From Minisyncoccota bacterium (lineage in GTDB: Bacteria > Patescibacteriota > Minisyncoccia > Phycocordibacterales > SW-6-46-9), in contig JBBDRP010000002.1 in NCBI GenBank assembly GCA_040905385.1, positions 85,337-149,336 of the forward strand: a DNA stretch of 64,000 nt, read 5' to 3'. Both the position numbers and the translations under genes were made by a program. This document shows, one piece after another, positions 1-64,000 of this stretch; position 1 is the stretch's first letter; each line of letters begins with the position of its first letter. Under the pieces are notes generated by a model. It was given only the letters and a program-made list of their open reading frames with translations. It was not told the DNA's origin and made no database searches.

Positions 1-110
1 AAAAAGAGAAAACCTAACCAACGATGAATTCACCCTCTTACTTGATGATGTTTTTGATCATAAATTAAAATAAGATTCATAATCATCTCTAATCTCGGTA
101 AGCAGATAGC

Positions 111-1391
111 TTATCGAGATTTTTTTAATTTCTTCAACTCTTCACGCGCAACCGTAGCTTCATCCCACGGCTCCTTTTTTCCATTCTCGCGCATGATGTA
201 CGGGTCGGTACCTTTACCAGTCAGAAGCACAACATCGCCTGCGGTAGCCTTCTGAAAGGCGGCGCGAATTGCCTGCCGACGATCCATAATAATTTCATAC
301 TTTGGAATCGAGATGGCCCGTGCCATTTCCTCGACAATCTTTTTAGGATTTTCATCATACGGATCTTCGTCTGTAAGGATGATGTGTCGACAGTGACTTT
401 CAGCCAGCTTTGCCATCTCTTTGCGCTTCCAGGTGTCTCGGCCTCCGCCAGCATTACCGATCACACACACTTTTTCTCGGCCGGAGAAGGTTTTGTACAC
501 CTGCTCGAGCGAGTCGGGGGTGTGGGCGTAATCAACATAGACGCTGAAATCAAAATCAGTATCAATGAGCTCCAGCCGACCACGAACGCCAGAAAATGAC
601 TGTAGACCCACCGCAATCTCGGCGTTCTCTATTCCGTGGGCTCGTACCGCCGCTGCGGCTGCTAGCATGTTGTAAATATTAAACTCACCAAATAGATTGG
701 TATTTATACGGGTGCCACCGATATTTATACTGGCCCCCGAGCGCGTGTCCGAGTACGGCTCGGCATGGATCAGCTGGTACGGGACGTATCGATCCACCGG
801 GACATTCATGAAATGCTCGGCATTTTCATCATCGATATTCACGACGAGTGTCGTTGGTTCCTTCTTTGATCGAGAGACCTGCCGAGCAATAGACAGCTTT
901 GCATCGCGGTATTTTTCAAAGGATCCGTGCGACTCGATGTGCTCGGGCGAGAGGTTGGTGTAGACCAGGGTGTCAATATGAATAAAGCGATGTCGGAACT
1001 GCTTTGCACCCTCGGAGGTCATCTCTACCACGGCGTACTCACACCCAGCATTTACTGCACGGCGAAAAAATGATTGCAGAAAGAATCGCCCCGGCATCGA
1101 CATCTTACGAAGGTTGCGGGTGTTCTCATCCTTTATCTGAAAATGGATGGTGTTAGAGACGGCTACAGCTTTTCCGGCACTGCGCAGCAGGTGAGCGATC
1201 AGCTCAGTGACGGTGGTCTTACCTTTGGTACCGGTGACCGCAATCACCGTGACCTCTCGTGATGGCTGACGGTAGTAGACGGATCCAGCCCAGGCCAAAA
1301 AGAGATGGTATAACGGACGAAATACGCGCACCACCCAGTCGGGAATAATCTTTTTTAGTATCGATAAAATTTTAGTCATGATTGTTTCCAA
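111..1391 (-). CDS. murE: Mur ligase family protein with hydrophobic N-terminal segment. MurE-like, UDP-MurNAc-tripeptide synthetase family
   Basis: P-loop VIAVTGTKGKTTV typical of Mur ligases. C-terminal VDYAHTPDSLEQVY resembles the MurE DYAHTPDAL motif. Overlaps ruvA by 20 nt. Confidence 0.55.
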   Translation of the reverse strand: METIMTKILSILKKIIPDWVVRVFRPLYHLFLAWAGSVYYRQPSREVTVIAVTGTKGKTTVTELIAHLLRSAGKAVAVSNTIHFQIKDENTRNLRKMSMPGRFFLQSFFRRAVNAGCEYAVVEMTSEGAKQFRHRFIHIDTLVYTNLSPEHIESHGSFEKYRDAKLSIARQVSRSKKEPTTLVVNIDDENAEHFMNVPVDRYVPYQLIHAEPYSDTRSGASINIGGTRINTNLFGEFNIYNMLAAAAAVRAHGIENAEIAVGLQSFSGVRGRLELIDTDFDFSVYVDYAHTPDSLEQVYKTFSGREKVCVIGNAGGGRDTWKRKEMAKLAESHCRHIILTDEDPYDENPKKIVEEMARAISIPKYEIIMDRRQAIRAAFQKATAGDVVLLTGKGTDPYIMRENGKKEPWDEATVAREELKKLKKSR

Positions 1392-1953
1392 GCTGCTTTA
1401 GCGCCTGCTTGACCTTCTCTTCTGTGCTGTCGACGTCATCCTCGATAGCCGCCACCGCATCACGGGCCTCCCGAGCCGAGTAGCCGAGCGCCTCCAGCGC
1501 CTCGACCGCCTCGCTGGACTCGGCCCGACCCTGGGCGGAGGCAGCGGTAGAGATGTCACCAAATGAATCCTTCAGCTCTAGAATTACCTTATCCGCAGTC
1601 TTCTGGCCGATGCCGGAAACTTTGGTCAGGTACGACGTGTCCTGATCGGCAATAGCGGCGGTGATGGTCGGGGCATCAGCCACCGAAAGAATTCCCAGCG
1701 CTGATTTCGGCCCAACTCCGGAGACAGCGATCAGGTGCCGGAAAAGTTTCAGCTGGCTGTGGGAGGTAAATCCATACAGCGTCAGCTGATCCTCACGAAC
1801 CACCAGGTGCGTAAGCAGGCTAATGCTGTCGCCACCATGAGCCGCCGCGATGACCTGTGGTGGGCAGGAAACTCCGTAGCCCACTCCATTCACATCGAGA
1901 ATAAGCTCGTTTTCACCAAGAACTTCTGGTGTACCGGTTAGCTGGGCGATCAT
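1372..1953 (-). CDS. ruvA: Holliday junction DNA helicase subunit RuvA
   Basis: N-terminus MIAQLTGT..LILDVNGVGYGV is canonical RuvA. HhH region GVGPKSALGIL is present. 193 aa. Confidence 0.85.
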   Translation of the reverse strand: MIAQLTGTPEVLGENELILDVNGVGYGVSCPPQVIAAAHGGDSISLLTHLVVREDQLTLYGFTSHSQLKLFRHLIAVSGVGPKSALGILSVADAPTITAAIADQDTSYLTKVSGIGQKTADKVILELKDSFGDISTAASAQGRAESSEAVEALEALGYSAREARDAVAAIEDDVDSTEEKVKQALKQLGNNHD

Positions 1954-2029
1954 TGCCTTTATAGTACCGTATTGGCGGTGTTTGGGAAATACCTGCCTAC
2001 GCTAGCCATATAAAGCCTGGATACAAATA

Positions 2030-2057
2030 TTGACATACTATTTATATGGTGTATAAT
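2030..2057 (+). promoter_or_regulatory. Sigma70-like promoter: TTGACA, 16 nt spacer, TGtTATAAT extended -10
   Basis: TTGACA at 2030-2035 and TATAAT at 2052-2057 preceded by TG, about 45 nt upstream of the ATG at 2105. Confidence 0.4.
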
Positions 2058-2104
2058 ATAATTAGATTAAGAAACGGTAACTTAAACGTAAAAAAGGGGT
2101 AAAT

Positions 2105-2464
2105 ATGAAAGAAGTGATTGGAATACTCGGAGCCTTCACACTTGGAACATGGATTTTTCTTGGTCTCCAATTTAGTAGCTATACTGGAGAGCCAGAACTC
2201 ATTACGTTATTCGTAGCCTCCAGGGTTGCATATGCATCTACGGCAATAACCTTATTTGTCACCATGATTTGGGCGATTTTCGGCATATCTAGCGCTGCAG
2301 GCAAGGAAGCGATTAATGTATGGGATGATATGTCTCCTAAAGAGAAAGGGTGTCTTAAAAACTACACAAAAAAGAAAGCGCACCGAGCTAATGAAGAATA
2401 CAGAAATGTAAGAGATGGCAATAAAGACAAGGTTTCTGCAGTCATTGATTGGTTCTTTAACTAA
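2105..2464 (+). CDS. hypothetical small membrane protein
   Basis: ORF with two hydrophobic helices preceded by AAGGGG SD. No recognisable family. Confidence 0.45.
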   Translation: MKEVIGILGAFTLGTWIFLGLQFSSYTGEPELITLFVASRVAYASTAITLFVTMIWAIFGISSAAGKEAINVWDDMSPKEKGCLKNYTKKKAHRANEEYRNVRDGNKDKVSAVIDWFFN

Positions 2465-2670
2465 ATCTAAATTAAAATTTCAAACAAAAGTCCCGCATTC
2501 TTGGGGCTTTTTTCGTACCTGTATTGCAAATTCCTACATATTTGGTACTATTTTGAAGCGAAAGCAGACTAAAAAACTTTTCACCCGGTTAAATAAAATT
2601 TTTGATTTTATCTCACTTGGTGAGATATTTAACCGGGTAAACTTTAATCTTTTAACTTTCTACTAATTTT

Positions 2671-2934
2671 ATGCCTGTACGAGACTCATCACGAAAAGCA
2701 GTTCGTCGCGACGAAGGACGAACCACATACAACAACCGCCGACGCCGCGCTATGCGCAAGGCTATCAAGGAGGTGAAGTCGCTCGTCAAGGACGGCGACA
2801 TCAAGTCCGCAACCAAGGCGTTGCCGGCTGCTTACAAGGCGATCGATAAGGCCGCCAAGCGAAATATCATCCACGAAAATAACGCCGCTCGAAAGAAATC
2901 AAACCTCGCCAAGCTAGCTGATCAGGCGTCTTAG
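2671..2934 (+). CDS. rpsT: 30S ribosomal protein S20
   Basis: 87 aa basic protein. RKAVRRDEGR..NRRRRAMRKA..AYKAIDKAAKRNIIH matches the S20 family. Confidence 0.9.
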   Translation: MPVRDSSRKAVRRDEGRTTYNNRRRRAMRKAIKEVKSLVKDGDIKSATKALPAAYKAIDKAAKRNIIHENNAARKKSNLAKLADQAS

Positions 2935-2960
2935 GGTTTTAAAAAAAGAGAAAGAAAAAA

Positions 2961-2988
2961 ACACCACGTCGAACGTGGTGTTTTTTTA
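2961..2988 (+). terminator. Rho-independent terminator after rpsT
   Basis: Hairpin ACACCACGTCGAACGTGGTGT followed by a T7 tract. The same stem sequence CCACGTCGAACGTGG recurs at 29769-29783. Confidence 0.6.
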
Positions 2989-2998
2989 ATGCTTGAGC

Positions 2999-3030
2999 CT
3001 AAATAACTCAACCGGATGAGTTATTTAGCT
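2999..3030. repeat. 30-bp perfect palindrome CTAAATAACTCAACCGG(A/T)TGAGTTATTTAG, copy 1 of 2
   Basis: Near-identical element at 61945-61974. Forms a 12-bp stem hairpin. Confidence 0.5.
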
Positions 3031-3094
3031 AGCGAGTACGTTTTTATTTACCGCCATTTTCGGGTATACTTTTGGTGTTAGTGAAAAGAAGAAT

Positions 3095-3168
3095 GTCCCC
3101 GTAGCTCAACTGGATAGAGCGTTTCCTTGCGGAGGAAGAGGTTGCAGATTCGAATTCTGCCGGGGACA
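3095..3168 (+). tRNA. tRNA-Arg, anticodon read as GCG
   Basis: Cloverleaf folds by hand: acceptor GTCCCCG/CGGGGAC, D arm GCTC..GAGC, anticodon stem TTTCC/GGAAG with loop TTGCGGA, T arm GCAGA-TTCGAAT-TCTGC. No encoded CCA. Confidence 0.75.
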
Positions 3169-3329
3169 CAGTGAAGTGTTAAATGGCACGTAAGTATAAA
3201 GCCTGATGCTCCAGAGGATGGGGTATCAGGCGGCTTTCTTAACTCCAATTTATATCTCGCGGAATATTAATCAGTATATACACTCAAGTGGGCGATTATT
3301 TTAGATAATTAAAATATGTTGTAGACTGA

Positions 3330-3791
3330 CTAAAATCCTAGGTATTCCATAATCTTCTGCATCAGTGGTTCCTGATGCTCTTCTTCGGGAATGAACTCGA
3401 TCATGTAGTCGCGGATTTCTTCTGGGTCAACATTCTCGATCGGGATCACGATGTAGGGCATCAGAACTCGCTCTGACATAAGCATGATTTTTTGCTCGTG
3501 GGGATTGTTTTCAACCCAGAAGGATTGAAGCGTACTGTACGGATAAAGAATACTATCAACCTTGACGCCACGGCGGTCGACCACGAAGGTCCGGATTTCT
3601 GGGTCGCGAGAGCTTTGTAGCGTCAGGGCAACACTGGCGATAATAACCAGAATTCCAAAGAGGACATTCCCAAACACAAATCCGGCCACTGATAGTGTCA
3701 GGGTAATAATACCGACAATCCAGTACCAATCGGTACTTTTTTCCTGCTTGATGAAGTCCGGCGCCTGCCAGGTGATTTCTTTATCTTCCAT
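3330..3791 (-). CDS. hypothetical membrane protein, possibly a bacterial PH-domain-like protein
   Basis: 153 aa with two N-terminal TM helices followed by a soluble domain. Confidence 0.45.
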   Translation of the reverse strand: MEDKEITWQAPDFIKQEKSTDWYWIVGIITLTLSVAGFVFGNVLFGILVIIASVALTLQSSRDPEIRTFVVDRRGVKVDSILYPYSTLQSFWVENNPHEQKIMLMSERVLMPYIVIPIENVDPEEIRDYMIEFIPEEEHQEPLMQKIMEYLGF

Positions 3792-3853
3792 ATCTGCTTT
3801 TCATTTTAGCATCTTTTGCAATAAATTTTTGCTTAATTGCTATACTAATACAC

Positions 3854-4837
3854 ATGTCCTTCGAAACGCTTAGTACTCAACTAAAAAATCTTACAGACGG
3901 AAAGTCGGGCGGGGTAGCTGCGGTTGTTTTGGATCGAGGTAACTCTGGGTTTCATTTTTTCGGTAGCTCTAACATAAATAAAGATACTATTTTTGAAATT
4001 GGCTCGGTTACAAAAGCCTTTACGGCTCTTTTGTTACTAATTCTGGAAGATAAGGGTGTGGTAGATCGTACTGATGCTGTCAAGAATCATCTTGACATTG
4101 ATTTTACTGATTCGAAGATTAGTGAAATAACCCTAGAGCAGTTAGCATTACATACCTCCGGACTGCCGCGTCTTCCTACTAATTTTTTTCCAGCTGACGA
4201 ATATGACCCCTATGCCGATTACACCAAAGAAGACCTGTATGAATTTTTAGAAACCTACGAATTACCTGCTGAGCACTCAAAAGGGAAAGAAATTTATTCT
4301 AATACAGGCTTTGCCCTACTAGGCTATGTGCTGGCAGTAGCGGCTGAGGATACGTTTGAAAATCTCCTACAAACACACATTTTCCGACCACTTAGCATGG
4401 AGGATACGAGCTGCTATCTGGATGAAAAGAAAGAAAGCCGTTTTGCTCAAGGTTATAACGATGAGGGTGGAGAAGCTGATCGTTGGCACAATGATGTAAT
4501 GATGGGTGATGGGGCAATTTTGTCTACCACAGCCGATATGGCCAAGTTCCTACGGATGTGTTGCGGGGTAGTTGAGTCACCGCTGACGCAGCTAGTCGAT
4601 GATATGTGTGCTGATTATTTTGAAATTACTGACGAGGTTGGAGTTCAGCAGGTGCTTGGCTGGTTGATAGCAACACCAAAGGATGATGGGAAGTTATTTG
4701 TAGGAAAAGGAGGGGAGACTGGTGGTTTTAAAGCTTTCTTTGGATTTACCTTTGATAAAAGTCGAGGCATCGTTCTTTTGTCGAATGGAAAGTTTGATAT
4801 TTCAAAGGCTGGGGCAGTTTATTTAGCGACAAGATAA
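3854..4837 (+). CDS. serine hydrolase of the beta-lactamase / penicillin-binding (class C-like) family
   Basis: SxxK motif [10 protein letters not shown] near the N-terminus. Length 327 aa, typical of the family. Confidence 0.7.
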
Positions 4838-4873
4838 TAAAAATCAGCACCACAAGGTGCTGTTTGTTCGCTG

Positions 4874-4958
4874 CGGTGGGAGAGGGATTCGAACCCCCGG
4901 TGCCTTGCGGCACTCCGGTTTTCAAGACCGGTGCATTCGACCACTCTGCCATCCCACC
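4874..4958 (-). tRNA. tRNA-Ser(TGA)
   Basis: The reverse complement folds as a class II tRNA: acceptor GGTGGGA/TCCCACC, anticodon stem CCGGT/ACCGG with loop CTTGAAA, long variable arm, T-loop TTCGAAT. 85 nt. Confidence 0.85.
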
Positions 4959-4977
4959 AAATATTCACTTTTTAAAC
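4941..4977. repeat. Direct repeat copy 1: tRNA-Ser 5' end (18 nt) plus 19 nt of upstream flank
   Basis: 37-nt match with one mismatch to 5123-5159: CCACTCTGCCATCCCACCAAATAT(T/G)CACTTTTTAAAC. Confidence 0.7.
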
Positions 4978-5122
4978 ATAGCAAAATATTATACGTTTTG
5001 CCTCACGCTTAACCAGTGGTCGAACAGGTACGTCCTCCTATCACTGGTCGCTTTGCGACATGCGTGATTCTAGAAGCTAAGCTTCTAGACCGGATGAAAA
5101 AGAAAATTGATTCTTTTGTCAT

Positions 5123-5159
5123 CCACTCTGCCATCCCACCAAATATGCACTTTTTAAAC
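5123..5159. repeat. Direct repeat copy 2: orphan duplicate of the tRNA-Ser 5' end plus flank
   Basis: See 4941-4977. The 145 bp between the copies contains the palindrome CTAGAAGCTAAGCTTCTAG and the motif ACTGGTCGCTTTGCGACATGCG. Confidence 0.7.
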
Positions 5160-5267
5160 TCTCAGTAAATTCACTCTTTATATAACTCACCTTGTACATA
5201 GAGATAATACGTGCCGAAAGCCGTAATCGCAAGTACAAACCTAACCTCTTCATGCTAACCTAAAGGC

Positions 5268-5666
5268 ATGAATAAGCTAATGGGAATAGACTACGGTGCA
5301 AAGCGAATTGGTATCGCCTTTGCAGATCCGGAGACAAAGATCGCCACACCCCACAGCACGATCGATAACAGCGATGGTGTCGTTGCCGACCTGCTTGATC
5401 TCTGCGAAGACCACGACGTAGAGAAGATTGTGCTGGGTGAGTCTAAGAACTTCGCCGGTGCCGACAATCCGATCATGAAGCAGATTCGGTCCTTTAAAGC
5501 GGTGCTTGAAGATCGCTCCGGTCGGCTGGTGATATTTGTTCCGGAGTTCTACACCTCGGCGCAGGCACGTCGACAGCCAGAAGCGGCGCGGACGGTTGAT
5601 GGCTCGGCCGCAGCCATTATCCTGCAGAGCTACCTTAATGACCAGCCACATGAAGACGATAACTAA
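5268..5666 (+). CDS. ruvX: Holliday junction resolvase-like / pre-16S rRNA nuclease YqgF (RuvX)
   Basis: N-terminus MGIDYGAKRIGIAFAD is the YqgF signature. 132 aa. Confidence 0.8.
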   Translation: MNKLMGIDYGAKRIGIAFADPETKIATPHSTIDNSDGVVADLLDLCEDHDVEKIVLGESKNFAGADNPIMKQIRSFKAVLEDRSGRLVIFVPEFYTSAQARRQPEAARTVDGSAAAIILQSYLNDQPHEDDN

Positions 5667-6414
5667 ACACATCACAACGGACGTCGGCGAGGTGTTTGTA
5701 TCCTACCGACCATCCAAGGAGTCACTCAAAGGCTCGACCTTGGTGTTTCTGCATGGCTGGGGGAGCGACCATCGCGTCTTCTCCGAGGTGGTGCGAGCCT
5801 CACGATCGGCGACGCTGTCGATTGATCTTCCTGGCTTTGGTCAATCATCACTTCCGACCCGGTCGCTTACGGTGGCTGATGTAGCCGATGTTGTGACGGA
5901 GGCGGTCGAGAAGTGTGAGCTGTCGAAGGTGATCCTGGTTGGGCACTCGTTTGGTGGGCAGGTAGTGACGGCACTGGCAGCCCGGAAGCCGCAGTGGCTA
6001 GAGGGGCTGGTTCTTGTGGGTGCTGCTAGTCTGCGCGAGACCGATCCACCGCTGCTTTCGCGACTCGGCGGAAAGCTGGCGCCGGTCTTTCGGCTGCCGA
6101 TACTGAGAAAGCTGCGACCGGCTCTGTATCGACTGATTGGTGCTGACCTGCCACCAGAGAATCCGGTTATGTGCGAGACGATGCGCAGCATCCTGCGTGA
6201 TGATCAGCGCGCAAAACTTTCCGAGATTGCGGTTCCTACCCAAGTAATCTGGGGAAGCCGTGACCGGTCAACCCCGCTGGCCGAAGGTGAGGAGATTGCT
6301 CGACGGCTGCCGCACTCGGTTCTGACAGTGCTGGATGGCGGCCACTACATCTTTCTCGACCAACCGACCGCCTTTGCTGACACACTTTTTTCATTTGTTA
6401 AACGTATTTCCTAA
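5650..6414 (+). CDS. alpha/beta hydrolase fold protein
   Basis: HGWGSD and nucleophile elbow GHSFGG motifs. The start was chosen at the MKTI codon; the longer ORF would overlap ruvX. Confidence 0.65.
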   Translation: MKTITKHITTDVGEVFVSYRPSKESLKGSTLVFLHGWGSDHRVFSEVVRASRSATLSIDLPGFGQSSLPTRSLTVADVADVVTEAVEKCELSKVILVGHSFGGQVVTALAARKPQWLEGLVLVGAASLRETDPPLLSRLGGKLAPVFRLPILRKLRPALYRLIGADLPPENPVMCETMRSILRDDQRAKLSEIAVPTQVIWGSRDRSTPLAEGEEIARRLPHSVLTVLDGGHYIFLDQPTAFADTLFSFVKRIS

Positions 6415-6415
6415 T

Positions 6416-7864
6416 ATGCTTCGCAATCCGCTTTACCATATTTACCTGCTGCAGCTAGAGAATTACCACCTCCGTCGTTTTGTGACGGCCGCGGCACGAG
6501 ATTGTTTCTCACCACCAGAAAAAACGCGCCATCCAATTACCTGGACCGCGAAACTAATTGGTGTAACGACGCTGGCGGTCCTTTTTGCTCTACTGCTGTC
6601 GCTTGGTGCTGGTCTTTCGGCCGGCCCTCTCTTTTCTGACCCGTCGGTGGTCGGGTGGGGAGTCGCGGTTACTGTGTTTCTTTTTATGTACATAGGTTTT
6701 TTTCTGCCGTTGGCTGTCGGGTCGGCAGTTACACTGCCACTGGATCGCGTGATTCGTTTGATTATCCGCGCTCAGGCTCGTCGAAAAGTTTCTCGGCTGG
6801 ATAATCTCACCATTATCGGGATCACCGGCAGCTACGGAAAGACCACGATGAAACGAACGCTGAAGACTCTACTGTCTGCTGGTAAAAATGTGGTAGCCAC
6901 GGATGAAAGTCACAACACACCAATCGCCGTGGCCCGGTCTCTGCTGAATGACGTCACCGACCAAACCGACATCTTTATCGTGGAGATGGGCGCCTACGGC
7001 CCCGGAGACATCAAGGCCCTGTGTGAGATCACACCGCCAGACATCAGTGTTCTGAATGGTATCAATGAAGCTCACTTCGAGCGGTTCGGCTCACTTGAGA
7101 ATACCATCAATACCAAGTTCGAGATCGCTACCAGCGTCCCGGATGCCGCGGTAATTCTGAACGCTGATGACGAGACCGTGATGAAAAATTATAAGCGGTT
7201 TGTTGGTGATCGGGAGCCGCTATTCTACAGTGCAAAAAATCACGAAGCCTGTGATTTCGAGGTCTACGACAAACGGTTTCACGAGGACGGCACCGGTATT
7301 TCCTTTCGTGTTAAGCGTGACGACCAAGCGCTTGGGTACGCAAAGGTAAATCACTTTGCCGACTACATCATCGGTAATGTGATAGCTGGTTTGTGTGTGG
7401 GGCAGGTGCTTGGGATCTCTGAAGAGAAGGTTTTGAAAGCCGCTCATCAGATAACGCCGACATCGCACCGACTGCAGCCGATTCAACGCACCTCCAGTAA
7501 TGTGCTGGTGATCGATGACAGCTACAACGGTAACCCGGCCGGTGCTCATGCAGCCATTGGTGTGCTTGAGAAGTTCATCTCTCGTCGAACAATTTACGTA
7601 ACGCCCGGGTTAGTGGAGATGGGGGAGCGAGCTCCGAAGCTACACCGTGAGATCGGCAAGCATCTGGCTGCCGTGGTTGATGTGGTGGTGCTGGTAGAGA
7701 CGAGCGTGACCGACTACATCGAGGAAGGCCTGCGGCAGGGTGGCTTTGGAGGTGAGCTTGTTACTTTTGCTAGCCCACAGGAAATGCACGCCGGAATTTC
7801 TGAGCTTCTCAAGCCGCGGGATGTGCTGCTTTTCCAGAACGACTGGCCAGAGAATTATCGGTAA
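6416..7864 (+). CDS. murF: UDP-N-acetylmuramoyl-tripeptide--D-alanyl-D-alanine ligase (MurF) with an N-terminal multi-TM extension
   Basis: P-loop IIGITGSYGKTT and the MurF signature DDSYNGNP. About 130 N-terminal residues are hydrophobic. Confidence 0.7.
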   Translation: MLRNPLYHIYLLQLENYHLRRFVTAAARDCFSPPEKTRHPITWTAKLIGVTTLAVLFALLLSLGAGLSAGPLFSDPSVVGWGVAVTVFLFMYIGFFLPLAVGSAVTLPLDRVIRLIIRAQARRKVSRLDNLTIIGITGSYGKTTMKRTLKTLLSAGKNVVATDESHNTPIAVARSLLNDVTDQTDIFIVEMGAYGPGDIKALCEITPPDISVLNGINEAHFERFGSLENTINTKFEIATSVPDAAVILNADDETVMKNYKRFVGDREPLFYSAKNHEACDFEVYDKRFHEDGTGISFRVKRDDQALGYAKVNHFADYIIGNVIAGLCVGQVLGISEEKVLKAAHQITPTSHRLQPIQRTSSNVLVIDDSYNGNPAGAHAAIGVLEKFISRRTIYVTPGLVEMGERAPKLHREIGKHLAAVVDVVVLVETSVTDYIEEGLRQGGFGGELVTFASPQEMHAGISELLKPRDVLLFQNDWPENYR

Positions 7865-7876
7865 CCATCTTTTTCA

Positions 7877-7975
7877 CTGCACTACAAATAATTCTCCAAC
7901 GGAGAATTTTATCTGCTCGGGCAATTTTTCTGCTGCGCAGAAACCATGCAAATTGCCCTGCGCAAGGCTTGTGAA
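7877..7975 (+). repeat. Family-1 structured intergenic repeat, copy A
   Basis: CTGCACTACAAATAA + hairpin + TTTTATCTGCTCGG + nested hairpin containing CATGCAAAT + CCTGCGCAAGGCTTGT. Aligns with copies at 25123, 27686, 30751(-), 32633 and 35503. Confidence 0.8.
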
Positions 7976-8027
7976 AAAAGGGTAACCGATAATTTATAAA
8001 ACGAGAGGCGCATGAAAATAGGGTTAC

Positions 8028-8335
8028 CTCATGTATTGACTACCAAGTGTAGTGAGAGACATGCAAATATATTTGCATGTCCGAACGAAGCGCCGGTAGG
8101 TAGATTGCCAAATCTACTCTTCAAGCAAAGCGAGTAATGCACAAGCTTGTTTGTATATTCGATCGACGCGTAGTGCAGATGGGTAAACTAGTGGTGGAAT
8201 CTCGCAACCTTTGACTGCCAAACGAAGCGAGTAGAATGAACGCTTGCATTTATTCTCGAGCGAAGTGCCGGCAGACAAATGGATAAATTCACTTTCAGTT
8301 TTAAACTGAAAGTGAAAAGAACCTTTAGGTTCTCT
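8028..8335 (+). repeat. Family-2 modular hairpin-repeat locus 1
   Basis: Units of the form CCAA..AG(C/T)GAG + variable hairpin + TCGA.CGA.G.GCCGG. Unit-for-unit homology to 29858-30057, but with the unit order swapped. Both loci start with TTGACTACCAA. Confidence 0.7.
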
Positions 8336-8464
8336 AGAAGTAATTCTTTGTTATCCATTTGACAAATAACCTGGTTCGCGTACTCTAATAAGACCTCCAA
8401 GGTTTCTGACCCAAGACCGACGGAGAACAATTTTACAACAGGCGCTATTTATAGGCGTCAGAAA

Positions 8465-8498
8465 GACCCACCGGCACTCTCCGGTGGGTCTTTTGTTT
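8465..8498 (+). terminator. Rho-independent terminator
   Basis: GACCCACCGG CACTCT CCGGTGGGTC followed by TTTTGTTTT. It lies at the end of the repeat-rich non-coding stretch 7986-8500, suggesting that stretch is transcribed on the + strand. Confidence 0.55.
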
Positions 8499-8586
8499 TA
8501 TTTAATAAAGTTGACATTCACCCTTAATGAAGGTATTTTCTACATAGACGTTATTCTCAACTCGAATCAAAATAAAGAGGTACAGA

Positions 8587-9170
8587 TGTTTAACAAAGAA
8601 AAAGAAATAGCCGATTTGCAAAGGCAGACATTGCACGTTCATGCATGGAATCATATCTCTGATATGGACGACGCAAAGAGCGTCTTTCGTAGTATTGATA
8701 AATCTCATATTCGCAAAAAGGCTTACAAGAAATACATAGTTTCATTGCGAAGACTTGTAGGAAGCGCTATAGCTTCTTCATTTATTAGGTCTGAGTATGA
8801 GAACAAAATCGAACAAGCTATTAAAGAGTTAATTGAATCCCTTGACCAAGAGCAACCCTTTCTTGCTAATATAGAAAAACAGACTGGACGCCTAAAACGC
8901 AATCAAAACTCTTTCTTCCATGATGAGGGGAGGGAAAATAGGAAGAAGGGAAATAACCTCAGCAGTGTTGAGGTGAAACAGCTTCTTTCTGCCTTATTTG
9001 ACATAGTTTCCTTTACCATGAAAGAAAACGGCCTGTCTCACATTCAGCCTTTTGAGAAAGAATCAATATTTAGCCTAATTTGTTCTGCTCAAACAGAACT
9101 AAAAAAAGATACCTCCTTTTCAAAATTTGTTGATGTGATGGTGGAAATACAAGCCAAGGAGAGGAGTTGA
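8587..9170 (+). CDS. hypothetical protein from an AT-rich, probably acquired gene
   Basis: 194 aa ORF with SD AAAGAGG 6 nt upstream of the ATG. Low GC relative to neighbours. No recognisable family. Confidence 0.45.
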
Positions 9171-9192
9171 AAATAAACCAAAATTTTTAATA

Positions 9193-9222
9193 GTCGGCCG
9201 TGTAAACACGGTCGACTTTTTA
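9193..9222 (+). terminator. Rho-independent terminator
   Basis: GTCGGCCGTG TAAACA CGGTCGAC followed by TTTTTATT. Confidence 0.6.
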
Positions 9223-9253
9223 TTATTCTCGTAAATTTGCTACACTTGAGAAC

Positions 9254-10495
9254 ATGACTACAGAAAATAAAAGCACGATTGGCGTTTTCTTTGGCTCACG
9301 CTCACCCGAGCATGATGTCTCTATCATCACTGCTTGCCAGACAATTAAGGGTCTGCGCGAGATCGGCTTTTCTGTTGTACCTATTTACGTCACTAAGGAT
9401 GGTCGAATGTTTCTTGGTCCCGACACCGATGACGCCACCGACGAGACGCTGGCTCGAGTTGATTACTTCCGCGATGATCTCGACAAGAAGCTGGCCAAGT
9501 TGGATGAGTATGACCTGGTACTGGCCGAGTCTGTTGGACGGCTACGTTTCGTAACGGAGATGATGTTCGCTTCCAAGTTTGTGGATGTCGACATTGCCTT
9601 CCCGACCTTTCACGGTCCGCATGGCGAGGATGGGGCGCTGCACGGGCTCTTTGATCTGGCAAATATTCCGGTGGTTGGCTGCGGCCAGCAGGCAAGCTCA
9701 ATTGCGATGGACAAGGCACTGACCAAGCTCATCTACCGACAGTTTGATATTCCGACCACTAACTTTCTGTACTTTACCCGCCGCGAATGGTCTCAGTATC
9801 AGGAGGCAATCTTAGAGGATCTGAAAAACTTCTCACTCCCACTGTTTGTGAAGCCGGCCCGAGCTGGTTCATCCATCGGTATTACCCGCGTTACCGATAT
9901 TGAGGAGCTATCTTTTGCTATCGAGGTGGCGCTGTCTTACGACACCAAGGTTGTTGTCGAGGAGGGGGTAGAGGACGTCGCCGACCTGACCGTCTGTCTT
10001 CTAGGTGATGAGGTACCGGAGCCGTCGGAGGTGCAGGAGTCGCACTTTGATAGTGACTTCTTTTCTTATGATGACAAGTATATAAATGATGGTGGTGCTC
10101 AGATTGGCGGAGCTGATAAGAAAATTATTATCCCGGCCGATGTTGATCAGTCGGTTCAGGATGAGGCTAAACAGATGGCGGTGAATATCTTTGCTCAGTT
10201 CGAGCTGTCCGGCATTGCTCGCGTCGACTTTCTTTATGACCGAGCCGAAGAGAAGTTGTATGCCAACGAGATCAATACCTTGCCCGGTACGTTGTACAAG
10301 CATCTCTGGGAGGAAAGCGGTGTCACCTTTGCTGAACTCCTACGTAGCCTCATCCGCACAGCTCGTCGTCGCCACAGTCGCAAGCAGGATACCTCCTACA
10401 CCTTTGAATCAGGAATTCTTGAGCATGCAGGTAAAGGGAAGCTTTCAAAATTAGCAGCTGATGATGACAGAGATCAGCTGAATGCTAGTAACTAA
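9254..10495 (+). CDS. ddl: D-alanine--D-alanine ligase with a C-terminal extension of about 60 aa
   Basis: N-terminus IGVFFGSRSPEHDVSIITA, ATP-grasp region, and EINTLPG near the C-terminus. At 413 aa it is longer than a typical Ddl. Confidence 0.85.
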   Translation: MTTENKSTIGVFFGSRSPEHDVSIITACQTIKGLREIGFSVVPIYVTKDGRMFLGPDTDDATDETLARVDYFRDDLDKKLAKLDEYDLVLAESVGRLRFVTEMMFASKFVDVDIAFPTFHGPHGEDGALHGLFDLANIPVVGCGQQASSIAMDKALTKLIYRQFDIPTTNFLYFTRREWSQYQEAILEDLKNFSLPLFVKPARAGSSIGITRVTDIEELSFAIEVALSYDTKVVVEEGVEDVADLTVCLLGDEVPEPSEVQESHFDSDFFSYDDKYINDGGAQIGGADKKIIIPADVDQSVQDEAKQMAVNIFAQFELSGIARVDFLYDRAEEKLYANEINTLPGTLYKHLWEESGVTFAELLRSLIRTARRRHSRKQDTSYTFESGILEHAGKGKLSKLAADDDRDQLNASN

Positions 10496-10514
10496 ACGCT
10501 AATCACTCTTATTT

Positions 10515-10838
10515 ATGATTTCATTTTCAGAATTTAAAGAGATGGATTTGCGCGTTGGAACCATTACCGAGGCTTTGGTGATAAAGGATGCTGACAAGCT
10601 CCTACTTCTTACTGTCTCGCTTGGTGATGAGGATCGTCAGGTCGTCTCCGGTATTAGATCCGTCGTCGATGACCCAGCAGAGCTCGTAGACACGCAGGTT
10701 ATATTTCTGGCCAATCTAGAGCCTAAGGAGATCTTTGGTTATGAAAGTCAGGGGATGATTATCGCCGCTCGTGATGGCGAAGACATCTCCTTAACGACCG
10801 TGGTTGATGAGGTGGCTCCTGGCAGTCAGGTTTCCTAG
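10515..10838 (+). CDS. tRNA-binding domain protein (CsaA / EMAP / MetRS C-terminal-like)
   Basis: 107 aa, DLRVGTI..ANLEPKEIFG..SQGMIIAA, typical OB-fold tRNA-binding domain. Confidence 0.65.
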   Translation: MISFSEFKEMDLRVGTITEALVIKDADKLLLLTVSLGDEDRQVVSGIRSVVDDPAELVDTQVIFLANLEPKEIFGYESQGMIIAARDGEDISLTTVVDEVAPGSQVS

Positions 10839-10934
10839 ACTATTCTTTGGCGATACAGGTTGCTCCCGTAAAGAAATTTTGCCGGAGCGGCATTCGGGAA
10901 AAATGGAAGCAAGCTTTCGTTTTATCCCTTATTT

Positions 10935-10981
10935 GCTCCCGTAGCTCAACCGGATACCTGCCTGCCGGCAGGCAGGGAGCA
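10935..10981 (+). pseudogene. Truncated tRNA-like element: 5' acceptor and D arm, then a 20-bp palindrome in place of the rest of the tRNA
   Basis: GCTCCCGTAGCTCAACCGGATA matches the 5' third of the tRNA-Arg at 3095. CCTGCCTGCCGGCAGGCAGG follows directly, then GAGC. No anticodon or T arm. Confidence 0.45.
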
Positions 10982-11010
10982 GATTTGATCAAGAGTTTTG
11001 AGCTTCATTA

Positions 11011-11082
11011 CTCCCCATAGTTCAACGGATAGAACAGGGGGTTTCTAACCCTCAAATCGAGGTTCGATTCCTCGTGGGGAGG
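11011..11082 (+). tRNA. tRNA-Arg(TCT)
   Basis: Acceptor CTCCCCA/TGGGGAG, D arm GTTC..GAAC, anticodon stem GGGGG/CCCTC with loop TTTCTAA, T arm CGAGG-TTCGATT-CCTCG. 72 nt. Confidence 0.8.
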
Positions 11083-11399
11083 CAAGAATAAAATGAGTGT
11101 CGACCACAGAAAGCAGTGTTTGCTGCTTTCGGGTGATATCGAAAGTTGCAGTGATATCACGCGTAGAGAGGCAAAGCACAGGCAAATTTTCCACATCAGC
11201 TGGATGAATATCAGTGCTATTATAAAAACCACATGAACAACGCGCTCGACCTCACACTCTTTGAAAAAATCTTGATAGCGGCTGGGCTGCTCTTCTTTGC
11301 TAACGCCGTCTGGCTGGCAGCCGGTGGTGGATTCACTATTCTGTATGTTGCCAAAGGGATGTACCTAACCGGAATTGTAATTTTAGCGTCTCAATTATA

Positions 11400-12410
11400 A
11401 TGTTTGGCATCGAACTTACAGAATTTCTACTTTTTGCGCGTCAGCTCGGGATCGCCATGGCTGGCGCGGCCGCGTTGTGGGGCTTTATCTTCAGCCAGAA
11501 GGATTTTCACTGTGGCGAAGATACGAAGTGTGTCATCTACGACTGGATTGCGGTGCGCATTATGCCACTTTTCTTGATCGGGGTGGGGATCGGGACCGTC
11601 TCGTACGTCGGGCTCTTGATGACGGTAGAGGCGGCGGCCCATCAGGGCATTGCCTACCTGCCATCAACCCCAGAGGTGGCCGCATCCTTTCCGATTCTGA
11701 CCCCGCTATTTTTCGTACTTATTCTGGCGACACTAATCGCAATTTCGCTCCCGAATAAGGGTGGTGAGAAGTACGCCAACTGGATTACGTACTTTTACGG
11801 CGCCATGTTTGTCGTCTGCTTCGCCATCACGTCATTTCCAGCCTGGCGCGGCGAGCTGGATGCTCGACAGCTTTTTTATGCCGGCCACGGTTTTCACTCT
11901 ATCTTTACGGTTGGTTCAGTAATCGTGCTGGATTATCTATACATAATGTCGACACGAGCCGAGATTCTCAAGCAGCATATCTTTGCACTTTTCCCGACCA
12001 TCAGCGCCGTTGTTTGGTACGGCCTGGCCTTTGATCTGCTCTCCTCGCTGTTAATTATCGAAGGCTTCGAGCCGACAACGAAACTGATCTTTATGCAGAC
12101 GGTAATCGGTATCCTGATTATTAACGGTGTCTTCCTCTCCGGTCCGCTGGCACGACAAATGCTTTCCTCGGTAGAGCCGGATGGGAAGGAGGTACGCGGC
12201 GGCTGGAAGCTGTGGGCCAACATTGCCGGGGCGGTCTCGGTCGTATCCTGGGTGACAATTACGTTTGTTGATTCATTTGAAAATCTCCCATTTTCATATC
12301 TTGAATACTTCGGAATTTATATCGGTGTCATCATTCTGGCAATTGCCGGCCACTCCTTTATGGAATGCATGGAGAGACGCACCGAACCACCGGAATTCAT
12401 ACACAACTAG
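11400..12410 (+). CDS. hypothetical polytopic membrane protein
   Basis: 336 aa with about 9 predicted TM helices. No recognisable family. Confidence 0.5.
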   Translation: MFGIELTEFLLFARQLGIAMAGAAALWGFIFSQKDFHCGEDTKCVIYDWIAVRIMPLFLIGVGIGTVSYVGLLMTVEAAAHQGIAYLPSTPEVAASFPILTPLFFVLILATLIAISLPNKGGEKYANWITYFYGAMFVVCFAITSFPAWRGELDARQLFYAGHGFHSIFTVGSVIVLDYLYIMSTRAEILKQHIFALFPTISAVVWYGLAFDLLSSLLIIEGFEPTTKLIFMQTVIGILIINGVFLSGPLARQMLSSVEPDGKEVRGGWKLWANIAGAVSVVSWVTITFVDSFENLPFSYLEYFGIYIGVIILAIAGHSFMECMERRTEPPEFIHN

Positions 12411-12808
12411 TTGTTGTTTTTAAAACTTAAAAATCCCCAGATGAGGCCACCAACAAATCCGCCAAGCATGTCGGTGATGGCGTCGGTGACGGTTGATGAA
12501 CGCAGCGAGTACTCGGCCGCTAGCTCCGGCATGTTTTGATTTACGGCTAGCTCGAAGACCTCCCAGGCGAAGCTTCCAAAAAGCGCAAAGCTGCCGGCCA
12601 GGAAGGTAAAGGCAAGTAGGCTGGTTGTCTGTACTCGTGAACGTGAGATGATGATCCAGACCATCGCCAGAACCGCACCGCTGATAACGTGCAGCACCAG
12701 ATCAAGCCAGACAACATCACCGGTATATAGGTCGAAGCGCACGCCGAGTATCTGACCAATCAGTACAAGAAAGGTTGCAAGGATGACAATTTTCCAGCTG
12801 TTTTTCAT
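12407..12808 (-). CDS. small membrane protein, possibly VanZ-like
   Basis: 133 aa with 4 TM helices. Its stop overlaps the stop of the convergent gene at 12410. Confidence 0.45.
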   Translation of the reverse strand: MKNSWKIVILATFLVLIGQILGVRFDLYTGDVVWLDLVLHVISGAVLAMVWIIISRSRVQTTSLLAFTFLAGSFALFGSFAWEVFELAVNQNMPELAAEYSLRSSTVTDAITDMLGGFVGGLIWGFLSFKNNN

Positions 12809-13065
12809 GGTATTTATATTATAACTTTAATATCTTAAGGTGGGTCACAAGTAAATCTACTGACGTAGATTTCTCGCGGTCCGTTATGACTGGTCGTTTC
12901 GCGACATACGCCATTTTCCCTCGGGGAAATCTCCAAAAACACAAAGCAGTTTGTGTTTTTGCCCCGGCTCGTGGTTTTTGCCTTTCGCTTCGCTCAAACA
13001 AAAAAACATCACTGCGCTTCCCACAACCTAAAAATCCGCCAAACGGCGGATTTTCTTAACTGTTG

Positions 13066-13138
13066 TGGGCGGTGCAGGACTTGAACCTGCGGCCTCCTCG
13101 GTGTAAACGAGATGCTCTACCAGCTGAGCTAACCGCCC
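13066..13138 (-). tRNA. tRNA-Val(TAC)
   Basis: Reverse complement: acceptor GGGCGGT/ACCGCCC, D arm GCTC AGCTGGTA GAGC, anticodon loop TTTACAC, T arm GCAGG-TTCAAGT-CCTGC. Confidence 0.85.
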
Positions 13139-13203
13139 TTGAACCTTTCTAACAATACGTGATTTCTAACTAATTTTCAAGAGATTTTGCTATAATCCCT
13201 TCA

Positions 13204-14130
13204 ATGATTGCTATCACTTCAGGAGAGAAATATGTTGATGTTGACGCACTTGCATGCGCCGTTGTTTATCAAGAATTACTTACTCAAGAAGAAAAGGCTG
13301 CCATAGTTGTGTTTTCAGGAGATCTTAATCACAGTATAAGCCCTCTTGTAAAAAGTCAGGAATATAATACTCGAAAAGACTTACCAGAAAATAGTATCGA
13401 AGGATTTGTTTTAGTTGATGTGTCCGATCCTGAGCATATTGCATCATTTGTTGATCTGCAAAAAGTAAAAGAAGTATATGATCATCACTATGGGTTTATC
13501 GATTTTTGGGAATCTAAAATTAGTCCCGAAAATAGCAAGATAGAAATGATTGGTGCTTGTGCAACTCTGATTTGGGAAGAATTTAAAAAAAGAGGATCTT
13601 CAGATATATCTACAAGTTCAGCAAATTTACTATCTTTGGCGATTGTTTCGAACACACTTAATCTCAACTCACCACTTACTAGTGATCGAGATAGAGCTGC
13701 CCTGGATGAGCTTGAGAAATATATTAATTTTCCATCAGATTGGAAGAAAAAATATTTTTCTGAATTAGAAGAGTTTATTTTCAGTAATCCTAAAAAAGCT
13801 ATAATCAATGACACGAAAATAGAGAAGATTCCACAGCTTGAAAAGCCGCTGGTGATTGGTCAAATTGAGTTATGGGATGGTTCTGATTTTGTGAAAAATA
13901 ATATCGATAGTATCAGAGATAGCTTGGGACAAAAGAGTAATCCTTACTGGATGATCAGTATTCCTAGCATTAAAGAGGGATGGAATTATATTTATTCAGA
14001 AAATGATATGGTGAAGATGCTAATCCAAAAAGTCACAGGTTGTTCTTTTTTGGATAATGTTTGCATAACTAATAAGCTCATTCTTCGAAAAGAGATTTTG
14101 CGTGACTTAAATAAATTGGATAATAGCTAA
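13204..14130 (+). CDS. hypothetical protein, possibly a DHH-family phosphoesterase, from an AT-rich gene
   Basis: Candidate motifs VDVDALACA (DxD) and DHH (VYDHHYG) match NrnA-like motifs I and III. Otherwise unassigned. Upstream TATAAT at 13189. Confidence 0.4.
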   Translation: MIAITSGEKYVDVDALACAVVYQELLTQEEKAAIVVFSGDLNHSISPLVKSQEYNTRKDLPENSIEGFVLVDVSDPEHIASFVDLQKVKEVYDHHYGFIDFWESKISPENSKIEMIGACATLIWEEFKKRGSSDISTSSANLLSLAIVSNTLNLNSPLTSDRDRAALDELEKYINFPSDWKKKYFSELEEFIFSNPKKAIINDTKIEKIPQLEKPLVIGQIELWDGSDFVKNNIDSIRDSLGQKSNPYWMISIPSIKEGWNYIYSENDMVKMLIQKVTGCSFLDNVCITNKLILRKEILRDLNKLDNS

Positions 14131-14139
14131 AAATCAGCA

Positions 14140-14415
14140 ATGAAAGAAATCGAGGCACATATTTACGGTAATGTTCAGGCGGTGGGCCTTCGCCAGTATC
14201 TCAAAAAGCAGGCCGACAAGCTCGGCCTTGTCGGCTGGGTAAAGAATCTTGATGACGGCAGCGTCGAGTGCATCGCTCAGGGCGAGGAGGGGGATTTAGA
14301 AACTTTTGCCGGCCACATCCAGAAGGGGCCGTACTTTGCTGACGTTGATAATTGCCTCATTGACTGGCACGATGATCCACAGGACGCACTAAGCGAGTTT
14401 AGGATTATCTCATGA
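14140..14415 (+). CDS. acyP: acylphosphatase
   Basis: 91 aa. YGNVQAVGLRQY..GWVKNLDDGSVE..QG..G is the acylphosphatase signature. Confidence 0.8.
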   Translation: MKEIEAHIYGNVQAVGLRQYLKKQADKLGLVGWVKNLDDGSVECIAQGEEGDLETFAGHIQKGPYFADVDNCLIDWHDDPQDALSEFRIIS

Positions 14416-15146
14416 CAGATATAGAAAATATTGAAATAATTTTTGAAAATGATGACCTGGCGGTGGTAAACAAGCCGGCTGGCTTGGTGGTGCATGCCGA
14501 TGGTCGTACTAACGAGCCGAACCTCTGCGACTGGATACTGCAGACCTATCCAGAGACGGAAGGTGTCGGCGAGCCAATCGAACAACGGGACGGCACCGTC
14601 ATCGCCCGGCCCGGGATTGTCCACCGGCTTGATCGGGATACCAGCGGAGCGCTGATTATCGCCCGCACGAATGAAGCTCACGCCTATCTAAAGACGCAGT
14701 TCAAGGATCGGGCAGTAAAGAAAGAGTACAATGCCTTTGTTTACGGGCGAATCGATACCTTTCGGCTGTCTATTGACGAGCCGATTGGGCGCTCGGCGCA
14801 GGATTTTCGCCGCTGGACTATTGGCTCGCAGGTGCGGGGAAAGGCTCGGCCGGCTCACACCGATGTCACGACGGTGACGGCAACTGATGCCGCCACCTTC
14901 ATAAAGGCGTTTCCAAAGACGGGGCGTACGCACCAGATCCGCGTACATCTGCAGTCAGTACGTCATCCGGTTGTCTGCGATGATCTGTACGCGACCGGGC
15001 GAGACTGTCTCTTGGGCTTCGATCGGCAGGCGCTTCATGCTCGATCGGTAACGTTTCGACTGTTGGATGAGACCGAGATAACGGCCGAGGCCGCGTATCC
15101 AGCAGACTTCCGAGTGGCAATAGAAAACCTCGAAAAGTCGGTTTAG
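14412..15146 (+). CDS. RluA-family pseudouridine synthase
   Basis: Catalytic motif HRLDRDTSGALIIA. The start overlaps the acyP stop. Confidence 0.8.
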   Translation: MTDIENIEIIFENDDLAVVNKPAGLVVHADGRTNEPNLCDWILQTYPETEGVGEPIEQRDGTVIARPGIVHRLDRDTSGALIIARTNEAHAYLKTQFKDRAVKKEYNAFVYGRIDTFRLSIDEPIGRSAQDFRRWTIGSQVRGKARPAHTDVTTVTATDAATFIKAFPKTGRTHQIRVHLQSVRHPVVCDDLYATGRDCLLGFDRQALHARSVTFRLLDETEITAEAAYPADFRVAIENLEKSV

Positions 15147-15193
15147 GTATTGATACGAGCGCCGATTCGTGATAGTTTAATGACTGTTATACT

Positions 15194-15793
15194 ATGTCAA
15201 CTACAGCAAATTCCCACAACATAATCTCGCCGGTAAACGTAGAGAAGCGCCAGAGCATCAATATCCAGAGCGGTGACACCGTTCGTGTCATGGTAAAGAT
15301 TGCTGAAGGCGACGGTAAATTCCGTCTTCAGCCGTTTGAGGGTATTGTACTGGCCTGCAAGCACGGCCATGAAGCCGGTGCTACCTTTACGGTACGTCGC
15401 GTAATCGATGGTGTAGGTGTCGAGAAGATCTTCCCGCTTTACTCACCAATGATTGACGAAATCATCATTGTGCGTCGAGCTAAGACTCGAAGCTCCAAGC
15501 TGTATCACATTCGTGACAAGGCTGCTCGACAGATTCGTCGTCAGATGCGTCGCATGATTCAGGTTGATATCTCCACTGGTTCAGCGGTTGAGGAGGAGCG
15601 TAAGGCTAAGGAGGAGGCCGAGGCAAAGGAAGCAGCCGAAGCAGAAGCCAAGGCGGCTGAGGAAGAAGAGAAAAAGGCGCAGGAAGCTGCTGCAGAAGCT
15701 GAGGAATCTACAGAAGAAGAGACGGCTGACGCTGAAGGCGGTGATGATGCTGCTGATGACGAGGCAAGTGAAGGTAAGGAAAAAGAGGAGTAG
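15194..15793 (+). CDS. rplS: 50S ribosomal protein L19 with a C-terminal extension of about 70 aa rich in E/A/K
   Basis: Core QSGDTVRV..FEGIV..LYSP.I matches L19. The tail is an EAKEAAEAEAKAAEEEE repeat. Confidence 0.9.
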   Translation: MSTTANSHNIISPVNVEKRQSINIQSGDTVRVMVKIAEGDGKFRLQPFEGIVLACKHGHEAGATFTVRRVIDGVGVEKIFPLYSPMIDEIIIVRRAKTRSSKLYHIRDKAARQIRRQMRRMIQVDISTGSAVEEERKAKEEAEAKEAAEAEAKAAEEEEKKAQEAAAEAEESTEEETADAEGGDDAADDEASEGKEKEE

Positions 15794-15892
15794 AAAAGTT
15801 AATTTTCATACAGGTTTAGAAAAAGCATCTCATCCCGGTGCTTTTCTTTTACATCTAATTGGTAGACGTTATTATACTGAGGTATAATATAG

Positions 15893-16561
15893 ATGATGGC
15901 AAAGCCTGGTCCAAAACCAAAAAGAGAAGAGGTTGTGTGGTCTCCTGAGGTTGCGTACGGTGTTGGTTTGTTTGTAACTGACGGTTGTTTATCTAAGGAT
16001 GGAAGGCACCTAGATTTTACTTCCAAAGATGTTGAACAACTTAAAAATTTTAAGAAGTGCTTTGATTTAAATACAAAAATTTCCTACAAGACTTCGGGTT
16101 ATACAAATAAGAAGTGCCCTCGACTTCAGTTTAGTGATGTTGGTTTGTATCGTTTCTTCGTGAGTATTGGAATGACACCAGCAAAGACAAAAACACTTGG
16201 AACTATTGATGTTCCAGATGAGTATTATTTTGATTTCTTACGTGGACATCTAGACGGAGACGGTTGTTTTTATAGTTACTGGGATAAACGGTGGAAATCA
16301 AGTTTTATGTTCTATCTTGTATTTGCAGCTTACAGCGAATTACATATTAAATGGATACGAGAAATCTTAAGGGAGAATCTAAATGTTTCTGGTCATTTAA
16401 ATAAACCCAGTGAAAGAAGAATATTTCAGCTGAAATTTGCGAAAGAAGAATCCTTTAAGATCTTGAAAAAGATATATTACACAGAGGACATAGTGTGTCT
16501 GAGTAGGAAGCGTTTGAAAATAGAGAAAGCGTTAGGCATAATGGGCAAGCAGTTGTCATAA
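15893..16561 (+). CDS. free-standing LAGLIDADG-family homing endonuclease
   Basis: Two LAGLIDADG-like motifs: GLFVTDGCLSKDG and LRGHLDGDGCF. AT-rich. Lies between rplS and tRNA-Leu. Confidence 0.6.
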   Translation: MMAKPGPKPKREEVVWSPEVAYGVGLFVTDGCLSKDGRHLDFTSKDVEQLKNFKKCFDLNTKISYKTSGYTNKKCPRLQFSDVGLYRFFVSIGMTPAKTKTLGTIDVPDEYYFDFLRGHLDGDGCFYSYWDKRWKSSFMFYLVFAAYSELHIKWIREILRENLNVSGHLNKPSERRIFQLKFAKEESFKILKKIYYTEDIVCLSRKRLKIEKALGIMGKQLS

Positions 16562-16564
16562 AAT

Positions 16565-16648
16565 GCCCAGGTGCAGGAACTGGTAGACTGGCACGGTTGA
16601 GGGCCGTGTGTTCTTACGGACGTGCGGGTTCGACTCCCGCCCTGGGCA
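16565..16648 (+). tRNA. tRNA-Leu(GAG)
   Basis: Class II tRNA: acceptor GCCCAGG/CCTGGGC, anticodon stem CACGG/CCGTG with loop TTGAGGG, long variable arm, T arm GCGGG-TTCGACT-CCCGC. Confidence 0.85.
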
Positions 16649-16994
16649 CAAATTACTCGGAGAGAAAAACCCCTGCAGACGCACAGGTTTTTTCTCTTCC
16701 GACGCTCGCTTCGCTCACTGCCTCTCTTTTCCACGGAATTGAATTAAGACACTTACAAGTTAAGCGCCTTAATTCAATGCTTTTACATTATGTATTTAAG
16801 TTGGGAGTCGAAAGCCGGAGGTATATCTGAGTTTGAGAATAGCGAAAGGCCTGGGTGTTTTTTGTTTTGCAAAGTAAGGGCAGCATTGATGTTGAAAACT
16901 TTACTATCGAATCATTTATGGTCGTGTTACATTATTTTCAGGTATTAAAAACATAAAAACGGCACTTTTTATCACTAAAAGCTCATCCTTATCT

Positions 16995-18269
16995 ATGTTT
17001 AATATTAATTCAGATAAACAAAATCCTGGGCTAGCATTTGGTCGCATTTTTTTTGGCTTGTGGTGGTTGTATGAAGTGGTTTTGGGTCATAACTGGAAAT
17101 GGGGAAATCCTGAGTGGGTTGGGGAAGGTGCCGGAGCATGGCTCGCAGAGGATATTACAAGTGCTATAGCGAAAGGAACATGGTCATGGGCTGAGTGGTT
17201 GCTGGAAATAGCGGTAGTGCCTCATGTTGAGATATGGAGCTACGTTGTGTTGGTGCTTCAGGTGGCAATAGCGATCAGCTTCATAACTGGTTTGTTTGTG
17301 CGTCCGACTGCATCGGTTGGTCTGGCCCATATGTTCATAATGTTCCTAATGGGTCATTCTCGCATTCCGCCGTTTTTCGTTGTTGGTTTTCTCTTTGTTT
17401 TGGCAACCAAGGCGGGAATGCATTATGGTCTAGATCGCTGGATTGCTGACAAGTTTTACAAAACCCGATCTATAATCGGATCCTTTATATTGTCGCTTAT
17501 CGACAAACCGTGCCCTGATTGGTTGCGGACACATGTTGGAATTCCGTTTGCGACAGTATTTGCAGTTTATTTCCTGCTTCAGGCAGCTGCTGCTGAAGCA
17601 GTCACCTTCCGGATGGCCGGTCTAGATTTAGCAGTCATGTCAGGTCTAGTAGCGGCCGGATTTGCTCTAGTGAAAAAGGTCGACACAATTCCACTAATCA
17701 CACGCTTGTTGAGTATGTTTGTTGGTTATAAGTTTTTGCACGAGATCTGGATACGTTTTCCGGCTGCACTCAATGGATTGCCTGGTTGGTCTAGTGGGCA
17801 GGAGTTGACTGAGGTACTGACAATTATTGCCACCAACCACTGGTCTTTCATTGCCAGTATCGTGGATACAGTATTCATTCCGTATGCCGGAGCCTGGGCT
17901 CTTGTTTTCGCTGTGGTTCAGACTGCTGTCGGTATAATGCTTATCATTAACTGGAAAACAAAACAGGCTTCTCAGCTGGGCATTGGCTATCTAGTCTTAC
18001 TACTCCTGCTTGGCTTTACTCGATATGTTCCGTTCGTTCTCGGAATTCTGATCATTACTTATGCTCTTAAGTGGGGTATTCATCTGTCACGCCACTGGCT
18101 TGGGCTATCAGTAATTGCAGTCTTACTCTTCTCCTCGATAGCTGCGATTTCGGGAATTACACCAGGCGACTATCTTGAACACATGGGTTCAGTTGTTGCC
18201 GTGATGCTCGCAATGCTTGCGCTAGCATTTGCAATTACGGCGTACATCCAGCAAGAATATGTAGAATAA
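16995..18269 (+). CDS. polytopic membrane protein; the N-terminal part resembles DoxX-like proteins
   Basis: 424 aa with more than 10 TM helices. N-terminal G-rich region FGRIFFGLWWLYE. Family assignment is weak. Confidence 0.4.
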   Translation: MFNINSDKQNPGLAFGRIFFGLWWLYEVVLGHNWKWGNPEWVGEGAGAWLAEDITSAIAKGTWSWAEWLLEIAVVPHVEIWSYVVLVLQVAIAISFITGLFVRPTASVGLAHMFIMFLMGHSRIPPFFVVGFLFVLATKAGMHYGLDRWIADKFYKTRSIIGSFILSLIDKPCPDWLRTHVGIPFATVFAVYFLLQAAAAEAVTFRMAGLDLAVMSGLVAAGFALVKKVDTIPLITRLLSMFVGYKFLHEIWIRFPAALNGLPGWSSGQELTEVLTIIATNHWSFIASIVDTVFIPYAGAWALVFAVVQTAVGIMLIINWKTKQASQLGIGYLVLLLLLGFTRYVPFVLGILIITYALKWGIHLSRHWLGLSVIAVLLFSSIAAISGITPGDYLEHMGSVVAVMLAMLALAFAITAYIQQEYVE

Positions 18270-18414
18270 GACAGAAGGAGACAAACCACTTTGTTCCAAG
18301 CCCTGATTATTATTTGATTCTCTTTCTCGTATCAAGCTGTATGTACGAAGTGCGGGAATCTACACCCTTACATCTAGGCGACTTTTCCGATACAATGACT
18401 GTCGATCAGAACAT

Positions 18415-18487
18415 GGTGCCTATGGTGTAATGGTTAGCACGAGGCCTTGTGGAGGCTTTAGTCCCGGTTCGAATCCGGGTAGGCACC
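18415..18487 (+). tRNA. tRNA-His(GTG) with an encoded G-1
   Basis: An extra G precedes the acceptor GTGCCTA/TAGGCAC and the discriminator is C. Anticodon loop TTGTGGA. T arm CCCGG-TTCGAAT-CCGGG. Confidence 0.85.
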
Positions 18488-18498
18488 CATTAAGAGAA

Positions 18499-18530
18499 AT
18501 GATCCAGGCTTGACCTGGGTCATTTTCTTT
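18499..18530 (+). terminator. Rho-independent terminator after tRNA-His
   Basis: ATGATCCAGG CTTGA CCTGGGTCAT followed by TTTCTTT. Confidence 0.55.
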
Positions 18531-18679
18531 AACAGCGTGCTACACTACCCGGATTCGAACAGTTGAAAGGGTCGGAAAACGATAGTTTTCCGTGGAGGAG
18601 AGCAGGTCCGACCACTGGTTGGACCGTTGAGAACCGTGGGTTCTTAAAGCGCAGAAGCTTTGCTTCGAGCAGTGAGCGT

Positions 18680-18694
18680 TCCGGGTAGGCACCC
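18680..18694 (+). repeat. 15-nt duplicate of the tRNA-His 3' end (TCCGGGTAGGCACCC)
   Basis: Identical to 18474-18488 inside tRNA-His. The copies are separated by about 195 bp of structured non-coding DNA. Confidence 0.6.
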
Positions 18695-18720
18695 CGCACT
18701 AGAGTCACACAGTGACAAAA

Positions 18721-19533
18721 TTAATTATCTACGTTCAGTTGATAGAAGTTTTCAAATAGTTTTGCAATTAGGATCGGGCCAGTACCTTCCGGGGTAGGGG
18801 TGTAAAACTGCAGCTTCTCCAATTCTGCTTTATGAGCTGTATCTAAATCACCGCTGATGCGTCCGTTCTTTTGACCGTATCCAAAATCAATAAACCCCGC
18901 ACCATTCTTTAGCATCTCTGGCTTGACCAGTCCGGCCTGGCCGGTGCCGGATACGACCAGGTCGGCCTCTTTCAGCAGACCCAGATCAGAACCTTTATCG
19001 AGCACGGATACTTCCGGCGCTTTCCCGAAAAACCATGTTGCTACCGGTTTCCCAACCAGGGCACCAGCACCAACAACGGCGACATGCTTATCGTGGATAT
19101 CGAAACTCATCTCTTTCAGAATGGCCTGCACTACTCCAACCGCTGGTGGAAGCACGTGCGGCTCCTCTTGGTACAGACGGCTCACTGCCAACCGGCTGAG
19201 TACGTCAAGATCTTTTTCAGGTGGTATTTGATTAATCAGTTGATTGATCTGAAACCGGCTGTCGAGCGGGAGTTGAATAACAATTCCACCCGTACCTTTA
19301 TCCGCAGCCGCCTGCTGAACTAGCTCCTTAACCGCCGCCTGATCGTGATTGCTTGTTATTCTCTTGATCACAAAAGAAACACCAAGCCTTTCAGCGACTT
19401 GCTTCTTCTGCTGTACAAACCCAAAGGACTGCTGATTGTCATCCAGAAAAACCACCAATAATTTTTCTGGCGTTGGTTGCTGGTTAAGTCGTGCTATAAT
19501 CTCCTCTGCCTTAATTTTTCCATTAATCTTCAT
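18721..19533 (-). CDS. folD: bifunctional methylenetetrahydrofolate dehydrogenase / methenyl-THF cyclohydrolase
   Basis: 270 aa. NAD(P) site VAVVGAGALVGKP, and the C-terminal motif GFIDFGY. Confidence 0.85.
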   Translation of the reverse strand: MKINGKIKAEEIIARLNQQPTPEKLLVVFLDDNQQSFGFVQQKKQVAERLGVSFVIKRITSNHDQAAVKELVQQAAADKGTGGIVIQLPLDSRFQINQLINQIPPEKDLDVLSRLAVSRLYQEEPHVLPPAVGVVQAILKEMSFDIHDKHVAVVGAGALVGKPVATWFFGKAPEVSVLDKGSDLGLLKEADLVVSGTGQAGLVKPEMLKNGAGFIDFGYGQKNGRISGDLDTAHKAELEKLQFYTPTPEGTGPILIAKLFENFYQLNVDN

Positions 19534-19662
19534 AATATTTGTGCTGTTTCCTGCGCAGTATAGATGAAATACCGTCAGCAGGCCAGGTTGTGTATCGCGG
19601 TATCAAAACATGATATTCTTTAGGTAGGTGAAGATACCCAATTAGCAGATAATCTAACGTAT

Positions 19663-20358
19663 ATGGAAGCAAATATAATTCTTGACATAATCATTATTAT
19701 CCTTGCCGTAATTGCACTTGCTGGGTTGTGGAAGACCTTTGAAAAGGCAGGTGAGAAGGGCTGGAAGGGGATCATTCCTGTCTACAATTGCTACGTCATG
19801 CTGCGCCTGACCAAGCATTCAGGTTGGTGGATCGCGGTATTTATTGCTCCGGTACTGCTGCTTATTTTGGTGAGGATTATTTACGGTGGAGAGATCCCAA
19901 ACTCTACTACTGAAAACCCGGATGCCTTTCTCTCGACCATAGGGATTCTGGTGTTGTTGCTTGTGCTTGCCATCATGATTATTCAGACCGTCGTGACCTA
20001 TGAGATGGCTCGGTCTTTTAAAAAGAGGCTTAGCTTTACTTTTGGTCTGATTTTTCTGCCGTTCGTCTTCTGGCCTCTGCTTGGATTTGGAGATGCGCGG
20101 TACGTAGGTCTTTCTGATTCGGACTGTACATGTTCTGGCGAAGGCTGCACCTGTGGTGATAAACAAGAAGCGTCGACAGATAAGGCGGACGAAGAAGAGG
20201 AGAAGGACAGTGCTGAGGCTTTTTCTGATTTTGATAGTGGTACTGATGAAGGTGAAGGAGAGTCTGAAGATGATGAAAGCAACAACAATGAAGATAACAA
20301 GAAAAATGAAGCAGAACACACGAACGGTGACTCTCAAAAGGATTCAGATCAAGGCTAG
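19663..20358 (+). CDS. hypothetical membrane protein with a Cys-rich motif and a long acidic tail
   Basis: 4 TM helices, CTCSGEGCTCGD, then about 70 aa rich in D/E/S/N. Confidence 0.5.
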   Translation: MEANIILDIIIIILAVIALAGLWKTFEKAGEKGWKGIIPVYNCYVMLRLTKHSGWWIAVFIAPVLLLILVRIIYGGEIPNSTTENPDAFLSTIGILVLLLVLAIMIIQTVVTYEMARSFKKRLSFTFGLIFLPFVFWPLLGFGDARYVGLSDSDCTCSGEGCTCGDKQEASTDKADEEEEKDSAEAFSDFDSGTDEGEGESEDDESNNNEDNKKNEAEHTNGDSQKDSDQG

Positions 20359-20465
20359 TAGTCTTGCTACTCATCAGCTGCTAAACACGACACCTGGATG
20401 TCGTGTTTTTGTATTTGGCCAAACTGCGTATAATGGAGATACTACTTACTAACCATTACGTATAT

Positions 20466-21050
20466 ATGTCTCACGAACTACCAGAACTGCCATACCTATA
20501 CGATGCACTGCAGCCGGGAATTGATGAGCGAACGATGAAGATTCATCACGACAAGCATCACGCTGGTTATGTCAAAAAGCTCAATGTGGCGTTGGCTTCA
20601 TATCCAGACCTGGTTGATATGTCTGTTGAGAAATTACTAAAAAATCTGCAGGCCCTGGATGTTTCCGACGCCGACCGTACCGCCATCCGCCAGAACGGTG
20701 GTGGGCATGCCAATCACTCACTTTTCTGGGAGATAATGGGCCCAGAAAAGGAGGTAGATGAGGAGCTTGTCTCCGAGATCGAGGATGCCTGGGGGTCAGT
20801 GGACGGCTTCAAGGATGAGTTTGCCGAGATTGCCAGCGGCCGCTTCGGAAGCGGTTGGGCCTGGCTAGTCCGTGACGAAGGCGGCGAGCTCTCCATCTAC
20901 TCTACGGCTAATCAGGACTCACCACTACTGACCGGCGATACACCAATCATTGGTCTGGATGTCTGGGAGCACGCCTACTATCTTCAGTATCAGAATGAGC
21001 GGGGGTCTTACATCGACGCGTGGTTTGATGTGTTAAAGCTACTCCCGTAG
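20466..21050 (+). CDS. sodA: Fe/Mn superoxide dismutase
   Basis: LPELPY..L.P.I...M.IHH.KHH..YV and WEHAYYL motifs. Start chosen at MSHELPELPY. TATAAT at 20428. Confidence 0.85.
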   Translation: MSHELPELPYLYDALQPGIDERTMKIHHDKHHAGYVKKLNVALASYPDLVDMSVEKLLKNLQALDVSDADRTAIRQNGGGHANHSLFWEIMGPEKEVDEELVSEIEDAWGSVDGFKDEFAEIASGRFGSGWAWLVRDEGGELSIYSTANQDSPLLTGDTPIIGLDVWEHAYYLQYQNERGSYIDAWFDVLKLLP

Positions 21051-21321
21051 CTTTAAATAGAGAGCCAATCGTGTCAGCCGGCAGATTTCTTTGTCAGCGC
21101 CTGCGGTTCTCACTCACCTTATTGTTATCATAAGGCTCGCTTCGCTCCTCGGCGCTTTCGCGAACTCTGCTCACCTGAGCACGATTTACGTTCGTGGTAT
21201 ACCGCCTACATTTTTTTTGTTTGTTTTAATCAGCCTACTTGGGCTGGTTTTGGAATAGTATTAAAAAATGCCTCCTGAATTAAATTAGCAGAAGGCATTT
21301 AAGTTGTTGTTATTTTTCAGA

Positions 21322-21621
21322 TCAGAATTTGATTTCCATATCTGCTTTACTGGGATCGGGACCATCTGGTATGAGTATACATTTCTTATTTTCTGGCATT
21401 CGATAAAGTCTGGCTGTAAAGTACTCATCTTCTTCATAATCATCTTGATTTTGAAGAGCTTTTTTTACTTCAGGATCTTTCGGCGGCAGTGCTGCTTTGA
21501 GGGTCGTTGCAACCTCTTTTTCAGTATCAGCTTTTACTAGATAAGTTGTAGTGAAAAAAGAGGTCCATTTATGCATACCGATATACGGAGTAGTAAGAGT
21601 AACTAGAAAAATAGTGTTCAT
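21322..21621 (-). CDS. hypothetical small secreted protein
   Basis: 99 aa with a signal-peptide-like N-terminus. AT-rich. Terminator hairpin at 21268-21302 on the minus strand. Confidence 0.4.
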   Translation of the reverse strand: MNTIFLVTLTTPYIGMHKWTSFFTTTYLVKADTEKEVATTLKAALPPKDPEVKKALQNQDDYEEDEYFTARLYRMPENKKCILIPDGPDPSKADMEIKF

Positions 21622-21708
21622 GATCTTGGGATTTAGTTTGGGGTTGTTACAGAACTACCTGCTAGAGTAGACCATAGATGCAATCTCTTCAAGTTTATTT
21701 TTGCTATA

Positions 21709-22464
21709 GTGGTAGCCATGAAATTAATTACATTAAATGTTTGGGGTGGTTTAAAAGAGCAAGAACTGGTGGATTTCTTTCAGCAGAAGAAGGGTGAGGT
21801 TGATATTTTCTGCTTACAGGAGGTAAATCACGATGCAGAAGGAAAGAATTCTGATTTTCCTGATGATAACCACACTTTTCTTGCCGATACTGCCGCTATA
21901 TTAGAAGGGTACGATTACTACTTTTATCCGAGTATCGAGGATCACTACGGATTAGCCTCTTTTGTACGCAAGGGAATTAAAGTGGTAGATGAAGGGGATG
22001 AATTTGTGAGTGGAGAACATGGTCAGGCGTATGACCTGGAAACAGACAAGGATCATGCTCGTAATGTGCAGTTTCTTGAGATAGAAGAAGCTGGTGCGAA
22101 TTTTTTGATTCATAACTTCCACGGTATGTGGACGAAAGAAGGAAAGATTGATACTCCAAAGCGAATTCAGCAGGCAAAAAATATTGCGAATCATCTTAAG
22201 GATCAAAAATTACCACAAATAATTGCGGGTGATTTTAATTCTCGACCAGACACCCAGAGCATGAAGATCATTGAAGAGGCTGGATTACGAAATCTGGTGA
22301 AAGAGTATGGCGTCACTGATACGCGGACAGGGTTTTATGAAAAGGAGGAGCGCTTTGCCGACTACATTCTCGTTTCGGATGGTGTGCAGGTAAATGACTT
22401 CAAGGTACTGCCAGACGAAGTATCTGACCACGCGCCGCTGTACCTGGATTTTGCTATTATGTGA
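21709..22464 (+). CDS. endonuclease/exonuclease/phosphatase (EEP) family protein
   Basis: N-terminal LNVWGG..CLQEV and C-terminal SDHAPL motifs. Confidence 0.7.
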   Translation: MVAMKLITLNVWGGLKEQELVDFFQQKKGEVDIFCLQEVNHDAEGKNSDFPDDNHTFLADTAAILEGYDYYFYPSIEDHYGLASFVRKGIKVVDEGDEFVSGEHGQAYDLETDKDHARNVQFLEIEEAGANFLIHNFHGMWTKEGKIDTPKRIQQAKNIANHLKDQKLPQIIAGDFNSRPDTQSMKIIEEAGLRNLVKEYGVTDTRTGFYEKEERFADYILVSDGVQVNDFKVLPDEVSDHAPLYLDFAIM

Positions 22465-23057
22465 TTACAATGATCGTACTTGATACGGAGACAACTGGTA
22501 TTGACCCGCAAAAATGTTCGTTACTTTCGATTGGCGCTCTTGAGTTTGAGAATCCCAAGAACCAGTTTTATGGCGAATGTAGAATTTTTGATGGAGCAGT
22601 TGTGCATGATAAAGCACTGGAAGTTAATGGGTTCTCTGAAGCTGAAGCCGTTGATCCAGAAAAGCCATCACCGGGTGAGTTGCTGAGTTCTTTCTTCGCC
22701 TGGTCGAAGAGTTGCGCAGAAAGAGATGTTGCTGGTCATAATGTTACTTTTGACACTGGTTTCTTACTAGCCCAGGCGGATCGTGACAATCTCACGTATC
22801 CTTTTTCGCATCGTGTTGTTGATACATATTCATTGGCCTGGATGCATATGGTGCAGTCGGGAGAGGAGATTCCACGCAAAGGTGATTGGTCTAGCATCGA
22901 TTCTGATTTTATATTCAACTATGTTGGTATTAGCCAGGAGCGTGGCGAGCATAATGCGTTGGAGGACGCCAAGCTCACTGCCGAGGCTATTTCACGACTG
23001 GCGTACAACAAGCAGCTTCTGGAAGAGTATCAACAATTTCCCATTCCGTGGAAATAG
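22461..23057 (+). CDS. DEDDh 3'-5' exonuclease (DnaQ / DNA polymerase III epsilon-like)
   Basis: Exo I VLDTETTG, Exo II GHNVTFDTGFL, Exo III HNALEDAKLTA. Confidence 0.75.
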   Translation: MITMIVLDTETTGIDPQKCSLLSIGALEFENPKNQFYGECRIFDGAVVHDKALEVNGFSEAEAVDPEKPSPGELLSSFFAWSKSCAERDVAGHNVTFDTGFLLAQADRDNLTYPFSHRVVDTYSLAWMHMVQSGEEIPRKGDWSSIDSDFIFNYVGISQERGEHNALEDAKLTAEAISRLAYNKQLLEEYQQFPIPWK

Positions 23058-23092
23058 ACCCACTTACTTAAAGTTTGGATAGATAAAATAAA

Positions 23093-23119
23093 CCCCGAGG
23101 CGCTGATCTGCGCTCGGGG
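23093..23119. terminator. bidirectional terminator hairpin between convergent genes
   Basis: CCCCGAGGCGC TGATCT GCGCTCGGGG flanked by A-rich and T-rich runs. Confidence 0.55.
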
Positions 23120-23131
23120 TGTTGGTTTGAA

Positions 23132-23425
23132 TTACTGATAACGAACCTTTTTCAAATGAATGATCGCATTCTTCACAATCTCGGTCAGCCTCCTTTCTTT
23201 CATTTCGTCATTTAATAAAGGATTCATAAGCCCAGCCTGCGCCCAGGAATTTCGGATAATGCTTTCTGTGTACTTTTCACAGCGAAGCTCCCTTAATGCT
23301 TCCGGTGCGTTTTCGTAGAGTTTATTGATAAACTGCATCATGATGGGTTTCTGTGCCCTTGCTTCTTTTCTTAGTTCGTCCAAGAGTTCTTTCACGGTTC
23401 TTTCAACTTTCATGGCTTTATCCAT
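23132..23425 (-). CDS. hypothetical protein
   Basis: 97 aa hydrophilic ORF convergent with the exonuclease gene. Confidence 0.45.
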   Translation of the reverse strand: MDKAMKVERTVKELLDELRKEARAQKPIMMQFINKLYENAPEALRELRCEKYTESIIRNSWAQAGLMNPLLNDEMKERRLTEIVKNAIIHLKKVRYQ

Positions 23426-23552
23426 AACAACCTCCTGGTTGTATTTATTAAAGAATTTTAGTTTAAGCTGCTCTTAGCTTGTCATGTAAAAAAGACTTCG
23501 TCAAGAGATTTTTCGTTGCAATTTGTTTTGTAAGCCTTACAATAAGCAACAT

Positions 23553-24260
23553 ATGAAAACAATACTTACAATTATAGGACTCGCAATTTTAGCCGTAATC
23601 ATTTTCTTTGTGATTGGTGGCAACACGGCCGATGCGCCGACAAACACGGCTACTTCGACTGACGAGGTGGCAACCAGCACAGAAGCAGAGCTTGAAGCTA
23701 ATGTGTCAGACGGTGAGTACACCGTCGATACGGAGAATTCAATAGTAACCTGGAAGGCCGAAAAGAGCTTCGTGGACGGATACGCTGACAGCGGATTTAT
23801 TCCCGTATCAACCGGGACAATCACTGTTGCTGAGGGGGTTGTTGCTACAAGTAGCATTACACTAAACGTGGCGGAAATAACAGCTACTGAGACCTCAAAT
23901 ATCAACGTTGGCGTGGATCGGCTTACCAGTCATCTGCGCAGCGATGATTTCTTTGCCACCGAGGAGTTTCCTGAAGCAAGCTTTACCGTTACCAATATTG
24001 AAGCAGTAGAGGGAAGTGAAACCACTTACAACGTAACCGGTGATCTTACTATCAAAGGCGAGACAAACGAAATTACCTTCCCGGCTGAGATTGGGATGGA
24101 TGATTCCCAACTGGTCGTTTCCGGCAGCACCGTGATTGACCGTACCGAGTGGGATGTACGCTTCCGATCCCCGTCATTCTTTAACGACCTTGGTGACAAC
24201 GCGATTGCCGACGAGGTTTCCATTACCTTCGATCTGGTAACACACTCTACCGCTAACTAA
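23553..24260 (+). CDS. YceI-like periplasmic protein
   Basis: Signal anchor followed by a YceI-like domain (WKAEK..., TGDLTIKGETNEITF). Start chosen at MKTIL. Confidence 0.65.
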   Translation: MKTILTIIGLAILAVIIFFVIGGNTADAPTNTATSTDEVATSTEAELEANVSDGEYTVDTENSIVTWKAEKSFVDGYADSGFIPVSTGTITVAEGVVATSSITLNVAEITATETSNINVGVDRLTSHLRSDDFFATEEFPEASFTVTNIEAVEGSETTYNVTGDLTIKGETNEITFPAEIGMDDSQLVVSGSTVIDRTEWDVRFRSPSFFNDLGDNAIADEVSITFDLVTHSTAN

Positions 24261-24308
24261 TAATTAAGAGCTAATTTGCTAATAGCTAACCGCTAAAGGC
24301 TCGCTTAT

Positions 24309-25100
24309 ATGACTTACATAGACGAACGCTATTCAACACCACTTACAAAAGTTGTACTGGCCCTACTACTGATCGTTACTTTTTTCTTTGTGGTGATGTC
24401 AGTAAACGAGATTCGTGAAGGTGCCTACATCGGTCAGTCATCTGATGTGCAGAACACAATTTCGGTAAATGGTAAGGGCGAAGCCACCGCCATTCCGGAC
24501 ACGGCCAAGTTTACGGTTGGTGTAACACATGAAGCTGATACGGCAGAGGAGGCACAGACGCAGTCGAGTGAGGCGATGAATGAAATAATTAATTATCTTG
24601 CAGATGCAGGAATTGCTGAAGAAGATATCAAGACGATCAATTACAATGTCTCTCCTCGGTATGAATACTACGAAGCCCAGATTAGCCGACCGGGTGGTCA
24701 GCGTCAGCTAGTGGGGTATGAGGTAAGTCAGACCATTGAGGTTACGACTGATGATCTTGATCGTGCAGGCGAGCTACTCAGCGGCGTTGGTAGTCGTGGT
24801 GCTGACCGTGTTTCTGGATTACAGTTTGTTGTTGATGACGAGGAAGGGGTGCTGCGAGAGGCACGTGGAAATGCCATCGCTGATGCCCGTATAAATGCCG
24901 AGCAACTTGCCGAGGATCTTGGCGTACGTCTTGATGGAGTTGTTGGTTACAACGAGCTTGGTGGCGTCTCACCAATGTATCGTATGGAGCAGGCTGCTTT
25001 TGCAGATGATGCTGGTATGGGTGGCGGTGTATCTCCACAACTCCCGACTGGTGAGAATCGAGTAGAGTCTCGTGTTCAAGTGATTTATAAAATCAGGTAG
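24309..25100 (+). CDS. SIMPL / DUF541 (26 kDa periplasmic immunogenic protein) family protein
   Basis: N-terminal TM anchor. ISVNGKGEA..PDTA.F.VGV is typical of SIMPL. Confidence 0.6.
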   Translation: MTYIDERYSTPLTKVVLALLLIVTFFFVVMSVNEIREGAYIGQSSDVQNTISVNGKGEATAIPDTAKFTVGVTHEADTAEEAQTQSSEAMNEIINYLADAGIAEEDIKTINYNVSPRYEYYEAQISRPGGQRQLVGYEVSQTIEVTTDDLDRAGELLSGVGSRGADRVSGLQFVVDDEEGVLREARGNAIADARINAEQLAEDLGVRLDGVVGYNELGGVSPMYRMEQAAFADDAGMGGGVSPQLPTGENRVESRVQVIYKIR

Positions 25101-25122
25101 TGTTCACATTCTTCTTTTGTGT

Positions 25123-25222
25123 GTGCACAAATAATTCTCCAGCGAAGAATTTTATCCGCTCGCGTGATTTTTCCACTACGTGAAAACCGTGCAAATTACG
25201 CTGCGCGAGGCGCCACAAAAGA
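25123..25222 (+). repeat. Family-1 structured intergenic repeat, copy B
   Basis: ACAAATAA + TTCTCCAGCGAAGAA hairpin + TTTTATCCGCTCG + hairpin with CGTGCAAAT + CTGCGCGAGGCGCC. Confidence 0.75.
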
Positions 25223-25372
25223 AAACGTTCTCTTTCAAGATAAAAAACCGCACAAATGTGAGGTTTTGTGCTGATTATATCAACAGATTGCTTGACCTAT
25301 ATTAAATTTTGTTCTACTCTCTACTTAGATAGATTCACCTTCACATAAATTCACAATCAAAACAGGATTCTT

Positions 25373-26128
25373 ATGAAAAAACTGACTGCATTCCTATCAC
25401 TACTGATACTCACTGTCTCTGTACCGACCATTGCTGCAGCTGTTCAGTCTGACGTAACCAATCCAACCGACCGCCTTGTCTTCCAAGGAATTGCTGAAAA
25501 TAACTTTAGTTCAGTCGATAAACGAAATCTTGCTCGTGGAGAAGTGATTGAGAAAGAATTTCTTCAACCCGCCTTCCCGGCTAAACTTTTTCCCGTGGTT
25601 GAGCGGAGACAAAAAAGTATTATAGCTAATTTCTCTGCAGATAATTCCGGGATTGTAACCGAGGTGCCTGGAACTCGAAAAGAGTCCATGATAACCGAAA
25701 GCTCCTCAAGAGGACTACTGACTTCAATAGCGTGGTTAGTAATTCCATTCGCCAGTATTTTCTTTTTTGCGCTTTCTAGACCAAATAACAAAAAGCATGA
25801 AAAGGACTTCAAGAAGTTCGCCTTATCTTCTGGATCAATTGTTCTCGTCAGTCTTTTGGCCGGTGCGTATATTGGACCAACAGTCGGCTTACTTGTTGGA
25901 GCCGTTGGTGGAGTTATCATTGGAGCCGTCTATCTTTCTTTGTTCGGCTTCTTTGCTACATTTCTGTCAGCTGGGACCGTCGGTTACTATGCAGGAATCA
26001 TGACAGGGGCTGATACATCCTTAGGGATACTTTACTCGTACTGGGGGTTATACCTATTAGTATGCGCCCTAGCGGTTTTGGCTCGATGGGGTCAGAATCA
26101 CTCTACTACTGAACTCATAACAGGGTAG
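25373..26128 (+). CDS. hypothetical secreted/membrane protein
   Basis: Signal peptide, soluble domain, then C-terminal TM helices rich in G/A. Confidence 0.5.
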   Translation: MKKLTAFLSLLILTVSVPTIAAAVQSDVTNPTDRLVFQGIAENNFSSVDKRNLARGEVIEKEFLQPAFPAKLFPVVERRQKSIIANFSADNSGIVTEVPGTRKESMITESSSRGLLTSIAWLVIPFASIFFFALSRPNNKKHEKDFKKFALSSGSIVLVSLLAGAYIGPTVGLLVGAVGGVIIGAVYLSLFGFFATFLSAGTVGYYAGIMTGADTSLGILYSYWGLYLLVCALAVLARWGQNHSTTELITG

Positions 26129-26151
26129 TAATTAAAACATTAATTTATTGG

Positions 26152-26180
26152 AACGCACTGATTTAATCAGTGCGTTTTTT
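26152..26180 (+). terminator. Rho-independent terminator
   Basis: AACGCACTG ATTTAAT CAGTGCGTT followed by TTTTT. Confidence 0.6.
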
Positions 26181-26549
26181 ACTTTTTTACCCCAAAATCT
26201 CTGGTTTGTGGGTTTACATGCAGATAAATTTTTGCTACATTTATCCATGCAGCGCCAAAGACCACAGGCAAAGCTTGCGCAATTTCTAATGACCAATTCC
26301 TAATTTCTAGTTACTTTTAGAGATTAGATATTCCGATTTAGAAATTCGAGCGTAGCGAGTAAGTCCTGTCGAGGCCGCACAGACTCCAGATTTTTTGTAT
26401 TTGGATACGTTGCGGTGGCTTGGCGCCACCGCTTTTTTTATTGAGCGGTTAGCGAAATACCAGGTTAAACATCCCGCTAAAGCGGGATAAAATCGTAGAT
26501 TTTGTTCAACACGGGTAATGATCACTTTATTCACTAGATCGAAATAATT

Positions 26550-27047
26550 ATGGCACTAACACGAACACAAAAGACAGAAGTGCTTGCAGACCTGAGAGAG
26601 ATCCTGGATCAGGATCAGACTGTCACCTTTGTTCGTTTTGATCGTCTGTCTGTTGGCCGTATCGATGAGTTGCGAAGTCAGCTTCGCGAGGATGATGTAC
26701 GCCTACAGGTTGTTAAAAAGACGCTACTTGGTGTGGCGCTTGATGATGCCGAGATTCCTGGTGATAAGCCAGAATTTCCGGGTCAGATTGCCCTCACGTA
26801 TGGTCCTGGCAAAACAGCTTCTGCCCGCGGTTTGCACAACTTCAAGGTTGATGCAGATGCTGGTGAAGAGCTCGAGATTGTCGGCGGTATCTTCAATGGG
26901 GAGTACCGAGGCCAAGAGTCAATGATGGAGATCGCTCAGATTCCATCCACCGAAGAGTTGCGAGGTATGTTTGTTAACCTTATCAGCTCACCGGTCAGTG
27001 GCTTTGCAGTAGCACTTGATCAATACGCACAAAAGCAGGAAGCATAA
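26550..27047 (+). CDS. rplJ: 50S ribosomal protein L10
   Basis: MALTRTQK..VTFVRFDRLSV..LR.QLRE..V.L.VVKKTL matches L10. Confidence 0.9.
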   Translation: MALTRTQKTEVLADLREILDQDQTVTFVRFDRLSVGRIDELRSQLREDDVRLQVVKKTLLGVALDDAEIPGDKPEFPGQIALTYGPGKTASARGLHNFKVDADAGEELEIVGGIFNGEYRGQESMMEIAQIPSTEELRGMFVNLISSPVSGFAVALDQYAQKQEA

Positions 27048-27108
27048 ACGGAAAATTTTTATCACGTCTGACGTGATCTAATTAATAATATCTAATTTCT
27101 AATTAATT

Positions 27109-27666
27109 ATGGCTGAAGAAAAAAACAACGAAGAGGAGAAGAAGGAGGAAGAGGAAAGTGAAGAGGAGGAGACCGAAGAAGCAGAAGAAGAAAAGGAAGA
27201 GGAAGCAACCGAAGAAGAAGAGTCAGCAGATGACGAAGCCGACGATGCTGATGACGCAGATGAATCTGAGGACACAGAGGAAGAAGGTGAGGATGTAGAG
27301 GTTCCAGAGAAGTTTGCTGACATTGTCGAAGAGATCGAAGGTATGCCTGTTATCGAGCTGAACGAGCTGGTAAAGCTTCTGGAAAAGAAGTGGGGCGTAT
27401 CTGCACAGGCAGTAGCTGCTGCCGGTGGTGGCGGTGGAGAAGAGGAAGAGGAAAAGGATGCCTACGATGTAGAGCTAACTGACTTCGGTGACTCCAAGAT
27501 TGGTGTTATCAAGGCAGTAAAGAGCGCGCTTGGTCTGGGTCTAAAAGAGGCCAAGGGACTCGTTGAGGACGCACCAGTTGTACTGAAAGAAAAGGTTGCA
27601 ACTGAGGATGCTGAGGCGATGAAGGAGGCGATTGAAGAGGCGGGTGGAAGTGTGGAATTGAAGTAG
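27109..27666 (+). CDS. rplL: 50S ribosomal protein L7/L12 with an N-terminal poly-acidic extension of about 60 aa
   Basis: C-terminal two thirds match L12: [48 protein letters not shown]. There is no in-frame start between the M at 27109 and the conserved domain. Confidence 0.8.
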
Positions 27667-27685
27667 CTTGAAGTTTATCTACTTA

Positions 27686-27788
27686 CTGCACTACAAGTAA
27701 ATTCCCAGCGGGAATTTCTATCTGCTCAGCATCGCAGTCCCGTGCATACGGGACATCATGCTGCGATGCTTGCGCAAGGCTTGTAAGC
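27686..27788 (+). repeat. Family-1 structured intergenic repeat, copy C
   Basis: CTGCACTACAAGTAA + ATTCCCAGCGGGAAT hairpin + TTCTATCTGCTCAG + nested hairpin + CTTGCGCAAGGCTTGTAAG. Confidence 0.75.
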
Positions 27789-27830
27789 AGATAACACTTC
27801 ACACCGCCTCGAGGGAGGTTAAGGTAAAAA

Positions 27831-27857
27831 AGACTGCCCAGTGGGCAGTCTTTTTTG
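27831..27857 (+). terminator. Rho-independent terminator
   Basis: AGACTGCCCA GT GGGCAGTCT followed by TTTTTT. Confidence 0.6.
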
Positions 27858-27949
27858 TTGGCTCGATAAGAGAAAATAAATTGACAATTCTTCTTTAAAT
27901 CTGTACTTTAATATTAAATGTAATCTTAACAACTAAATAGGAGGTGCCT

Positions 27950-29032
27950 ATGGCACGTTCACGAAAAGACAGAGTATTTGACGCCCTTAGTCCACAAGAA
28001 GAAGACTCAGCGATATTTAAAACTCGACACGCAGTCAATTGGTCACAGCACTGGAAGGTACAAAAAGCCAGTCGAGGTATCCGGGATCTGCAGGGAGAAC
28101 TGTTCGAAAAGGTAGAGAAGCGAGAGTTGTTGGAGGGGATTTTTGGTAGAGATGGTGGTTTAAAGCAAGTTCGATCTAAGTTTTGGTCATTGCTGATCTC
28201 ATTGCTGGTCTCATCCACTATTGCTAGCTTAGCGGCTGGAAAAATAGTGGAGAAGATATTCGAGATTTGGTACTGGAGGGGTTTTTTAAGCCTTCTCTTC
28301 ATCACTTCGGTTGCTTCTTTCTTGTATACTCTTTACAGAACGTATATTGATCTCTACCCGCGCGCAGCTTGGCTTTATTGGTGGAAGGTACGCAAAGAAG
28401 AGCGCGAGCCGATCAACTCTATTGAGGCGATTGAGCATTTGATCTATTTATTCAATAAAAGTTCGATTACTGAGTTGTCGGGAGCCTTCAGTGATATGTA
28501 CCATTACAACAAGTACAGAGAGGAGGCTGTGAAGTATCGGGACTGGCTAGAGAAAAACACACAGAAAGATTCTATCCACAGCCAAGAAGTTCTTGATATG
28601 TTCAAGGACCGCTTTGATGCCGTAGAAAGCATTTTTCAGAAGCTTGAACGAAAGGAAGAAGAGATACTGACTCAAGCCAAAAAGCTATCGGCAAAGACTT
28701 TCCCCAGTCACAAGAAAGAGATGGTTAGGATAGAGAGGTCTATTTCCGAGCTTGTTTCTGAAGAGTCAGGTAATATCGAGAATCTTCTCGTACAACCACA
28801 GGAGAAAAAGAGTGAAATCGAAGAAGAAATCATCACTTCTGTGAAAACGCTTCATGAGATGTTCAGTACAGCCTTGAGAATCTGTAGAAACATTCACCAT
28901 GAAAAATGGAAGAAGCGAGATGATGACTCTGTTACTCGCATGTCGACTAAGTCTCTAACGAGAATCCAGAAGATGGAGTTAACAGAAGACGACGAAGTCA
29001 AAGAGGAAGAAGACATCTCAAATGAAAAATAA
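27950..29032 (+). CDS. hypothetical membrane protein with a coiled-coil C-terminal region
   Basis: SD AGGAGG 9 nt upstream. Two TM helices at about aa 80-130. AT-rich. Confidence 0.5.
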   Translation: MARSRKDRVFDALSPQEEDSAIFKTRHAVNWSQHWKVQKASRGIRDLQGELFEKVEKRELLEGIFGRDGGLKQVRSKFWSLLISLLVSSTIASLAAGKIVEKIFEIWYWRGFLSLLFITSVASFLYTLYRTYIDLYPRAAWLYWWKVRKEEREPINSIEAIEHLIYLFNKSSITELSGAFSDMYHYNKYREEAVKYRDWLEKNTQKDSIHSQEVLDMFKDRFDAVESIFQKLERKEEEILTQAKKLSAKTFPSHKKEMVRIERSISELVSEESGNIENLLVQPQEKKSEIEEEIITSVKTLHEMFSTALRICRNIHHEKWKKRDDDSVTRMSTKSLTRIQKMELTEDDEVKEEEDISNEK

Positions 29033-29129
29033 TCACAACCCGCTCCTGCCCAGTTAATTCTGGGGAGGGGCTTTTTAAAACACACAGAAAATATTTTTCC
29101 AGAATGTTTTGTGTTAAAATCGTTTTTGT

Positions 29130-29732
29130 ATGGATATTCTCGAAACACTATTTTCCAGTGCCGCCCGGGTACGAATTCTCCGGACGTTTTTATTTCAGCC
29201 GCGCAAGACATTCTCTGCCAGCGACATTGCCGAGCGGACTGACGTAGCCTCAACGACTGCACGGGCTCACGCGCAGGATCTGGCGGCCATTAAGCTACTG
29301 CATGAGGTCGAGGCAAAAGATTACACCAACGGTCAATCAGTGACAGCCTGGAAGCTGAATCGTAACTCAAGTCTGCGACGCCCGCTGCATGAAATCGTGC
29401 TCAAGCATCAGGACATCACCCCGGATGATATTAAGAAGCGTCTCGAGCGACTGGGGGACATCTCGCTTCTAGTTCTTAGCGGAATCTTTTCCGGCACCGA
29501 TGATCGACCCATTGATGTACTGATTGCAGGCAGCGGTATCGATACCGCAAAGCTTGCCCGGTCGCTATCACGAATTGAAAAATCTTTTGGAACCGAGCTA
29601 CGTTATACGCACCTTTCTAAAGAAGAGTTTGATTATCGACGTAATGCCTACGACCGACTGATCCGCGATGTACTCGACTACCCGCACCACGTCCTGATTG
29701 ACGAAAAGAATGTTACTACGCAGCTGGATTAG
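29130..29732 (+). CDS. hypothetical protein, possibly a winged-helix N-terminus plus a nucleotidyltransferase-like C-terminus
   Basis: N-terminal ILRTF..FSASDIAERT is wHTH-like. C-terminal GSGID..IDVLIAG weakly resembles minimal NTase motifs. Confidence 0.4.
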   Translation: MDILETLFSSAARVRILRTFLFQPRKTFSASDIAERTDVASTTARAHAQDLAAIKLLHEVEAKDYTNGQSVTAWKLNRNSSLRRPLHEIVLKHQDITPDDIKKRLERLGDISLLVLSGIFSGTDDRPIDVLIAGSGIDTAKLARSLSRIEKSFGTELRYTHLSKEEFDYRRNAYDRLIRDVLDYPHHVLIDEKNVTTQLD

Positions 29733-29857
29733 CTTGCGAGTTACTAGCCTCTAGCAATTAGCTCTTAGCCACGTCGAACGTGGTAAAACATTTAGCGCAT
29801 TTTTTAAGATAAACAGCACGTGTTACGTAGCATGCTACGTAACAAGTAAAGGTAATT

Positions 29858-30057
29858 GACTACCAAACAAAGCGAGCAATACACAAGCTTGCTTGTATAT
29901 TCGAGCGACGTGCAGGAAGGTTGATTCTTGAATCAACTCTCCAAGCGTAGTGAGTGACATGGACACTTGTATCTATGTCCGAACGGAGCGCCGGGAGACA
30001 AAAAAATAACCTGCTTTCAAGCATGCTTGAAAGTAGGAAAGCTGAGAGCTTTCCAGA
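29858..30057 (+). repeat. Family-2 modular hairpin-repeat locus 2
   Basis: Begins TTGACTACCAA like locus 1. Units with ACAAGCTTGCTTGT and ATGGACACTTGTATCTAT hairpins are flanked by AGCGAG / GTCCGAACGGAGCGCCGG. The stems are covariant with those in locus 1. Confidence 0.7.
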
Positions 30058-30159
30058 GAACCCCTCGTTATCTTTTTGACAAAGACCTTATAAGATGCTT
30101 TAATAAGTTCAGATTTACATTAATTAATACGAACAAACCCGCCCCGGAGGGCGAAGATA

Positions 30160-30543
30160 ATGGAAGAAACCAAAAAAGATCTGAAGATTACCGCTGAAGA
30201 TTTGAGTGAATTGAAAGACGAACAGCACAGATTCTATGCCAGAACTGTCACCAAGCCAGGTAGTGCACTTGATAAGTTTGATGACGCACTTAACCAATTG
30301 ACAGAAAATGAAAAATGGATTCTTTTTTTGCACCATGCTGAGAACCAACCTTTCAAGGTAATTGCAACAGAAATGTCACTTCCGTACCATGATCCACAGC
30401 AGGTTAAAAATATACATGACGAAAGCATGCAGAAACTTATTGAGGAACTTGACTTGTCATCAGAGGATGAAATAAGTCACCTTTTTGTCTTTAAAGATCT
30501 TCAGCAAAAGGCTCTCAAGGTGATAAATACACTTTCTTCGTGA
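30160..30543 (+). CDS. hypothetical protein with a sigma-70 region-4-like HTH
   Basis: LTENEKWILFLHHAENQPFKVIATEMSLPYHDPQQVKNIHDESMQKL resembles a sigma r4 / LuxR-type HTH. 127 aa. Confidence 0.4.
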   Translation: MEETKKDLKITAEDLSELKDEQHRFYARTVTKPGSALDKFDDALNQLTENEKWILFLHHAENQPFKVIATEMSLPYHDPQQVKNIHDESMQKLIEELDLSSEDEISHLFVFKDLQQKALKVINTLSS

Positions 30544-30750
30544 ATAAGAAATATAGATACCGAATTTGCAATAAGCAGTTCGGTATTTTCTTTTAAGCCT
30601 GCAATTTTAATTGCTGGCGTTACCCGCTTACTTGAAGCTTCAAGTAAGCGGGTAAACCTTAAAGTGAGTATCTTTATTTCATAAGCCTCGCGCATTATTA
30701 AAACCACAGCCGTAGGCTGTGGTTGCTATTTAAGTGAGCCTTCTTATGTT

Positions 30751-30848
30751 GTAAGCCTTGCGCAGGGCAATTTGCATGGTTTCTGCGTTGCAGAAAAATT
30801 GCCCGAGCAGATAAAATTCTCCGCTGGAGAATTATTTGTAGTGCAGCA
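30751..30848 (-). repeat. Family-1 structured intergenic repeat, copy D, in reverse orientation
   Basis: Its reverse complement is almost identical to copy A: CTGCACTACAAATAATTCTCCAGCGGAGAATTTTATCTGCTCGGGCAATTTTTCTGCAACGCAGAAACCATGCAAATTGCCCTGCGCAAGGCTTAC. Confidence 0.8.
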
Positions 30849-31081
30849 ACATAAAGAAGGCGAACGACCCCTTGACTCTGAAGGTGATTTTCTTTACTAT
30901 GGCACTCAGCCTCACGGCCGCGTGGGCTTGTTTTGCGCGCGTAGTGAGGCATGTTGATTTCAGTACAGCTTCTCGGTGCATGGTCGCGAGCCAAGATTTG
31001 TTCTCGCGCGTTCGCGTCCGTGAATACCGGGACGGCTTAGAGAGATTACAAACATTACTAGAATTTAGTTTTTATTTTATT

Positions 31082-32275
31082 ATGGCAGACTTTAATCGAG
31101 ACAAACCCCACGTCAACATCGGTACAATTGGCCACGTTGACCACGGTAAGACAACACTTACTGCCGCAATCCTGCACACCCTGTACAACACTGACGGGTA
31201 CGATGCACAGGAGAAGGCGATCGACCAGATCGACAACGCTCCTGAGGAAAAGGATCGTGGTATTACAATTGCGTTGGCACATACTGAGTACATGACACCA
31301 AACCGTCACTACGCTCACGTTGACGCCCCAGGACACGCCGATTACATTAAGAACATGATCACCGGTGCCGCCCAGATGGACGGAGCTATCCTTGTGGTAG
31401 CTGCGACTGATGGTGCGATGCCACAGACTCGTGAGCACATCCTCCTGGCTCGCCAGGTTGGTGTTCCACGCCTCGTTGTATTCCTTAACAAAACCGACAT
31501 GGTTGATGACCCAGAGTTGATTGATCTGGTTGAGGAGGAGATTCGTGAACTACTAACACAGTACGAGTACGATGGAGACAACACTCCAGTACTTCGCGGC
31601 TCAGCCCTGAAGGCACTTGAGTCTGAGGATGCTGAAAGTGAAGAGGCCAAGGCTGTCATCGAGCTTATCGACGCTGTCGATGAGTGGATCGAGGAGCCGG
31701 CTCGTGAGACTGACGTACCATTCCTGATGCCGATCGAGGATATCTTCTCAATCGAAGGTCGTGGAACGGTTGCGACAGGACGTATCGAGCGTGGAGTGAT
31801 GAACGTTGGTGACGAGGCCGAGATTGTTGGTATCAAGGACACACAGAAAACCACAATCACCGGAATCGAGATGTTCAATAAGCAGTTGCAGGAAGGTCAG
31901 GCTGGTGATAACGCCGGAATTCTGCTACGTGGTCTGAAGAAAGACGACATCACCCGTGGACAGGTTATTGCAGCTCCAGGCTCAGTAACACCACACACAA
32001 GTTTTGAAGCTGAGGTGTACGTCCTCTCCAAAGAGGAAGGTGGACGACACACTCCATTCTTCTCTGGCTACAAGCCGCAGTTCTACATCCGCACAACGGA
32101 CGTAACTGGTGAAGTAACGCTAGAAGAAGGAACAGAGATGGTAATGCCGGGTGATACCGCTACCTTCAAGATTCAGCTGATTAACCCAGTTGCGCTTGAG
32201 GACGGAACTCGATTTGCTATCCGAGAGGGTGGTAAGACGGTTGGTGCTGGTGTTGTAACCAAGATCACAGAATAG
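31082..32275 (+). CDS. tuf: elongation factor Tu
   Basis: [35 protein letters not shown] and NKTD motifs. 397 aa. The ORF-track N-terminal extension was rejected. Confidence 0.95.
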
Positions 32276-32276
32276 T

Positions 32277-32609
32277 ATGGCGCAAGCTACCGACACTGAC
32301 ACAGGCCAGAAGCTCCGCATTCGTGTGCGAGCCTACGACCACAAAATCCTTGACTCATCAATTCAGCAAATCCTTGATACCGCTATTCGGTATGAGGCTG
32401 AGGTAGCCGGTCCTGTACCGCTACCAACCGAGACCAAGAAGTATACGGTGAATCGATCGACCTTTGTACACAACGATGCGCGAGAACAGTATGAAATGCG
32501 TGTACACAAGCGTCTTATTGATATTCAGGATCCAGCTGCTGACGTAATGGATGCACTGACGAACCTGAATCTTCCGGCTGGTGTCTCGATTGATGTGCAA
32601 ATGGTTTAA
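32277..32609 (+). CDS. rpsJ: 30S ribosomal protein S10
   Basis: LRIRVRAYDHKILD......G..PLPT....YTV.RS.HVHKD..E.YE.R.HKRLIDI. Confidence 0.9.
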   Translation: MAQATDTDTGQKLRIRVRAYDHKILDSSIQQILDTAIRYEAEVAGPVPLPTETKKYTVNRSTFVHNDAREQYEMRVHKRLIDIQDPAADVMDALTNLNLPAGVSIDVQMV

Positions 32610-32632
32610 CGTTCGCACCCTTCTCTTTACAC

Positions 32633-32712
32633 AGACATAAATAAAATCCTTGTAGATTTTTTATCCGCTCGGTCCGACTTGAGTCGGACCTGTGCGAGGT
32701 CTGAGTAAAAGA
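32633..32712 (+). repeat. Family-1 structured intergenic repeat, short variant copy F
   Basis: ACATAAATAAA + small hairpin + TTTTATCCGCTCGG + TCCGACTTGAGTCGGA hairpin + CCTGTGCGAGGTCTGAGTAAAAG. Confidence 0.65.
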
Positions 32713-32730
32713 GGGTGCTCACTTTAAGGT

Positions 32731-32814
32731 CGTACATCTCTCCCGAGAGATGTACGTGCCTGTCTGCCTGCTGGCAGACAGGGTAGTAGTAGAGGGTAAG
32801 TTGCATTTACCTCT
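32731..32814 (+). promoter_or_regulatory. Cluster of three perfect hairpins between rpsJ and rplC
   Basis: CGTACATCTCTCCCGAGAGATGTACG (11 bp stem), CCTGTCTGCCTGCTGGCAGACAGG (10 bp stem), AGAGGGTAAGTTGCATTTACCTCT. Sits in a 290-bp gap that other bacteria do not have. Confidence 0.5.
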
Positions 32815-32900
32815 TGAGATTGGTACAGTTTGAGCGCGAAAGTGTTGCTAAATGGTTAGGAGATCTCATTACATCTTCTGACAAATTGAAGATATAAATC

Positions 32901-33554
32901 ATGAAATACACACTTGGAAAAAAGAAAAGAATGACCCAGATCTTTGACGAGATGGGCAAGGCACATCCGGCCACCCCGGTAGCGGTTGAGCCCCTGAAGG
33001 TTGTTCGTATCAAAACGAATGATACAGACGGATACGCTGCTTACCAGCTTGGTTACGGGAGTCGTTCTGAAAAGAACACACCAAAGCCACAGCAGATTGA
33101 AGCAGCCAAGCGCGAGGACGGAACGTACTTTCGTTTCTTACGTGAGTTCCGACTCCAGGGTGATGACGACATCACGCTTGAGGTCGGTGATACGCTGGAC
33201 GTTGATGCTTTTGCTGTCGGCGACAAGGTTAATGTGTCCGGTGTTACGAAAGGAAAGGGATTCCAGGGTGTGGTAAAGCGTCATGGATTTGGTGGCGGTC
33301 GCCGCTCTCACGGTGGACAGAAGTCAGCAGAGCGCGGACCAGGATCCATCGGTGCGACCGGCCCAAGCCACGTATTTAAAGGTACCCGCATGGGAGGGCG
33401 CATGGGAGGAGAGAAGTCGACTGTTCAGAATCTTGAGATTGTGCACGTTGATCCGTCAGAAAATCTCATCTACATTCGCGGTGGGCTTCCGGGCCCAACA
33501 GGTGCTACAATCGAGATAAATGGAGAGATGCACACCAGTAAAACAGCCGCTTAA
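32901..33554 (+). CDS. rplC: 50S ribosomal protein L3
   Basis: GKK..MTQIFDE.G...P.T......V...KT...DGY.A.QLG..., FKGTRMGGRMGG. Confidence 0.9.
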   Translation: MKYTLGKKKRMTQIFDEMGKAHPATPVAVEPLKVVRIKTNDTDGYAAYQLGYGSRSEKNTPKPQQIEAAKREDGTYFRFLREFRLQGDDDITLEVGDTLDVDAFAVGDKVNVSGVTKGKGFQGVVKRHGFGGGRRSHGGQKSAERGPGSIGATGPSHVFKGTRMGGRMGGEKSTVQNLEIVHVDPSENLIYIRGGLPGPTGATIEINGEMHTSKTAA

Positions 33555-33556
33555 TC

Positions 33557-34231
33557 ATGAAATCATCTGTATACAACACAGCCGGTGAATCAGCCGACTC
33601 AATCGAACTTCCCGACGTGCTTTTCGGGCAGAAGCCGCGAGTTGATCTGCTGCATCGAGTGGTAACAGTGACGCGAAATAATCTTCGCCAGCCGATTGCC
33701 AGCACTAAAGACCGTCGTGATCGTGCTGGTGGTGGTCGTAAGCCGTGGCGTCAGAAGGGTACGGGTCGGGCTCGCCATGGTTCGGTTCGCAGCCCTATCT
33801 GGCGTGGTGGTGGTGTTACCTTTGGTCCAGATAAAGAGCGAAGCCATAAAGGTAAGGTGAGCAAAACAGAACGACGTCAGGCAGTGGTATCGGCTTTGTC
33901 CGGAAAGCATCGCGACGGTGAAGTACTGTTTGTTGATGAACTCTCTTTCAAGGAGCCGTCTGCTGCTGCCGCTCGCGAGATGATCACCAATCTTTCCGGT
34001 GTAAAGGGATTTGCCCCACTTGAAGACCGTCGCAAGAACGCAGCGCTCATTATCCTGCCCGAGTATGATGAAAATGTAGCGTTGTCCTTCCGTAACTTTG
34101 GAAACATTGCTGTACGAGAGGCAAAGGACATCAGCACACTTGATTTATTGACGTATAAATATACAATCATTGCTGACCCAGAGAAGGTTCTGGACACCCT
34201 CGTCTCTCGCGTTACGGCTAAAACTGCTTAA
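33557..34231 (+). CDS. rplD: 50S ribosomal protein L4
   Basis: RQKGTGRARHGS.RSPIWRGGGV.FGP. Confidence 0.9.
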   Translation: MKSSVYNTAGESADSIELPDVLFGQKPRVDLLHRVVTVTRNNLRQPIASTKDRRDRAGGGRKPWRQKGTGRARHGSVRSPIWRGGGVTFGPDKERSHKGKVSKTERRQAVVSALSGKHRDGEVLFVDELSFKEPSAAAAREMITNLSGVKGFAPLEDRRKNAALIILPEYDENVALSFRNFGNIAVREAKDISTLDLLTYKYTIIADPEKVLDTLVSRVTAKTA

Positions 34232-34233
34232 TT

Positions 34234-34632
34234 ATGGCTTTATTTGGAAAAGACAAAAAAGAAAAGGATACCGAAAAGAAGACGAAAGAGTCTTCAGCCG
34301 ATGACACGTCAACGAACGTCTCAGTAGCCACTGCCAAGCGAGTCGACAACAGCAATCACGATGTTTTGGTTAAGCCGCTCATTACTGAGAAGGCGACGTA
34401 TATGACTGATGACGGTATCTATGCATTTGTTGTACGGTCTTCGGCCAACAAGCCCCAGATTAAGCAGGCGGTAAAGGATGTGTATGGCGTTGATGTGGTG
34501 AAGGTTCGTACCGTCACGCTACCAGCCAAGCAGGTACCGGCCCGATCACGTCGAGCGAAGCCAGGTACCAAAGGCGGTCTCAAGAAAGCTTACGTTCATC
34601 TGAAAGACGGCGACTCAATCGAACTAATGTAA
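34234..34632 (+). CDS. rplW: 50S ribosomal protein L23 with an N-terminal K/E-rich extension of about 40 aa
   Basis: Core DVLVKPLITEKATYM..YAFVV...ANK.QIKQAV...YGVDVVKVRT. Confidence 0.85.
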   Translation: MALFGKDKKEKDTEKKTKESSADDTSTNVSVATAKRVDNSNHDVLVKPLITEKATYMTDDGIYAFVVRSSANKPQIKQAVKDVYGVDVVKVRTVTLPAKQVPARSRRAKPGTKGGLKKAYVHLKDGDSIELM

Positions 34633-34637
34633 ATAAT

Positions 34638-35486
34638 ATGAAAGACCCACGACCAACAACACCATCACAGCGACACACACGACTTTCTGATCACAAGAAG
34701 TCGGTAACTCGCTCCAAGCCATACAAGCGCCTGACCAGCGCGCGTCGAGGTACTGGTGGTCGTGGAAACACCGGGAAGATCACGACTCGTCACAAGGGTG
34801 GCGGGCACAAGCGCCGCATGCGTGGCATTGATTTCTCTCTTCGTGATAAGCAGGGAATTCCGTCAGTTGTTGAGTCCGTTGAGTATGATCCAAACCGATC
34901 CGGCTACATTGTCTTGCTTCTGTTTGCTGACGGTGAGCGGCGCTACATGCTGGCTCCGCAAGAGCTTTCAGTTGGTGAGCCGGTGGCGATTGCCGAGGAT
35001 GCAGAGGTAAAGCCAGGTAACCGATTGGCGCTTAAGAATATTCCTGTTGGTACAAGTGTTTTTAATATTGAACTAAAGCCAGAAGGAGGCGGAAAGATTG
35101 CCCGTTCTGCGGGCAACAGTGCCGAAGTATCAGCCAAAGGCAAGAAGCATGTAACGCTGAAGATGCCGTCTAGCGAGGTACGCAAAGTATCGCGTGAATG
35201 TTTTGCATCTGTAGGTACTGTTTCCAACCCAGAACACCGACAGCGGGTGATTGGTAAAGCTGGTCGTAACCGCTGGCTTGGCAAGCGCCCAACGGTACGT
35301 GGACAGGCGATGAACCCAGTTGATCATCCGTACGGTGGTGGTGAGGCGCATCACACTCGTGGAACCAAGCGAGCAAAAACCTACACTGGTCGTCCGGCTG
35401 GTAAAGGGCAGAAGACACGTAATCGCAAGAAGTACTCGAATAAGCTAATCGTATCGCGGCGTAAGAGTAAGAAGAAAAAGAAGTAG
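34638..35486 (+). CDS. rplB: 50S ribosomal protein L2
   Basis: GRN..G.I..RHKGGGHKR, MNPVDHP.GGGE motifs, and a K-rich C-terminus. Confidence 0.9.
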   Translation: MKDPRPTTPSQRHTRLSDHKKSVTRSKPYKRLTSARRGTGGRGNTGKITTRHKGGGHKRRMRGIDFSLRDKQGIPSVVESVEYDPNRSGYIVLLLFADGERRYMLAPQELSVGEPVAIAEDAEVKPGNRLALKNIPVGTSVFNIELKPEGGGKIARSAGNSAEVSAKGKKHVTLKMPSSEVRKVSRECFASVGTVSNPEHRQRVIGKAGRNRWLGKRPTVRGQAMNPVDHPYGGGEAHHTRGTKRAKTYTGRPAGKGQKTRNRKKYSNKLIVSRRKSKKKKK

Positions 35487-35502
35487 CTCATACCCTGTTT
35501 TG

Positions 35503-35605
35503 TTGCGTTACAAATAAACCACGCCAGCGCGTGGTTTTTATCTGCTCGGATGATTTTCTGCTAGCGCAGAACCATGCAAATCACCCTCCGCAAGACTTAC
35601 AAAAC
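35503..35605 (+). repeat. Family-1 structured intergenic repeat, copy E
   Basis: ACAAATAA + ACCACGCCAGCGCGTGGT hairpin + TTTTATCTGCTCGG + hairpin with CATGCAAAT + CCTCCGCAAGACTTACAAAACAG. Confidence 0.75.
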
Positions 35606-35626
35606 AGAGTATTCGCACCAATAGCG

Positions 35627-35773
35627 ACCAGCTCTTTCTAGAAAGAGCTGGTCTTAAAATAAAGATACCTTCGAAATAAGATAGATTCGCTCGAATATTG
35701 TAAATCGCCGAGCTGGCGATTTTTTAGTACGTATAAAAAAAGAAACTCGTATGCCGCTAAGCATACGAGTTTT
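35627..35773. terminator. Three consecutive hairpins after rplB, including a bidirectional terminator
   Basis: GACCAGCTCTTTCTAGAAAGAGCTGGTC (12 bp stem); ATCGCCGAGCTGGCGAT followed by TTTTTT; AACTCGTATGC CGCTAA GCATACGAGTT flanked by A7 and T-rich runs, serving both rplB and the antisense gene. Confidence 0.55.
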
Positions 35774-35788
35774 GTTGTTAGTTATTAT

Positions 35789-36256
35789 TTATCTGTGTCT
35801 TTCTGATTTGAAGATACGCAGACCCTGACCGTTTTCATCTGTTTTTTCCCAACTAAGATCATCTGGGCCAAAGTTACGAAAGTGTGCTTGCAGTAGTGAG
35901 TTAATGCAGTTACATTGGTATGTCGCCAGACACCAATTGAGGTCAATTAATTTACCTCCGACTACTTTCCAGTCCTCGGACAATACTGGTTCTTTCCAGT
36001 CTTCAATCAGAAGACTGGGATTATTGGGTCTTTGGATCAATATTGCAATTCCAATATTACCATTACTTTGTTCACATTTTATAAGTGACAATACCTCGTT
36101 GCCGCCAAATCTTCCTCTCGGCAATTGGCTTGTTACTTTCAACTTTTCAAAGTCACCAGTTACATAATGAACCTTAAGACCGTGATTAAGGTCCTCTGGT
36201 TGGAATTCAGCAGATCCGCTTCCATTAACAACTGCACTTGCTTTTTTGTCTAGCAT
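35789..36256 (-). CDS. hypothetical protein inserted antisense into the S10/spc ribosomal cluster
   Basis: 155 aa ORF between rplB and rpsS on the opposite strand. AT-rich. No recognisable family. Confidence 0.5.
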   Translation of the reverse strand: MLDKKASAVVNGSGSAEFQPEDLNHGLKVHYVTGDFEKLKVTSQLPRGRFGGNEVLSLIKCEQSNGNIGIAILIQRPNNPSLLIEDWKEPVLSEDWKVVGGKLIDLNWCLATYQCNCINSLLQAHFRNFGPDDLSWEKTDENGQGLRIFKSERHR

Positions 36257-36379
36257 TACTTACTCCTTTTGTTTGGTTTTGGTTTTATAAAAAACACATC
36301 CTCTACACATCTCTTGTGTGAAGATGCTTCCCGATTAAAATAATAGCGTATTAAACATCTTTTGGCAACTATATGTGTT

Positions 36380-36448
36380 GATCCCGTTAGAGAGTAAATA
36401 TACATCCTGTAGTGACAAAAGGCGGTTCCTGTACTCTCTAACGGGATT
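36380..36448. repeat. 17-bp inverted repeat (GATCCCGTTAGAGAGTA ... TACTCTCTAACGGGATT) enclosing 35 nt, overlapping a putative -35 box for rpsS
   Basis: Near-perfect long-stem hairpin. TTGACA at 36447-36452, then a 16 nt spacer and TACCAT. A second hairpin AAGCCTGCC TGAC GGCAGGCTT is at 36503-36526. Confidence 0.5.
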
Positions 36449-36552
36449 GACATTCTGCCCGATTTTGCTACCATGCGGGAGCAGTAAGCCTCATTTTTTC
36501 GGGGTTAAGCCTGCCTGACGGCAGGCTTTTACACTGCCAACCTAACTTACCT

Positions 36553-36894
36553 ATGACACGATCACTGAAAAAAGGACCATATGTTGATATTAATCTTCAG
36601 GAGAAGATTGCTAACACAACTCCGCAGGAAGCTGGAGTGATTAAGACATGGGCACGTAACTCGCAGATCTCACCGGACATGGCGGGATTCACGTTTGGTG
36701 TTCACAATGGTCGTGAGCATATTAAAGTAACTGTCTCTGAGGACATGGTTGGTCACCGTCTTGGGGAGTTTTCTCCAACACGCACGTTTCATCGGCATGG
36801 TGGTCGAATGCAGAAGAAACTCGAGGAGCAGAAGCAGGATGCTGAGCGTTCTCAGGCGCAGGCGGCTAAGGAGCAGGCCAAGAAGGCTTCATAA
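36553..36894 (+). CDS. rpsS: 30S ribosomal protein S19 with a C-terminal extension rich in Q/A/K/E
   Basis: RSLKKGP.VD..L..KI...........IKTW.R.S.I.P.M.G.T..VHNG...I.V.V.E.MVGH.LGEF.PTRTF..H. Confidence 0.9.
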
Positions 36895-36901
36895 TTTAAT
36901 C

Positions 36902-37237
36902 ATGAAAGCTAAACTGACACAGTATCGCCAGTCTCCACGTAAAGTTCGCCTTGTTGCGGATGAGATTCGTGGAAAGACCATAGACGAGGCGCTGCGCAAG
37001 CTTCGCTTTCTGACTAAGCGTGCAGCTAAGCCGATGGCAAAACTGATTGAGTCAGCAGTAGCGAACGCGGAAGAGAATGACGGTAAGCGTCGTGATGACC
37101 TGATTATCTCTACCGTCACCGTCGATAACGGTCCAACGCTTAAGCGTTTCCGACCCCGAGCCCGTGGACGTGCTACACGAATTAACAAGCGAACCAGTCA
37201 CATCGCTATTACACTTAGCGAGGCTGACAAATCATAA
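36902..37237 (+). CDS. rplV: 50S ribosomal protein L22
   Basis: MKAKLTQYRQSPRKVRLVADEIRGK..DEAL..L.F..K.A... Confidence 0.9.
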   Translation: MKAKLTQYRQSPRKVRLVADEIRGKTIDEALRKLRFLTKRAAKPMAKLIESAVANAEENDGKRRDDLIISTVTVDNGPTLKRFRPRARGRATRINKRTSHIAITLSEADKS

Positions 37238-37293
37238 GGTTTAATATCTAATGTCTAAAATTTTGGGCATTAGAAATTAGAAATTAGAAATTT

Positions 37294-37962
37294 ATGACTC
37301 ATACCGTACATCCATATGCACATCGAATTGGAATCCTCCGCGGCTGGAAGTCGCACTGGTTTTCTGAGAATGATCAGTACCGCAAATACTTCAAGGCGGA
37401 TACGCTCATTCGTAATTACGTTGAGCAGCAGACACGAACCCACCACGTGAGCTCTATTGAGATGGAGCGTAGTGAAGGAAAGCTTAGTGTCATCATCAAG
37501 ACCAGCCGTCCCGGTCTTGTTATCGGACGAAACGGTGAGAATGCGCAGGTGCTAAAGGATGGAATTGATAAGCTGATCCGCAAGCAGGACCTAGAAAAGC
37601 CAGAGCACATTGCGATTGATGTACAGGAGGTCCGCTCACCAGAATCAGACGCGGCGATTGTCGCGCAGATGGTACGCAGTAGTCTTGAACGTCGCTTCCC
37701 GTATCGTCGAACCCTAAAACAAACGGTTGACAAAGTGATGGCTAACCGTGATGTAAAGGGTGTCCGTATCTCGATTGCTGGTCGACTCGGCGGTGCTGAT
37801 ATGTCCCGTCAGGAGGAGGTGAAGAAGGGCCCAATTCCACTACAGACCTTCCGAGCTGATGTTGATTTTGCTCGTGATACTGCTGTACTTTCGTACGGAG
37901 CGATTGGAGTTCAGGTATGGATCTACCGTGGAGAGGTATTTGATAACGAAACCAAAAACTAA
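37294..37962 (+). CDS. rpsC: 30S ribosomal protein S3
   Basis: HP...R.GI.R.W.S.WF, KH domain, G-rich RLGGA. Confidence 0.9.
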   Translation: MTHTVHPYAHRIGILRGWKSHWFSENDQYRKYFKADTLIRNYVEQQTRTHHVSSIEMERSEGKLSVIIKTSRPGLVIGRNGENAQVLKDGIDKLIRKQDLEKPEHIAIDVQEVRSPESDAAIVAQMVRSSLERRFPYRRTLKQTVDKVMANRDVKGVRISIAGRLGGADMSRQEEVKKGPIPLQTFRADVDFARDTAVLSYGAIGVQVWIYRGEVFDNETKN

Positions 37963-37964
37963 TT

Positions 37965-38390
37965 ATGTTGTTTCCGAAGAAAGTAAAACACCGCAAGTGG
38001 CACAAGATGCGCCGGCACCCTGACAAGATCGGGGTAGCGAGCCGTGGAACAAAAATTTCCTTCGGATCGTATGGTATCAAAACACTTTCGTACGGACGCA
38101 TTACCTCAAATCAGATCGAGGCTGCCCGTCGTGCCGGAAAGCGTCACGCTGGAAAGGCTTCAAAGATGTGGGTACGAATCTTTCCAGATCGTCCATATAC
38201 TGCCAAGGCACCAGAGGTACCCATGGGATCCGGAAAAGGAGAGCTAAAGGGCTACGAGGTAGAGGTGCTTCCAGGACGGATGCTTTTTGAAATTGACGGT
38301 GTTACCGAAGATGTAGCTCGAGAGGCTTTTCGCAAGGCTGCTACCAAGCTGCCTGTAAAGACCAAGTTTGTCTCTCGAGATCATTCTTAA
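37965..38390 (+). CDS. rplP: 50S ribosomal protein L16
   Basis: ML.PK..KHRK.H.MR. Confidence 0.9.
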   Translation: MLFPKKVKHRKWHKMRRHPDKIGVASRGTKISFGSYGIKTLSYGRITSNQIEAARRAGKRHAGKASKMWVRIFPDRPYTAKAPEVPMGSGKGELKGYEVEVLPGRMLFEIDGVTEDVAREAFRKAATKLPVKTKFVSRDHS

Positions 38391-38394
38391 TACT

Positions 38395-38580
38395 ATGGCA
38401 GATTTTACGAAAAAAACCGATAAGGAGTTAGAGAAATTACTCGAAGAAAAGCGTGAAGCGCTTCGTGAGCAGCGATTTTCTCTGACAAGCGCCAGTGGTG
38501 AGGATGTTCGTGATATGAGGGAGAGCAAAAAAGATATTGCCCGCATTCTTACCGAGCTGCGCTCACGAGATCTAGCTTAA
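38395..38580 (+). CDS. rpmC: 50S ribosomal protein L29
   Basis: KELEKLLEEKREALREQRF. Start chosen at MADF, just after the rplP stop. Confidence 0.85.
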   Translation: MADFTKKTDKELEKLLEEKREALREQRFSLTSASGEDVRDMRESKKDIARILTELRSRDLA

Positions 38581-38594
38581 TTTATTTCCATACT

Positions 38595-38852
38595 ATGTCT
38601 GAAAAGAAAACAAAACCAAATCCAAAGAAACTACAAGGAACCGTCGTATCTACGGATATGGAAAAGACGGCTGTGGTGATGATCGAGCGCTTTGAAAAGC
38701 ACCCAAAGTACCTAAAATATATAAAGAGAAAGAGTAAGCAGTTGGTGCATGACCCTGAGGAGCAAGCAAGTGTTGGCGATAAGGTCATCATCGAAGAAAC
38801 TCGACCGGTCTCAAAGAAGAAGCGTTTCAAGCTTAAGGAGATTCGTAATTAA
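38595..38852 (+). CDS. rpsQ: 30S ribosomal protein S17
   Basis: GTVVS..M.KT.VV.IER...HP.Y.K.I.R..K...HD.....VGD.V.I.E.RP.SK.KR. Confidence 0.9.
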   Translation: MSEKKTKPNPKKLQGTVVSTDMEKTAVVMIERFEKHPKYLKYIKRKSKQLVHDPEEQASVGDKVIIEETRPVSKKKRFKLKEIRN

Positions 38853-38858
38853 TCAACC

Positions 38859-39230
38859 ATGATTCAGCCACAAACATTAGTAAAAATTTGTGATAACGCC
38901 GGAGGAAAAATCGGCCGCGTTTTCAAGGTAATTGGTTCTTCCAAAAAGCGCACCGCCGAGATTGGTGAGGTAGTGGTACTGTCGGTACAGGTAGCCGAGC
39001 CACGAAAGGATGTGAAGAAAAAGGATGTGAAGCACGCTGTTGTTGTTCGTCAGCGCAAGGCGAAGCGTCGAGCCGATGGATCATACATTCGTTTTGATGA
39101 AAATGCAGTTGTGTTGATCGACAAAGAAACCGGCTTGCCGCTCGGTAACCGTGTCTTCGGTCCGGTTCCACGTGAGCTGAATGATGCTGGGCATGGACAG
39201 ATTGCCTCATTGGCTAATGAGGTTGTATAG
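38859..39230 (+). CDS. rplN: 50S ribosomal protein L14
   Basis: MIQ.QT.L...DN.G.K......V.GSS.KR.A.IG. Confidence 0.9.
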   Translation: MIQPQTLVKICDNAGGKIGRVFKVIGSSKKRTAEIGEVVVLSVQVAEPRKDVKKKDVKHAVVVRQRKAKRRADGSYIRFDENAVVLIDKETGLPLGNRVFGPVPRELNDAGHGQIASLANEVV

Positions 39231-39349
39231 ACGTGCAAACCGCTTAGGACTTAAGGAGTCTTAAGCGGTGAGTGGGTCGAACAACCCGAGTACCATAGCA
39301 AAGCTAGCCACAGGAAGATCAACGAAAAAGGAAGTAAAGTAATATTATT

Positions 39350-39565
39350 ATGAACGTCAAAAAAGGTGATACAGTAGAAATAATTGCTGGCAACGACCGT
39401 GGCAAAACGGGTACCGTTGACCGCGTGATTCCGAAGGAGAATCGCGTGGTAGTTGAAGGAATTAATATCCGCAAGAAGCACACCAAGATAACTTCTGATG
39501 GTGGTGGCATCATCGAGAAAGCGATGCCTATCCATGCTTCTAACGTGCGGAAGATCAAGGAGTAA
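39350..39565 (+). CDS. rplX: 50S ribosomal protein L24
   Basis: KOW motif KKGDTVEIIAG.D.GK.G.V. 71 aa. Confidence 0.85.
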   Translation: MNVKKGDTVEIIAGNDRGKTGTVDRVIPKENRVVVEGINIRKKHTKITSDGGGIIEKAMPIHASNVRKIKE

Positions 39566-39712
39566 ATGTATATTTCGACTATGAATCTTCCGTACCCAGC
39601 CCTTTCTGTGTGGCAAAAGATGCTGTATTGTGTACACGATTTTGAAAGAGCTGGGTGCTGGAATTTCTAAGTTTACTCAAGTTGTCACTTTCGCTCACTA
39701 AGTAATTTCAAC

Positions 39713-40267
39713 ATGACTCAAACACTACAAGAAAAACAAAAAACTGCCTTCGATGCACTATCTGAAACCCAAGGATATGAGAACAAGATGGAGGTACCGC
39801 AACTGAAGAAGGTTATTATCACGACCGGAATTGGTTCGGTCTCAGATCCAGAAAAGATTGAGCTGATTCGCGATCGACTGGCTAAGATCACCGGCCAAAA
39901 GCCAGTAGCAACCAAGGCCAAGCACTCGATTGCGGCCTTTAGTACACGCGAGGGCGATGTAATTGGCTACAAAGTAACACTGCGCGGGGAACAGATGCGC
40001 AACTTTATTGATAAGCTTATTCATCTTACACTGCCGCGTACTAAGGACTTTCGTGGTATTTCCCGAGATACGATTGATGAGATGGGTAATATCACTATTG
40101 GTGTTTCCGAGCACACTGCTTTTCCGGAAACCTCGGATGAGGAGCTTAAGAATGTCTTTGGTTTAGGAGTAACGATTGTTACGACAACCAATGATAAGCA
40201 GGTTGCTGAAGGATATCTGGAACATATTGGTATCCCGTTTCAGAAGCGTGAGGAATCAGTTGAATAG
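39713..40267 (+). CDS. rplE: 50S ribosomal protein L5
   Basis: IGYKVTLRG..M..F.DKLI...LPR..DFRG. Confidence 0.9.
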   Translation: MTQTLQEKQKTAFDALSETQGYENKMEVPQLKKVIITTGIGSVSDPEKIELIRDRLAKITGQKPVATKAKHSIAAFSTREGDVIGYKVTLRGEQMRNFIDKLIHLTLPRTKDFRGISRDTIDEMGNITIGVSEHTAFPETSDEELKNVFGLGVTIVTTTNDKQVAEGYLEHIGIPFQKREESVE

Positions 40268-40380
40268 ACCCTCTATGTAGCGTCTATTTCGTTGACATTG
40301 CACCCGCCAACTGTTACTCTAGCAGTCGGTATGCAGGGGCCTCAGATGGCCTTTTTTGTATCAAAAATACGTAAAATACT

Positions 40381-40650
40381 ATGGCAAAAACATCAGTAAT
40401 AGAACGGAATAAAAAGCGACGTCGCATGGTTGAAAAATACCGAGAGAAGCGCGAGCGTCTCAAGCAGGAAGGAAAGTGGGAGGAGCTACAGAAGCTTCCA
40501 CGCAATTCTTCTCCAACGCGGGTTAATAACCGCAGCTTTTTAAGTGGTCATGCCAAAGGATTTATGCGTGATTTTGGAATTAACCGTATCGAGTTTCGAG
40601 AGCTTGCTAATGAAGGCAAGATTCCAGGAATTCGTAAATCATCATGGTAG
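40381..40650 (+). CDS. rpsN: 30S ribosomal protein S14, non-zinc long form
   Basis: MAK.S.I.RN.KR...V.KY..KR..LK......R.R....G...G..R.FG..R...REL...G.IPG..K.SW. 89 aa. Confidence 0.85.
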   Translation: MAKTSVIERNKKRRRMVEKYREKRERLKQEGKWEELQKLPRNSSPTRVNNRSFLSGHAKGFMRDFGINRIEFRELANEGKIPGIRKSSW

Positions 40651-41036
40651 ACCCTATCGCTGACATGTTAACGCGACTGCGTAATGCCGCAGCTGCGCAG
40701 AAACTATCGATCTCTCTGCCACATAGCAAACTTCTTGAGAGTATTGCGAAGGTTCTTGTAGAGGAATCCTTCGTTGAGAGGGTTTCTGTAGAAGAAGAGG
40801 ACGGCAAGAAGCAGTTAGTGATTGATTTGGCTTACGAGGATGATGGAACGTCTCATATTGAGCACGTTCGGCGAGTGTCTGGACCGTCTCGTCGTAGCTA
40901 CGTAGGGCTCAAGGAGATTCCGCAGGTACGCGGTGGTGCTGGTGATGTCATTCTGTCTACGCCGGAAGGAATCTTAACCGGTGACAAGGCGCGTCAGCAG
41001 CATGTAGGTGGTGAGGTGCTGTTTGAGATCTGGTAA
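40644..41036 (+). CDS. rpsH: 30S ribosomal protein S8
   Basis: DPIADMLTRLRNA. Confidence 0.9.
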   Translation: MVDPIADMLTRLRNAAAAQKLSISLPHSKLLESIAKVLVEESFVERVSVEEEDGKKQLVIDLAYEDDGTSHIEHVRRVSGPSRRSYVGLKEIPQVRGGAGDVILSTPEGILTGDKARQQHVGGEVLFEIW

Positions 41037-41218
41037 GTTTTTGCCCGTTGAATGAATACAGGTCATGAACGTGTATTCATTCTGAGGTTGCGAAACCTAA
41101 CCCGCGCGCAAAATCAAAGATTTTATTTTTGCGTAGCAAAAATGTTTAACCGGGTAGCGAAGTTACGAATGATATTTTTATTCGACTTCGTCTCAAAAAA
41201 TAGTCAGTAACATTCACT

Positions 41219-41752
41219 ATGAGTAGAATCGGCAAAAAACCTATCGAAGTTCCCGAAAACGTTACCGCCTCAATGAAGGACGGTGTCTTCACGGCGGAGG
41301 GACCAAACGGCACGCTGGAGCGTAAGCTGCATGATATTGTGTCTATTGAGATTGATGCTGGGGAAATTACTGTCACACCAAAAGAAAAAAATGTTTTTGC
41401 TCGCTCAATGTGGGGAACAGCCGCGGCACACATTAAGAATATGATCACTGGCGTGACCGAAGGCTTTAAAAAGCAGCTCATCTTTTCAGGAATTGGTTAC
41501 CGTGCAAATGTAGGGGGAGATACACTGACACTTGAAATGGGGTACTCACATAATATTGAACTTGATATTCCGGATACGTTGGAGGTATCAGTCGAGAAAA
41601 ACACCATTACCGTGAGTGGTCCAGACAAGGAGTTAGTTGGCTCTTTTGCTGCTGATATTCGTGCAGTACGAACACCGGAGCCGTACAAGGGATCCGGCAT
41701 TAAGTACGCCGACGAGATTATTCGTCGCAAGGAAGGTAAAAAGGCCGTATAA
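41219..41752 (+). CDS. rplF: 50S ribosomal protein L6
   Basis: [11 protein letters not shown]. An unusual 180-bp structured gap, with a GAATGAATACA..TGTATTCATTC hairpin, lies upstream. Confidence 0.9.
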
Positions 41753-41760
41753 ATTTTAAT

Positions 41761-42114
41761 ATGGGTAATCTTAATCCAAAAACAGCTCGACGACAGAAAC
41801 GACACCGCCGCATCCGAGCGCAGGTGGTTGGCACGGCCGATAAGCCACGTTTGAGCGTGTATCGCTCAAACAAGCACATGTATGCACAGTTGATCGATGA
41901 CGTTGCTGGTGAGACACTTGTGTCTGCTTCATCCTTGGAGCTAAAGCTGGACGAGTCGCTGATGGAGGCAGCCGAATTAGTTGGAAAGACGATTGCTGAA
42001 CGTGGCAGCAAGGCTGGAATTGAGGAGGTTGTCTTTGACCGTGGTGGCTACAACTACACCGGTCGTATTGAGACCCTTGCTGAAGCTGCTCGTGCTAATG
42101 GACTAACATTTTAA
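41761..42114 (+). CDS. rplR: 50S ribosomal protein L18
   Basis: R.RIR......RL.V.RSNKH.YAQ.IDD. Confidence 0.9.
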
Positions 42115-42116
42115 AT

Positions 42117-42692
42117 ATGCCAGAAGATACAAAAACAAAAGATAAAGCTGACGATAAGCCCAAGACTGATAGCAAGCCTTCAGAGAAGAAGGGTGCCAGT
42201 CGCAGCGGTAAGAAGCAGAAAAAGCGCCAACGTCGCAGTGGCGGTGGTCGTCGTGATGATTTTGAGGCAGAGATCATTGATGTTCGTCGCGTAACGCGTG
42301 TGGTTGCTGGTGGACGTCGCTTCTCTTTCCGTGTCGCAGCAGTTGCTGGAGACCACAAAGGTAAGGTTGGCGTTGGTCTCGGAAAAGCAAATGATATATC
42401 TGATGCAATTGGCAAGGCTATCAACAACGCCAAAAAGAACTCGATCAAGATAGATCTTACTGACGACAACACAATTCCGTATCCAATCTCGGCCAAGTTC
42501 AATGCATCGGTCGTAGATATGCATCCAGCCCCAGGACGTGGACTTGTGTCGGGTTCTTCGGTGCGTGATGTGGTACGATTGGCAGGTATTAAGGATGTCA
42601 GTACCAAGCTCATCAGCCGCTCTAAAAACAAGCTGAACAACGCCCGTGCTGCTATTGCGGCCCTAAAGAAGATCGAAGCTAAGGAAGAATAA
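42117..42692 (+). CDS. rpsE: 30S ribosomal protein S5 with an N-terminal K/D-rich extension
   Basis: V.R.V.GGRR..F...V.VGD..G.VG.G.GKA..V..AI.KA. Confidence 0.9.
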   Translation: MPEDTKTKDKADDKPKTDSKPSEKKGASRSGKKQKKRQRRSGGGRRDDFEAEIIDVRRVTRVVAGGRRFSFRVAAVAGDHKGKVGVGLGKANDISDAIGKAINNAKKNSIKIDLTDDNTIPYPISAKFNASVVDMHPAPGRGLVSGSSVRDVVRLAGIKDVSTKLISRSKNKLNNARAAIAALKKIEAKEE

Positions 42693-42694
42693 TT

Positions 42695-43126
42695 ATGCAG
42701 TTACACGACCTAAAACCAAAAAGCAGAGCTAGCAAAAAGCGCATCGGACGCGGTGGGCCACACGGCAAGCAGTCCGGTCGTGGACACAAGGGTCAACTGG
42801 CTCGAGCCGGTGGAACACCACGTCCACAGCTACGCGATCGCATTAAAAAGATTCCTAAGCTTCGGGGATACCGACACAACCCGGTAAAGAAGAAGGCAGT
42901 AGCAGTAAATGTTGCCCAGCTCCAGCGGGTTGCAACCAAGGGTGATGTTGTATCACCACAGTACGTGGTGGAACACGGCCTGGTACGCAAGTCTGGCGCC
43001 CAGACACCAAAGATAAAGATTCTTGGTCAGGGTGATATTTCCACCGCTGTTACCGTGGTTCGTTGTCAGGTTTCTGACGTGGCTAAAGAGAAAATTGAGC
43101 AGGCAGGCGGTGAGGTACGAAGCTAG
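42695..43126 (+). CDS. rplO: 50S ribosomal protein L15. No L30 gene lies between rpsE and rplO
   Basis: L..L.P....KK...RGRG...G.G.T.G.GHKGQ. Confidence 0.9.
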   Translation: MQLHDLKPKSRASKKRIGRGGPHGKQSGRGHKGQLARAGGTPRPQLRDRIKKIPKLRGYRHNPVKKKAVAVNVAQLQRVATKGDVVSPQYVVEHGLVRKSGAQTPKIKILGQGDISTAVTVVRCQVSDVAKEKIEQAGGEVRS

Positions 43127-43335
43127 AAATTGTCTGCATCTCACCATATATTGCTATTATGAACACACTATCCCGCATCATTAATTATTCTTCGCCGGCT
43201 AAAACAATCTTATTTCGGCTGCATAACATCGCTTCGAGTTCAATGAACTTTGATTCATTTCACTCTCCAGCTCGTTTTTCGCTCGAAATAAGACCGTTTA
43301 TAGCACGGCGTGAGATAGCAGATAATTTCTAAAAT

Positions 43336-44598
43336 ATGTTTGATACATTTATTAAAAAAGTAAAGATCGCCTTTACCGATCCGGTTATTCGCAAGCGGAT
43401 TCTTTATACGTTGGGCGGTCTTTTTCTGTTTCGTATTCTGGCAACGGTGCCGGCACCGGGAATTGGTCAGGCCAACCTGGCGCCATTCTTTGCTGACAAT
43501 CAGTTTCTCGGACTTTTAAATATTTTTACCGGTGGAGGGCTTTCTAGTATTTCCATTGTGATGCTTGGAATTGGACCATACATTACTGCGGCTATTACCA
43601 TGCAGCTTTTGACGGTAATGAGCCCACGGCTGAAGTCGCTTTACCATGATGAGGGGCAGGCCGGAAAGCGAAAGTTCACCCAGTACTCTCGGCTTCTCAC
43701 TGTGCCACTGGCGGCTCTGCAGTCATTCGGTTTCCTGACACTGCTCCAGCAGTCAGACGTCATTGGCTCACTTGAGTGGTTCCCGCTAATGACTAACATT
43801 ATTGTCATTACAGCCGGTGCGGTGCTCTTGATGTGGATTGGTGAGCTGATTACCGAGTTTGGGGTAGGGAACGGTATTTCGCTACTTATTTTTGCTGGTA
43901 TTGTTGCCCAACTTCCAAGTACGATCGATCAGCTTATTCTTCAGTATACGCCGCAGATGCTGCCGACGTACCTTGGATTTGTGGCCATATCAGCCATTAT
44001 CGTCTGGGGTATCGTGGTGGTGACCGAGGCGGCCCGACCGGTGCCAATTACGTATGCCAAGCAGCGAGGACAGGGCAGCGGTGAGGTGTCTACGTATCTC
44101 CCGCTGAAGGTGAACCAGGCCGGTGTGATGCCGATAATTTTCGCGCTGTCTATCATGCTGTTTCCACAGATGGTGGTGAACTTCCTTGGTGCTGCTCCGG
44201 ATGCCGGTGGTTTCGTGGGCTTCCTGCAGAGTATTTATGAAAGTGACTTTATCTATGCTGGACTGTACTTTATTTTGGTTTTTCTCTTTACATTCTTCTA
44301 CACAGCCATTACCTTCGAACCAGACTCCGTGGCCGACAATCTGCAGAAATCCGGTGCCTTTATTCCGGGAATTCGCCCGGGCGAATCAACACGCCAGCAC
44401 ATCACTCACATCCTCACCCGCGTTACCTTCATTGGTGCCATCTTCCTGGGTCTTATCGCAGTGCTTCCAATTATCATGCAGCAGGTTACAAACACCCCAT
44501 CACTGGCAATCGGTGGTACCGCGCTGCTTATTGTGGTGGCGGTGCTGGTTGATCTTATTAAGCGATTAGACGGCCAAATAGCTATGCGCCAGTACTAG
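43336..44598 (+). CDS. secY: preprotein translocase subunit SecY
   Basis: 420 aa with 10 TM helices. GIGQAN, GGG.S..S..LGI.PYI.A.I..QL motifs. Confidence 0.9.
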   Translation: MFDTFIKKVKIAFTDPVIRKRILYTLGGLFLFRILATVPAPGIGQANLAPFFADNQFLGLLNIFTGGGLSSISIVMLGIGPYITAAITMQLLTVMSPRLKSLYHDEGQAGKRKFTQYSRLLTVPLAALQSFGFLTLLQQSDVIGSLEWFPLMTNIIVITAGAVLLMWIGELITEFGVGNGISLLIFAGIVAQLPSTIDQLILQYTPQMLPTYLGFVAISAIIVWGIVVVTEAARPVPITYAKQRGQGSGEVSTYLPLKVNQAGVMPIIFALSIMLFPQMVVNFLGAAPDAGGFVGFLQSIYESDFIYAGLYFILVFLFTFFYTAITFEPDSVADNLQKSGAFIPGIRPGESTRQHITHILTRVTFIGAIFLGLIAVLPIIMQQVTNTPSLAIGGTALLIVVAVLVDLIKRLDGQIAMRQY

Positions 44599-44828
44599 GA
44601 ATATCTATTGCGTCTTTTAATTTGTGAACATTTTTACTCACGTGAGTGTAAGGCGCTAGCTAATTTGTTGCGAGATATATATTCGAGTCGTGAAAGCCGC
44701 TCAGCATCCCGCAAGTCGGGACGCTGAGCTTTTACTGTAATAGCTTAGTATTCTATTGCCTGTAATTTAAGTAGTAAAAAATTACCTCTGCAGTGGTGGT
44801 TTAAGAAATCATATTTTTAGTTCTAATA

Positions 44829-45389
44829 TTAATCACGCCATTGTTGGTAGGCGTCGATGACTTCTTTGGTTATTTTCTCGATACCTTTATTTGTTGTATC
44901 AATAACGAGGTCGTAGTTATCCGGATCAGTGTGATCAATATCATAGAGTTTTTTGTATCGCCGTTTTTCTCCGTCAATGCGCTCCTGCATCTCTCGGGCA
45001 GTTTTTTCAATTACGTCATGGTTCTCTCCGGATTTTATGCGTGTTTCTTTATTATCGGCGTGGATACGACGGGCGCCTTCCGCCAGGTCAACCGCCAGGT
45101 AGACTGCAAAGCTTTTGGGAATAAAGTGCCAGGCCAGTCGTGAGTCGATAATGACATTTTCAGCATCAGCCAGGCTCTTATTGCGGGCATCAATTGTCCG
45201 GTCAATTTCCGGGTTCTTCTCGGCTTCCTGGAGCAGCTTAGAAAGTGTGATGCCGCGTTCATGGGCGATTTCGCGCATGAAATCACCAGAGGAGAAGCGG
45301 CTCCAGCCCAGCTCTGCAGCAACTCGGTCAGCGATGGTTGATTTACCACTTCCGGGAAGACCACCGATGGTTATGATGGGTTTGCTCAT
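44829..45389 (-). CDS. cmk: cytidylate kinase
   Basis: P-loop ITIGGLPGSGKST. Start chosen at MSKPIITIGG. Antisense, between secY and adk. Confidence 0.8.
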   Translation of the reverse strand: MSKPIITIGGLPGSGKSTIADRVAAELGWSRFSSGDFMREIAHERGITLSKLLQEAEKNPEIDRTIDARNKSLADAENVIIDSRLAWHFIPKSFAVYLAVDLAEGARRIHADNKETRIKSGENHDVIEKTAREMQERIDGEKRRYKKLYDIDHTDPDNYDLVIDTTNKGIEKITKEVIDAYQQWRD

Positions 45390-45452
45390 TGCAGCTACTT
45401 TATCATATGATCCGGTGGATGTAACTTTTTCCCTTTGTGATATGGTGTAGCC

Positions 45453-46046
45453 ATGCAAAAACAAACATTCGTATTTCTTGGTCCACAAGGCAGCGGGAAG
45501 GGTACGCAGGCCGATCAGGTTGTTGCGTATCTGCGGGCAGAATCAGAAAGAGAGACGCTGTATTTTGAGACTGGTGCCGCGTTTCGACAGCTTGCCGAGG
45601 GTAGCAGCGAAACCAGTCATCACGTCCGTAAATCGCTAATTGCGGGCGATATACAGCCCTCTTTCTTGGCGGTTCGTCTCTGGGCAGAGGGTTTTGCGAC
45701 GGATCTCAATCAGGACATGCATCTGGTGGTGGATGGATCTCCACGGACACTGCTTGAGGCACGGATGCTGGACGAGGCCTTTGTGTTCTACGACCGAACG
45801 CCGGTAAAGGTCATCCATCTGACGCTACCGGAATCGGTGACGTACGAACGCCTGGCCGAGCGCGCCCGTGATGATGACCATCGCAGCGCCATCAAGCGAC
45901 GCCTGGCCGAGTACCAGGCCAAGACGCTACCGGTAATAGATTTCTATAAAGATTCAGATAACTACACTTACATCCAGATTGATGGGGAAGGGACCATTGA
46001 TGAAATTCAGCAGTCCATCCGCGATACAATTTCCTTACATGATTAA
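45453..46046 (+). CDS. adk: adenylate kinase, short form
   Basis: FLGPQGSGKGTQA P-loop. 197 aa. Confidence 0.85.
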   Translation: MQKQTFVFLGPQGSGKGTQADQVVAYLRAESERETLYFETGAAFRQLAEGSSETSHHVRKSLIAGDIQPSFLAVRLWAEGFATDLNQDMHLVVDGSPRTLLEARMLDEAFVFYDRTPVKVIHLTLPESVTYERLAERARDDDHRSAIKRRLAEYQAKTLPVIDFYKDSDNYTYIQIDGEGTIDEIQQSIRDTISLHD

Positions 46047-46806
46047 ACCAAAGACAACCGAAGAAATTGAGAAGCTGGCTGAAGGTGGCCACCGCCTGGC
46101 CGAGATTCTTTCTCGTCTTGCTGATGCCTGTCAGCCAGGTGTGGCGGTTAAGGATTTGGATGTCCAGGTTCAGGAGATGATTGCCCCCGAAGACAGCGCA
46201 GCCTTTTATAATTACCAGCCGGTTGGCGCACCGCGACCGTATCCGTCTCATGTCTGTGTCTCGGTCAATGACGAGATTGTGCACGGCATTGCCTCGGAAA
46301 GTGATCACGTTCTGGAGGACGGCGATGTGGTGACGGTGGATATGGGTCTACTTCATGAGGGACTAATTACCGACTCGGCCCGGACGATCGTGGTTGGGGA
46401 ATCTACTGATGAAAAAGACCGTCTTCTGAAAACCTGCCACGCGGCGCTGATGGCCGGTATCGATGCCATTACACCGGACGGTCACGTCGGTGATATCTCG
46501 GCTGCCATCCAGAAACGGATTGGTAATGACTACAGCATCTTTCGTGAACTGGTAGGTCACGGGGTTGGCTACAGCGTGCATGAGGACCCGGCTGTGCCAA
46601 ATTTTGGCCGTGCCGGTACGGGCCCGAAGCTACCGGTCGGGACAGTTATTGCTATCGAGCCGATGATTGGTCTCGGCAGCGACAGCGTGCTGGCCGACAG
46701 CGACGGCTATACCTACCGAACAAATGACGCTAGTCTTTCGGCTCATTTTGAGCATACCGTTGCCGTAACACCTACCGGCGGCCGGATACTTACCCACAAC
46801 CAGTAG
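46039..46806 (+). CDS. map: methionine aminopeptidase type I
   Basis: Pita-bread fold metal ligands (..D.G...D.., H.VGH..G, E.M). Start chosen at MIKPKT, overlapping the adk stop by 8 nt. Confidence 0.85.
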   Translation: MIKPKTTEEIEKLAEGGHRLAEILSRLADACQPGVAVKDLDVQVQEMIAPEDSAAFYNYQPVGAPRPYPSHVCVSVNDEIVHGIASESDHVLEDGDVVTVDMGLLHEGLITDSARTIVVGESTDEKDRLLKTCHAALMAGIDAITPDGHVGDISAAIQKRIGNDYSIFRELVGHGVGYSVHEDPAVPNFGRAGTGPKLPVGTVIAIEPMIGLGSDSVLADSDGYTYRTNDASLSAHFEHTVAVTPTGGRILTHNQ

Positions 46807-46857
46807 CTTCTTTACCTACCAATTTGTGCGTTATAATGGGTCTAATAACGTACGATT

Positions 46858-47751
46858 ATGCCTGGAAACTTTACACAAAAAAAAGAGCAACCACAGACTT
46901 TAAATAATAATGCAGACGTAAATGATGCGGCTTTAACTATTAAGGAGCAAATGATAGAAGCGCAAAAAGAAAGCAATGGTAATGGGTCACTTGGTGATCA
47001 TGTAGATATCGATGAAGTTGGTGAATTAAACAAGTCTGGTAAGAAAACTAATAAACTAGATAAAAAGCAAGAAGAAAAGAATGAAGGAGATGAAAGACTT
47101 CCAAAACGACCAACCAAAAATGGTCAGTCATCAAATACCGTAGAGAAGTCGGAATCAAAACCAGCGGCCAGTTCAGAGCAACCTACTGAGAAAGCTCCGC
47201 CGGCACCATACTCCGAAAATGAAACGGAGAAGAAAGTTGATTTCAGTGAGGAAAAGAATGATTCATCAGATACTAATAGTGAAGAAGGTAGCTCAGAAAT
47301 TACAATTGAATCCCAAAGAAAACCAAAGCTAGAAAAGATTATTTCGGCTGGTGACCCGGTACTTCTCTATGGAATCAAGGATTTTGATACACCAGGCGCC
47401 TGGTTCTATACCGGTGAATCAATAATGGTTAAGGAAGGCTCACAGCAAAAGAGCAAGGTGGAGATAATATATAAATATCCCGATGGTAGTGAGGGCGAGA
47501 AGCGAGAAGTATCTTGGTCGGAAATTACACCGATATATGAAAGTGCTGAAGAGTATACGCAGGCATTGCAGAAGATTCGTGACATATATGAAAAGGCAGT
47601 AGCGGAAAAAAACACTGACTACCAAGAGCATCTTGCCCATCTCTTAAAGCAGGTAAATTATTTTGCTATTGAAATTCTAAGAAAGGCTAAAGAGGAATAT
47701 GGGGCTCATTCAGAATCTGATCAAGATCAACTTGATAAAACCGCTGCTTAA
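46858..47751 (+). CDS. hypothetical acidic, largely disordered protein with a C-terminal small beta-rich module, paralogous to modules inside the giant protein
   Basis: 297 aa, K/E/S/N-rich. GDPVLLYGIKDFDTPGAWFYTGESIMVKEG..VEIIYKYPDGSEGEKREVSWSEITPIYE resembles the GDLVRYLDDGG.. and GDKVHWKNHLG.. segments of the protein at 47763-52868. Confidence 0.5.
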   Translation: MPGNFTQKKEQPQTLNNNADVNDAALTIKEQMIEAQKESNGNGSLGDHVDIDEVGELNKSGKKTNKLDKKQEEKNEGDERLPKRPTKNGQSSNTVEKSESKPAASSEQPTEKAPPAPYSENETEKKVDFSEEKNDSSDTNSEEGSSEITIESQRKPKLEKIISAGDPVLLYGIKDFDTPGAWFYTGESIMVKEGSQQKSKVEIIYKYPDGSEGEKREVSWSEITPIYESAEEYTQALQKIRDIYEKAVAEKNTDYQEHLAHLLKQVNYFAIEILRKAKEEYGAHSESDQDQLDKTAA

Positions 47752-47762
47752 TTTTATATATT

Positions 47763-50700
47763 ATGAATCCAGATAAATCAAAAATACAGAATCAACCCCC
47801 AGAAGTTATGAACCCTCCTATTGACGAGCGAGAGAGAGGTATGAATAATATGAGGAATAACATTGAAAGAAGAGAAAGGGTGCGTGAAGGTCTGGAAGAT
47901 ATAGGAGAGCTTTCTGAAGAAATCAAGCGGCTTGCAGATGAGGTTAATGAAGCTGATAAAATTATCATCAAAGAAGGTATACCATCAATCCGGAAGGCCG
48001 ATAATACGGAGTGGAAGTTCGAGATTGATAAAGAGGTGGTAGATAAAGATTCACCAGAAGCTACACCTGAGCCTAAGGAGGAACGTGATCAGGGGAAGTC
48101 GAAAGATAATCAGGAAACCGTTGATGCTGAGTCATCCGAAGGCCAGAAAGAAGAGCAAGTATATGAAAATCACCCAGAGGAAGAGGAAGTGGAGGTAGTG
48201 GCTTCACCAGATTCAGAAAAAACAGAAGCCGAGTTAGGAGATACAGAGAAAGAATCCCAACCAGAGCAGCCGAAAAAGCCAGTGACGCTAAGAAATGAAG
48301 TGGAAGCCAATCCAAAAAAGGAGTATGGAGACTTTGATCGCCTTAAAGTGGCCGAGATGCTCCGTGACGGTGCGTCAGACGAGGAAATCTGGCAGGCTTC
48401 CAAGGAGCACGGCTTCTTCTTTAAATTCGATGGCTCCAGCTATTACTTAGGTGATAACGATAAGTGGCGACATCGTAGTGCAGAAGGAAATACGCACACT
48501 AATATAGAAGAGGAAGAAGAAGCTAAAGAAAAAGTACTAAATGAACTTGACAAGTACCGCCAGATGGAAGACTGGTTCGGTAGCTACGAGGATGCGTTTG
48601 TTGCTGCTAATGCATTATATGTTAATGAGATACCCCAAAATAAGACAGACTTACTGAATAAAATGGGGCAGATTTCAGCATCATGGGAGGATATCAAGAA
48701 AGATAATAAAGATATTCGCGAGCTGGTAGCGTCAGCTTTGGGTACACCCGATGATCAGATGGCTGAAAATATTAATACAAATGATGAGAATTTATCAGAT
48801 AAAAAAGATAACATTAAAAAAGATAACATGAGCCCAGAAAAATCAGGTGTACCTAAGGATCAGGAGAGAGAGGATGTGAAACGCCCCGAGGACTCAGCAG
48901 CAGAAACTCCTGAAAATCAAGAATCAACCGAGGGAATTAAGGAGGGAGATCTTGTTCGATATTTAGACGATGGCGGAAGCAAAGTGAAGGAAGCTGTACG
49001 AGTTACAGACACAAAAGTCGAAGATGGTAAAACCTTCATTTCGTTTGATGGCGGGAAAAAATATTATCAGTTTGCCGAGTATGCCGATGATCCAAACAGT
49101 GGACTAAATAAAATCTATTCGGAATCAAATGAAGAAGAGGCTGAAAATTCAACTGAAGATCGAAAATCTGCGGAGGGAATTAAGGCAGGTGATAAGGTTC
49201 ATTGGAAGAATCATCTCGGTGAGAGGAGTGGTGAAAAAATTGTGGCCGAAATCAAGGGATCGGGTGAGGATGCCATGGTCTTCTTCGAAGACGACAGTCG
49301 TGGGTATCCAATCAGTGAAGTTTATCCAGTCGATAATGAGAAGACTGAAGAATCAGATATCGTGCCGGATGCAGAAAATGCTACTCAGGAGGAAGTAGAA
49401 AGTAATGAAGTACTTAGTAAGTTCGAATCTCGCTTTGGTATCTCTACTGAGGCACTTGAAAGTATTGATGGCTTTCCTCAGGGTAAAGCAGAGCAGCGGT
49501 GGATCCTAGAAAATCTTACGCAGCTGACAATGGGAATGATTGAGTCTGAGGGAGAAAAACGTCGTGAGAAAGCGCTTGATGCCAGTATTCCGGATGAGTG
49601 GAAATCGGATGCTGGTGGTCGGTTAAAAAACTTTTTCAATAAAGTAAAAATAGGATTTACAAAACTTCAAGAAGGAGTGGAAACGAAAAATCACACTGTC
49701 TCATTTAAGCAGCAAATTTTAGAAGAGATAGAAAATGGTGGAATTAAAGAACATGGCTCCACTATAAAAGAGCTCATAAATAGTCTGAACGAGTCTGACT
49801 TTGGTGTAAAAATTAATGAAGAAACAGATGAGCTCGAGTATGATTTTGTTTCGATGCCAGAAGCTGCTACTGAAGCCCAAGCGGAAGTAATTCAAAATTA
49901 CAATGAAGTTGCTACCAAGATGGCTAATACGCCGCGAGAATGGCAGTATGACTCCGCTACTAAATCACAACGAAAGCAGTATGAGGGGGCCAAAGCTGAT
50001 TACGATGAGGCTCGCAAAGAGCTAGCCACGTTAAAGCTTGATCATGGCGAATTAAAAGGTGACGATCTAGCAGTAGCTCAGTACCTCAATGAAAAAGACT
50101 TTGGAGTAGAGATGAATCAGCTGCTTAATACCAATCCAGAGCTGGGTGAAGAGATTGAAGATATTAGCAATCAGTCGGTGTGGTGGCAAACAATTAAAGG
50201 CGGATTCAACCAAAAGAATGCCGTAAATGCCTTGATTGGTGTTGGTGGTGCTGCTACTCGCTGGGCAACTGCTAGCGCAACCTTTGGTATAGGAGCTGTT
50301 GCTTCTGGTGCTGCTGTCGGATCCTTGCGCGGGAAGCTTGAAGCCGGGCGAAAAATACGCCAAAAAGAAAAAGATGCTCGTTACGGCGGTATTGACAATA
50401 TTCCCGGAATTGAAGATCTGACCACGGTTCGTGATCAAATTACTGCCACTGAAGAAGAAATCGCTGCTACTGATGATGATAAGCAGGTAGCAGTGCTTAA
50501 AGAGAGACGTAGAGAATTGCTAGAAAAACGCGACGAGCTTGTACAGAGAAAAGATATCAGGCAGAAGTTGTACGAAGCTGGCGCGATTGTTAACGCCGGT
50601 GATCTGATTGAGAAACTTGAGCGTGATATTAGTTTGGTTGAGGATTCTGATCCAGAATCAAACCAGCGAGAAAATCGTCTGGGATCTCTGGATGCTCGTG

Positions 50701-52868
50701 TACAGTATGTGGTTAATAAACTGGATCAGGGGATTGTGAACTTTGGTGCAAATTCAGCTGATATCGCTTCTGCCAAGATGAACTTAATGAAGCTTCTGTC
50801 TCAGGCCGAGGTAACTACCGAAACATATGGTGATGAATGGGGGGCGAAAGTATTTGATGAGTGGGTGGAACGTGTTGATCTTAAAAATCAAGAAGAAATT
50901 GAACAGGCTCGAAAAGCATTTACTCGAAAAGAGATGGCCAAGGCTGCCGGGGTTAGTGCAGCCTTCTTTGGTACAGGTTACGGATTACGGTGGGCAGGTG
51001 AGACGTTAGGATGGTGGGGGGGAGATTCAGTAGAGATTCTAGCTGACAGCCCAGAAATATCTGAAGGCCCACCTGGGGGGCAGGTACCGGACTCAACTGT
51101 CGAAGCTAGTCCTCTTAGTCCAGCTGCGGCTGATTCAGCAGATGCGGATACGACTGGCGCAAACCCATTTGTGCCAGATCTAGAAACCGCTCCAGCTGAA
51201 AGTACATCTACTGATACGTCTAGTCTCGAAGAGATTAACTTCCCTGATGCAGATTCTACTGCGGTAGACTCAACTACTGCCGACAGTGTCAGTACAGAAG
51301 CGACCGCGCAAGAAGAAAATCCACTCGAGAGTAACCTGGAAACTGCCGCCGCAGATTCAACAAATGTTGATACAACAGAAGCATCTGAGTCAGTAGCCGC
51401 GTCAGCAGCAGCCGAGACAGATGTCAATCCCGAAGTCATCGGTGTCCGAGAGGTCGTAATCGATGAACAGGGCGAGGGCATGATCCACGCTATCGCTGAT
51501 AAGCTCGAGGATGACTTTGATCTTCCGCGTGACAAGGCGATGCGGATTGGAAATGAGATGTACATCAAGGGCGAGCAGGCAGGTGAAGATTCTGTCGAAA
51601 GAATGTACAACCTGATTGGTCGAGACGCCAGCTTCTCGCTTGATTTTGGTGACCTGACGGCCGAAGACCTCGAGGGTGAGTCGGTCGAAGACCTGGCCGA
51701 GCGCATCAATTTTAGCAATGAAAGCGTTGATTCCGACCTCAAGGAGTTTGATTTACCAAAGCAGGAATCAGCTGCCGCAGGCGCTTCTGACAGCTCAGAT
51801 AACCCTTATTATGGAGAGAAAAACCCGATCGACACCAAGGATATTGATTCAGTCACTATCAATGAAGCCAACCAACAGGCCTGGGATAAGCAGATGGATG
51901 AGTCTGGTGTCATTAGGGGCGACGATCTTCCTGAAGGGGCACGTGAAGACGCAGATATGGGGCGTGCTCCGGCTCCGGAACGAGTTGATATCGGTATTGA
52001 TAAACTAAAGGCGGCCGTAGCTGAATCTGATGTGCGAGACCAAATTTATGCCGATCTCGACCAGCGGGTAAATGCCGCTCGGATGAATCCACAAGCCTTG
52101 TCTGAAGGTATGCGTGTTTCTGATCTGGCTGCCCTCCGTGATTATATGCAGGCAAATCCCGACCAGAATCTCATAGTTTCGATTGACGCCATGCGCGAAG
52201 GTGATCGGCGCATGCTGCGAACGCTTGATTTACTTATCGAGTCCAAGGCCAATGAGCCCGGAAGTGTGCTGGAAAAAGTCGACCGCTACATCTCAACCGG
52301 TATTGGTGACATGACCATCGAAGCTGATGCAGCACCTGAATCCGTACAAACTCCAGATGAAGGAGGGGATATTGATGCGGTCCGTAAGGAGATGGAGGAG
52401 GCCGGAACACCAATTGATGAAGAGCCCGAAATTGAGGTAAGAACGTCAGCCGCGGCAGTTAGTGATGGGCTAGAGGCACTGAAAACTGAAGTTGATCAGA
52501 TTCCGTCAGATAAGCTGCAGGCAATGGCAACACACATGTCAGCGCAAGCCTACGTTGAGCCAGAGTTCATCAACGTTCCATCCGAACGACTAGAGGCACT
52601 GGAAAATTACCTTGAAGAAAATGCGACGCGTTCTACTTCAGGAATGATTCAGAAAATGAGCGAAGAATCTCCAGAAACAATTACAGCTTTTGAACGAGTG
52701 ATGAATCTGGATGACAGTGGTGACATTGTTGATCGTAAGTCATTGCGACCGGTGTATAAGATGACTCAAAAGCTGATCAGCAACCTAACCGAAGAAAATT
52801 TCCCAGGCGGTATTCCGGAGTATGCACGTGAAAGCCTTGAGGCCAGCCGATCTGCAACCCAGGCCTAA
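47763..52868 (+). CDS. giant (1701 aa) highly acidic protein with two central hydrophobic segments and coiled-coil regions
   Basis: Single uninterrupted ORF with strong codon periodicity. No signal peptide. Hydrophobic stretches at about aa 820-850 (NALIGVGGAATRWATASATFGIGAVASGAAVGSL) and about aa 1060-1085 (AAGVSAAFFGTGYGLRWAGETLGWWGG). Long D/E/T/S-rich low-complexity tracts. Confidence 0.6.
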   Translation: MNPDKSKIQNQPPEVMNPPIDERERGMNNMRNNIERRERVREGLEDIGELSEEIKRLADEVNEADKIIIKEGIPSIRKADNTEWKFEIDKEVVDKDSPEATPEPKEERDQGKSKDNQETVDAESSEGQKEEQVYENHPEEEEVEVVASPDSEKTEAELGDTEKESQPEQPKKPVTLRNEVEANPKKEYGDFDRLKVAEMLRDGASDEEIWQASKEHGFFFKFDGSSYYLGDNDKWRHRSAEGNTHTNIEEEEEAKEKVLNELDKYRQMEDWFGSYEDAFVAANALYVNEIPQNKTDLLNKMGQISASWEDIKKDNKDIRELVASALGTPDDQMAENINTNDENLSDKKDNIKKDNMSPEKSGVPKDQEREDVKRPEDSAAETPENQESTEGIKEGDLVRYLDDGGSKVKEAVRVTDTKVEDGKTFISFDGGKKYYQFAEYADDPNSGLNKIYSESNEEEAENSTEDRKSAEGIKAGDKVHWKNHLGERSGEKIVAEIKGSGEDAMVFFEDDSRGYPISEVYPVDNEKTEESDIVPDAENATQEEVESNEVLSKFESRFGISTEALESIDGFPQGKAEQRWILENLTQLTMGMIESEGEKRREKALDASIPDEWKSDAGGRLKNFFNKVKIGFTKLQEGVETKNHTVSFKQQILEEIENGGIKEHGSTIKELINSLNESDFGVKINEETDELEYDFVSMPEAATEAQAEVIQNYNEVATKMANTPREWQYDSATKSQRKQYEGAKADYDEARKELATLKLDHGELKGDDLAVAQYLNEKDFGVEMNQLLNTNPELGEEIEDISNQSVWWQTIKGGFNQKNAVNALIGVGGAATRWATASATFGIGAVASGAAVGSLRGKLEAGRKIRQKEKDARYGGIDNIPGIEDLTTVRDQITATEEEIAATDDDKQVAVLKERRRELLEKRDELVQRKDIRQKLYEAGAIVNAGDLIEKLERDISLVEDSDPESNQRENRLGSLDARVQYVVNKLDQGIVNFGANSADIASAKMNLMKLLSQAEVTTETYGDEWGAKVFDEWVERVDLKNQEEIEQARKAFTRKEMAKAAGVSAAFFGTGYGLRWAGETLGWWGGDSVEILADSPEISEGPPGGQVPDSTVEASPLSPAAADSADADTTGANPFVPDLETAPAESTSTDTSSLEEINFPDADSTAVDSTTADSVSTEATAQEENPLESNLETAAADSTNVDTTEASESVAASAAAETDVNPEVIGVREVVIDEQGEGMIHAIADKLEDDFDLPRDKAMRIGNEMYIKGEQAGEDSVERMYNLIGRDASFSLDFGDLTAEDLEGESVEDLAERINFSNESVDSDLKEFDLPKQESAAAGASDSSDNPYYGEKNPIDTKDIDSVTINEANQQAWDKQMDESGVIRGDDLPEGAREDADMGRAPAPERVDIGIDKLKAAVAESDVRDQIYADLDQRVNAARMNPQALSEGMRVSDLAALRDYMQANPDQNLIVSIDAMREGDRRMLRTLDLLIESKANEPGSVLEKVDRYISTGIGDMTIEADAAPESVQTPDEGGDIDAVRKEMEEAGTPIDEEPEIEVRTSAAAVSDGLEALKTEVDQIPSDKLQAMATHMSAQAYVEPEFINVPSERLEALENYLEENATRSTSGMIQKMSEESPETITAFERVMNLDDSGDIVDRKSLRPVYKMTQKLISNLTEENFPGGIPEYARESLEASRSATQA

Positions 52869-52894
52869 GAGTCATATAGTTCTTTTATCTTTAT

Positions 52895-55669
52895 ATGCAG
52901 CAGACTACAAGAGAAAAACTAGCTCATAATCTTGCTTCACCCGAGGAGGAGATTTCACATCTTCGCCAGGAGATTCACGCTCGTCACGCCGAGGCTGGTC
53001 ATGCCTCACCAGAGGCAGCGGCTGAGCATTCTGCTGAGTCTGCTGCCCAGATGGAGCGAGAGGTAGTGCGCGAGTACGCTGACGGTGAAGACAAGCAAAC
53101 CCTGTCTCCGGAGTATCGGATGGGTGACCAGCAGGCCGAGGAGATTGTGCTGGATCTGAAGCCAGAAGCCCATGACAAGCAAATGGACGAACTTCTTGGA
53201 ATCATGGCCGAGGAGGGGCTTAAAAACACTTTGCGTATTGTGCGGGATCTCGATGATCCACATCTTGAAGATGACTTTCATCGCATTCTTATTCAGTACG
53301 TAAAGGAGGGGTATCCGCTCGACGGCGTCAAGGAAGGCACACCCCGTTTCAAGGCGCTGCATCGACGACTGTTCGAGGTAGTGCTCACCGCCGAGGATGA
53401 AGACGAGAAGGAGCGCGACATCCGCGAGCTCATCTCGGCTACAGAGCAGTTTTATGCCGGAATTCTTTCGCTTAGTAATCAGGGAAAACCAGGTGATTTC
53501 ACGATCTCAATCGAGGTGGCGGTTGAGCACTCCAGTGAGCAGGTTAGCTTCTATCTGTCGCTTCCGGATGTCCGAGCTGATATGTTCGAGAAACAGCTTC
53601 TGTCATTGTTCCCAAATGCGGTCGTTCGGGAAACCGAAGATGACTACAACATCTTCAATCACGACGGCGTATCTGTTGGCTCTCGAGCCCAGGCAGACAA
53701 TCGCAGTATATTTCCGCTAAAAACATATGATGACTTCAATCATGATTCGCTAAATGTATTGTTGAATGCGTTCTCAAAGCTAGAGCGTGAAGGGGAGGGG
53801 GCAGCTGCACAGATTATTCTTCAGCCGGCCGGTGATACGTACTACAAAAAGTACACCAAAGCCATCGAGGCCATAGAGGATGGCGAGAATCTTTCCGAAG
53901 CAATAAATGTCAGCCCGACCTTTCTTGATCAGGCCTGGGGTACCGCCAAGGATTTTTTTGGTACGAAAAAGAAAAAAGATGAAGAGGAAGAGTTTTCTGG
54001 TCTCGGCCAGCGTGAGCAGGATGCGATCGAGCGAATTCAGGAGAAAACCGACTCACCAATCCATCGCACTAATATTCGTCTGGTTAGCTCGGCCAACTCT
54101 CGTTCCCGAGCTGAAAAGATTTTGTTTGATCTCGAGTCAGCCTTTAGCCAGTTTTCTGAGCCGCATGGCAACAGTCTCTCCTTCAAGCGAGTAAAGGAGA
54201 AGTATTACGGCAGCTTCTTTCATCAGTACGTTTTTCGCCTGTTTGATAAATCCTACTTGCTGCCGCTAAACATAAAGGAGCTAACCTCATTGGTGCACTT
54301 CCCGGTGCGAGATCTCGATGATTCCCGAGAGCTCAAGCAGGGCAAATCTGCCTCGGCTCCGCCACCTCTGGACATCCCAGAATCAGGCCTACTACTAGGC
54401 GTAAATAAGTATCGTGGAAATGACACGGATATCTACCTAACGGAAAAAGATCGCATGCGTCATTTTTACGCTATCGGCCAGACCGGTACCGGTAAAACGA
54501 CACTGTTGCAGAACATGATCGCGCAGGATATTCAGGAGGGCCGTGGCTGCTGCTTCATCGACCCACACGGTGATGTTATCAATGATCTGCTTGCCGTAGT
54601 TCCTCCAGAGCGATTTAAGGATGTTATCTACTTTGACCCGGCGCATACGGCGCGACCAATGGGGCTAAACATGCTCGAGTACAATACTGATTACCCCGAG
54701 CAGAAGACATTTGTGGTCAACGAGATGCTGTCGATTTTCAGCAAACTTTTTGATATGCAGGCCACTGGTGGTCCGATGTTCGAGCAGTACTTTCGCAACG
54801 CTACCATGCTGGTACTTGAGGATCCTTCCACGGGCTCAACGCTACTGGAGATTTCACGCGTGCTGGCTGACAAGGACTTTCGCGACCGTAAGCTGTCAAA
54901 CTCCAATAACCCGATCGTAAATCAGTTTTGGCGCGAGGTGGCCGGTAAGGCTGGTGGGGAGGCCAGTTTGGAAAATATTGTGCCGTACATCACCTCAAAG
55001 TTTGATAACTTTCTTTCAAATGAGATTATGCGGCCAATTATTGCTCAACAGGAGTCCAGCTTCAACTTCCGCCAGGTGATGGACGAGGAAAAGATCCTGC
55101 TGGTAAACCTCTCAAAGGGGCGGCTGGGAGATCTGAATGCTAATCTACTTGGCTTGATTCTGGTAGGCAAGATTCTGATGTCAGCCCTCAGTCGGGTGGA
55201 TATTCCAGCTTCGAAGCGCAAGCCGTTCTATCTCTATATGGATGAGTTTCAGAACATTGCCACCGACTCAATCGCTACCATTCTTTCCGAGGCTCGAAAA
55301 TACCAGCTATCCCTGAATGTCGTGCATCAGTACATCGACCAGCTGCAGGACAGCATTCGCGATGCGGTGTTTGGAAACGTTGGTTCTATGGCAGCCTACC
55401 GTGTTAGCTCCAAAGACGCCGAGGTGCTATCAGAAATGTACGCGCCCGTTTTCTCTCAGCGGGATATTATGAATGTCGACAATTACAACTACTTTGCCAA
55501 GATTCTGGCGGATGGTCAGCCAGTCAAGCCATTTTCCGTCAGCGCGCTGCCGCCAACAGAAGGGAACACGGGGCAGGTCGAGAAACTGAAAAAGATCTCT
55601 TATCTCAAGTACGGCCGTGACCGCAAGAAGGTCGAGAAAGAAATTATGGAGAAGTATAAAAACCTCTAA
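52895..55669 (+). CDS. P-loop ATPase of the type IV secretion coupling-protein / VirB4-like superfamily (TraG/VirD4/TraD-like), with no N-terminal membrane anchor
   Basis: Walker A YAIGQTGTGKTTLL, then CFIDPHGD (the DPxGE-type motif of T4SS ATPases) and FDP..TARPMGLNMLE (NPL-like). Walker B LYMDEFQNIA. The N-terminal 470 aa are hydrophilic and unassigned. Confidence 0.55.
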   Translation: MQQTTREKLAHNLASPEEEISHLRQEIHARHAEAGHASPEAAAEHSAESAAQMEREVVREYADGEDKQTLSPEYRMGDQQAEEIVLDLKPEAHDKQMDELLGIMAEEGLKNTLRIVRDLDDPHLEDDFHRILIQYVKEGYPLDGVKEGTPRFKALHRRLFEVVLTAEDEDEKERDIRELISATEQFYAGILSLSNQGKPGDFTISIEVAVEHSSEQVSFYLSLPDVRADMFEKQLLSLFPNAVVRETEDDYNIFNHDGVSVGSRAQADNRSIFPLKTYDDFNHDSLNVLLNAFSKLEREGEGAAAQIILQPAGDTYYKKYTKAIEAIEDGENLSEAINVSPTFLDQAWGTAKDFFGTKKKKDEEEEFSGLGQREQDAIERIQEKTDSPIHRTNIRLVSSANSRSRAEKILFDLESAFSQFSEPHGNSLSFKRVKEKYYGSFFHQYVFRLFDKSYLLPLNIKELTSLVHFPVRDLDDSRELKQGKSASAPPPLDIPESGLLLGVNKYRGNDTDIYLTEKDRMRHFYAIGQTGTGKTTLLQNMIAQDIQEGRGCCFIDPHGDVINDLLAVVPPERFKDVIYFDPAHTARPMGLNMLEYNTDYPEQKTFVVNEMLSIFSKLFDMQATGGPMFEQYFRNATMLVLEDPSTGSTLLEISRVLADKDFRDRKLSNSNNPIVNQFWREVAGKAGGEASLENIVPYITSKFDNFLSNEIMRPIIAQQESSFNFRQVMDEEKILLVNLSKGRLGDLNANLLGLILVGKILMSALSRVDIPASKRKPFYLYMDEFQNIATDSIATILSEARKYQLSLNVVHQYIDQLQDSIRDAVFGNVGSMAAYRVSSKDAEVLSEMYAPVFSQRDIMNVDNYNYFAKILADGQPVKPFSVSALPPTEGNTGQVEKLKKISYLKYGRDRKKVEKEIMEKYKNL

Positions 55670-55739
55670 ACCACTACGCCGGAAGAAGTATTTTTGATAC
55701 GATGTACCCGCTTAATAAAGAATAATTAATACGATATAT

Positions 55740-56345
55740 ATGACGCATTTTAAGGAAGAACGAACACTGGTAATCATCAAGCCTGACGGTGTGCAGCGCT
55801 CACTGATTGGTGAGATTATCAAGCGCTTCGAGCGTGTTGGTCTCAAGCTGGCTGCACTGAACTTCACAGTCCCTGAGCCAGACCTGGTTGAAAAGCATTA
55901 CCTGCTTGACCCCAACTGGAAGCGGATTGTCGGCGAGAAGGCGATCGAGTCGTACGAGAAAAATGGCGAGACACCGCCGTCTGATGACCCCGAAGAGCTT
56001 GGTGAGAAGGTCTTGACCGGACTGAAGAAGTACATGAGCTCTGGTCCGGTAGTGGTGATGTGCTGGAAGGGGGCGCACGCTGTAAAGCTGGTGCGTAAAC
56101 TGGTGGGTGGCACCGAGCCACTATCATCAGATGTTGGTACCATTCGCGGTGATTTCGTGCTTGATTCCTACAAGATGTCTGACACTGACGGCCGTTCTGT
56201 ACGTAATCTGATTCACGCCTCTGGCTCGGTAGAGGAAGCCAAGCAGGAGATCGAGCTCTGGCTATCAGAGGACGACATTGTTGATTACCAACTGGTGCAG
56301 GAGAAGATTCTTTACGACATAAACCTCGACGGAATTCTCGAGTAA
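55740..56345 (+). CDS. ndk: nucleoside diphosphate kinase, extended form
   Basis: ERTLVIIKPDGVQRSLIGEIIKRFE..G.K..A, HASGS motif. 201 aa. Confidence 0.8.
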   Translation: MTHFKEERTLVIIKPDGVQRSLIGEIIKRFERVGLKLAALNFTVPEPDLVEKHYLLDPNWKRIVGEKAIESYEKNGETPPSDDPEELGEKVLTGLKKYMSSGPVVVMCWKGAHAVKLVRKLVGGTEPLSSDVGTIRGDFVLDSYKMSDTDGRSVRNLIHASGSVEEAKQEIELWLSEDDIVDYQLVQEKILYDINLDGILE

Positions 56346-56689
56346 TGACGCGTCTTAAAATGTCGCCAGTTGCAGGGTTGATCGAATCCGCCTTTTTGAC
56401 GAGGTGTCAAGATGTATATCTATCGGCTTCTCCGCTTGCGTACGAGGCTATTTCTGGCGTACAATAACTACTGAGGCCATTCAACGAAACGAGTCCTCAT
56501 TTATGACACAAGGGAGCCTTACATCGGGTAGACGTGCTGATTCGTTCAGACGTTTACTGCCAAAAATACGGCCGCAAAGATTCCACTCTTTGTCACTGCG
56601 GGCACCCACTTGGAAAATTCGTGGTCTGGTTTCCCCGATGGTCTCACAAAAGAGTGTCTCCGCATACAGGAGGCATTTTTTTATTTTAT

Positions 56690-57151
56690 ATGCGTACTAA
56701 AATTACAATAATAACCTCATTACTAGCAGCAGTTTTGCTGGTCATTGTGCATAATTTGGCTCTTAGTCAAAGCTGGTACTTTCTGTATCCAGATATAGAT
56801 ATCCCTATTCATATTATTGGCGGCTTCTCTATTGGCCTGCTTACGTATGCCATTATGGTGAAAGGAATCACATCCAACCATGGCAACTACGTTAACTCAT
56901 CACAATTCTGGGATCTCTACGTCATTGTCTTCGGTACTCTATTAGTAAGTATTATTTGGGAACTCCTAGAACTATTATTTTATTTAACCAATGATGCTGG
57001 ACTCAGCCAGGAGACACTGTCCGACATTATCTTTGGGGTAGTAGGATCTTTTATTGCCTGGCAATTTATTCAGCTTCTCCCAGCAGATAGAGATTTGGAT
57101 GCGGATAAAAAAATCCCCCACCAAAGGGGCGAGGGAGGAAGAGGGAACTAA
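56690..57151 (+). CDS. hypothetical membrane protein
   Basis: 153 aa with 4 TM helices. Start chosen at MRTKITI. The upstream 340 bp lack convincing coding potential. Confidence 0.45.
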   Translation: MRTKITIITSLLAAVLLVIVHNLALSQSWYFLYPDIDIPIHIIGGFSIGLLTYAIMVKGITSNHGNYVNSSQFWDLYVIVFGTLLVSIIWELLELLFYLTNDAGLSQETLSDIIFGVVGSFIAWQFIQLLPADRDLDADKKIPHQRGEGGRGN

Positions 57152-57159
57152 CGTTTTCC

Positions 57160-57504
57160 TTATACAACCGACTTTACAACAGCAGTAAAGGCCTCTGGCT
57201 GCTCCTTTGCTAGTCCGGCCAGTGTTTTGCGATCAAGCTCAACCTCACCTTCCTTGAGTAGTTTGATGAAACGAGAGTAAGAGATGTCGTGCCCTTTGAG
57301 ACCAGCGCTGATGACAATCTGCCACTGTCGGCGCATATCACCCTTCTTTCGCTTGCGGTGCTTGTAGGCGTTTCGTCCAGCATGTGTCAGCGCCTCCTTG
57401 GCACTACGCTTGTGTGATTTCTGCCGTCCACGATATCCCTTCGTCTTTTTCAAGACATTTTTTCGCTTCTGGGTTTTATTTTTACCTCGTTTAACTCGTG
57501 CCAT
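57160..57504 (-). CDS. rplT: 50S ribosomal protein L20
   Basis: MARVKRG...R.K.....KG..G.....R.A......A..Y..RDR...KR..R.LWI.RI.A. Confidence 0.9.
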   Translation of the reverse strand: MARVKRGKNKTQKRKNVLKKTKGYRGRQKSHKRSAKEALTHAGRNAYKHRKRKKGDMRRQWQIVISAGLKGHDISYSRFIKLLKEGEVELDRKTLAGLAKEQPEAFTAVVKSVV

Positions 57505-57542
57505 ATAGATTAATTACTTACTTGTAATAATACGTAAAATGA

Positions 57543-57737
57543 TTAGGATTCGTGTGGTAGGAAGCGAGACTTATCACTCTGCTTCAACTTGAAGTCTAGC
57601 TGTCGACGTCGTTTGTGCTTTTTCTCACCAGGTTCCTTCGCATTGAAGTGGTTTTTTCCAGCACGACGAGACTTCACCTTTTTATTTTTGGTGATCTTCA
57701 GTCGCTTCTTAAATGATTTGTTAGTCTTTTTAGACAT
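57543..57737 (-). CDS. rpmI: 50S ribosomal protein L35
   Basis: 64 aa, strongly basic. K...S..KR.K.T..GK. Confidence 0.8.
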   Translation of the reverse strand: MSKKTNKSFKKRLKITKNKKVKSRRAGKNHFNAKEPGEKKHKRRRQLDFKLKQSDKSRFLPHES

Positions 57738-57901
57738 GGTAGGTGATTTCTTTACGTTTCACCCTTCGTAGCCTTGTGCGAAGAAGGGTAGGTCTTTTTT
57801 GATATAGTGGTTGAATTCTTTACTGGTTCGTATTGAGCGAAAATTTATTTTCGCAACCTTTGGCAACTTATCTGTGCCTCCACAAAAGCCGGGTGCGAAC
57901 G

Positions 57902-58408
57902 CTACTCTGGTTCGATCATCATGTTCAGTCCTTTCGGTCCTTTACGTGCGCCTTGGGTGATTTTGTAGTCAGTACTAATAAACTTGAGAAAACGATCCAG
58001 GCGCTCCTGATGGAAGCTTCGGCCAAGGCCCTTGGCCCGTCCTCGCAGATACAGCTCAAGCTTAACGCGATTTCCATCCTTGAGCCATTTGGTGGCTCGG
58101 TTCGCCTTCATCTCCAGGTCATTTTCCGAGGTACCAATCTTTACCTGGACGGTTTTGGTTTCGACCTGTTTGGACTTGGAGTTGTCCTGCTTCTTCTTCT
58201 GTTCGTACTTATACTTTCCAAAGTCCATTATCTTGGCGACCGGTGGATTGCTTTGTGGAGCAATCTCTACCAGATCCAGCTCGGCCTCCTCGGCCATTTT
58301 CAGGGCTTCATCTCGGGACTTTACCCCCACATTCTCACCGTCCGCATCAATGATACGTAGCTCCTTTGCTCTAATGTCTGCGTTTGTGCGAGTGTTATTT
58401 CTTGCCAC
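57902..58408 (-). CDS. infC: translation initiation factor IF-3
   Basis: IR..E.R.ID..G...GV..R.EAL..A.E..LDLVE..P...PPV.KIMD.GK.KYE. 168 aa. Confidence 0.85.
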   Translation of the reverse strand: MARNNTRTNADIRAKELRIIDADGENVGVKSRDEALKMAEEAELDLVEIAPQSNPPVAKIMDFGKYKYEQKKKQDNSKSKQVETKTVQVKIGTSENDLEMKANRATKWLKDGNRVKLELYLRGRAKGLGRSFHQERLDRFLKFISTDYKITQGARKGPKGLNMMIEPE

Positions 58409-58439
58409 TTGTTAAAGTTGTTTAAATTTAAAGCAGATG

Positions 58440-58585
58440 TATTTATTGTCTAGCGAAGCGAGAGAAAAGAAAGCTAGCTTTCTTTTCCGAGCGAGCGACG
58501 ACAACAAAAGACACCAGCTTCTGCATCTTTGTTGCAGAGAAACGCGCGAGAGCACGCTTTCTGTCGAGGGTTTATCCCTCGACAA
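58440..58585 (+). repeat. Family-2-like unit plus hairpin cluster
   Basis: TAGCGAAGCGAGAG + GAAAAGAAAGCTAGCTTTCTTTTC hairpin + CGAGCGAGCGACG. Then TCTGCATCTTTGTTGCAGA and GTCGAGGGTTTATCCCTCGAC hairpins. Confidence 0.5.
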
Positions 58586-58622
58586 CGGTGTCTTTTATAC
58601 CATATAGGGGTCTGATTCGCAA

Positions 58623-60017
58623 TTATATTACCCCCTTAATCCAGCGCAGCAGTGTCTTGGTGTCGTCGCCGCGATTTTCAGCCCCCAACACAATAACAAC
58701 AATGTTTCGACTGCTGTTTTCCGCATCGACAGTATAGATTGAAAGCAGCGTATGTCGCGCGCGATCTGTGTAGCCATTTTTCCCACCATGATAATTGTCC
58801 ATACCAACTACCGGGTTGTTGTTGGTAAAGTTACGCAGTCCGTCCGAATATGGGTCCGGTGTTGTGCTCATGATCTCTGTGGTGGTATCAAGTATCGATC
58901 GGTGGTAAGACCAGATGTAGCGAGCTAGCCGCAATAGGTCGTGTCCTGTAGAGGTATTTAGATCTGAGAGACCGCTAGGGTCATCAAATATTGTAGTACG
59001 CATTCCTAGCGTGCGGGCCTTCTGATTCATTAGCTCCATAAATCTGTCGTATCCGTAATGCTCGGCGATGGCCGTAGCAGCATCATTGGATGAGTCCAAG
59101 AGCAGCGGTAGGTACAGCGTACTGAGCCCGAAGGCTTCTCCTGCTGATAGGCCACCAGAGTTTCCATATGTAGCCGCGGCGTTAGGGCTGATGTATACCG
59201 GGTCACTTGATCTGTTGTTCTCGCGAGCCACCACAGCCGTCATAAGCTTGGTGATTGAAGCAATCGCTAAAGAGCGACGGGACCTCTTATGAGCAATGAC
59301 TTCACCAGTGTCGATATCAGCAATGATGTACGCCTGTGCTGATACTGGCGGTGGTGAAGAAGAGAGAGTCTCCCCAATCTCGTTGCCGTACGAGACGATG
59401 ACTGGTGTGTCCTGACTGGCTAGGTCGTACAATCGCTGGGCATCATCGTGACGTAGCGGAATTCCACCACCGATCTCACCGGCTCCTTGGGGTTGTCCGT
59501 ACACTGAGATGTTGCGGTAGAACTGCTGTGTGTATGGGTTGCGTGTACCATTTTTTGCAGAGAGATGCCGCTCATTTCGGTAATGTATTCGGTGCTGTCC
59601 GGCCGGAAGCTCGTCTTCAGTAAGCTCGCCCCTGTCGAGAAGTATTGGATAGGTATGGGCGATGCGGCCATTTTCGTACCAGTACAGCTCCATGGCATTT
59701 AGGTCAATGCCGATAAACTGACCGTAGCGGTCTGCCTGTGCCTCTAGCTCGGGTGATGGTCCGATGGCGCGATCAACACCGGCAACGCTGCCGCGCTCGG
59801 CGATTTCGCTCCAGAATGCATTTCCTGGCTCCTGCTGGGTCAGTTCCTCGACTTGATCCTCCTGGGTAAATACACCACTAGCAAAGCCGATACCAACCGC
59901 AGTGGTAACGAGTAGTATGACGACAAATGATATGTAAAAGGGGTCGTAGGTTAGGTTGGTTTTCTTCATAAGACAGGGTGGTGTCAGTGGATAAATTGTA
60001 TCATGTAGTGGATTCAA
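58623..60017 (-). CDS. D-alanyl-D-alanine carboxypeptidase (peptidase S11, PBP5-like) with an N-terminal TM anchor and an extra N-terminal domain
   Basis: SxxK motif AIASITKLMTAVV in the C-terminal half. A TM helix near the N-terminus. The first ~250 aa are unassigned. Confidence 0.6.
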   Translation of the reverse strand: MNPLHDTIYPLTPPCLMKKTNLTYDPFYISFVVILLVTTAVGIGFASGVFTQEDQVEELTQQEPGNAFWSEIAERGSVAGVDRAIGPSPELEAQADRYGQFIGIDLNAMELYWYENGRIAHTYPILLDRGELTEDELPAGQHRIHYRNERHLSAKNGTRNPYTQQFYRNISVYGQPQGAGEIGGGIPLRHDDAQRLYDLASQDTPVIVSYGNEIGETLSSSPPPVSAQAYIIADIDTGEVIAHKRSRRSLAIASITKLMTAVVARENNRSSDPVYISPNAAATYGNSGGLSAGEAFGLSTLYLPLLLDSSNDAATAIAEHYGYDRFMELMNQKARTLGMRTTIFDDPSGLSDLNTSTGHDLLRLARYIWSYHRSILDTTTEIMSTTPDPYSDGLRNFTNNNPVVGMDNYHGGKNGYTDRARHTLLSIYTVDAENSSRNIVVIVLGAENRGDDTKTLLRWIKGVI

Positions 60018-60096
60018 GTAGGTATTGTAAATAAAAACCCCGCAAACTAATGTTAGCTTACGGGGTCTGCTGTCGGCGGGGGTATGAATTATTATT

Positions 60097-60552
60097 TTAT
60101 TTCACAGGATATGTTTCTCCAGGTATGTTTTTTCTCTCTAGAGTTATTACTCTAACTGATTTTACGAGCCGGAAATACTTTTTCTTCTCCTTAAATTCAG
60201 GAATACTTTTTGCAACCTCATCCATTTTAAGGCGGGTAGTTTTAACCTTTACTCCATTAAGCCGATCTTGGCACTCAGTAACGGTGTCTAGATTTTCAGA
60301 CTTACTACCATTCTTAACTGGAAAAAAGACTGATCGCGTACATTCCGGAGTGTTATCTTTAGGTAGGATTCTTGCTGTTCTCCACTCTAGGTGAGGATAG
60401 AGATCTTCCAGTCCTGCCTCCATTAGTTTTGTATCAGGAATTACCTGATCAGCACATTCGAGTATGAACAAAAGCCCTACTTCTATGGTTTGAACAATTT
60501 GCTTTTCTTCGGTATCTTTCAGTCCATTGATCGCTACTCTTCTTACTGTCAT
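60097..60552 (-). CDS. hypothetical protein
   Basis: 151 aa ORF with no recognisable motif. Confidence 0.4.
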   Translation of the reverse strand: MTVRRVAINGLKDTEEKQIVQTIEVGLLFILECADQVIPDTKLMEAGLEDLYPHLEWRTARILPKDNTPECTRSVFFPVKNGSKSENLDTVTECQDRLNGVKVKTTRLKMDEVAKSIPEFKEKKKYFRLVKSVRVITLERKNIPGETYPVK

Positions 60553-60651
60553 TTCTTGCTCCTTTTTATGTGATTTTTAATTAACTGCTGCCCCAAAGTA
60601 TAGAGAACTTATCAAAGAATGCAACACGTATCTGGATGATACAATGGTGGT

Positions 60652-61332
60652 ATGCAATGCGTGATTCTAGCAGCTGGTGAAGGGAAGCGGATGCGACCGC
60701 TGACCAAAGAAACACCAAAACCGCTGGTTCAGGTGGCTGGTAAACCGCTTCTTTGGCATGTGGCGCAGGCGGTACCGGATGAGATTACTGAGTTTATCAT
60801 TGTGGAAGGCTACCTCGGCGATCAGATAAAAGACTACTGTGGTGAGGAGTTTTTAGGTCGGTCGGTAACCTACGTACATCAACCCGAAAAGCTCGGTACG
60901 GCTGATGCCTTACTCCGGTGTCAGGAGGCTATCAATGGACGCTTCTTACTTTTGTACGCCGATGATTTGTTTGGTGGGGAGGGGCTGGAACGTTTGCTCA
61001 CTCACGACAACGCCCTGTTGGTGATGAAGCATGATGAACCTGAGCGTTTCGGGGTGATTGTGGTTAATGAGGCCGGAGAGGTGACTGATATGCTGGAGAA
61101 GCCTGATGACCCTCCGTCTAATTTAGTTTCGGTCGGTCCTATGGTCTTAACAAAGGAAATTTTTAATTACAAGCCAGAGATGCATAAAAGTGGCGAATTA
61201 GCAGTACCCTCAATGGTGCAGAAGATGGCCCAGGACTATCCGATTTATACCGAAGAGGCCAGCTTCTGGTTCCCGGTCGCGAACCCGGATCACGTCAAAG
61301 AGGCCGATGGGATTTTAAAAGAAAGAGAGTAA
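60652..61332 (+). CDS. sugar-phosphate nucleotidyltransferase (NTP_transferase family)
   Basis: N-terminal ILAAGEGKRMRPLT..PKPL signature. Confidence 0.7.
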   Translation: MQCVILAAGEGKRMRPLTKETPKPLVQVAGKPLLWHVAQAVPDEITEFIIVEGYLGDQIKDYCGEEFLGRSVTYVHQPEKLGTADALLRCQEAINGRFLLLYADDLFGGEGLERLLTHDNALLVMKHDEPERFGVIVVNEAGEVTDMLEKPDDPPSNLVSVGPMVLTKEIFNYKPEMHKSGELAVPSMVQKMAQDYPIYTEEASFWFPVANPDHVKEADGILKERE

Positions 61333-61396
61333 ATAAAAAAGATTTAGATATTAAAAAACGCACCAAGGAGTAATCCAAGGTGCGTTTAATCGTGGT

Positions 61397-61891
61397 TTAG
61401 TTTGCCGGTGAGGTGGTGTGGGAATCAGTTATTGGAAAAATAAGTCCAACTCCGGGAACCCTTCTTGCCATCAGTCGTACGGCTGTTTTTGTCAACTGTT
61501 GTTCCATCCAATCAGTTTTGATGTCCTTCAGTCTCTTCAGGTGCTCGGAAACTGACTTACTTTCTGTTTGTTCCAGCTCTTCGTCCGTAAACTGTAAGGG
61601 GACTAATACGATTGGGATCTTACCACTTAGCTGTGAGTACATTGGCTCACCCCATCGTAAATCGTTTTCATCACTTTCGAGTGCTTTTGTTATGTCTTCC
61701 AGTTTTACACTTTCCTTTACGTTTATTCGAAGACCTGCATAAATTATAGTGCGAGCCTTTACGCCCTGCGACTCTTTCTTTCCTTTGTTTGTTGTTGAAA
61801 TCTTATGTTTCACTTTTGCTCCTGCCTTTGGTTTGGGTTTAGTAAGAACTATTGTCTGATCTGATAGTAAAGTATTTTTGTTGTTTGTCAA
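61397..61891 (-). CDS. hypothetical protein
   Basis: 164 aa, K-rich N-terminus. No recognisable family. Confidence 0.4.
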   Translation of the reverse strand: MTNNKNTLLSDQTIVLTKPKPKAGAKVKHKISTTNKGKKESQGVKARTIIYAGLRINVKESVKLEDITKALESDENDLRWGEPMYSQLSGKIPIVLVPLQFTDEELEQTESKSVSEHLKRLKDIKTDWMEQQLTKTAVRLMARRVPGVGLIFPITDSHTTSPAN

Positions 61892-61944
61892 CTCTGGCTA
61901 TGTACAGATTGGTGACAAGCAAAAGTAGTTTTTTATGTCAGAAT

Positions 61945-61974
61945 CTAAATAACTCAACCGGTTGAGTTATTTAG
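61945..61974. repeat. 30-bp palindrome CTAAATAACTCAACCGGTTGAGTTATTTAG, copy 2 of 2
   Basis: Matches 2999-3030 apart from the central base. Confidence 0.5.
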
Positions 61975-62674
61975 ATTTTTGGGTCTTAGCATCATCCGAG
62001 TCGTACCTGGAGATTTACTATCCGGAAAAATCTACCAGAAAAGATGTAAATGGATTTACGGAAGTGGGTTGGTGAGTAGCAAGAAAAAGTTGTTATATAA
62101 CGGATTATATAATCAATTATATAAATCAGGTCGAGAGTGAGTGAGTTAGGGAAGGGTGGTAAAAAAAAGCCCACCAGATGATCTGTCTGGCGGGCCGTTG
62201 TTTTATGAAGCCCCAATAAATATTGGGTAATGTGTGAACCTGTGCAATGTCCACACAAATATAATCTAGCACATGTGATGAATTTGTCAAAAAATGTATG
62301 TTCGTGACAATTCTGCCAGAAGAGTCATCGAAGTCTCCGCCAGTGTGGCTGAAGAGCTTGGTCTGAATGTTGGTGATCGGCTGGATGTGTCCCCAGCAAC
62401 CTCGACTCCGTCGGTTGATTGCGCCATGCTTTGACGATGTATTTTACAAGCATGCAAGGTAGTTTTCTCGTCGGTAAAAAATATTAAATTGTAAAAAAGG
62501 GCCAAGATTAGAGTTTATAATGTAAATAAGCAAACTCGGCTGGTGCCGAGCTTGCTTTCAAAATATTTTATTAAAGCCAGAGAGAAGAGCTGTCGATCTT
62601 ATCTCGGCCCTGTCTTCTGACCTTACTACTATAGTAACGCGCAGGAGTCGGGTAAGTCATGTTGATAACTCATT

Positions 62675-62866
62675 ATGGCACAACCAAAAAACCACGTCAA
62701 AAAATGGACTAAGAAAGATGATTCTAAACTCAAGAAATTAGCCAAAGGTAATACTCCGACAAGGATTATTGGCTTAAAACTCGGTCGAACAGAAGATTCT
62801 GTTCGAAATAGAGCGCATGAAAAAAAGGTCTCACTTAAGCCAACGAATCAATCACCGTACGGTTAA
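62675..62866 (+). CDS. hypothetical small basic protein
   Basis: 63 aa ORF followed by a strong terminator. Confidence 0.35.
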   Translation: MAQPKNHVKKWTKKDDSKLKKLAKGNTPTRIIGLKLGRTEDSVRNRAHEKKVSLKPTNQSPYG

Positions 62867-62890
62867 TAACTCTGACTATCTGAACTGAAA

Positions 62891-62915
62891 CAAAACCCGC
62901 CAATTGGCGGGTTTT
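62891..62915 (+). terminator. Rho-independent terminator
   Basis: AACCCGCC AATT GGCGGGTT followed by TTGTGATT. Confidence 0.6.
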
Positions 62916-62975
62916 GTGATTGGATGGTCACAGCTTGTGAATTTGATGCTACAATAAATTTATAAAACCAAGCTT

Positions 62976-63455
62976 ATGAAGAAAAATATTGTAATAATCG
63001 TCCTGTTCATCGCTTTTATAACAGTGCTGCTATGGCCAAAAGGAGAGCCTTCAGGTGGCGAGCTCGCGGTTACTAGATCTCATACTCCTTCCAGCATTAC
63101 TTCTTCCGAAGATATTACTTGTGAGTATCCTCAGACCTTGAGTGCTAACTACCAAAATGAACAAATATCACACGAGATTCCTGAGCCCGAAACAAACCCT
63201 ATTATTATTACTTATAGCAACATTCAGACAGAAGAACCGACTGTTAAGTTCATTGATGCAACGCAGACAATTTCTGAAAGCAAAGTTATAAAGCTTGTTG
63301 ATGATGAAGATAAGTTCATGTTCTTGGAAGGTGCCGGTGATTCATACTTAACCGTTCACACGATTTATAAAAACACGGGGATATCTACATATACTAAACA
63401 AATCTCATTACTTGGAACACATATAGCAACTTCTGCAGTCGGGACGTGTAGATAA
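62976..63455 (+). CDS. hypothetical secreted protein
   Basis: Signal anchor MKKNIVIIVLFIAFITVLLW. AT-rich. Confidence 0.45.
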   Translation: MKKNIVIIVLFIAFITVLLWPKGEPSGGELAVTRSHTPSSITSSEDITCEYPQTLSANYQNEQISHEIPEPETNPIIITYSNIQTEEPTVKFIDATQTISESKVIKLVDDEDKFMFLEGAGDSYLTVHTIYKNTGISTYTKQISLLGTHIATSAVGTCR

Positions 63456-63474
63456 TCAGTGATATAATTTATGT

Positions 63475-63840
63475 ATGTTCAACAAGAAATTTATCGGTTC
63501 AAATATTTCTTTAGTAATTGGTATACTTGCAATCATTGCAGGTTTAGCAAATCCCTCTAGCACATTGTTGGCAGGTATTTATATAGTGCTTGGTGCAATT
63601 GCTTATAAATCTCTAAAGAAAAGAAAACTTGGTATTGTCCAGGATTCAAAAATTCGTCCGATTTTGGAGGTTGTGGCAATATTTGCAATCGTCGTCCTAG
63701 TTTTAATGCAGAATAATCTCCGAATGCACCTTATCAACGATCCGTTTCCTAATCTTGTGATACCTCTATGGGTTATCGTTTCATACCTAATCGTGTATTT
63801 CAGAGATATAAAACCTGAACAAATTCAAATCAAGGAATAG
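63475..63840 (+). CDS. hypothetical membrane protein
   Basis: 121 aa with 4 predicted TM helices. Confidence 0.45.
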   Translation: MFNKKFIGSNISLVIGILAIIAGLANPSSTLLAGIYIVLGAIAYKSLKKRKLGIVQDSKIRPILEVVAIFAIVVLVLMQNNLRMHLINDPFPNLVIPLWVIVSYLIVYFRDIKPEQIQIKE

Positions 63841-64000
63841 ATTTTAAGATGTCGCAGGCAGGGGATTGCCGTCATTTCTCAGTAATTTATCGTTGGGGGA
63901 ATTGGTCACAAGTCTTCTCACTGACGTTCGAAGCTCGTGGTGCAGATAAAATATGTATGTCGGGAATCGCCTACAAGTCCTCGCAAAACATAGTCGTGAG

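What the first reader, a model, noticed from the sequence alone, without database searches (positions are those of the whole stretch)
46858..55669. Three-gene module replacing the rest of the alpha operon: acidic protein, 1701-aa giant acidic protein with two hydrophobic segments, and an anchorless T4SS-type ATPase
After map, the expected infA-rpmJ-rpsM-rpsK-rpsD-rpoA-rplQ genes are absent. In their place are three co-oriented, tightly spaced genes.

The first encodes a 297 aa acidic disordered protein. It ends in a small beta-rich module. Similar GD.V... modules recur at least twice inside the giant protein, so the first two genes are paralogous.

The 1701 aa giant protein is extremely D/E-rich. 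It has no signal peptide. It has two glycine/alanine-rich hydrophobic segments about 210 aa apart, flanked by coiled-coil-like regions.

The 924 aa protein has a C-terminal ATPase half carrying Walker A GQTGTGKTT, a DPHGD motif, an NPL-like motif and Walker B YMDEF. These are characteristic of VirD4/TraG/TraD coupling proteins and related VirB4 ATPases. It lacks the usual N-terminal transmembrane anchor and has a unique 470-aa N-terminal region.

This looks like a dedicated ATPase-plus-substrate module. The giant protein could be a secretion or DNA-transfer substrate, or a surface/pilus-associated or host-interaction protein. I do not recognise it as a described system.
Basis: partly seen in the sequence, partly recalled or inferred. 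Interest (0 to 1): 0.72.

Follow-up and report, generated by a model that had tools for sequence, protein, structure and literature searches.

The report
Core VirB4-like ATPase with hypervariable acidic partners
A soluble type-IV-secretion-style motor ATPase, as conserved as SecY across Paceibacteria (ultra-small, likely host-dependent bacteria), sits at the end of the ribosomal/secY operon and in this lineage is preceded by a small protein and a giant, very acidic, fast-evolving protein that may be its client.

Summary

It is not part of a mobile T4SS. It is a core Paceibacteria gene (>1,100 homologues, at least 596 genome loci), as conserved as SecY. Its ancestral position is map-ATPase-ndk, and no T4SS genes lie nearby. 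The alpha-operon genes are missing after map in every relative, so nothing was replaced.

The two upstream genes fill a hypervariable slot. In the window's clade (ATPase 55-89% identical) the slot almost always holds a small protein plus a 1,300-2,200-aa very acidic protein. These evolve about three times faster than their neighbours and are mosaic. In 17 of 46 more distant loci the slot is empty.

The giant's 550-aa core defines an unannotated family (457 clusters). This family lies beside the ATPase in distant lineages, in either gene order, which suggests functional coupling. The proposed paralogy of genes 1 and 2 is not supported. Function remains inferred: a translocation motor with polymorphic acidic clients.

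The parts
45979..46806 (+). map (methionine aminopeptidase), the conserved upstream anchor of the slot
   Evidence: Pfam Peptidase_M24 E 5.6e-41. It lies upstream of the ATPase in 46 of about 70 informative loci.
46832..46837 (+). TATAAT hexamer 20 nt upstream of the 297-aa ORF start, a possible internal -10 box (unverified)
   Evidence: Read directly from the sequence. The promoter scan overall was not above shuffled expectation.
46858..47751 (+). 297-aa acidic protein: disordered N-terminal half, then a conserved C-terminal ~110 aa (beta-rich module plus helices)
   Evidence: ORF. No Pfam, NCBIfam, PADLOC or PHROG hit. Homologous only to the small proteins of L090 (E 3e-46) and L005 (E 1e-14). 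Unrelated to the DUF5663-type small proteins at the same position in L087-L089.
47763..52868 (+). 1701-aa giant acidic protein (22% D+E, net charge -187), a mosaic of conserved islands and disordered acidic linkers
   Evidence: The word-index search found only 5 homologues. Alignment A2 shows the conserved islands. It is 30% identical to its ortholog in L090, where the ATPase is 87% identical.
48930..49334 (+). Two tandem ~55-aa beta-rich 'GD.V' modules (aa 390-443 and 471-524), likely small beta-barrels
   Evidence: Regex plus HMM of the modules from five giants. The fold was not tested.
49380..51032 (+). Core domain of the giant (aa 540-1090), which defines a large unannotated protein family
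   Evidence: phmmer against 1.84 billion representatives gave 457 hits at E<=1e-3, 358 at <=1e-10 and 32 at <=1e-30, in proteins of 450-2600 aa at about 30% identity. 38 members have no shared Pfam domain. No PDB relative.
50220..50330 (+). First G/A-rich hydrophobic segment (aa ~820-856), a possible membrane helix or hairpin
   Evidence: Best 19-mer Kyte-Doolittle 1.35 here. The family-mean hydropathy peak is 1.62 at aa ~834. The segment is missing in the L090, L091 and L087 giants.
50937..51017 (+). Second G/A-rich hydrophobic segment (aa ~1059-1085)
   Evidence: Family-mean hydropathy peak 0.93 at aa ~1057. Marginal for a transmembrane helix.
51357..51710 (+). 'EGMIHAIAD...FSLDFGDL' module (aa ~1199-1316), the best-conserved island of the giant
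   Evidence: Invariant columns in A2. Shared with otherwise unrelated giants upstream of the ATPase in L006, L088 and L089 (E 1e-12 to 1e-14) and with 3 of 149 core-family representatives.
52895..55669 (+). 924-aa soluble ATPase of the DUF8128 family, VirB4/VirD4 lineage
   Evidence: 1146 homologues at E<=1e-5, about 50% identical over the full length. At least 596 genome loci.
52895..54304 (+). N-terminal domain (aa 1-470; DUF8128) with a VirB4 N-terminal-domain fold
54389..55666 (+). C-terminal RecA-type motor domain with a helical insertion (aa ~603-716)
54476..54499 (+). Walker A GQTGTGKT (aa 528-535)
   Evidence: Invariant in 25 and in 36 homologues.
55235..55249 (+). Walker B YMDEF (aa 781-785)
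   Evidence: D783, E784 and F785 are invariant.
55740..56345 (+). ndk (nucleoside diphosphate kinase), the conserved downstream neighbour
   Evidence: Pfam NDK E 5e-37. Directly downstream of the ATPase in most loci.

Best explanation
SHOWN.
The 924-aa gene encodes a soluble, two-domain ATPase of the type-IV-secretion VirB4/VirD4 lineage. It has a VirB4-like N-terminal domain (Pfam DUF8128) and a RecA-type motor with intact Walker A and B motifs.
It is a core, vertically inherited gene of Paceibacteria. Its ancestral place is at the tail of the ribosomal/secY operon, in the order secY-adk-map-ATPase-ndk. It evolves as slowly as SecY. It is never next to other T4SS, relaxase or mobile-element genes in the loci examined.
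The two upstream genes occupy a hypervariable slot between map and the ATPase. In the window's clade this slot is almost always filled by a small protein plus a 1,300-2,200-aa extremely acidic protein. Both are co-oriented and tightly spaced, evolve about three times faster than their neighbours, and are built from shuffled modules.
The giant's 550-aa core belongs to a large unannotated family. That family is found beside the DUF8128 ATPase in distant lineages, in both gene orders.

INFERRED.
The ATPase forms a hexameric ring that uses ATP to unfold, translocate or assemble protein clients at the cell envelope.
The giant acidic proteins, together with their small partners, are its lineage-specific clients. 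They could be cargo or a membrane-docking partner.
The VirB4-like N-terminal domain takes the place of the missing membrane anchor by docking on membrane partners. These could be components of the chromosomal T4SS encoded elsewhere in Patescibacteria genomes.
For: ATPase identity:
- Pfam T4CP families pass gathering thresholds. NCBIfam gives TraD/VirD4-like hits.
- The PDB profile search puts TrwB and DotL first.
- Walker motifs are invariant.

Core-gene status:
- 1146 homologues, all from Patescibacteria where named, and at least 596 genome loci.
- map lies upstream in 46 loci, ndk lies downstream in most, and the arrangement is scattered over the ATPase tree.
- Identity to L090, L005 and L091 is 87, 77 and 72% for the ATPase against 85, 81 and 77% for SecY.
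- The alternative contexts are also housekeeping: mraZ-mraW-ftsI, DAG kinase, DNA alkylation repair.

Slot:
- 9 of 10 loci with ATPase >=55% identity have a co-oriented 1316-2224-aa ORF with 20-25% D+E, 4-74 nt upstream.
- The small and giant proteins are only 34% and 30% identical where SecY is 85%.
- The small proteins fall into at least three unrelated families. The giants are mosaic.

Linkage:
- The core family has 457 representative clusters.
- Of 44 metagenome loci holding a family member, 7 have the ATPase within 3 kb. The orders are giant->ATPase (L094), ATPase->giant (L099, L128, L129), about 2 kb apart (L123, L134) and opposite strand (L135).
- My rough estimate of chance expectation for one given gene within 3 kb in a ~1-Mb genome is below 1%.

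Literature:
- 5,713 VirD4-type homologues were found in 2,918 Patescibacteria genomes, only 148 of them near virB4. The authors say exaptation cannot be ruled out (PMC12102498).
Against: - No direct evidence exists for any substrate or for the transport direction.
- In 17 of 46 map-linked loci the ATPase directly follows map with nothing in the slot. Partners are therefore not required in cis.
- About 10 core-family loci with at least 3 kb of flank on both sides have no ATPase nearby. One family member, P0125 in L085, sits after map-ruvX-recO with aspS downstream.
- Giants upstream of the ATPase in other clades are not detectably homologous to this one.
- The hydrophobic segments are weak and are absent from some orthologous giants.
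- The giant has no signal peptide and no recognisable T4SS signal.
- The nearest structural relatives also include DNA motors (TrwB, HerA, DptH), so a nucleic-acid substrate is equally compatible with the fold.
- The AF2 models are of moderate confidence (pLDDT 71 and 76).
Confidence: 0.45

Rival explanations
1. Housekeeping nucleic-acid motor with passenger neighbours. The ATPase moves DNA or RNA, for example in DNA uptake feeding nucleotide salvage, chromosome segregation or repair. The small and giant genes merely occupy a permissive, fast-turnover intergenic slot and have nothing to do with it.
For: - It is a core gene conserved like SecY.
- It is embedded among nucleotide kinases: cmk-like and adk in the window, with cmk-like on the opposite strand; UMP-kinase-type AA_kinase and guanylate kinase in relatives; ndk immediately downstream.
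- The slot is empty in 17 of 46 loci and sometimes holds opposite-strand or non-acidic genes, such as the 2117-aa Peptidase_S74 protein in L016.
- The structural neighbours TrwB, HerA, DptH and FtsK are DNA motors.
- Distant homologues occur in Bacillus phages, one between a partition protein and an integrase.
Against: - The core family of the giant recurs next to the ATPase in distant lineages and in both orders, in 7 of 44 loci.
- The arrangement is strictly co-oriented with gaps of 4-74 nt in 9 of 10 clade members, despite non-homologous replacement.
- adk and map are ordinary members of this operon in most bacteria (established knowledge), so the kinase neighbourhood is weak evidence.
Confidence: 0.25
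2. Structural partner rather than cargo. The giant protein is a membrane-embedded scaffold or stator that anchors the anchorless ATPase through its two hydrophobic segments, functionally replacing VirB3 or the T4CP transmembrane domain. Its acidic arms serve another role, for example as a surface or cytoplasmic matrix.
For: - The first hydrophobic segment is conserved across the core family, with mean hydropathy 1.62.
- In VirB4 the N-terminal domain binds membrane subunits (established knowledge from the R388 structures that are the top structural hits).
- The genes are tightly coupled.
Against: - The hydrophobic segments are absent from the giants of L090, L091 and L087 in the same clade.
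- Many ATPase loci have no such neighbour.
- Extreme sequence turnover is unusual for a structural core subunit.
Confidence: 0.15
3. Anti-phage defence module. A HerA/DptH/mad8-like ATPase is paired with rapidly diversifying sensor or effector proteins.
For: - PADLOC mad8 hit at E 8e-14, plus weak HerA hits.
- The neighbours are hypervariable and mosaic.
Against: - The gene is present in at least 596 genome loci (one genome per species) at a fixed housekeeping position, with SecY-like conservation. Defence genes are usually patchy and found in islands (established knowledge).
- No nuclease, Sir2, TIR or other effector domain was found in any partner.
- The PADLOC match covers only the generic motor domain (aa 520-824).
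Confidence: 0.07
4. Remnant or cargo of a conjugative element. The ATPase is the coupling protein of an integrated mobile T4SS, and the giant is a transferred or surface protein of that element.
For: Database names such as 'type IV secretory system conjugative DNA transfer family protein' and 'TraM recognition domain-containing protein'. Pfam TraG-D_C hit.
Against: - No relaxase, integrase, VirB6, VirB3 or VirB8 lies within the 64-kb window's large ORFs or within +-10 kb in about 90 loci, as far as these were annotated.
- The chromosomal position is conserved across the ATPase tree.
- There is no compositional break.
Confidence: 0.03

Closest known systems
VirB4 ATPases of type IV secretion systems (TrwK of R388; monoderm VirB4 of Thermoanaerobacter, PDB 4ag5)
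   Same: - Two-domain build: an N-terminal alpha/beta domain plus a C-terminal RecA-type motor with a helical insertion.
- Full-length Foldseek E 7e-15 to TrwK.
- No membrane-spanning segment of its own.
   Different: - No Pfam VirB4 family hit (CagE_TrbE_VirB or AAA_10) and no VirB4 in the PDB profile search.
- About 10% sequence identity.
- The Walker B context 'DEF' resembles T4CPs more than VirB4; this comparison rests on my recall and was not tested here.
- Not adjacent to VirB3, VirB6 or VirB8. According to PMC12102498, Patescibacteria encode a separate canonical VirB4, which in most classes including Paceibacteria lies near dnaA/dnaN.
- An extra ~150-aa helical N-terminus.
Type IV coupling proteins (VirD4/TraG/TraD; TrwB, DotL, Cag-beta)
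   Same: - Best sequence-profile matches: Pfam T4SS-DNA_transf over aa 508-820, TrwB_AAD_bind and TraG-D_C; NCBIfam TraD; PDB profile TrwB E 1.4e-4.
- Foldseek TM-score 0.60-0.65 when normalised to TrwB.
- Helical insertion in the motor domain.
   Different: - No N-terminal transmembrane anchor. A 470-aa VirB4-like domain takes its place.
- No relaxase or T4SS neighbourhood.
- A core chromosomal gene rather than an element-borne one.
Orphan VirD4-type homologues of Patescibacteria reported by Quinonero-Coronel et al. 2025 (PMC12102498)
   Same: This is probably the same population of genes. The paper reports 5,713 homologues in 2,918 genomes, only 148 near virB4, and suggests they may be exapted.
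   Different: As far as my term searches of that paper showed, it does not describe the VirB4-like N-terminal fold, the map-ATPase-ndk position or the hypervariable acidic partners. I did not verify that this exact family is in their set.
HerA / FtsK / DptH / EccC ring ATPases
   Different: - No NurA, Sir2 or DUF4297 partner.
- FtsK and EccC score clearly lower than VirB4 and TrwB.
Type VII secretion loci of Firmicutes (EssC ATPase with variable cassettes of large LXG proteins and small helical partners). An analogy from my own knowledge, not tested.
   Different: No homology of the partners to WXG100 or LXG families was detected. The ATPase is closer to VirB4/T4CP than to EssC/EccC. No other T7SS genes were seen.
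phrog_5156 and T4CP-like proteins of Bacillus/Geobacillus phages (SP-10, Goe26, phage G gp156, D6E gp23)
   Same: Near full-length homology: profile E 7.6e-89 over aa 170-923, and tblastn about 21% identity over 56-78% of the protein. They are also soluble and of unknown function.
   Different: They are phage-borne accessory genes. D6E gp23 lies between a partition protein and an integrase. They have no acidic giant neighbours and no ribosomal-operon context.

Membership tests
Pfam PF26449 (DUF8128) ATPase family | N-terminal DUF8128 domain followed by a P-loop motor, about 920 aa | tested here: met
   All 120 listed homologues (51-89% identical, full-length) carry a precomputed PF26449 hit. 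The window protein aligns end to end with them. The local Pfam copy did not report PF26449 for the window protein itself, so membership rests on homology.
Type IV coupling protein (VirD4/TraG/TraD/TrwB) | Motor domain matching T4CP sequence profiles | tested here: met
   PF02534 27.6 bits (cut-off 20.1) over aa 508-820. PF10412 27.0 bits (cut-off 20.5). PF12696 25.1 bits (cut-off 22). TrwB is the best PDB profile hit. All NCBIfam T4CP hits fall far below their curated cut-offs.
Type IV coupling protein (VirD4/TraG/TraD/TrwB) | N-terminal transmembrane anchor | tested here: not met
   No hydrophobic 19-mer in aa 1-500. The maximum, 1.73, lies at aa 747-765 inside the motor fold.
Type IV coupling protein (VirD4/TraG/TraD/TrwB) | Encoded with a relaxase and/or the mating-pair-formation genes of a T4SS | tested here: not met
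   No such genes appear among the annotated neighbours in 11 annotated loci or among the recurrent neighbour clusters of 84 loci. Whole genomes could not be examined.
VirB4 | Two-domain architecture with the VirB4 N-terminal-domain fold | tested here: met
   [not shown]
VirB4 | Motor domain of VirB4 type | tested here: inconclusive
   [not shown]
VirB4 | Genomic association with VirB3, VirB6 and VirB8 | tested here: not met
   Same neighbourhood surveys as above.
HerA-type helicase/translocase | HerA N-terminal barrel domain and a nuclease or effector partner (NurA, Sir2, DUF4297) | tested here: not met
   The N-terminal fold matches the VirB4 NTD, not HerA. No partner with such domains was found. 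Only the central DUF87 region matches, at 25.1 bits against a cut-off of 23.2.
Unannotated 'giant core' family (defined here by aa 540-1090 of the 1701-aa protein) | About 550-aa core with motifs FGI..E.L, GQQ.LVLENL, PYEW, NQFLNTHPE and GLVNFG, plus two G/A-rich hydrophobic segments | tested here: met
   457 representative clusters at E<=1e-3. Family consensus and hydropathy. The window protein scores 566 bits against the family HMM.
Active P-loop ATPase | Walker A lysine and Walker B acidic pair conserved | tested here: met
   G528-K534 and D783-E784 are invariant in 25 and in 36 sequences. Catalysis itself is not testable here.

The most novel reading that the evidence does not exclude
The DUF8128 ATPase, together with the polymorphic small-plus-giant acidic proteins, is a previously unrecognised, Paceibacteria-wide export or assembly machine. 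It would be a soluble VirB4-like motor, wired into the ribosomal/secY operon, that delivers fast-evolving giant acidic proteins to the cell surface or into host cells. It would be central to the host-dependent lifestyle of these ultra-small bacteria, and distinct from the canonical T4SS, or a new substrate-recruitment arm of it.
Probability: 0.2. Interest if true: 0.85.

Novelty: new variant of a known kind. Interest (0 to 1): 0.6.

Why it matters
Patescibacteria make up a large share of bacterial diversity, and how they interact with hosts is mostly unknown. Their canonical T4SS has been reported to be essential in the one genetically tractable species.

Thousands of 'orphan' VirD4-like genes in these genomes have no assigned role. 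This analysis shows that one such family:
- is a core gene, as conserved as SecY;
- has a VirB4-like docking domain in place of a membrane anchor;
- is repeatedly linked to giant, hypervariable, very acidic proteins from an unannotated family.

That yields a concrete, testable hypothesis of motor plus polymorphic clients for a widespread dark-matter gene set. It also describes an architecture (VirB4-like N-terminal domain, T4CP-like motor sequence) that bears on how T4SS ATPases diversified.

Tried and rejected
1. Paralogy of the 297-aa and 1701-aa proteins. BLASTP gave E 2.1 and the module HMM gave no hit. Rejected.

2. The word-index homologue search on the giant gave only 5 hits. On the core alone it returned nothing, not even the identical P0121. 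This looks like a candidate-selection failure, because the exhaustive phmmer search found 457.

3. An HMM of the six closest giants, and later of the core family, was searched against all ORFs near about 90 ATPase loci. Only the window, L005, L086 and L085 matched. The acidic proteins upstream of the ATPase in other clades are therefore not detectably the same family.

4. Pfam, NCBIfam, PADLOC, PHROGs and PDB searches gave nothing informative for the 297-aa protein, the giant, 9 other upstream proteins and 38 core-family members. The exceptions were a PcfJ-like domain in L028 and Peptidase_S74 in L016.

5. The mobile-element reading was rejected on synteny and composition.

6. The idea that the hydrophobic segments are a universal feature of the giants was rejected.

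7. The idea that the EGMI module tracks ATPase adjacency holds only partly. L086's adjacent giant lacks it.

8. A fold search against AFDB50 was not available.

9. The first attempt at a metagenome scan failed because the alignment had no conserved stretch. It succeeded with a tighter alignment.

10. Promoter-like sites were not above shuffled expectation. Terminator-like sites exceeded it (22 found against 13.2 expected, sd 3.7), but none marks a clear boundary between the three genes.

11. Literature searches for DUF8128 and for giant acidic proteins in Patescibacteria found nothing specific.

Full report
**1. The observation**

The window holds three co-oriented ORFs at 46858-47751 (297 aa), 47763-52868 (1701 aa) and 52895-55669 (924 aa). 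They are separated by 11 and 26 nt. Upstream lie SecY (43336-44598), adenylate kinase and methionine aminopeptidase (map, 45979-46806). Directly downstream lies nucleoside diphosphate kinase (ndk, 55740-56345). Further downstream come rplT, rpmI and infC on the opposite strand.

The giant protein has 382 D+E against 195 K+R, a net charge of -187. The ATPase carries GQTGTGKT (aa 528-535), DPHGD (556-560) and YMDEF (781-785), and it has no N-terminal hydrophobic segment. The alpha-operon genes infA, rpmJ, rpsM, rpsK, rpsD, rpoA and rplQ give no tblastn hit anywhere in the 64-kb window, while the rplN and rplT controls are found. These parts of the observation are correct.

Two points are not correct. 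First, the 297-aa and 1701-aa proteins are not detectably paralogous. BLASTP gives E 2.1 and not at the proposed modules. An HMM built from the 'GD.V' modules of five giants does not hit the 297-aa protein. The two tandem modules inside the giant (aa 390-443 and 471-524) are real and recur in its homologues. Second, nothing 'replaced' the alpha operon. The same break after map is present in all of about 90 related loci, including those where map directly abuts the ATPase.

**2. What the ATPase is**

Sequence profiles place the C-terminal half with type IV coupling proteins.
- Pfam T4SS-DNA_transf matches aa 508-820 at 27.6 bits (cut-off 20.1). TrwB_AAD_bind, TraG-D_C and DUF87 also pass their thresholds.
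- NCBIfam gives weak TraD/VirD4-type hits, all far below their curated cut-offs.
- A 25-sequence profile searched against PDB sequences finds TrwB (E 1.4e-4), then DotL (0.012), then HerA (0.096). It finds no VirB4.

Every homologue carries a precomputed Pfam DUF8128 (PF26449) hit on the N-terminal half.

I predicted the full protein (pLDDT 71) and the N-terminal 490 aa alone (pLDDT 76, pTM 0.70).
- Foldseek aligns the whole chain to full-length TrwK at E 7e-15.

The protein is therefore a soluble, VirB4-like two-domain ATPase whose motor sequence is nearest to coupling proteins. The Walker A and B residues are invariant across the family.

**3. It is a core gene, not a mobile T4SS component**

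The protein has 1146 homologues at E<=1e-5. The best 120 are all 51-89% identical over the full length, and all named sources are Patescibacteria/Paceibacteria.

Of 84 loci examined, 46 have map upstream of the ATPase within 10 kb, and ndk follows directly in most. This arrangement is spread over all branches of an ATPase similarity tree, so it is ancestral. Where the gene has moved, its neighbours are again housekeeping genes: mraZ-mraW-ftsI, diacylglycerol kinase, DNA alkylation repair.

No relaxase, integrase, VirB3, VirB6 or VirB8 gene was seen in any annotated locus. The window shows no compositional break.

Between the window and loci L090, L005 and L091, the ATPase is 87, 77 and 72% identical. 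SecY is 85, 81 and 77%, while adk and map are clearly lower.

A published survey reports 5,713 VirD4-type homologues in 2,918 Patescibacteria genomes. Only 148 of them lie near virB4, and the authors note that exaptation cannot be excluded (PMC12102498). This family is very probably part of that set. I found no paper naming DUF8128.

**4. The upstream slot**

In 17 of the 46 map-linked loci, map abuts the ATPase with a gap of 28-176 nt and no intervening gene. In the others the gap holds variable genes.

Within the window's clade (ATPase >=55% identical), 9 of 10 loci have a co-oriented ORF of 1316-2224 aa with 20-25% D+E and 8-12% K+R, ending 4-74 nt before the ATPase. It is usually preceded by a small protein. 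These genes turn over very fast: against L090 the small and giant proteins are 34% and 30% identical, where SecY is 85%.

The small proteins belong to at least three unrelated families:
- the 297-aa type, in the window, L090 and L005;
- the DUF5663 type, in L087-L089;
- the 122-aa protein of L091.

The giants are mosaics. The window, L005 and L086 share a 550-aa core. L006, L088 and L089 carry a different body but share the window's best-conserved 'EGMIHAIAD...FSLDFGDL' module (aa ~1199-1316). L087 shares a further region with L089.

In a sister clade the ATPase is preceded by other charged proteins and by a ~96-aa helical protein. None of these proteins has a Pfam domain, except a PcfJ-like domain in L028. 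The non-acidic 2117-aa slot gene of L016 carries a Peptidase_S74 domain.

**5. The giant's family and its link to the ATPase**

The word-index search found only five homologues of the giant. An exhaustive phmmer search with the core (aa 540-1090) against 1.84 billion representatives found 457 proteins at E<=1e-3, 358 at <=1e-10 and 32 at <=1e-30. They are 450-2600 aa long and about 30% identical.

The family has no Pfam or PDB relative. Its conserved motifs include FGI..E.L, GQQ.LVLENL, PYEW, NQFLNTHPE and GLVNFG. It has two G/A-rich hydrophobic segments, with family-mean hydropathy 1.62 for the first and 0.93 for the second. These segments are weak in the window protein and are missing in the giants of L090, L091 and L087.

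One member, P0125, sits after map-ruvX-recO with no ATPase nearby. I then scanned metagenome contigs with a tight core alignment and recovered 44 loci. In 7 of them the DUF8128 ATPase lies within 3 kb, in different arrangements:
- giant then ATPase (L094);
- ATPase then giant (L099, L128, L129);
- about 2 kb apart (L123, L134);
- opposite strand (L135).

About 10 loci with at least 3 kb of flank on both sides lack the ATPase. By my rough estimate, chance adjacency of one particular gene within 3 kb in a ~1-Mb genome is below 1%. The linkage is therefore non-random and independent of gene order, but it is not obligatory.

**6. Mechanism**

Shown: a conserved, probably active ring-type ATPase of the VirB4/VirD4 lineage with no membrane anchor. 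It is co-oriented and tightly spaced with its neighbours, and it is recurrently linked to giant acidic proteins.

Inferred: it works as a translocation or unfolding motor for these proteins and their small partners. The VirB4-like N-terminal domain may provide docking to membrane components, possibly those of the chromosomal T4SS encoded elsewhere. I give this 0.45.

The main rival (0.25) is a housekeeping nucleic-acid motor whose neighbours are passengers. Its support is the empty slots, the DNA-motor relatives and the nucleotide-kinase neighbourhood: cmk-like, adk and ndk in the window, and UMP kinase and guanylate kinase in relatives.

Other readings are a structural-anchor role for the giant (0.15), a defence system (0.07; PADLOC mad8 E 8e-14, DptH and HerA-effector structures) and a conjugative-element remnant (0.03).

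**7. Comparison and novelty**

The ATPase is a member of the catalogued but uncharacterised DUF8128 family. It fails the T4CP tests for a membrane anchor and a T4SS neighbourhood. It meets the VirB4 architecture test by structure, but not by sequence profile or neighbourhood.

Distant full-length homologues exist in Bacillus and Geobacillus phages: phrog_5156 at E 7.6e-89, and about 21% identity by tblastn. Their function is also unknown.

I rate the whole as a new variant of a known kind. The kind, a T4SS-type ATPase, is known, and its orphan status in Patescibacteria has been noted. As far as my searches showed, three things have not been described: the VirB4-like N-terminal fold, the SecY-like conservation at a fixed map-ATPase-ndk position, and the hypervariable acidic partners from a large unannotated family. 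Interest 0.6.

Noticed in passing
window 44829-45389 (-), 45453-46046 (+), 55740-56345 (+); L087, L088, L089, L091: The region around the ATPase is unusually rich in nucleotide kinases. The window has a cytidylate-kinase-like gene on the opposite strand between secY and adk, then adk, then ndk right after the ATPase. Relatives add a UMP-kinase-type AA_kinase gene and, in L088, guanylate kinase. This could hint at a nucleotide-salvage theme or could be coincidental.
   Followed up: partly
ATPase aa 170-923 (window 53403-55663); phage records NC_019544.1, OM728296.1, NC_019487.1, NC_023719.1: PHROG phrog_5156 (unknown function) matches nearly the whole ATPase at E 7.6e-89. tblastn finds ~21%-identical homologues in Bacillus phages SP-10, Goe26 and G (gp156) and in thermophilic phage D6E. 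D6E gp23 lies between a partition protein and the integrase.
   Followed up: partly
[not shown]
   Followed up: no
L085 8001-13073: A 1690-aa member of the giant's core family (P0125) is encoded after secY...map-ruvX-recO and before two aspartyl/asparaginyl-tRNA synthetase genes, with no DUF8128 ATPase within 8 kb. It occupies the same general post-map neighbourhood but without the motor.
   Followed up: partly
L087 5467-5787, L088 3126-3482, L089 4865-5221, L060 4363-4671: Small (~100-120 aa) helical DUF5663-type proteins recur next to the giant or directly upstream of the ATPase in several lineages. Another ~96-aa helical family (L001, L010, L019, L026, L053) sits directly upstream of the ATPase in a sister clade.
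   Followed up: partly
L028 5909-7990; L016 3548-9901: Two slot genes in other lineages carry recognisable domains. One is a PcfJ-like domain (PF14284, known from the conjugative plasmid pCF10) in a 693-aa protein. The other is a Peptidase_S74 'chaperone of endosialidase' domain at the end of a non-acidic 2117-aa protein with an N-terminal signal-like segment.
   Followed up: no
window 46832-46837: A perfect TATAAT hexamer lies 20 nt upstream of the ATG of the 297-aa ORF. None of the three genes has an obvious Shine-Dalgarno sequence.
   Followed up: no
window 47763 vs 47808: The database copy of the giant protein (P0121, 100% identical) is 1686 aa, so it was called from the second in-frame Met, 15 codons downstream. 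The true start is uncertain.
   Followed up: no
L021 and L024 (contigs CALRBL010000059.1 and CALRBL010000034.1 of one MAG): One Nomurabacteria MAG carries two DUF8128 ATPase genes that are only 64% identical. They are either true paralogues or a mixed bin.
   Followed up: partly
window 56648-56682 (+) and 57136-57114 (-): Strong terminator-like hairpins lie after the ndk region and after rplT. They are consistent with converging transcription units ending between 56.6 and 57.1 kb.
   Followed up: no
tool behaviour: The word-index homologue search with the giant's core (window 49380-51032) returned no hit at all, not even the identical P0121. The exhaustive search found 457. Negative results from that tool on low-complexity acidic proteins should not be trusted.
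   Followed up: yes
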